A stretch of 36,503 nucleotides of DNA from a virus (taxonomy: Duplodnaviria; Heunggongvirae; Uroviricota; Caudoviricetes), in the IMG/VR virus record IMGVR_UViG_2713896908_000012, positions 1-36,503 of that record; one strand, written 5' to 3'. Position 1 is the first letter of the stretch, and every line of letters starts with the position of its first letter. Both the position numbers and the translations under genes were made by a program. This document shows positions 1-36,503 of the stretch, piece by piece. Under the pieces are notes generated by a model. It saw only the letters and a list, made by a program, of their open reading frames with translations. It had not been told where the DNA came from and made no database searches.

Positions 1-303
1 GTGAATCGCCCCCCGGCAGACCAGCCACCACGGCAAATCACTCTGCACCTGCAGCCGCCTGTCGGCCTCACTCAGCCAGGACAAACCACCGGGGTGGCTG
101 TGGACCAGCGCCACAATCTCACCCTGCATTTCTGCCTGCAGCCAGTCCTCCGGCGACAGCCTGAAATAATCCTCCGGCTCACCGGAGATATTCACGCAGG
201 GAAAATATCTGTCCCCCTCCGGCGTTCTCACCACGAAGCCGCACGACTCCGCTGGCGCACATCGCCGGGCATGCGCCAGAATCGCTGATTCTGTTTCTGT
301 CAT
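1..303 (-). CDS. K: Tail assembly protein K (JAB/MPN-type), N-terminal part only; gene continues beyond window start
   Basis: Reverse-strand translation from ATG at 303..301 reads MTETESAILAHARRCAPAESCGFVV...ALVHSHPGG..., closely matching lambda gpK as I recall it, including the HSHP metal-binding motif. Start overlaps the L stop region, as in lambda. Confidence 0.8.
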   Translation of the reverse strand, partial: MTETESAILAHARRCAPAESCGFVVRTPEGDRYFPCVNISGEPEDYFRLSPEDWLQAEMQGEIVALVHSHPGGLSWLSEADRRLQVQSDLPWWLVCRGAIH

Positions 304-307
304 GGGT

Positions 308-1006
308 TTACTGAGAAAGTTTGTTAATGGAAAGGAAGCCGCCAAAGTTGCCGACGTTATTGCGAAACTTACAGCCGCTCAGGCATTTGCTGCATTTATC
401 CCGCGTGATATCGGACGTCGGCTGGTCATATTCATCCGCGACAGCCGGACCGTTATAACCGCACTCATCACCGCGATAGGTCCAGGTGCAGGTGTTGGCC
501 AGCATGGTGCGCCCCGGAAAAACAGCGCCGTCCGTTTCCGTCGGTGTGGAGAGCACAAAGGAGGCACTGACCGCGCTCAGTTCGCTGCACTGCTCGATGC
601 GCCAGCGGCTGATCGCCTCCTGCTCCGGGTCTGCGTCGATGTTTCCGTTGACGAAGTTCACCGCATCCAGAAAACGGGCGTAAACCTTACGCCTGACCAC
701 CGTTCCGCCGACCAGACTCTGCAAATCTTCCACCATCCCGGTGATCAGGCCGTGAAGGTTAGACACAGTCAGTGTCGGACGGGCAGCACTACCCTTGCCG
801 TTCAGTTCAAATCCCGTCCCCTGAATTGGATAGGCCTGATACTGCCGCCCCTGCCAGGTGACTGGTTCGCCTTTTTCGTTCTGCTCATTACAGAAAAAAT
901 AACGCTCTCCGCCGACCTCTGTCAGATCGACTTCCCAGAGCACGACCAGCGCGGATTGCTCCGCTTTTGTACACTCATTCAGTGTTTCCTGCCGGATATC
1001 CTGCAT
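308..1006 (-). CDS. L: Minor tail protein L
   Basis: 232-aa ORF, same length as lambda gpL; conserved C-terminal cysteine cluster (CSKCLSGCKF); located between M and K as in lambda. Confidence 0.9.
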   Translation of the reverse strand: MQDIRQETLNECTKAEQSALVVLWEVDLTEVGGERYFFCNEQNEKGEPVTWQGRQYQAYPIQGTGFELNGKGSAARPTLTVSNLHGLITGMVEDLQSLVGGTVVRRKVYARFLDAVNFVNGNIDADPEQEAISRWRIEQCSELSAVSASFVLSTPTETDGAVFPGRTMLANTCTWTYRGDECGYNGPAVADEYDQPTSDITRDKCSKCLSGCKFRNNVGNFGGFLSINKLSQ

Positions 1007-1338
1007 CAGATCACCACTTCATCAAACTGACACGAAAAATCGGTATAGGTGATATGTTCTGTAGCTGACCACGTTCGACACACCACTCTGATTTTTCTGT
1101 TAACACCCGGTGGACGCCAAAAAAAAGATTTATAGCCTTCATGCCGTGCTAAAAAATTTTCGAATGAATCACGTTCATTCGCCTCAACCTTGAAATCACA
1201 GGTGAAAACACGTAGAGAATGATTAAGTCCATTTGGACTTCGTTGCTCATAACCATCGCCAAATCTTACAGTTTTTATCGATGGTTTATTTTCTGTTTTC
1301 ATTCCATCCTCTGGTAACCAGTGGAATTCTTCAGCCAC
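1006..1338 (-). CDS. M: Minor tail protein M
   Basis: 110-aa ORF immediately downstream of the tape measure gene with stop/start overlap; size and position match lambda gpM. Confidence 0.8.
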
Positions 1339-4300
1339 TTAACATTCCTCCATCACGTCGCATATTTAACAGAGTGCCCTGCACTCGCTGATCAACCATT
1401 CCCATAAGTGTTCTAATTGCCTGAGGGCCAATCTCTCCATTCTGTCCGTCATTTTGAATAGTGATTTGGTATACAGGGGCATAGATAATATCTCCGCCTC
1501 CATTACCACTTTTACTATTAATAGCTCTGACACCAAGAGAACCATCGGAAGTTCGTGTTAATGGCATAATAGCTTCCGGTCCAGACTCACCAAAAACACC
1601 AGCTCCTTTTGCAAAAGCAAAAAATTGCGGGGAATCATAAATACCGTTTGAATATGTACTCAATGATGGAGACTCATAAATACCGCCCTTTGCATTAGGA
1701 ATAAATTTACTAACAGCACTTCCGATAGTTCCTAAAATTCCCCCAGAAGAACTGTTGCTAATGCTGTCGAAAATCCCGGTAATTGAAGCCTTTAATGCTA
1801 TTCTGCTAAGATCTGAAATCACGGAGGTAGCGAAAGAACGAAAATTTGCCTTACCTGTCGTGACAAAATCACCAAGCGCATCTGTCATCCCATCAAACAT
1901 CTGAGTCGTGGTTGATTTTATCTGCCCGCTGATATCCTTAGTGTTATCCAACCAGTTATTGAATCCTTGGGACGCCCCACTTACCCAGTCTCCTGCCTGA
2001 ATATCGAGCTGCTCATTTTTCTGCCTGATAATTTCTTTTTCCCGCTCCACAGCATCATTCAGGGCCTGTATTTTTTCCTGAAAAACACGTTCAGACATTC
2101 CACGAGATTTATCCGCATAGTCACGTTCAAGTTGCAGACGCCGGTTGTTATATTCACGTTCAATCCGCAGTAATTCCTGCTGACGTTGCTGATTTTTATC
2201 GCCAAGTCCATAACCAGCGATCTGAATGTCATACCCCTGCTGATGATTATCAATAGAAGCCTGCAATGAACTACGCCATGTGGCTATTTCGGCTGACTCC
2301 TTGATTAGCCTGTTATTTTTTTCAATCGCAACATTTTTCTCCATCAACGCGGTTATTTCTTCCCGGTGTAAGAGAAGCGATTTCTGATCCTTAGTTAATT
2401 TTGATGTCGGACGAGATTCAAGATCGACTATTTGCTGGCGCCACTTAACCAGTTCCTGCTCAGAGGAACTTAATTTAACTGTCAATTCAGCTTGTGAACT
2501 TAGTAACGCATTCTGTTGATTCAGATGGTCAATCATTCGTTGGGCGGCATCATCTGAATAATTCCGTGTTTTTGGTGATTTTGGATCTTTATATAATTCA
2601 TTAATGCGAGAAATATTATTATTATATTGCTCTTCACTAATAGCCCCTGCATCCAAAAACTTCTTCTGCTGCCTGATTGCTTTACTTCTTTTTTCTGCAT
2701 TAGTCAGATACTGTTGGTTAACACGATCGGCCTCCTGTTGAGTCTGAATTCGTTCTTGCTCAGCTTTACTTGCTGCAGAAATGGCCCCAGTAATATCTGC
2801 CTGAGCCGCCATAGTTAGCTGAAGAATGTTTAACTCTTGCTCAAGCTCTTTTCGACGTGAGGCAAAAACAGTTTTTCCACCGACAGCGTTATCAATCCAA
2901 TCAAGCTCCTTGCGGATTTGAGTGATACGCTCATTTCCACCAGACACACGACCAACATCAAGCATTGCATCCCAAGCTTTTTTCGCTGTACCAGCTAAAC
3001 CATCCCAGGCTTTTTCAAGAAGCCCAAGATTTTGCTGGATTTCTGATGTACGCTGCTGTAAAGCCTGAGAATAAACGTCAGAAGCTACCCTAGCCGCCTC
3101 CTGCTGGTTCCCTTCATCCTGTAGCGCCTTAATCTGGTTATAAGTCGCCAGTGTCAGAAAATGGTACTGATCATTAAGTTTTGATATGGCACTGACAGGA
3201 TCCTTTGCAATTTCATTGAAATTATTAACCAGTTGATCGGTCGATATTCCAGTTAATTCGCCCGTTTTTACTATCGCTGTCGTCACCTGCTCCAGCGAAC
3301 TGCTCGCGACCTTTCCTGAACGCACAAGCTGGTTTAATACTGCCGCCGCAGCGCCAGTTGTCGAATCAGCAGCATCCCCGGCACGTTGAGATATATCAGC
3401 TAATTGCCCGCTGGTTGTCCCCAACTGATTTCCGGTAAGAATAAGAGATTTATTAAATTCGTCCTGCTCCTGAGAGCCTTTATAGTAAGCTAGCCCCAAG
3501 GCGCCAACGGCTGCTGCGGCCAGGGTAAAAGGATTAATTAATCCCAGCACATAAGAACCAACACCTTTGATCGCCGGGCCAATCCCACCGAACATATCTT
3601 TTAGCTGGCCGCCCTGCTGCATTAACACCATAAATGGCGACTGACCAGTGGACAACCCAACAACAATATCCGTCATTTGTGCAGGCAACATGCGCATAGC
3701 AAAAGCCGTTTGTTTTGCTGACATACCGGTTTTGCTGAGTTGCGATTGAGTAGCCTCAAGCTCACTCCGCATAGCATGGAGTTTTCCTGAAAGCTCCTCA
3801 TACATTTCAGGAGAAAGCATCCCATTGGCTTTTGCTTCGCTGAGTTGCTTTTGCTGCTCTGTCAGGCGGTTAAAAGCTGTTCCAACAGGATCGAGTTGAG
3901 CAATCAGACGTTGCAAAGCAGCAACTTGTTCATCATGCGCTTTTGCTGCTTCTCGTTCTGCCTGAGCCTCTCCTGTTAGCTCTCGCCGCGTTTCCTGTAT
4001 TTTTCGGCTGTAATTATCAAACTGAGAGCCATTTATTTTCCCGGAAAAAAGTGCAGCATTAAGTTCATCCTGCTGTTGATCAAGATTTCTTAGCGCCGCA
4101 GCCAGAGGGTCGATCTTGTCCAGCATTCTTTGAAAGGCCTGAGCCTGCGCTTCCTGCTGGGCGGCAGCAAGTTTTCCGGCCTTCTCGGCCTCTCTCTGCG
4201 CTTGCGCAACCCCGCTCAATTCCTCTGTGGTTTCATTAAGTTTACGGGCAAGAAATTCATATTCTTCTTTATCAATAAGCCCTTTATCGAAATATTTCTT

Positions 4301-4540
4301 TAATTCAGAATAGCGTCGACCGACAGTATCAATTGCGGCACCAACTGGATCAATAGCTGCTTTTAATTTTGCGAGCGCGTTCTTCTCGTCTTCTGTTGCC
4401 TTAGTCACTTTCCCTGCGCTATTTGCAGCAGTTTCCCCGGCCTGCGTCATTTTGACTAATGATGAGGTCAGATTATCAGCATTATTTTTCGCTCCAGAGC
4501 TATCAATAATTATTGCAAGACGTGAGGTCTGCTCTGCCAT
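1331..4540 (-). CDS. H: Tail tape measure protein
   Basis: 1069-aa ORF, coiled-coil-rich (A/Q/E/K-rich) N-terminal two thirds, Gly-rich hydrophobic segment; position between GT and M. AGGAG ribosome-binding site (4552-4556, minus sense) precedes the ATG at 4540. Confidence 0.9.
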
Positions 4541-4560
4541 TTATTAAAACTCCTGACAAC

Positions 4561-4584
4561 AAAAAAACCCACCGAAGTGGGTTT
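4561..4584 (-). terminator. Intrinsic terminator-like hairpin between GT and tape measure genes
   Basis: Stem CCCAC/GTGGG with 4-nt loop (4568-4581); on the minus strand it is followed by a 7-nt U-run (complement of A-run 4561-4567). Confidence 0.5.
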
Positions 4585-4704
4585 CAGGCGACATAATAGT
4601 AGATATAGCGATTACGAGGCCACGCAATGCTTTTCTCCAGGAGCATCATCGATTTAATTAAAGACACTATCACATCTCTGTAACAGAGTGTACGTAATTA
4701 ACAA

Positions 4705-5462
4705 CTACACACACTGCTCCTGAAAATACTGGTCATCCAGTGCAAAGATCACTGCTTCAAATTCATCGCGCTCAATCAATACCGGATGAGTGGCTAAATA
4801 TTCATTTATCTCTGACAGAGATAAAGGCAAAGGCACCCCAGCCATTCCAGCATAACGCCGGGCACGGGATATCACCGAATAGGCGTACAACAATTCCCTA
4901 ATAACCGGGTCTATTTCTGGCTCCGGGAGCGGCGGCAACCTGAGCTTTTCTCGTTTCCACCTTGCCTTTTCACCCTTTTCTCCCCCGAACTCCGATATCC
5001 ACCGCTGGGCGGCAATGGCTTTTTTATCGTATCCTGCTTTTGCTGCTCTTTTCCCTGGGCGATTCTGGCGGCTTCTGCAAGGATTTGCCAGTACAACTCT
5101 GGATTCTGCTTGAGCAGCGCAGCACCTCTTTCTGGTGTATATTCCAGCGCGACCTCAACACCATCTACCAGCTCTCCAACCCCTTTCCAGTCTTTCAGCA
5201 GATAACGAGCGGCGTTATCAATGAGTAAATCATCAACAGAGTCCACCTCGACGACCTTTGCAATATCAAACGCCTTCGTTCCGACATGCAAACTGGCATC
5301 CATTTTCTCAATGTGGCGACGGATTAATGCATTACGGGAGCGATACTGATCATTATCGCTGCTTGCCACCAACAGTTGTAACCCAGCAATAGGTTCTAAG
5401 TCTTTCATTGGCGTAAACCAGCGTTCTCCACCGATGATAATTTTCTGTTCAAGAATAAACAT
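4705..5462 (-). CDS. Tail assembly chaperone fusion (GT analogue) made by programmed -1 ribosomal frameshift at A_AAA_AAG (5025..5019)
   Basis: The -1 frame is open from the slippery heptamer to the stop at 4705 and reads ...KKAIAAQRWISEFGGEKGEKARWKREKLRLPPLPEPEIDPVIRELL..., continuous with the 77-aa ORF 4705..4938. Geometry matches the conserved G/GT frameshift upstream of tape measure genes. Confidence 0.6.
4911..5462 (-). CDS. Tail assembly chaperone (lambda G analogue), zero-frame product
   Basis: 183-aa ORF directly upstream of the tape measure gene; contains an in-frame A_AAA_AAG heptamer (minus strand, 5025..5019); GAGG ribosome-binding site 9 nt upstream of the ATG. Confidence 0.7.
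   Translation of the reverse strand: MFILEQKIIIGGERWFTPMKDLEPIAGLQLLVASSDNDQYRSRNALIRRHIEKMDASLHVGTKAFDIAKVVEVDSVDDLLIDNAARYLLKDWKGVGELVDGVEVALEYTPERGAALLKQNPELYWQILAEAARIAQGKEQQKQDTIKKPLPPSGGYRSSGEKRVKRQGGNEKSSGCRRSRSQK
5019..5025 (-). promoter_or_regulatory. Slippery heptanucleotide A_AAA_AAG for -1 frameshifting (coordinates given high to low because the site is on the minus strand)
   Basis: Minus-strand codons ATA AAA AAG CCA lie in the G reading frame; plus strand shows cTTTTTTat at 5019-5027. Confidence 0.6.
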
Positions 5463-5521
5463 CTATAACCTCATTCAAAACGCCCCCTGTTGCGCAATAT
5501 CACAGGGGGAATAACGGAAAA

Positions 5522-6484
5522 TCAACTAATCGACTCAGCACTGGCTTTTGCAATCACTGCAGCCGGGGAAGCTTTTTTTCTGGTGATAGTTGGCGCTTCG
5601 TCAGCAGCGGTAATGCTCAACTGAACCTGGATAATATCGGTATTACCGCCGTCAGGCCATTCACCTGATATCTGAACTTTAGGAAAACTGAAAGTGTATT
5701 CCCCCTCACCATTCGAAAGCGTGAAATTGAACGGAACAGTCTCCCCTGTCAGCGTTTTACTCCATATTTTCCACGCAGCTTTAGACCATGAAAGCGTCAC
5801 AGTACCGGACGGTGTGAAGGTTGTCGGAATATTAGCTCCGGCATAAGGAGAACCAGTCCCGACACAACGCTGGGTCTGAAGTTTGTTATCGAACTGGATA
5901 TCAAAGCTGTCGATACAAAAACCGTTACCTCCGGCAACACCATTCAGACTTACAGCTGAAACTTCCTTAAACGAATAACGTAACTTTCCTGCACTATCTA
6001 CAGGCTCGCCTTTGATAAAATTCGTATCATCGGCCTTTGATTCCCAGTCCAGCCCGGCAAAAGTGACTGTCGCAGTAATATCACCGTCGTTAGGGATCTG
6101 CATTTTCCACAATCCAACCTGTGCCCCCCTGACGATAGAGGCAATTCCCACATCTGACGCATATGTTGCCAGAGAAAATGTTATTCGCTCATTCCCCATA
6201 GTCAGAGAATCTCCTGACCATTCCGCGCCGAAACAGGATGCAAGGAAATCATCATGTTGGCCCCAGCGAAATTTGGTACCAACATCACCGCCGACATCCA
6301 CAGTGCCAGGCGTCGCCCCCTGAGCCATACGAGAACCACCGATCTCATTATTTTCGCCTTTATTCTGGGTTGGTTTTACTCCCCAGCTTGTGCGCTTTAA
6401 TAAACTCCAGTCACCACTAGCTGGCGTGGTGCCTGCAATTGTCTCCCGGATAAATGCCGAGATAACCTTTGCACCTGAACTCAC
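5522..6484 (-). CDS. Major tail (tube) protein with C-terminal Ig-like domain
   Basis: 320-aa ORF upstream of the G/GT chaperones; Ser/Thr/Gly-rich beta-type C-terminal region; GTG start at 6484 with AGGAGG 6 nt upstream. Confidence 0.7.
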   Translation of the reverse strand: MSSGAKVISAFIRETIAGTTPASGDWSLLKRTSWGVKPTQNKGENNEIGGSRMAQGATPGTVDVGGDVGTKFRWGQHDDFLASCFGAEWSGDSLTMGNERITFSLATYASDVGIASIVRGAQVGLWKMQIPNDGDITATVTFAGLDWESKADDTNFIKGEPVDSAGKLRYSFKEVSAVSLNGVAGGNGFCIDSFDIQFDNKLQTQRCVGTGSPYAGANIPTTFTPSGTVTLSWSKAAWKIWSKTLTGETVPFNFTLSNGEGEYTFSFPKVQISGEWPDGGNTDIIQVQLSITAADEAPTITRKKASPAAVIAKASAESIS

Positions 6485-6510
6485 AGGAGCCTCCTATGTC
6501 ATTAATTGCG

Positions 6511-6903
6511 CTAGAGCGCTCGATATGGAATTTGAAGATTAAGCTGGAACCAGCCATTCTTTTCACCAACGGCTATTGAGGAAACAGCCTGGTAGCTGAG
6601 ACGATCATCATCCTGAAATTCAAACAATTCTCGCAATTTATCCGCCGTCTCAGTAATAAGTTTTGAGCCAGAGCCTGCGGGAACAAATAACTGAATAATA
6701 ATTATCCCCGTGCGATAAACAACCGGACCCGCACCAATTTCATTAGTCCCAGCCAGACCGGGGATATCACTTAACCGCGCCCAGATTAACTTACCTGACG
6801 GATCGAATGTTGGCCCGTTTGGATATAATACATCTTTTCCATCAATAACCGTCTGTGCCGTCATTCTGGAAATAACAGCATTTCTGATTTCAGTAAAAGT
6901 CAT
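6511..6903 (-). CDS. Tail terminator / tail completion protein (gpU-like position)
   Basis: 130-aa ORF immediately upstream of the major tail gene; assignment by position only. Confidence 0.45.
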   Translation of the reverse strand: MTFTEIRNAVISRMTAQTVIDGKDVLYPNGPTFDPSGKLIWARLSDIPGLAGTNEIGAGPVVYRTGIIIIQLFVPAGSGSKLITETADKLRELFEFQDDDRLSYQAVSSIAVGEKNGWFQLNLQIPYRAL

Positions 6904-7280
6904 TTATAAATCTGCGAAACACCATTAAAAGCATTAGCATACACACCTGTTGGCGCTTGTTGAGAATGTCCATCCTCAATAGATTCGGCATAAGGCAGGT
7001 TATTCTGGATGTAGATGATTCCGTAATTCGCCGCTTTTGAAATAACCCCGATTCCACGTTGAAGTGCAATCGTGCCATTCGGATCCACATTATCAGATAT
7101 ACTAAAATCTGGGTGCTGTAACGATACCAGATTATTATTTCTGAAACGCCCGGTATCAACCGGAGCGGCAATATCAATAGCTGTAAGAATCTGAATAGCG
7201 ATGTAGCGAATTTTCAGTCCCACATCTTCCTCAATCATCCCAACAAATATTGACGGTTCCAGATCCCATGCCTTTGCCAT
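6900..7280 (-). CDS. HK97 gp10-family tail component (gpZ-like position)
   Basis: 126-aa ORF with the VDTGRFR-type motif I associate with the gp10 family; overlaps the neighbouring gene by 4 nt. Confidence 0.5.
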   Translation of the reverse strand: MAKAWDLEPSIFVGMIEEDVGLKIRYIAIQILTAIDIAAPVDTGRFRNNNLVSLQHPDFSISDNVDPNGTIALQRGIGVISKAANYGIIYIQNNLPYAESIEDGHSQQAPTGVYANAFNGVSQIYK

Positions 7281-7667
7281 TTACTTTCTCCTTAACTGGA
7301 TAGAATAAACCGATGCGGAAGGATCTACATGTACTGTAATTATCTCGTATCGTTGTAACTGCCTTGATACAGGATCATAAGTCTCAATAATATGTCCGAT
7401 AGCAGGTTTATCCGTAACCTCACAGGCCAGAGCAGTTAACTTAAGGTCGCCGTGCAAAATATTAATTCCATCAACTCTGCCAAGCTTATAGCGTGCCAAC
7501 ACACCTCGTCCGGTATATGTTGTTGTAAGTTCGCGGCCTGTCTCCGTCACAGGCTCCCAACCCTGGTGCGTAACGTAAGAACCAGAAAAATTATTCACCG
7601 CGTCAGCTAAATCACCATCAAAAGCAGCGGCAACCTCATCCTGAATCTCATCACGAATCCCCATCAT
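7281..7667 (-). CDS. Head-tail joining / head closure protein (putative)
   Basis: 128-aa ORF between connector-like and gp10-like genes; assignment by synteny. Confidence 0.4.
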   Translation of the reverse strand: MMGIRDEIQDEVAAAFDGDLADAVNNFSGSYVTHQGWEPVTETGRELTTTYTGRGVLARYKLGRVDGINILHGDLKLTALACEVTDKPAIGHIIETYDPVSRQLQRYEIITVHVDPSASVYSIQLRRK

Positions 7668-8059
7668 CCCCCCCTCACAACCCTGACTTGTGAGTGACTC
7701 AGTCCGTACGGTTTCAGCAGCGCCAGCGCAAGCTGTAAATCGGGCTCAAGCAATGCAGTGCTGTTTGCTGATAATTCAGCAAATGATTTCGATACACTAA
7801 CCCCATCAGCCGACACAGTTTTATTTATAACAACACCAGAATCATTTTTCTGCTGAAATAACTTACCTACAGAAGCGACTCTGGCAGCATATGCTCCAGC
7901 GAGCTTTACCTCGTCAGGAATACTGGATGGATCAACCTTCAGACTAAAGTTATTCAACCAGGCATTGGCCATTAAAACCGCTTTATTTTTAACATCCTCA
8001 TTCGCCCAGTTTTTCCCAAGCGTATTATCAACATCATCACAGGTAACGTAAGTGATCAT
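7664..8059 (-). CDS. Head-tail connector (gp6-like adaptor) protein (putative)
   Basis: 131-aa ORF downstream of the capsid gene; size and position typical of HK97 gp6-like adaptors. Confidence 0.45.
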   Translation of the reverse strand: MITYVTCDDVDNTLGKNWANEDVKNKAVLMANAWLNNFSLKVDPSSIPDEVKLAGAYAARVASVGKLFQQKNDSGVVINKTVSADGVSVSKSFAELSANSTALLEPDLQLALALLKPYGLSHSQVRVVRGG

Positions 8060-8062
8060 GCG

Positions 8063-8287
8063 CTACTCCTGTGTTTTCCAGCCCAGCGCCTTCCAATTGT
8101 CAACTTCATCAGGATGAACATTAGCGATTGTTGGGGCACCGGGGTATATCTGATTCTCGGTCATCATAACTACCAACTTAATCGGTGTTTTTTGTGGTTC
8201 CCTGGTTTGCGCCGCCTTCCGCTCCGACACTGCATTTTTTTGCGCGGCATCACGCTGTGCTCTTTGATCTTTAGTCAATCCAGCCAT
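8063..8287 (-). CDS. Small basic hypothetical protein, head module
   Basis: 74-aa ORF (MAGLTKDQRAQRDAAQKNA...); GGAGG ribosome-binding site (8291-8296, minus sense) upstream. Confidence 0.4.
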   Translation of the reverse strand: MAGLTKDQRAQRDAAQKNAVSERKAAQTREPQKTPIKLVVMMTENQIYPGAPTIANVHPDEVDNWKALGWKTQE

Positions 8288-8299
8288 ATACCCTCCATT

Positions 8300-8325
8300 A
8301 AAAAAGGGACCGAAGCCCCTTTTTG
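8300..8325 (-). terminator. Intrinsic terminator/attenuator hairpin downstream of the major capsid gene
   Basis: Minus-strand sequence GGGGC-UUCG-GUCCC followed by U6; A-run on the other side makes it potentially bidirectional. Short stem. Confidence 0.4.
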
Positions 8326-8328
8326 ATT

Positions 8329-9468
8329 TTATCCAATAATCAGGCAGCTATGCGCAGGTTTCACTGACGAAACGCCCCATGCCAGCCCAACTTCATAACG
8401 TACCTGACGATACTGACGATACAGTGCAATCTGAAATGTAATTCCCGAGATTGGGTCCGTAACATTCATTACATCATCAGCGCTATCGCCGCCCTCCGGC
8501 ATTGCCGGGGTACGGGATGCCAACAGAAATGCGTTGCGATCGAACGCCATATTTGCAGTAAATGAGCCAACAACCGTGATTGCAGTATCATCAGCCAGAT
8601 CCTGACGTAGACCTGGTGCAGCAAGGGTAATCAGATTACTGGTTGCAGCAGCCACAACATACTGATTAGGATCGCCATCGAAAGTAACAATCTGCCCTGC
8701 CGAAATATTCCCCGAACCAGTATCAATGGAAATAAGAACATCACCTTCTTTCTTCTCACCATTCACAAGATAACCAGTTGCAGTGGCTTTTGGTACTCGT
8801 TTTACACCTGCCGAACTGTGAATACTGAATCCCTCCAGGCGCCCCAACACACCCTCGCGCAGTAGCTGCTCAGTGCCAGATTCATTCACTTTAAACAATA
8901 CGGACTGTTTTCCGCGCAAATTAGCAATAGCGGTGGAGCCAAGTACCATCTGTAAATCGGTTGTCGGTGCCCCGTTATCCTCCAGAATCTGACGAGCCAG
9001 AGCCGCATCAGAAAGATCATCTTTAACACCAAACGGCGTTGTCCCCGCGGTCCCAACAGCACGAGAAGCACCGAAATACAGTGCGCCAAGATCAGCCTCA
9101 ACCTCGTTTGCAAGTGCTCGAAAAGCTTGCTTGAACTGATCAGCCAGAATGGTGTTGTAAGTCCCGGAAGGACCAAGCGCCAGTTGTTCTTCACCATTCC
9201 ATTTAACTGGCGCCATTTTAGATTTAGTAATTTTTACATCAACAGTGCCAATATTTTGATCTCCAGTATTCGGAGCTGACGGGCCCGGTACGATATCTTC
9301 AGTTTTCGCATCAGGCGCAACTGGCGCGGTTACCGTCTGATCTTTTGCTGCAGCGTCAGCTTTTGCGTTTTTTGCTACCGCAGGAATAAAACCTACCTGC
9401 TCACGGGATACAACATCCAGGGCGGTGTAAATAGTCGGGATCAACCCGGTCAGGGTATTTCCAGCCAT
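8329..9468 (-). CDS. Major capsid protein
   Basis: Probable start ATG at 9468 (MAGNTLTGLIP...) with AAGGA ribosome-binding site; ~379 aa; lies between scaffold and head-tail genes and is followed by a terminator, typical of a highly expressed coat gene. The track ORF extends to 9561 via an upstream alternative start. Confidence 0.75.
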   Translation of the reverse strand: MAGNTLTGLIPTIYTALDVVSREQVGFIPAVAKNAKADAAAKDQTVTAPVAPDAKTEDIVPGPSAPNTGDQNIGTVDVKITKSKMAPVKWNGEEQLALGPSGTYNTILADQFKQAFRALANEVEADLGALYFGASRAVGTAGTTPFGVKDDLSDAALARQILEDNGAPTTDLQMVLGSTAIANLRGKQSVLFKVNESGTEQLLREGVLGRLEGFSIHSSAGVKRVPKATATGYLVNGEKKEGDVLISIDTGSGNISAGQIVTFDGDPNQYVVAAATSNLITLAAPGLRQDLADDTAITVVGSFTANMAFDRNAFLLASRTPAMPEGGDSADDVMNVTDPISGITFQIALYRQYRQVRYEVGLAWGVSSVKPAHSCLIIG

Positions 9469-9567
9469 AATTAAATATTCCTTAAAATTTTGCGTAATTG
9501 TAAATGAATTGAGTAGTGAGCTATCCAGCCCTGACGCCAGTCCCCATCCAGGAACTGGCAAAATGTG

Positions 9568-10332
9568 TTAGTCAACGATAGTGATACCGTCTTTCAGTGC
9601 GTTTTGCTTACCTGCAACATCCAGTGCATCAAAAGCTGATCGCTTCATCGTTTTCTGACCAATATCATGCTGTGTCGGACGGGAGCCGCCACCATTGTTG
9701 CCACTGGCTTTCAGGATGTAGTCTTTCTGAGGGTAATTTTCGACGAGGAACTCCAGCGCCTCATCAAACTGCGCCAGTTCGCCTGGCTTCGTGCGGGAGT
9801 AAATTTTGTTGCCGGAAGCGTCATAAGCAACGATCTTCCCTTCTTCCACTTTGAATGACTGTCCGAAGCGGGCCTGTAATAAATCTGCCGGGATCGCAAT
9901 TTTATCGGCAATATATTTTGAACCAGCAAAACTACCGCCAATCATGGAATCATAAAGCTGCTTCTCCAGCATCTGAGAGCGTTGCTTTTCTTCGTCTAAT
10001 TGCTGCTGAAAATTTTTCGTAATTTCTGCTTTAACCTGGTCAACCTGTCCCGCATCAATCAGTTTTTTCTGGTCAATTTTGGACAGCATTTCCAGCGCCT
10101 CAATCGCCTTTTTCGGGTCATCGATGGCAGCGAACCTGGCAAGTTTTTCCTCTGCGGCCTCTTTAGCCAGACGATGATTTTTCGCCTCGCCATTAAGTTC
10201 TGTAATTTTTCTGGCTGCCAGCGGTGCATCGAAGCCGATTTCTTTACCATCATCATGCACATAAACTGGCAGACCAGCAGTGTCGATTTCTGCGTATTTT
10301 TTTCCGTTAATCTCTACTGTTTTCAGTTTCAT
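9568..10332 (-). CDS. Capsid scaffolding protein (putative)
   Basis: Start ATG at 10332 (MKLKTVEINGKK...) with ribosome-binding site; charged, helix-rich, E/K/Q-rich sequence; immediately upstream of the capsid gene. The terminator hairpin at 10399-10416 argues against the longer track ORF start at 10404. Confidence 0.55.
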   Translation of the reverse strand: MKLKTVEINGKKYAEIDTAGLPVYVHDDGKEIGFDAPLAARKITELNGEAKNHRLAKEAAEEKLARFAAIDDPKKAIEALEMLSKIDQKKLIDAGQVDQVKAEITKNFQQQLDEEKQRSQMLEKQLYDSMIGGSFAGSKYIADKIAIPADLLQARFGQSFKVEEGKIVAYDASGNKIYSRTKPGELAQFDEALEFLVENYPQKDYILKASGNNGGGSRPTQHDIGQKTMKRSAFDALDVAGKQNALKDGITIVD

Positions 10333-10391
10333 ATTAATACCTGATTTAAGTCTTCCGACTGTTACACTGCTCACTATCCAGATTGCAGCAA

Positions 10392-10416
10392 TAAAAAAGG
10401 CCACCCGAAGGTAGCC
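10392..10416 (-). terminator. Intrinsic terminator-like hairpin between head morphogenesis and scaffold genes
   Basis: 7-bp stem (GGCCACC/GGTAGCC, one mismatch) with CGAA loop; followed on the minus strand by a U-run (complement of A7 at 10392-10398). Confidence 0.45.
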
Positions 10417-10436
10417 TGTTGTAATAAATAATTAAT

Positions 10437-11552
10437 TTAAATCCCGGCTTTTCTGAATGCCTGAGCATCACGCTCACGGAGTTGTCCCAGCGTCAACCAT
10501 TCACCTTTATCGGTGTAAAATTCATCTGGTGACATACCTCCATCACGAATCAGTTTTGCCCGTGTTTCTCCCACTATTTGTTTTTGCCTGGCATAAGGCT
10601 GGCGCAAAAACCATTCCTTGTAAGTCGTATCTCCGGCTACAACCCCATCCATACTTGCCCTCTCGGCAGGAGAAACATCCCGAACATCAATCCCCAGTTC
10701 CTTCGCAGATTTCAGAATAAACGTTTCTGTTGAACGGCAGCAGAAATGAATTTTTCCCGGCCCCTGTAAATAAGGTACTTTGTGACCAATAGGTTTATTA
10801 TCCAGCGTATATTTGAGGCGATCCCTGATTCGACACTGTGGTGTAGTACGATTATCAAGTGTGGATAACCATTGTTTGCCCTTTATCAAATCATTGTTTG
10901 CCATGGCGAAACTCTCACGGGCAGTAGCGGCAAGATGCCCAACCGCTGTTTTTGCAATACTGGCCGCATTAACTCGACTCATCTGCAATGCACCATCCTG
11001 AAATCCCTTGCTGACATGCCCACGAATTTTTCTTGCGATCTGCTCATTGGTATCCCCCAGCAAAAAACCCTGACGTACCGTATTTGTAATACGCCTGAGC
11101 CGATCTGCTTCAAGGTCTGAGGCCCATTCGTTGAGTAGTCTTCCCTGAAATGGACGCGCCATTGCAGCGGCATAAAGGGTGTCAGGTGAGATACCAATCA
11201 GAGGATGAATATCCGCCACAAAATCAGGAAGCAAAGAGTCAAACAGACTTAACTGATAGCTAGCCTCATATATCGCCAGCTCGTTTAACTCTCCTGAGAG
11301 ACGAGCAAACATACTGTTAATAGCAGTGCGGTTAACTTCCCTCACACTCACCAGAAGTGATTCCAGACGCGTAACGGTGAAACTCCCCGGCCCAAGATTA
11401 TCCAGAGCCACCAGCAAACGAGCTGTAAGCTCTGCGTCGCTGTCGTTCAGCGTTTTCACCATTCTGGCCGCTACACCTGTGCTATAGCGAGATATCCAGA
11501 TAGCATGGGCAATCGATTCATCACGCAGCCGTTCATTCACTGTTTGCATCAT
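10437..11552 (-). CDS. Head morphogenesis protein (Mu F / SPP1 gp7-like minor capsid protein)
   Basis: 371-aa ORF immediately downstream of and overlapping the portal gene; family assigned from position and overall sequence character. Confidence 0.7.
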   Translation of the reverse strand: MMQTVNERLRDESIAHAIWISRYSTGVAARMVKTLNDSDAELTARLLVALDNLGPGSFTVTRLESLLVSVREVNRTAINSMFARLSGELNELAIYEASYQLSLFDSLLPDFVADIHPLIGISPDTLYAAAMARPFQGRLLNEWASDLEADRLRRITNTVRQGFLLGDTNEQIARKIRGHVSKGFQDGALQMSRVNAASIAKTAVGHLAATARESFAMANNDLIKGKQWLSTLDNRTTPQCRIRDRLKYTLDNKPIGHKVPYLQGPGKIHFCCRSTETFILKSAKELGIDVRDVSPAERASMDGVVAGDTTYKEWFLRQPYARQKQIVGETRAKLIRDGGMSPDEFYTDKGEWLTLGQLRERDAQAFRKAGI

Positions 11553-12939
11553 TGATTCCCATCAGCGTTACGCCCTGATTTTTTAATTCATCGATCACTT
11601 CCTCTGGGCGGGAGTCCTGATCGATAAATTTCAACGCCTGCAACACCCGAACCGCATCAATCTGACGTATATCACCGCCCTGACGCAATGACTGAACAGC
11701 CAGCGCGGAGGATGAGTCAAACACCTGGGCAGATACATCCAGTTGAGTGCGTACATCCACATTACCGCCACTGCTTTCACCTATCCATTCTGCCATTATC
11801 TGGAGGATATTATCGAGAGCATCTTCGAGAGCATTTGCCATCGTATAGAGTGGCGAGTTTTCCTGCATCCGTTCTTCATTGGTCTGATCCACAGATTTAG
11901 TGAATGTATTTTCAGCCCGAAGAAGTTTAGCGCCAGCATGACGCATCTGATTTTCCAGTTTCTCCAGAGATGTTTCGCCAGACTCTATCGCGGCACCGCT
12001 ATGCTCAACATATTCAAGGCCATTTTTTGCCCTGTCATCAAAAATCGTCGCGGTCGATGCTCCTACCGTCAGTTCTTCGTTCCTGTCCAGTCCGTAAGCC
12101 ACCAGCAATGGAACCCGAGCAACATGCAGAATATTGTCCTGCTCACTCTGGCTTTGCCAGTGCTTGATATTCAGCAAACCAAGATTAAGCAATGGCGGTG
12201 TACCACGCATAAACCCTGTTTTCTTCGTATACAGTGTTACCAGAGGAATATCATCACGACTGGTATTCCATGACTCGTGAAGCGTCCAGACAGATTCGCC
12301 ATTAGTACCTTCACTGCGCCGATAAATTTCAACGCGACGGGGCATAATATGGCGGATCTGCTCTACCTTCTTCTGCCCGAAATCATCACCATCAATAATG
12401 ATGACCTCTTTTATACGCAAATCAGTGAGAACAACTTTCCCTTTTTCAACTTTCGATTTCCATCCAATAACCTGGCGTGGATTCAGCATCGTAACGTACG
12501 GGCGACCACCGGCCGCGTTTTCATCGGCTTTTGTCCGAATCTCTTTCATATCCGTTCGTGGATAGTCTACCAGCGCATGCGCCACACCATACTGAAATGC
12601 GAGGCTGAAAAATTGCTGCGCCCACACATCCAGTCGGCTCCCCTCCATGTCGATATTTTCTGCATATTCCCTGATTTTTTCCGGCGTCTCTTCACTCAGC
12701 ACTGTCGGCTCTGCAAATATGCGCCCAATATTTTGCTTAATACTTTCTTCATACACAGGAAGTAGCGTAGCCACAGACAAGCGTTTTTTATATGTGTCTT
12801 CATCTTCATTAGGCCATTTAGGGAGATAATTTTCCCCCTGCCTGCGCATTTCAAGCGTGCCACCCATCAGTGCGTCGTTAATATCCCACGCCTCCAGCAT
12901 ATCGTTATAGTCGAGGTTGGGTGTTGATATATCAGCCAT
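11533..12939 (-). CDS. Portal protein
   Basis: 468-aa ORF immediately downstream of the terminase large subunit gene; acidic C-terminus; size typical of portals. Confidence 0.75.
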   Translation of the reverse strand: MADISTPNLDYNDMLEAWDINDALMGGTLEMRRQGENYLPKWPNEDEDTYKKRLSVATLLPVYEESIKQNIGRIFAEPTVLSEETPEKIREYAENIDMEGSRLDVWAQQFFSLAFQYGVAHALVDYPRTDMKEIRTKADENAAGGRPYVTMLNPRQVIGWKSKVEKGKVVLTDLRIKEVIIIDGDDFGQKKVEQIRHIMPRRVEIYRRSEGTNGESVWTLHESWNTSRDDIPLVTLYTKKTGFMRGTPPLLNLGLLNIKHWQSQSEQDNILHVARVPLLVAYGLDRNEELTVGASTATIFDDRAKNGLEYVEHSGAAIESGETSLEKLENQMRHAGAKLLRAENTFTKSVDQTNEERMQENSPLYTMANALEDALDNILQIMAEWIGESSGGNVDVRTQLDVSAQVFDSSSALAVQSLRQGGDIRQIDAVRVLQALKFIDQDSRPEEVIDELKNQGVTLMGINDANSE

Positions 12940-12941
12940 AA

Positions 12942-14249
12942 TTAAATCCGAAGTGATGTAACTCTTCCGGTCGGTTTGACAATAGGGAATTGCTTAACAA
13001 TAAAATAACCTCCGGCATCATTCGGGTGATCGTTGCCAGATTTTTTATCAGGCTCACCCTTGTCATCCCAGACCTGTTGCTCCAGAGATTCGGCATATAC
13101 CGGACAACGCTTCACATTAACTTTATAGCGACGCTCACCATTGGCATTGCAGAACATTGCATTCATTGAGTTAACGCGATCTTTTACTGGCGGATTCGAA
13201 CTGTTTACAACAACGTTAAAACCAGCCTGTTTAAGTTGAGCAATATCCGTCGCACTTGCGTTATTTGATTTTCTGGAATCCCCGGATGCATCAGGATAAA
13301 TATAAATTTCCCTTACTTTCCGATAATCATTCCCGTCATATAACCAGAAGCGCTCTTTAATAATACGGATCATATCTGGTGTATCGTAAGCGTTAATGAT
13401 TTCAGTTACTGCACATGGAAGCCCAAAACGTAACACATGAACGACTCCAGCCATTTTTCCGACGTTAAAATCCATCCCGATATATATCGGCTCACCTGGC
13501 TGTTCCTCTTCTTCGCAATTATTCAGTTTTCGGTCAAACTGATGGTAAACAGTACCACTTGTCAGGTTAGTAAACTGTCCTCGAAGATAGGCTTTAATCA
13601 GCTCTGAAGGATATGACTCAAGGAGCGAAGGAATGTAATCTGCTGGCAGATTCTTTTCATTATCGAAAGTAGATGCCTGCACCAGACCATACAGTGAGGC
13701 CAGCTCTGTTTTTTCACGTACGGCTTTAACAAACTGCTCATAGACAAATTTGAATCCTTCCGGCGTGGTTGTAACGTCAATACCGTTGCGAAGTCCATCA
13801 ACCTTATAACGCATACGCGCAATTATCTTGCGCCACGCTGTTCTGGCTTTTTCCTTCGGCAAAATGTCCAGTTCATCCACCAGCGCATTACCAATTTTGA
13901 AACCGACGATCGTTTGCGGCTTCTCCATCGATCTGCAGATAGTGGTTCCACGATACTGACGTCCGTAATAAAAATGAACTTCTTTATTTCCCTCGTTAAT
14001 TTTTACATTTAGCCCCCAGTCGGCAGCAACTTCTTCAACTGTAGGATAAAAAATATCGCGAATTTGTGGATATGTAGGCGCAAAATATCCCTGATTTATA
14101 CCCGGATGCTCCCAAATCCCCTTACATATGCCACCACATCCAACCCATGTTTTACCAGACCCAAAACCAGCAACATAGGCTTTAAATTTATGATGCATAG
14201 AAAGAAATCGCGCCTGAGGCACATTAAGCGTCGGAGAGATCATCTTCAT
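12942..14249 (-). CDS. Terminase large subunit
   Basis: Walker A motif AGFGSGKT near the N-terminus, acidic nuclease-type C-terminal half. Probable start MKMISPT... at ATG 14249 or 14243, overlapping the small-subunit stop; the track ORF extends to 14681 from an upstream TTG, which I regard as an artefact. Confidence 0.85.
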   Translation of the reverse strand: MKMISPTLNVPQARFLSMHHKFKAYVAGFGSGKTWVGCGGICKGIWEHPGINQGYFAPTYPQIRDIFYPTVEEVAADWGLNVKINEGNKEVHFYYGRQYRGTTICRSMEKPQTIVGFKIGNALVDELDILPKEKARTAWRKIIARMRYKVDGLRNGIDVTTTPEGFKFVYEQFVKAVREKTELASLYGLVQASTFDNEKNLPADYIPSLLESYPSELIKAYLRGQFTNLTSGTVYHQFDRKLNNCEEEEQPGEPIYIGMDFNVGKMAGVVHVLRFGLPCAVTEIINAYDTPDMIRIIKERFWLYDGNDYRKVREIYIYPDASGDSRKSNNASATDIAQLKQAGFNVVVNSSNPPVKDRVNSMNAMFCNANGERRYKVNVKRCPVYAESLEQQVWDDKGEPDKKSGNDHPNDAGGYFIVKQFPIVKPTGRVTSLRI

Positions 14250-15306
14250 CACACCTAACTCTGGCATCAACCACATTAATATTGATCGCCACAGGCTGGG
14301 GATGTTCATTACCCTCCACCGTTTCGATCTCTTTGCGCAGTTTCTGGTTTTCCATTCTGCGCCGTTCAATTTCCAGTTCCTGTAGTCGCTTATCTGCACA
14401 TAATGCCCCGCCAGCGGAAAGCAAACGCAATAATTCACGCCGGGCGGCAGCTTTATTCTCCAGCAGGATCTCAACGCCGAATTTTCCGAGCTTTGCTCCT
14501 GCATACAATTGCCGCGCATTTCCATCAAGCAAAGTGGTATCAGCCATATAAAGCTGACCTGTACCTTCTCCACCGCATTTCGGACAGTCTGGATTTGGTA
14601 TGGCGCTATCAACGAAACCGAGGCCACCATATTCAGGTTCTGGTTTACCATCTTTGGATGCCTGCGCGGCAGCCCTGTCAAATTCTGCTATATCGCGCCA
14701 CTGATAGAGGTGATTCTCCCCCCAGCAATAGCGACAGTTAACACGGCGAAATTGCGCAAGCTGATTGGGATCAGCCTGCACGATGGCCATCAACTGACTC
14801 ACCAGTAAATCCAGGTCTGCGGTATAGCGTTTCTGGTAATGATTGCGAAAGTAGCTGATGGCACGAAAAACCCTGGCATTTCTAAGCATACGACTGGCAT
14901 TACTGTTTGCTGTCGCACCTTGCCCCTCGTAACCAGCCAGGCGGTATGCCTCTGTCGGCTTTTTCCCCTGAGCAACCAACATGGCGAATTTTGCCTGCTG
15001 GTCAGAAATACCGAATTCATCGGGGCAGAACGAAATTTCTTCCGTGTCCCCCTCAATCAGGAGTGCATCGGATACAGCCTTTTTTTTCTGAGATTTTCCG
15101 TTTTGCTTTTGCGCAGTCTGCGCAGTTTTTTTTCGCGCAGTTTTGCGCACTTCTGTCTGCGCATTTTTCGGAGGTTTCTTGATGTAACGACGGGCTGTTG
15201 CGTAATTCAGTCCCTTTGCTTCACACCACGCCACCGGAGATACACCGGAGCGGGTGTATTCAGCAATATATTCCTGCTGCAACGCCCCCCAGTCCGGTCT
15301 GCTCAT
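14224..15306 (-). CDS. Terminase small subunit (HTH-containing)
   Basis: 360-aa ORF directly upstream of the large subunit; N-terminal HTH-like segment (...GVSPVAWCEAKGLNYATARRYIKK...), basic linker, CPKCGGEG zinc-ribbon-like motif. Confidence 0.65.
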   Translation of the reverse strand: MSRPDWGALQQEYIAEYTRSGVSPVAWCEAKGLNYATARRYIKKPPKNAQTEVRKTARKKTAQTAQKQNGKSQKKKAVSDALLIEGDTEEISFCPDEFGISDQQAKFAMLVAQGKKPTEAYRLAGYEGQGATANSNASRMLRNARVFRAISYFRNHYQKRYTADLDLLVSQLMAIVQADPNQLAQFRRVNCRYCWGENHLYQWRDIAEFDRAAAQASKDGKPEPEYGGLGFVDSAIPNPDCPKCGGEGTGQLYMADTTLLDGNARQLYAGAKLGKFGVEILLENKAAARRELLRLLSAGGALCADKRLQELEIERRRMENQKLRKEIETVEGNEHPQPVAININVVDARVRCDEDDLSDA

Positions 15307-15309
15307 CAG

Positions 15310-15561
15310 TTAGTCCTGATTTTTATCCACCCTGAGTAATGCACGCAGAGCAAAGGCATCCCCTTTTCTGGCAAGCTTAAACAATGCCGCCCGTAGCTCG
15401 GCTTCACCTTTCGCTCTGCCCTTACGGATGGACGCATAAAAATTTGTCATTGTTTCCCGATTTTCTTTCAGTCTGTTCAGATCAACATCCAGAACGTCAG
15501 CGATTTGTTGTGCAGTCATCCGGCATGCTGCCAGAGACTCGACTTTCGAATACGGAATCAT
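15310..15561 (-). CDS. Small HTH-like DNA-binding protein (hypothetical)
   Basis: 83-aa ORF; likely real start at M15 (15519). Positioned directly upstream of the terminase small subunit. Confidence 0.35.
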   Translation of the reverse strand: MIPYSKVESLAACRMTAQQIADVLDVDLNRLKENRETMTNFYASIRKGRAKGEAELRAALFKLARKGDAFALRALLRVDKNQD

Positions 15562-16447
15562 TTATCACCCCCATTGATATGCAGGGTGTCTTCTTCCTGT
15601 ATTTTTCGTGAAGGATTTTTACTGCAGCGTTGTTCCAGGTGACCTGATGGTGAATGCGTTTATGGCTGGCGCCCATCAGTGAGATTTTTACGCACGACGG
15701 CGCATACATGACGGAGTAAAAACTTTTAACGTAGGTACCGGAATCCAGATACAGTTCGGTCATTCCGCCGCTGTTTTTCTGCGTTTGCTTCTGCCCTAAC
15801 TGGACAGCGCCAATCGTCAAAAACAATTCACCACGACGACCGAGATTCGTGTATGTATTCACATCCTCGTTAATACGCCCCATAAATGAGAATGGTCGGT
15901 CAACAGAACAAATAAAGCTGTTCATTGCTTTGCGTTTCACCCATGCAGCATGACCACCATTATCACCAAGAAAGTCTCCCCCCTGCGCCATAGCGATGGA
16001 AAGCGCAGGAATTGATTCGTAATACGCCAGCATTTCAGAAAGGATCGCGTCCAGTTTCCTTATCGGAAAATAAGCCTGGTCATAGTTGCGATCTACCCGA
16101 AACTGAAACTCGTGATAGTCGTCATCAAGCTGGATGTAGTATTTACACCCAACCTTTTTTGCCAGGCCCAAACAGGCATTCCTGGCATAAAAGATTGAAC
16201 GTCGATCGCCAAAGTTGTCGGCTTCGTCAAAACGACTGGCGATATCGGCTTTGGAAAACACCAGCACCTGCTCACCAAATTCTGCTACGTACTGATGCTG
16301 GGTTTTATCTTCATCATCAACAACGATAAAAATTTTCCCGGTATAGCCAGCACGACGCAACGTCCGGTAAGTCAGAACTTTGTCCGGTCGCCCGTGAGTC
16401 AGAATAAAGGCGCAAAAATCATCACGCATATTACTCCTCCTCGCCAT
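15497..16447 (-). CDS. Hypothetical protein with GT-A-like motifs (IVVDDED, QLDDDYHEF); function unknown
   Basis: 316-aa ORF overlapping the upstream ParB-like gene; no methyltransferase or PAPS-reductase motifs (no FxGxG, NPPY/DPPY, SGGKDS). Acidic Asp-rich motifs resemble the GT2 nucleotide-sugar binding and DxD signatures. Confidence 0.4.
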   Translation of the reverse strand: MARRSNMRDDFCAFILTHGRPDKVLTYRTLRRAGYTGKIFIVVDDEDKTQHQYVAEFGEQVLVFSKADIASRFDEADNFGDRRSIFYARNACLGLAKKVGCKYYIQLDDDYHEFQFRVDRNYDQAYFPIRKLDAILSEMLAYYESIPALSIAMAQGGDFLGDNGGHAAWVKRKAMNSFICSVDRPFSFMGRINEDVNTYTNLGRRGELFLTIGAVQLGQKQTQKNSGGMTELYLDSGTYVKSFYSVMYAPSCVKISLMGASHKRIHHQVTWNNAAVKILHEKYRKKTPCISMGVINDSVFESRVSGSMPDDCTTNR

Positions 16448-17210
16448 GCATGATCTCCACCATGCGCTGCGTCATCCTGACAAACCCATTTTCAATTGCC
16501 TGCTGATAATCAATGATCACCAGAGCCGATTCCTCAAAAAGGCTCTGAATTTCAGCGGGGGCGTGAGCGTAATAGTCCGCGATTCTGCTGAAATTAAACA
16601 CCGTGTGACGTTCTGCCGCGCACAGAAGGAATTTCTCAATATCAGGATCAAGGGACACCGAACGTATCCGGCTGATCAGCTCCTGAGTTTTCGTATCGTC
16701 GTACAGTTCACAGATATCCGGTTTATCGCCTGACGGCTCATAAACAGGCGTATCAATTTTCGTCGTATACGGCTCCTCCTCATTTCCTGTACCAGGCAAA
16801 ATATCCGTCAACAGTTCATCAATTTCTGTCGGGCTGAAGCCTGTCAGGGAGACATCAAAATCAGCATTAATTAGGTCCGACAGCTCCATCCGTAACAGAT
16901 CTTCATCCCAGCCAGCATTCATCGGCAGGCGATTATCTGCCAGACGGTACGCCTTTTTCTGATCATCCGTCAGACCAGACAGAACGATGACCGGAACGAA
17001 ATCCATTTTGAGCACTTCAGCCGCCATAACGCGACCGTGACCCGCAATAACTTCGCCTTTTTCATCAATCAGCACCGGATTAGTCCAGCCAAATTGCTTA
17101 ATGCTTTCTACCAGTTGCGTCACCTGCTCAGGGCTGTGTGTCCTGGCATTGTGTGCATACAGAGACAGTTCTTGTAACGGGCGATAGACGATCTTCAATT
17201 TCTCGCTCAT
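16431..17210 (-). CDS. ParB N-terminal (ParB/sulfiredoxin-fold) domain protein
   Basis: 259-aa ORF with the ParB-box-like motif ...VLIDEKGEVIAGHGRVMAA... near the N-terminus; acidic C-terminal half. Confidence 0.7.
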   Translation of the reverse strand: MSEKLKIVYRPLQELSLYAHNARTHSPEQVTQLVESIKQFGWTNPVLIDEKGEVIAGHGRVMAAEVLKMDFVPVIVLSGLTDDQKKAYRLADNRLPMNAGWDEDLLRMELSDLINADFDVSLTGFSPTEIDELLTDILPGTGNEEEPYTTKIDTPVYEPSGDKPDICELYDDTKTQELISRIRSVSLDPDIEKFLLCAAERHTVFNFSRIADYYAHAPAEIQSLFEESALVIIDYQQAIENGFVRMTQRMVEIMHGEEE

Positions 17211-17229
17211 ACAGCCTCGCTTTATTAAT

Positions 17230-17273
17230 AAAAAAGCCCGCTATCGGCCAGTGCGCTGGGTGCGCGGCGGGTG
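17230..17273 (-). terminator. GC-rich structured hairpin followed by U-run (terminator-like), downstream of the lysis genes
   Basis: GCCCGC...GCGGGU stem enclosing a CCAG-UGCG-CUGG sub-hairpin; U-run on the minus strand (complement of 17230-17235). Lies ~20 nt upstream of the ParB-like gene ribosome-binding site. Confidence 0.35.
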
Positions 17274-17495
17274 CAGATAACGAGCTTTGACATTATCGAA
17301 GCCCCTTATCAAAGGAGCTTCTGTAATGTCAGTCCAGAACGAACGCAACCTTTGTATTTGTCGCTCGCCGTACAAGACGCGCTGCTTCGCGTTGCATTTC
17401 ATCGATAACTTTTGGCGTCATCGGCTGATGCGCATATTTACATTCAATCACTGCAAAAAATCCCGTTCATCGTTTCGCTGTCTGGTGGGATAACT

Positions 17496-17774
17496 TCAAC
17501 GTTTAATCGTGCCATTGGTTTGTGCTGCCCTGTTTTTCTCAAAAGTCCTGATATCAGCCTTATCCCTGTTGCACTGTGCTAACGCTGACAACAATGCAAC
17601 ATTCAGGTTAAGGCTTGCCCCCCACGTAAACGGGTCGGGTAAATCTGGCTGGGGTGTTTCAGCCGTCAGACTGGCTGGTAACGGAACCACCGGCACCGAC
17701 ACGTATACCGTTCGCGTATTCGTGCAACCGCTTAACTGCGCCAGAAGGAACGATACGAACAGCGCAATCATCAT
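17496..17774 (-). CDS. Outer-membrane spanin (Rz1-like lipoprotein), overlapping type
   Basis: Start at M23 gives the signal peptide MMIALFVSFLLAQLSGC with lipobox LSGC, followed by a Pro-rich segment. The reading frame starts inside the Rz-like gene in another frame and extends ~160 nt past its stop. Confidence 0.65.
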   Translation of the reverse strand: MMIALFVSFLLAQLSGCTNTRTVYVSVPVVPLPASLTAETPQPDLPDPFTWGASLNLNVALLSALAQCNRDKADIRTFEKNRAAQTNGTIKR

Positions 17775-18051
17775 CCGCAACAGCCACTTTGATATCTTTC
17801 TGGATTCTCTGTGACTCCAGTGCGATCTGCTGTTTTGCATGCTGGTTAGCCTCTATAACTGTGTTGATGATTTGCAGTGATTGCAGGACGTTACGGGTAA
17901 TGGCTGTTGCTGATTCAGCATTTCGTACAGCCTCATCAGCGCGCTCCTTTTCGTGTTGATATTTGCTGTAGTAATGCCCGGCATACCAGATAAAAGAACC
18001 GATGACGGTAACAAAGAAGGCAACAATAACCAGCTTATATCTCAGCTTCAT
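17659..18051 (-). CDS. Inner-membrane spanin (Rz-like)
   Basis: 130-aa ORF with an N-terminal transmembrane segment (LVIVAFFVTVIGSFIWYAG) and coiled-coil-rich periplasmic part; immediately follows the endolysin gene. Confidence 0.7.
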   Translation of the reverse strand: MKLRYKLVIVAFFVTVIGSFIWYAGHYYSKYQHEKERADEAVRNAESATAITRNVLQSLQIINTVIEANQHAKQQIALESQRIQKDIKVAVADDDCAVRIVPSGAVKRLHEYANGIRVGAGGSVTSQSDG

Positions 18052-18511
18052 TTACCACCCCACCAGCTTCTTTAAATCGGGCAATCAGGTCACCGATTCT
18101 ATGTTCATACTGACCGTAACCAGCGCCCGGCAACGAAGCCCAGATATTGCTGCAACGGTCGATTGCCTGACGAATATCGCCGCGGTCAATCATCGGTAAA
18201 GCGCCACGCTCTTTAATCTGCTGCAGCGCTACAGCATCCTGACTTTCTGGAGAAAAATCTTTCAGGCCAAGTTGCTTGCGGTAGGCATCCCACCAGCGTG
18301 AAAGAAGCTGGTAACGTCCGGCGGCTGTTGATTTGAGTTTCGGATTTAGCGTGACAAGTTTGCGGGGGTGATCGGAGTAATCAGTGAACAGTTCGCCACC
18401 GACAATAACATCATAACCGTGATTTCTGGTTTTCTGCCGTCCGTTATCCGTTCCTTCTGACCATGCCACCATATCAAGGAAAGCTTTACGCTGGGAATTC
18501 AGTGTCTGCAT
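18035..18511 (-). CDS. R: Endolysin, lambda R-type lytic transglycosylase
   Basis: 158-aa ORF; sequence (NSQRKAFLDMVAWSEGTDNGRQKTRNHGYDVIVGGELFTDYSDHPRK...) matches lambda R over almost its entire length as I recall it. Confidence 0.95.
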   Translation of the reverse strand: MQTLNSQRKAFLDMVAWSEGTDNGRQKTRNHGYDVIVGGELFTDYSDHPRKLVTLNPKLKSTAAGRYQLLSRWWDAYRKQLGLKDFSPESQDAVALQQIKERGALPMIDRGDIRQAIDRCSNIWASLPGAGYGQYEHRIGDLIARFKEAGGVVNEAEI

Positions 18512-18514
18512 TAA

Positions 18515-18874
18515 TTACTCCTTATGGGCACCAAACTTGTTACCGATGACCCTCATTGCCGCACCACGAATAGCATCAACACCAATCAGCCCCACCCCAC
18601 CACCAATGGCAACAGAAAGTGATTTAGGCCATCCGACATACTCAAGCGCGGATGCAAAAGTCAACGTCAGAGCACCACAGAGCAAAATCTCAAGCGTTTT
18701 TCGTTTCCAGCCACCACCACCGCCAAAATAGGCGATGCGCAAACCAGCCATAACGATCGACATAATCACTGCGCCCAGCGGGGTGTCTCCACGCCACCAG
18801 CTCTGAAACAACTCCAGCCAGTCCGGCCAGGTATTTGGGTTATGAGGCATTTCATCATCTCTCACCTCGCACAT
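18515..18874 (-). CDS. Holin (putative), with possible dual start at M1 (18874) and M9 (18850)
   Basis: Hydrophobic segments (GAVIMSIVMAGLRIAYFGGGGGW; ILLCGALTLTFASALEYVGW; VAIGGGVGLIGV), charged C-terminus, immediately upstream of the endolysin gene. Not lambda S-like in sequence. Confidence 0.6.
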   Translation of the reverse strand: MCEVRDDEMPHNPNTWPDWLELFQSWWRGDTPLGAVIMSIVMAGLRIAYFGGGGGWKRKTLEILLCGALTLTFASALEYVGWPKSLSVAIGGGVGLIGVDAIRGAAMRVIGNKFGAHKE

Positions 18875-19092
18875 ATCGCGGGTGCAAATTGAGGGAATAA
18901 AAAATCCCCGAATATTCCGGGAGCGGAAACGGGGAAAGACGTTGCACTAAATGGACCTGTCAGCGGCCTTAAATAAAAAAACCGGTACATACCCGGGCCA
19001 GATGAAGTGCCAGATTAAGAATCTGGCGGTATAACCTCGCGCTTGATATCGTTACATCGCCAAAAGTAACCACATCAAATTAGGAGAGTTAA

Positions 19093-19632
19093 ATGGGCAT
19101 AGTGCTTTATTCTGCTGACAGAAGAGGCAGATACAATGCAAATACATTAATGAATTTTTCTTCTATAGTGCCGCCTGTAACTGATAGCTACATTGTTGAT
19201 GGTCCTGTTGGGGCGAAGTTTGATTTCAAAATCGCTGAGCATGGTTTGCGATACCTGTTTCCGAGAAGAGACCTAACCAGCACTGATCTCATGGAGCTTA
19301 TTGTTGAACTGGTTCGTCAGCTTCAGTTCCCAACAAAACCATCCAGATACCAGTCAATATTCGCCTGTGAAAAGATAGAGGATGCGAATTATTTTAGAGA
19401 AAATTATCGTGAACACGATGGGCCGCAACCTATTTATGAAATACTGGCAGGTGATAATACAAATATTCACCGTGGTGATATGAGACTTCTTGACATTGAT
19501 TCATTAACAGATAACGCAGCAATAATCTTCACAAAAGCAATCTGGTACTGGTCAGGCATCGCTTCTAACGAACCGTTCTGGGAGTATGTTGTCCCGCTTC
19601 CCGCACAGATCGGCAAGATGGTAATGGAATAA
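19093..19632 (+). CDS. Hypothetical protein (cargo gene on the strand opposite to late transcription)
   Basis: 179-aa ORF with AGGAG ribosome-binding site 6 nt upstream of the ATG; visibly AT-rich compared with flanking phage genes; no motif I recognise. Confidence 0.6.
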   Translation: MGIVLYSADRRGRYNANTLMNFSSIVPPVTDSYIVDGPVGAKFDFKIAEHGLRYLFPRRDLTSTDLMELIVELVRQLQFPTKPSRYQSIFACEKIEDANYFRENYREHDGPQPIYEILAGDNTNIHRGDMRLLDIDSLTDNAAIIFTKAIWYWSGIASNEPFWEYVVPLPAQIGKMVME

Positions 19633-19647
19633 TAAACAATTAACCTA

Positions 19648-19863
19648 TCAGGCGGGGGAGCAAGATATATTCACGCCTGATAGATAACTCTCAAGATGTA
19701 CATATGGATCAAGATGGACCTCGTCTTTACTAAGCTGATCGATGACGATTCTCATCTTTTCAATCACTTCTTCTTTAGTTTCTCCAGAAGTAGAAAATGT
19801 AAATCGAATTCTAGCGGGTAAGACACATTGATGTGCTGCAATTTTAATCTCTTTCATATACAT
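19648..19863 (-). CDS. Small hypothetical protein, first gene downstream of the late terminator
   Basis: 71-aa ORF (probable start at M3, 19857, with GAAGG ribosome-binding site); convergent with the 179-aa gene. Confidence 0.4.
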   Translation of the reverse strand: MYMKEIKIAAHQCVLPARIRFTFSTSGETKEEVIEKMRIVIDQLSKDEVHLDPYVHLESYLSGVNISCSPA

Positions 19864-19870
19864 CCTTCAG

Positions 19871-19897
19871 AAACGACAAAACCCGCTCGGTGGCGGG
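19871..19897 (-). terminator. Candidate tR'-like intrinsic terminator downstream of the late promoter
   Basis: Stem CCCGC/GCGGG with 6-nt loop (19882-19897), followed on the minus strand by UUUUGUCGUUU. Confidence 0.55.

Positions 19898-36503: not shown

Follow-up and report, generated by a model that had tools for sequence, protein, structure and literature searches.

A probable programmed -1 ribosomal frameshift in the ydaY tail assembly chaperone pair of a Rac-like Escherichia coli siphovirus prophage

The stretch of viral DNA analysed here, a contig of 36,503 nucleotides referred to below as the window, very probably carries a programmed -1 ribosomal frameshift in the tail-assembly-chaperone pair of a Rac-like E. 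coli siphovirus prophage; we put the probability of this reading at roughly 0.9. The slippery heptamer A_AAA_AAG is located at 5019..5025 on the minus strand, close to the end of a gene homologous to ydaY, and the frame reached by slippage continues into a segment which resembles the T part of the lambda gpG/gpGT chaperones. Judged from sequence comparison, ydaY of E. coli Rac-type prophages (Pfam Phage_YdaY) appears to be a G-type tail assembly chaperone, and the small 'hypothetical protein' which follows it appears to be the T extension, which ribosomes would enter by shifting into the -1 frame at A_AAA_AAG.

Over the chaperone region, the window and the E. coli MEI003 chromosome share 98.9% identity. 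Searches against Rfam recovered a full-length RalA sRNA, which acts as antitoxin to the Rac toxin RalR, at 34769..34947 (minus strand, 202.8 bits); at 22126..22278 (minus strand, 119.3 bits) they recovered a sok antitoxin RNA of the hok/sok type. Both are toxin-antitoxin RNAs of prophages and support a Rac-like origin of the window. The window is thus a Rac-like prophage whose coat gene is of the P22 type and whose flexible tail module resembles that of lambda. Sequences similar to ydaY were found in 1074 of 5426 complete E. coli genomes. The remnant of this region in the Rac prophage of K-12 is a direct homolog, with approximately 94% DNA identity over the retained part, where G is represented by ydaY and the first part of the tape measure gene by ynaA. 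In K-12, however, ydaY is truncated at its 5' end and ynaA is a tape measure pseudogene, while the window holds the full tail module.

Every gene in this part of the window lies on the minus strand, in the order tube, G, T (in the -1 frame) and tape measure. The tail tube (major tail) gene, encoding 320 aa at 5522..6484 (minus strand), is placed directly upstream of the chaperone pair and was recognised by Pfam PF18906 Phage_tube_2 (E 1.4e-28) and by PHROG 290 (E 6e-109); its counterpart in MEI003 is annotated as 'phage tail tube protein'. It is followed by the G-like tail assembly chaperone ORF, the ydaY homolog, which comprises 183 aa in the zero frame at 4911..5462 (minus strand), from an ATG at 5462 to a terminating TAG at 4913..4911. 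The T-like segment in the -1 frame was placed at 4705..5025 (minus strand) by translation and profile matches, and no long zero-frame ORF was found between the 183-aa ORF and the tape measure gene. The latter encodes 1069 aa at 1331..4540 (minus strand), downstream of the chaperone pair, and matched Pfam TMP_2 (E 7e-81), Tape_meas_lam_C and TMP_4, as well as PHROG 24 (E 0).

Some observations on the surroundings of the pair are given here in their own right. A start four codons earlier than ours is often annotated in relatives (MRLWMFIL..., a 153-aa form with 697 cluster members). In the window, this upstream ATG (5463..5474, minus strand) is closed by an in-frame TAG, in the order ATG AGG TTA TAG ATG, and a Shine-Dalgarno sequence GAGG can be read from the sequence at 5472..5469 (minus strand), 6 nt 5' of the ATG at 5462. 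For these two reasons the ATG at 5462 is likely the true start for the YdaY family. Terminator-like hairpins with T-runs flank the chaperone pair at 4555..4585 and 5477..5509, both on the minus strand. The first, GAAACCCAC-TTCG-GTGGGTTTT with a T-run, is situated inside the 165 nt that separate the stop of T from the first codon of the tape measure gene. The second, CCCCCTGT / ACAGGGGG followed by CGTTTT, comes just 3' of the stop of the tube gene; it was read directly from the sequence, its 11-nt loop exceeding the reach of the hairpin scanner. Hairpins bracketing the pair in this way may tune relative expression in the late operon. The interval separating T from the tape measure gene looks like a slot into which accessory genes insert. 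A Salmonella relative has a gene for an Ail/Lom outer-membrane protein there (L015, 2514..3074), a Klebsiella phage has additional ORFs including a membrane protein (L008, 1504..1979), and Acinetobacter phages have DUF4258 together with a helix-turn-helix gene (L013, 1481..1799); the window (4541..4704) has just the 165 nt with the hairpin.

The original prediction placed A_AAA_AAG in the zero frame of the 183-aa ORF, and its coordinates, strand and phase all proved correct. AAAAAAG occurs at gene offset 437 in phase 2, giving codons 146-148 as ATA AAA AAG, followed by CC, which is the phase that fits tandem -1 slippage. The -1 frame had also been described as open from the heptamer to a stop at 4705, and we found 106 open codons from 5025 until the TAG at 4707..4705. 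Joining G residues 1-148 to 104 residues of the -1 frame gives a predicted GT fusion of 252 aa (4705..5462, minus strand), in agreement with the size of about 250 aa expected earlier. The heptamer by itself is not significant. The window contains 21 copies of AAAAAAG, nine of them on the minus strand, against 12.65 expected from shuffles, and only one shuffle in 100 attained 21 copies, so that the motif is somewhat over-represented in the window as a whole. The case is carried by context and conservation. In the majority allele, which is described below, both open frames overlap for only 34 nt, and the one in-phase heptamer of the form XXXYYYZ within this overlap is A_AAA_AAG. A second in-phase heptamer, G_GGA_AAA, was noted 30 nt upstream at 5055..5049 and was rejected as a functional site, because it is rare among relatives and a -1-frame stop intervenes: among the 15 loci compared it is present only in the window, in MEI003 and in one Citrobacter locus, and at its position most relatives have GGT or GGC, with a -1-frame stop before the true site.

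Both parts of the pair belong to one family of tail assembly chaperones according to the profile searches. Of the 258 positions of PHROG 313 ('Tail assembly chaperone'), the G-like ORF aligned to 21-165 (E 2.2e-47) and the -1 segment to 180-246; the -1 segment matched PHROG 1189 (E 1.2e-35) as well. When the fusion was constructed, it gave one continuous match to PHROG 313, residues 6-249 aligning to profile positions 21-246 of 258 (E 3.4e-49). The zero-frame tail gave no match when compared with PHROG. The -1 segment also reached Pfam PF23812 Phage_TAC_18 with E 3e-4, at 21.2 bits and thus under the 27-bit cut-off. Homologs of the G part carry Pfam PF27119 Phage_YdaY and are named ydaY in RefSeq E. 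coli genomes; the G part itself had no matching model in the copy of Pfam searched, nor in NCBIfam, and a sequence search of the PDB found no relative. G chaperones are described as having a spiral helical fold (Pell et al., 2013, as cited in PMC5313236). An AlphaFold2 model of G from a 12-sequence alignment had a mean pLDDT of 51.2, which is too low for a fold search.

Comparison with other phages was most informative when the fusion was used as a tblastn query against phage genomes, a search far more productive than a scan of contigs with the single protein, which yielded 4 loci. Matches in two pieces were obtained in phages of E. coli, Salmonella, Klebsiella, Erwinia, Pseudomonas and Acinetobacter. 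The second piece lay in the -1 frame relative to the first in 14 of 14 related loci, covering six host genera and identities down to approximately 28-40%; the frame pairs found in the window and these 14 loci, 1/3, 2/1 and 3/2, all correspond to -1. The heptamer A_AAA_AAG was identical and in phase in all 12 enterobacterial sequences, a set which comprised E. coli, Shigella, Salmonella, three Citrobacter, Klebsiella, a siphovirus from bat faeces and a metagenome contig. The codon before the heptamer was ATA or GTA in these sequences, its last base always being A, and synonymous variation in the adjacent Lys, Gly and Gln codons surrounded an invariant heptamer.

The distribution of substitutions pointed in the same direction. 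Of the 1280 pairwise differences counted in the 150 nt before the heptamer, 856 fell on third positions of the zero frame. In the 105 nt downstream, third positions of the -1 frame accounted for 592 of 957 pairwise differences and those of the zero frame for 208. Purifying selection thus appears to change frame at the heptamer. Together with the gene order, the profile matches, the frame relation and the invariance of the heptamer, this frame switch bears out the earlier suggestion of a G/GT arrangement upstream of the tape measure gene.

More distant homologs, with 28-62% identity, in Pseudomonas phages Aurca01 and Cruim01, Acinetobacter phage TRS1 and Erwinia phage Gungnir39 had the same 0/-1 relation and a homologous junction; they differ from the window in having other slip motifs, and they are annotated as two genes without slippage. 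In Erwinia phage Gungnir39 (L010, about 1080..1100) the junction reads GCA AAG TAA, with A_AAG abutting the stop. In phiPSA1-like phages of Pseudomonas (L011, about 430..445) it is G_GAA_AAG, and in the Acinetobacter Vieuvirus phages (L013, 897..903) it is G_GGA_AAG, the lambda heptamer. The slippery sequence therefore seems to turn over by lineage while its position stays fixed.

The zero frame had been predicted to run on past the slip site with a basic tail. This tail is indeed present, as 35 residues after AAG (PLPPSGGYRSSGEKRVKRQGGNEKSSGCRRSRSQK) in which Lys, Arg, Gly and Ser are abundant; with its stop it occupies 4911..5018 (minus strand) and amounts to an out-of-frame reading of the beginning of the T segment. 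The tail was also called unusual, and here the prediction needs to be qualified, since what we found is a minority allele with a lost stop codon and not a designed feature. In phages SPF_0923 and vB_EcoS-666R9 and in the Shigella, Citrobacter and Klebsiella relatives the sequence reads AAG CCA TAG (or CCT TAG), and G encoded by this TAG allele terminates in ...KKP at 149 or 160 aa. In the window and in MEI003, TTG (5013..5015, minus strand, from the alignment and the listing of junctions) takes the place of the zero-frame TAG of most relatives, two codons past the slip site, which makes the zero frame 34 codons longer. A scan of IMG/VR for the exact motif returned 75 contigs, 69 of them with TAG and six with TTG, and the 106-codon T frame was kept in all six of the latter. 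At an identity of at least 95%, the TTG allele occurred in about 4 of the 1074 complete E. coli genomes. In further lineages the position of the stop codon is occupied by TCG, resulting in a 155-aa form with the end KKPSKRKSG, and independent long forms of 183 and 181 aa were found in a Salmonella prophage and a metagenome contig, with heptamer and T frame intact. As the tail overlaps the start of T and shows no third-position bias in the zero frame, we interpret it as a by-product of the TAG-to-TTG stop loss which is not under selection and is apparently tolerated.

A related explanation is that the locus is decaying, i.e., that the stop loss marks a defective prophage in which the ancestral frameshift has become functionless in this genome. 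In favour of this view, PGAP labels the near-identical gene of MEI003 (L003, 3152..3508; identity to the window 98.9%) a pseudogene ('incomplete; missing C-terminus'), few of the viral contigs and complete genomes counted above have the TTG allele, and the K-12 Rac copy of the region is truncated. The pseudogene call is likely due to the stop loss, through which the product departs from the YdaY model. Against decay, the heptamer, the 106-codon T frame, the tube gene and the full-length tape measure gene are intact in the window, the T frame persists in every TTG contig, and run-on forms with intact T frames exist in the Salmonella prophage and the metagenome contig at 78-85% identity. We therefore regard decay as unlikely. 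It is very unlikely, in our estimate, that the run-on allele is a functional variant, in which G would coat the tape measure protein in an altered manner or the balance of G to GT would be shifted. Long-tail G was seen in at least three diverged lineages, namely the window prophage, a Salmonella Brandenburg prophage (85% identity) and a metagenome contig (78%). If the run-on form were functional, it would constitute a natural experiment on the stoichiometry rule of lambda. The natural TAG, TCG and TTG alleles could be used for asking whether the C-terminus of G matters.

A separate observation concerns the allele P0001, found in two independent E. coli assemblies (L017, 1501..2223; L018, 913..1635). 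It lacks 37 nt between GCAGAAGCAG direct repeats that lie immediately 5' of the heptamer, and this deletion joins G and T in frame into a 240-aa protein. Prophages with this allele would consequently produce GT alone and no G, and by analogy with the lambda rule they should be tail-defective.

It is highly improbable that G and T are two independent genes, with T translated from an internal start of its own (the TTG at 4938, or the GTG used in relatives) and the heptamer present by chance. Public records do list 'YdaY' and a separate 61-aa 'hypothetical protein', and the heptamer is frequent in the window with its 21 copies. The GTG start annotated in relatives, however, is GTT in the window, and from the heptamer to the TTG at 4938 the -1 frame contains no ATG, GTG or TTG; that TTG comes approximately 29 codons on and lacks a Shine-Dalgarno sequence. 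The -1 peptide KKA[IL][AE]AQ[RK]W[LI].EF.GE.GEKA.W.R.KL.LPP.PEPEID is conserved from the heptamer on, that is, for about 29 codons before the first possible start, and the nucleotide differences there are located mainly on third positions of the -1 frame. The invariance of the heptamer in 12 sequences and the continuity of the fusion on one chaperone profile likewise speak against independent genes.

Transcriptional slippage is equally hard to credit. RNA polymerase would drop one A in the run of six at the junction, and the frame would change in the mRNA instead of on the ribosome; assemblies P0120 and P0004 have one-base changes nearby, which are more likely sequencing or assembly errors. 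Efficient slippage by bacterial polymerases requires homopolymer runs of about 8-9 or more, but the run here is only 6 A, the Erwinia and Pseudomonas homologs have 3-4 A at the junction, and the conserved phase of the heptamer matters for ribosomal slippage only. The junction motifs of the Erwinia, Pseudomonas and Acinetobacter relatives fit re-pairing of tRNAs, not homopolymer slippage.

A programmed ribosomal frameshift may be assisted by stimulatory elements, and a search for a downstream structure had been suggested as a check of the original prediction. Such a structure did not emerge: the downstream sequence folds no better than shuffles, with z of +0.43 for 44 nt and +0.58 for 89 nt, and a consensus fold of 10 relatives reached just -3.7 kcal/mol with 6 pairs and no conserved structure. 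Two individual candidates were considered. A small hairpin CCGCC/GGUGG, 6 nt downstream, was dropped, being missing in the Citrobacter and Klebsiella relatives. For AGGA approximately 6 nt upstream no claim is made as a Shine-Dalgarno-like stimulator; it is absent in the Flyfo siphovirus. The heptamer is identical to that of dnaX (tau/gamma). In dnaX, a Shine-Dalgarno-like element about 10 nt upstream and a downstream stem-loop act together with it, and the efficiency is about 50%. The locus in the window differs from dnaX in having no significant or conserved downstream structure, and its AGGA lies at about 6 nt and is not universal. Given the lack of structure and the spacing and non-universality of AGGA, the efficiency of frameshifting is not predictable. 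The window reads AAG CC at the slip site, and the single tRNA-Lys of E. coli pairs better with AAA than with AAG. This one tRNA decodes A_AAA_AAG in E. coli, and the heptamer is the most shift-prone of those tested in that organism (PMC5009743).

The programmed frameshift that we favour would proceed as follows. The majority of ribosomes would read the ydaY homolog in the zero frame and release a short G-type chaperone. A minority would slip back by one base at A_AAA_AAG, where two lysine tRNAs would re-pair from AAA-AAG to AAA-AAA, and would proceed in the -1 frame to produce the 252-aa G-T fusion. Going by lambda gpG/gpGT, coating of the tape measure protein would fall to the G part and recruitment of the tail tube protein to the T part, and both G and GT would be expected to be absent from the virion. 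In the window allele, the abundant short product would bear the 35-residue basic tail in place of the ...KKP end. Slippage is probably infrequent and would depend for the most part on the heptamer itself, as it is accompanied by no conserved stimulatory structure. A low frequency fits the need for G in large excess over GT; in lambda the ratio of G to GT is about 30:1 (PMC5009743). We infer the slippage itself, its frequency and the binding roles of the G and T parts.

The closest functional model is the pair of lambda chaperones gpG and gpGT (Levin, Hendrix and Casjens, 1993; Xu, Hendrix and Duda, 2004, 2013, 2014; as summarised in PMC5009743). The likeness extends to the gene order, which in lambda is tube (V), G, T (in the -1 frame) and tape measure (H), to a heptamer of the form X_XXY_YYZ which has the same phase and is located towards the 3' end of G, and to a T without a start of its own. 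There are also differences: the lambda heptamer is G_GGA_AAG and that of the window A_AAA_AAG, the zero-frame stop comes 5 codons past the site in lambda and 1 codon past it in the majority allele here, and the window allele has lost this nearby stop, so that its G carries the 35-residue tail. Similarity to lambda GT was undetectable at the level of sequence (best BLASTP E 28). By its frame relation, its position, its heptamer, the lack of a start for T and its family, the locus in the window nevertheless appears to be a genuine G/GT pair.

The GenBank and RefSeq records which we inspected present the pair as two separate genes in which the slippage is not encoded, and ydaY is named just 'protein YdaY'. 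In the literature library searched, no paper was found that connects ydaY with a chaperone function or with frameshifting. Frameshifting of the G/GT type is a conserved feature of long-tailed phages (PMC5009743). The main value of the present finding lies in annotation: no concept is changed by it, and the ydaY pair of Rac-type prophages would be a newly recognised member of this conserved G/GT frameshift.

What the first reader, a model, noticed from the sequence alone, without database searches (positions are those of the whole stretch)
15497..17210. ParB-like protein paired with a GT-A-like 316-aa protein between lysis and terminase genes
The two genes overlap and sit in a position where lambdoid phages often carry DNA-modification or anti-restriction cargo. 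The 316-aa protein has no methyltransferase or PAPS-reductase signatures but has acidic motifs (IVVDDED; QLDDDYHEF) reminiscent of GT2 glycosyltransferases. It could be a DNA hypermodification or anti-defence module; I cannot assign it to a described system.
Basis: inference. Interest (0 to 1): 0.6.

Follow-up and report, generated by a model that had tools for sequence, protein, structure and literature searches.

The report
Orphan phage sugar-transferase with ParB-like partner
A Rac-type prophage carries, just ahead of its DNA-packaging genes, a sugar-adding enzyme from the family that glycosylates DNA bases plus a conserved ParB-like partner, yet it encodes no enzyme to make the hydroxymethylated bases such enzymes normally need, so its target is an open, testable question.

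Summary
Both ORFs are real. The 316-aa protein (probably 310 aa, starting at ATG 16429) belongs to Pfam TAGT (PF20691, E 1.5e-35). This GT-A family includes the base-J glucosyltransferase, the T2/T6 second-glucose transferase and phage 5hmC glycosyltransferases.

The 259-aa protein (E. coli ynaK type) has three parts: a ParB/Srx nucleotide-binding N-domain, an invariant Tyr-rich linker motif, and an uncharacterised helical C-domain.

The pair is an obligate module. A partner gene abuts the GT in 57 of 59 diverse loci, spanning many bacterial phyla and an archaeal virus. The module sits either at the head of the packaging operon or inside replisome gene clusters. Minimal partners keep only the motif and C-domain.

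No TET/JBP dioxygenase, hydroxymethylase or C5-methyltransferase was found in the window, in a related E. coli prophage, or in six Pfam-labelled metagenomic contexts. The deposited annotations of complete phage genomes c5 and phi jlb1 name none either.

Best reading (about 0.45): partner-dependent glycosylation of phage DNA late in infection, acceptor unknown. Main rival (about 0.25): the partner's invariant Tyr/Thr motif is itself the acceptor.

This is a new variant of a known kind. Interest 0.6.

The parts
15497..16429 (-). TAGT-family GT-A glycosyltransferase gene. It is 310 aa from the conserved start; the longest ORF extends to 16447 (316 aa).
16118..16126 (-). DxD motif (D108-D109-D110 in 316-aa numbering), the predicted metal and NDP-sugar binding site.
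   Evidence: Translates to DDD. Invariant in alignment A1. Corresponds to the 'DDD' of the R...DDD...ED(Y/F) active-site signature reported for JGT-like phage GT-A enzymes (bioRxiv 10.1101/2023.12.21.572611).
15578..15778 (-). Conserved basic C-terminal extension of the GT (aa 224-290 of the 316-aa ORF). It lies outside the Pfam TAGT model.
   Evidence: Sequence is KNSGGMTELYLDSGTYVKSFYSV.... It holds many invariant residues: G227 G228 M229 T230 Y233 G237 T238 K241 F243 Y244 P250 R264 H266 H267 W271. pI 9.7, net charge +7. Low AF2 confidence. Matches phrog_31222.
16434..16442 (-). Shine-Dalgarno sequence GAGGAGGAG for the GT, located inside the 3' end of the partner gene.
   Evidence: Read directly from the sequence.
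16431..17210 (-). Partner gene (ynaK type, 259 aa): ParB/Srx N-domain, linker motif and C-terminal domain. The protein is very acidic.
   Evidence: phrog_620 E 1e-86. Pfam ParB_N scores 24.7 bits, just below the 26.3 cut-off. PGAP name ynaK. pI 4.49, net charge -25.
16806..17210 (-). ParB/Srx nucleotide-binding N-domain (aa 1-135). It is of the subtype found fused to phage DNA methyltransferases.
16731..16775 (-). Invariant linker motif EPYTTKIDTPVYEPS, consensus Y-[TS]-x-K-[IV]-x-x-P-x-Y-x-P, in a segment predicted to be disordered.
   Evidence: Translation confirmed. Y148 68/68, T/S149 67/68, P155 68/68, Y157 69/69 across diverse partners including archaeal virus HHTV-2. AF2 pLDDT is below 50 for aa 136-157.
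16446..16715 (-). Partner C-terminal helical domain (aa 166-255). With the motif, it is the part retained in all minimal partner forms.
17211..17495 (.). Non-coding spacer between Rz1 and the partner gene, containing a 20-nt inverted repeat at 17288-17331.
   Evidence: Inverted repeat found. No sigma-70-like promoter found in 15200-17700. No Rfam match. Its function was not tested.
15310..15561 (-). 83-aa ORF immediately downstream that overlaps the GT 3' tail. It resembles an internal segment of terminase small subunits.
   Evidence: phrog_309 E 2e-21. It is followed by TerS at 14224-15306 (Terminase_2 and phrog_51).

Best explanation
The two genes form an autonomous two-protein glycosylation module that acts on phage DNA late in infection. 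The basic GT-A enzyme (TAGT family) takes a sugar from a host nucleotide-sugar through its DxD site. The acidic partner binds it through the invariant Tyr-rich motif and the C-terminal domain. In this phage the partner's ParB/Srx nucleotide-binding N-domain couples the enzyme to double-stranded DNA, in the way a ParB-like activator is needed by phage thymine dioxygenase 5mYOX176 on dsDNA. The module is transcribed as part of the Q-dependent late operon immediately before terS and terL, so replicated concatemers would be decorated just before or during packaging, presumably to blunt host nucleases. What is shown: family membership, fold, catalytic motifs, the obligate pairing, the DNA-transaction gene contexts, and the absence of any hydroxymethyl-pyrimidine pathway. 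What is inferred: that DNA is the acceptor, that the partner activates or targets the GT, and that the role is protective. What is unknown: the acceptor atom, since no 5hmC or 5hmU source exists.
For: (1) Family: Pfam TAGT E 1.5e-35. Members with published activity act on DNA bases or on sugars attached to them: JGT and phage 5hmC GT-A enzymes, and the T2/T6 beta-glucosyl-HMC-alpha-GT. R20, D108-D110 and E194-D195 match the published R...DDD...ED signature.
(2) Fold: GT-A.
(3) Pairing: a partner gene abuts the GT in 57 of 59 loci from many phyla. The same holds in cultured phages c5, phi jlb1, NTR1 and Porphyromonas phage005b, and in archaeal virus HHTV-2.
(4) Context is always a DNA transaction. 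At least 35 of 53 loci have TerL or portal within five genes downstream, across five terminase lineages. In c5 the pair follows cos directly. The short-partner pairs sit between a family-A DNA polymerase and a beta-clamp homologue, next to a primase-helicase, or among primase, exonuclease and helicase genes.
(5) The partner's N-domain is the subtype physically fused to DNA N6/N4 methyltransferases (PMC12704722).
(6) Precedent: a ParB-like protein with an NBD and a CTD but no HTH is required by a phage DNA dioxygenase on dsDNA (PMC13229309).
(7) NTP-pocket residues are conserved: N21 53/53, G57 53/54, R60 46/54, N93 52/54.
(8) No promoter-like site lies upstream, which fits late-operon expression.
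(9) Fusions to sugar-type methyltransferase, sulfotransferase, P-loop kinase-like and second GT domains indicate glycan building.
Against: No enzyme able to create a hydroxyl acceptor on DNA (TET/JBP, ThyS-like hydroxymethylase, C5-methyltransferase) was found in the window, in a PGAP-annotated E. coli relative, or in six Pfam-labelled metagenomic contexts. None is named in the deposited annotations of complete phage genomes c5 and phi jlb1, and their largest unassigned ORFs have no Pfam hit. No TAGT member with published activity that I found glycosylates unmodified DNA. The partner is strongly acidic in all three of its regions (pI 4.5; family median 4.6) and has no HTH, so it is unlikely to bind DNA on its own. 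Some lineages lack the ParB/Srx domain entirely. GREB1, a TAGT relative, glycosylates a protein (PMC7968844). The authors who mined these enzymes judged GT contigs without 5mYOX or ThyS 'less likely' to be DNA-modifying. No modification data exist for any phage carrying the pair.
Confidence: 0.45

Rival explanations
1. Protein glycosylation. The partner itself is the acceptor. The GT would O-glycosylate the invariant Tyr/Thr of the disordered linker motif (Y148, T149, Y157), as glycogenin does on its own Tyr, as SunS does on a neighbouring peptide, or as GREB1 does on ER-alpha. The glycosylated acidic protein, or another glycosylated replication or packaging protein, would then carry the function.
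Against: The other TAGT members with published activity that I found act on DNA bases or base-linked sugars. The gene contexts are replisome or terminase rather than structural or secretory. The ParB/Srx N-domain is of the DNA-methyltransferase-fused subtype. A conserved peptide in a disordered linker is equally expected for a docking motif. The ParB-activator precedent for a DNA enzyme also counts against it.
Confidence: 0.25
2. The GT acts on hydroxymethylated or already glycosylated bases supplied in trans. It would be either a relic of a TET/JBP-ParB-GT pathway that lost its dioxygenase, or a prophage weapon that over-glycosylates the hmC DNA of invading T-even-like phages.
For: The family name and the T2/T6 enzyme chemistry fit this. 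ParB, GT and terminase commonly co-occur with 5mYOX. The anti-phage idea was raised by the authors of the GT preprint.
Against: The pair is conserved with intact catalytic residues across about 1,300 50%-identity clusters and many phyla without a dioxygenase, which is not what a relic looks like. It occurs in phage c5, whose genome annotation names no integrase or repressor, and in an archaeal virus. In the window it has no promoter-like site of its own and lies in the late operon, so it should be silent in a lysogen.
Confidence: 0.07
3. The ParB-like protein is a packaging accessory for pac or cos recognition, or a nuclease, as HNH proteins are in HK97-like phages. The GT would be functionally separate cargo, for example one that modifies envelope glycans or virion proteins.
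For: The position is immediately next to cos in c5 and upstream of terS/terL in most loci. In NTR1 the pair directly precedes TerL with no terS annotated between them. ParB_N has a historical 'nuclease' label. GT2 genes sit next to capsid genes in L005.
Against: Adjacency with the GT in 57 of 59 loci, and retention of only the non-ParB part of the partner in replisome-context phages, are not explained. The GT has no detected membrane or secretion domain (no such Pfam family; soluble GT-A model). The hosts span Gram-negative bacteria, Gram-positive bacteria and archaea, which have unrelated envelopes.
Confidence: 0.05

Closest known systems
Phage post-replicative hypermodification clusters: C5-MTase or thymine, then 5mYOX (TET/JBP), then a GT-A glycosyltransferase, often with ParB and terminase nearby (PMC8256090; bioRxiv 10.1101/2023.12.21.572611; PMC13229309)
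   Same: Same GT family and active-site signature. A ParB-like protein with an NBD and a CTD but no HTH. Proximity to terminase. Glycan-tailoring enzymes in relatives.
   Different: No 5mYOX, ThyS or C5-MTase was found in any genome or context examined here. The GT rather than a dioxygenase is the ParB-like protein's invariable neighbour. The partner's motif+CTD module was not mentioned in the passages of these papers that I searched.
ParB-dependent T-dioxygenase pair 5mYOX176/ParB176 (PMC13229309)
   Same: A two-gene enzyme and ParB-like activator logic. The partner lacks a DNA-binding domain and its NTP-pocket residues are conserved.
   Different: The enzyme here is a glycosyltransferase. 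I could not compare sequences because none are held in the library. The canonical catalytic Glu is His or Asn here.
Base-J glucosyltransferase (JGT) of kinetoplastids
   Same: According to the preprint, phage GT-A DNA glycosyltransferases with the R...DDD...ED(Y/F) signature are its closest structural matches. The window GT carries that signature.
   Different: JGT uses 5hmU made by JBP1/2. No JBP-like enzyme is present here. A direct structural comparison could not be run because afdb50 was unavailable.
T2/T6 beta-glucosyl-HMC-alpha-glucosyltransferase (PF20691; PMC13216743, PMC13390438)
   Same: Same Pfam family, and the source of the PHROG label for this protein.
   Different: Only T4-like Aeromonas phages with similarly annotated genes were matched, at 23-26% identity. 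The T2/T6 enzyme adds a second glucose to glucosyl-hmC in phages that make hmC before replication. No partner gene is reported for it.
ParB/Srx-DNA methyltransferase fusions of prophages (PMC12704722; phrog_498; PADLOC MTase_II)
   Same: Closest N-domain subtype. [quoted passage not shown]
   Different: There the domain is fused to a methyltransferase. Here it is a separate protein with an extra motif and CTD, paired with a GT.
GREB1 (PMC7968844), and glycogenin or SunS-type GT-A protein/peptide glycosyltransferases
   Same: GT-A fold. GREB1 is a TAGT relative (PGAP names this protein 'GREB1-related'). The acceptor is encoded next to or within the enzyme gene.
   Different: Those enzymes act in unrelated biological settings. 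No evidence yet shows that the partner protein here is glycosylated.

Membership tests
TAGT (Pfam PF20691, TET-associated glycosyltransferase) | Match to the family HMM above the curated cut-off | tested here: met
   123.4 bits against a cut-off of 27.5, aa 14-228, profile positions 4-205 of 205. The best BFVD structural matches are TAGT proteins.
TAGT (Pfam PF20691, TET-associated glycosyltransferase) | GT-A fold with a DxD motif and the R...DDD...ED(Y/F) active-site signature | tested here: met
TAGT (Pfam PF20691, TET-associated glycosyltransferase) | Genomic association with a TET/JBP (5mYOX) dioxygenase or a pyrimidine hydroxymethylase that makes the acceptor | tested here: not met
   None was found in the window, in the E. 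coli Rac-type prophage, or in six Pfam-labelled contexts. None is named in the annotations of complete phage genomes c5 and phi jlb1. It is not among the recurrent families in replisome-context loci (only 25 of 36 families were displayed).
TAGT (Pfam PF20691, TET-associated glycosyltransferase) | Transfers sugar to 5hmC, 5hmU or a base-linked sugar in DNA | not testable with these tools
   Requires biochemistry or nucleoside mass spectrometry.
ParB/Srx (ParB-CTPase fold, PF02195) | N-terminal ParB/Srx fold | tested here: met
ParB/Srx (ParB-CTPase fold, PF02195) | Nucleotide-binding motifs (NxR, S...G, GxxR, N of box III) | tested here: met
   N21 53/53, R23 47/53, S36 47/54, G41 45/54, G57 53/54, R60 46/54, N93 52/54. 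GHGR is at 17031-17042. The catalytic Glu of GERR is His (35) or Asn (19) and never Glu, so hydrolysis may differ.
Canonical partition ParB (ParABS) | HTH DNA-binding domain, a ParA partner and a ParA-binding motif, and a parS site | tested here: not met
   No HTH domain by Pfam or in the model. TIGR00180 scores 32.9 bits against a cut-off of 58.45. No ParA-type ATPase among the window ORFs. parS was not searched for specifically.
5mYOX-associated activator ParB (PMC13229309) | NBD plus CTD architecture without a DNA-binding domain | tested here: met
5mYOX-associated activator ParB (PMC13229309) | A cognate 5mYOX gene in the neighbourhood, and activation of that enzyme on dsDNA | tested here: not met
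   No 5mYOX in any context examined (see above). Activation of a partner enzyme cannot be tested here.

The most novel reading that the evidence does not exclude
The pair glycosylates canonical DNA that carries no hydroxymethyl group, directly on a base heteroatom, the backbone or the genome ends. That would be a new DNA-modification chemistry. The ParB/Srx-motif-CTD protein would be the obligatory co-factor that gives the GT access to duplex DNA. By prevalence, this chemistry would be present in about one in six complete E. coli genomes and in phages of many phyla and of haloarchaea.
Probability: 0.2. Interest if true: 0.9.

Novelty: new variant of a known kind. Interest (0 to 1): 0.6.

Why it matters
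The phage DNA glycosylation systems described in the papers I read start from a hydroxylated pyrimidine: 5hmC or 5hmU (T-even phages, base J, the phage TET pathways) or 5-hydroxycytosine (RB69-type arabinosylation). This module is widespread. It covers at least 80% of the query in 889 of 5,426 complete E. coli genomes. It forms about 1,300 50%-identity clusters across Proteobacteria, Bacteroidota, Firmicutes, Actinobacteria and others, and it occurs in a haloarchaeal virus. It belongs to that enzyme family yet comes with no way to make such a base. The authors who mined these enzymes set aside the roughly 65% of GT contigs lacking 5mYOX or ThyS as unlikely DNA modifiers. The analysis here shows that at least this subclass is a tightly conserved two-protein unit embedded in packaging or replisome operons, which argues that it does something important to DNA or to the DNA machinery. 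Either outcome would be new: a DNA sugar modification that needs no pre-oxidised base, or a conserved Tyr/Thr-glycosylated phage protein. The system sits in E. coli prophages and in small cultured Lactobacillus phages, so the question can be tested directly. It would also give the Rac gene ynaK a function and extend the emerging role of ParB-fold proteins as partners of DNA-modifying enzymes.

Tried and rejected
- **Cryptic TET/JBP, 2OG dioxygenase, ThyS-like hydroxymethylase or C5-MTase.** I scanned every window ORF of about 90 aa or more against Pfam, read the annotation of an E. coli relative and three complete viral genomes, and looked at six Pfam-labelled contexts. None was found.
- **Real 5mYOX and ParB176 sequences for a custom HMM.** The supplements of PMC13229309 and PMC8256090 are not held, and the bioRxiv tables contain no sequences. 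The founding TAGT paper (Iyer 2013, PMC3763556) is not held either.
- **NCBIfam and PADLOC on the GT.** No hits.
- **PDB sequence search with the GT.** Nothing.
- **True ParB-GT fusion (Rosetta stone).** Only P0079 and P0374 were found. Both look like frameshift or deletion products, so I rejected them as evidence.
- **ThyX-like reading of a conserved 225-242-aa ORF in replisome-context relatives.** No PDB sequence support, so I dropped it.
- **Regulatory signals near the pair.** There was no promoter-like site and no Rfam hit. The only terminator-like hits were fewer than the shuffled-sequence expectation, and one lies on the opposite strand.
- **AFDB Foldseek to test the JGT relationship directly.** The library was unavailable.
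- **Lysogenic-conversion and superinfection-exclusion readings.** I considered these and ranked them low. The pair occurs in phage c5, whose annotation names no lysogeny genes. It also occurs in hosts with unrelated envelopes, and it lacks its own promoter here.
Full report
**Observation**

The window is a nearly complete Rac/lambdoid-type prophage. It runs from integrase, RecE/RecT and a YdaS/T/U/V-type replication module, through a Q-like DUF1133 protein, holin, endolysin and Rz/Rz1, to TerS, TerL, portal, head and tail genes.

The quoted acidic motifs are present.

The 17-nt overlap is probably an artefact of using the longest ORF:
- All homologues begin at MRDDF, which is M7 of the 316-aa ORF.
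- That ATG (16429) lies 1 nt after the upstream stop codon.
- It is preceded by GAGGAGGAG.

**What the proteins are**

R20, D108-D110 and E194 are invariant, and D195 is at least 90% conserved. This reproduces the R...DDD...ED signature reported for JGT-like phage GT-A enzymes that glycosylate 5hmC in DNA (bioRxiv 10.1101/2023.12.21.572611). TAGT also contains the T2/T6 enzyme that adds the second glucose to glucosyl-hmC (PMC13216743, PMC13390438). It is related to GREB1, a protein O-GlcNAc transferase (PMC7968844).

A conserved basic C-terminal extension lies outside the Pfam model and is modelled poorly (316-aa numbering 224-290; pI 9.7).

The nucleotide-pocket residues are conserved across 54 full-length relatives. 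The catalytic Glu of the canonical GERR box is always His or Asn.

After the N-domain comes a predicted-disordered linker carrying the motif Y-[TS]-x-K-[IV]-x-x-P-x-Y-x-P. Y148, P155 and Y157 are invariant in 68-69 sequences from many phyla. Then follows a helical C-domain with invariant R201, E226 and D234. It has no credible relative among solved structures. There is no HTH domain, no ParA and no partition-type score. The protein is very acidic: pI 4.5, net charge -25, family median pI 4.6. The GT is basic, with a family median pI of 8.8.

**How common and how linked**

- The pair covers at least 80% of the query in 889 of 5,426 complete E. coli genomes, at about 93% identity.
- The GT subfamily has at least 7,743 90%-identity clusters in the word-index search.
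- It has 1,334 50%-identity clusters at E up to 1e-3.

I fetched 66 loci from one-genome-per-species GTDB contigs spanning Proteobacteria, Bacteroidota, Firmicutes, Negativicutes, Planctomycetota, Acidobacteriota, Saccharibacteria and others. With three metagenomic loci added, I scanned all of them with profiles of both proteins. Of 59 loci with at least 700 nt upstream of the GT, 57 have a partner ORF ending within a few bases of the GT start on the same strand. The two exceptions are truncated GT fragments. Everything else in the neighbourhoods varies (751 clusters).

The same pair occurs in cultured viruses:
- Lactobacillus delbrueckii phages c5, LL-Ku, phiLdb and relatives
- L. gasseri phage phi jlb1
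- Nocardia phage NTR1
- A Porphyromonas phage, at only 26% GT identity
- 191-kb Vibrio phages
- The haloarchaeal virus HHTV-2

.

**Context**

In at least 35 of 53 loci with enough downstream sequence, a terminase large subunit or portal lies within five genes downstream. Most of the remainder have an unclassified 440-670-aa ORF at that position.

The terminases belong to at least five lineages:
- Terminase_6 (this window)
- Terminase_3
- T7-type
- TerL_ATPase
- GpA

.

In phage c5 the pair is ORF1 and ORF2, directly after the cos site and before terS, terL and portal.

A second architecture exists. In several lineages the partner is only 113-144 aa and matches only the motif+C-domain part of the profile, without the ParB/Srx domain. 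These pairs sit inside replication modules:
- Between a family-A DNA polymerase and a beta-clamp homologue (L120, L124, L139)
- After a Toprim-DnaB primase-helicase (L110)
- Among primase, exonuclease and helicase genes (Vibrio phage pv27)

.

L139 has two successive partner+GT pairs, and L120 has a GT on either side of its partner gene. The GT's indispensable companion is therefore the motif+C-domain module. The ParB/Srx domain is an add-on that predominates in the packaging-operon architecture. Relatives also show the GT fused to sugar-type SAM methyltransferases, a carbohydrate sulfotransferase, a P-loop kinase-like domain or a second TAGT. This points to glycan elaboration.

**The missing acceptor pathway**

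The TAGT reactions on DNA described in the papers I read need 5hmC, 5hmU or a sugar already attached to them. I found no TET/JBP, 2OG dioxygenase, thymidylate-synthase-like hydroxymethylase or C5-methyltransferase in any of the following:
- Any window ORF
- A PGAP-annotated E. coli Rac-type relative, covering J through intR
- Six Pfam-labelled metagenomic contexts with up to 10-kb flanks
- The recurrent families of the replisome-context loci (only 25 of 36 families were displayed, so singletons cannot be excluded)

The deposited annotations of complete genomes c5 (31.8 kb) and phi jlb1 (38.3 kb) name none either, and their largest unassigned ORFs have no Pfam hit.

The GT preprint notes that about 65% of roughly 25,000 mined GT contigs lacked a 5mYOX or ThyS neighbour, and regarded them as less likely to be DNA modifiers. 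This window belongs to that unexplained majority.

**Mechanism**

I commit to partner-dependent glycosylation of phage DNA late in infection (about 0.45). Six lines of evidence support this reading:
- The chemistry of the family
- The two DNA-transaction contexts
- The methyltransferase-type ParB/Srx domain
- The published case of a ParB-like protein (NBD plus CTD, no HTH) that a phage thymine dioxygenase needs specifically on dsDNA (PMC13229309)
- The complementary charges of the two proteins
- The absence of a promoter-like site of its own in the late operon

The acceptor is unknown and would have to be something present in ordinary DNA. That is the main weakness of this reading.

The principal rival (about 0.25) is that the invariant Tyr/Thr motif of the partner is itself the acceptor, as in glycogenin, SunS/SunA or GREB1. 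It explains the motif, the minimal partners and the tandem partner+GT arrangements. It also removes the acceptor problem. It does not explain the DNA-centred contexts or the ParB/Srx domain.

Other readings rank low:
- **Relic or in-trans readings, including anti-phage over-glycosylation**. The module is conserved without a dioxygenase. It occurs in phage c5, whose annotation names no integrase or repressor. It should be silent in a lysogen.
- **A packaging-nuclease role for the ParB-like protein with an unrelated GT.** This does not explain the near-absolute linkage.

**Novelty and score**

What I did not find described in the papers I could read:
- An autonomous ParB-like/TAGT pair that lacks any precursor pathway
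- The invariant Tyr motif and the novel C-domain as the GT's true partner module
- The two architectures, packaging and replisome
- The reach into archaeal viruses

I classify it as a new variant of a known kind, with interest 0.6. The most novel reading not excluded is direct glycosylation of canonical DNA (probability about 0.2, interest about 0.9 if true).

**Limits**

- There are no experimental data on any carrier phage.
- The 5mYOX search relied on Pfam-level annotation and deposited annotations rather than phage-specific 5mYOX profiles.
- The founding TAGT paper could not be read.
- Complex prediction and an AFDB comparison could not be run.
- My locus survey used longest-ORF calling and profiles built from relatives at least 54% identical to the window proteins.

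Noticed in passing
window 19093-19632 (+): A 179-aa DUF2441 protein on the opposite strand to all surrounding late genes, in a low-GC dip (0.41), between the Q-like gene and the holin. It looks like moron-type cargo. No PADLOC hit.
   Followed up: partly
window 15310-15561 (-): An 83-aa ORF between the GT and TerS that matches only an internal segment of terminase small subunits (phrog_309, positions 145-215). It overlaps the non-conserved GT C-terminal tail by 65 nt.
   Followed up: no
window 12942-14681 (-): The longest TerL ORF (TTG start) overlaps TerS by 458 nt. Pfam and PHROG matches begin at residue 147 or later, so the real TerL start is probably near 14243.
   Followed up: partly
window 17211-17495: A 285-nt spacer between Rz1 and the partner gene holds a 20-nt inverted repeat (17288-17331, 85% complementary) and a 53-aa ORF (17241-17402, minus strand). 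In phage c5 the equivalent position is the cos site, so this could hold a packaging or regulatory signal.
   Followed up: no
E. coli K-12 ynaK (homologue of window 16431-17210): In an overexpression screen, K-12 ynaK raised the MIC of six antibiotics. The authors call it their most interesting hit and offer no mechanism (PMC12924614).
   Followed up: no
L139 15671-16399; L120 9614-10291: Replisome-context relatives share a conserved 225-242-aa ORF of unknown function (motif WW.EFDTYK.GT..NSCS.MHKIH) with no PDB sequence relative. Across the five replisome-context loci scanned, Pfam also found a MazZ-type dATP/dGTP diphosphohydrolase N-domain (PF18909) in two proteins, and a PAPS-reductase domain and a Caps_synth GT in one protein each. 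These hint at other nucleotide or DNA chemistry in those phages.
   Followed up: partly
L008 (E. coli ECSC054 Rac-type prophage) 27747-31140: The E. coli relative carries the IteA/IteS anti-phage pair in its nin-like region and trkG inserted next to a truncated ynaK. The window has neither, and its ynaK-type gene is intact.
   Followed up: no
L159 (Nocardia phage NTR1) 3-3408: The partner-like Orf1 and the GT are followed directly by TerL, with no small-terminase gene annotated between them.
   Followed up: no
L001 1357-3938; L135 8397-10858; L137 2614-6161: Some loci have one partner followed by two TAGT paralogues, which suggests sequential sugar additions.
   Followed up: no
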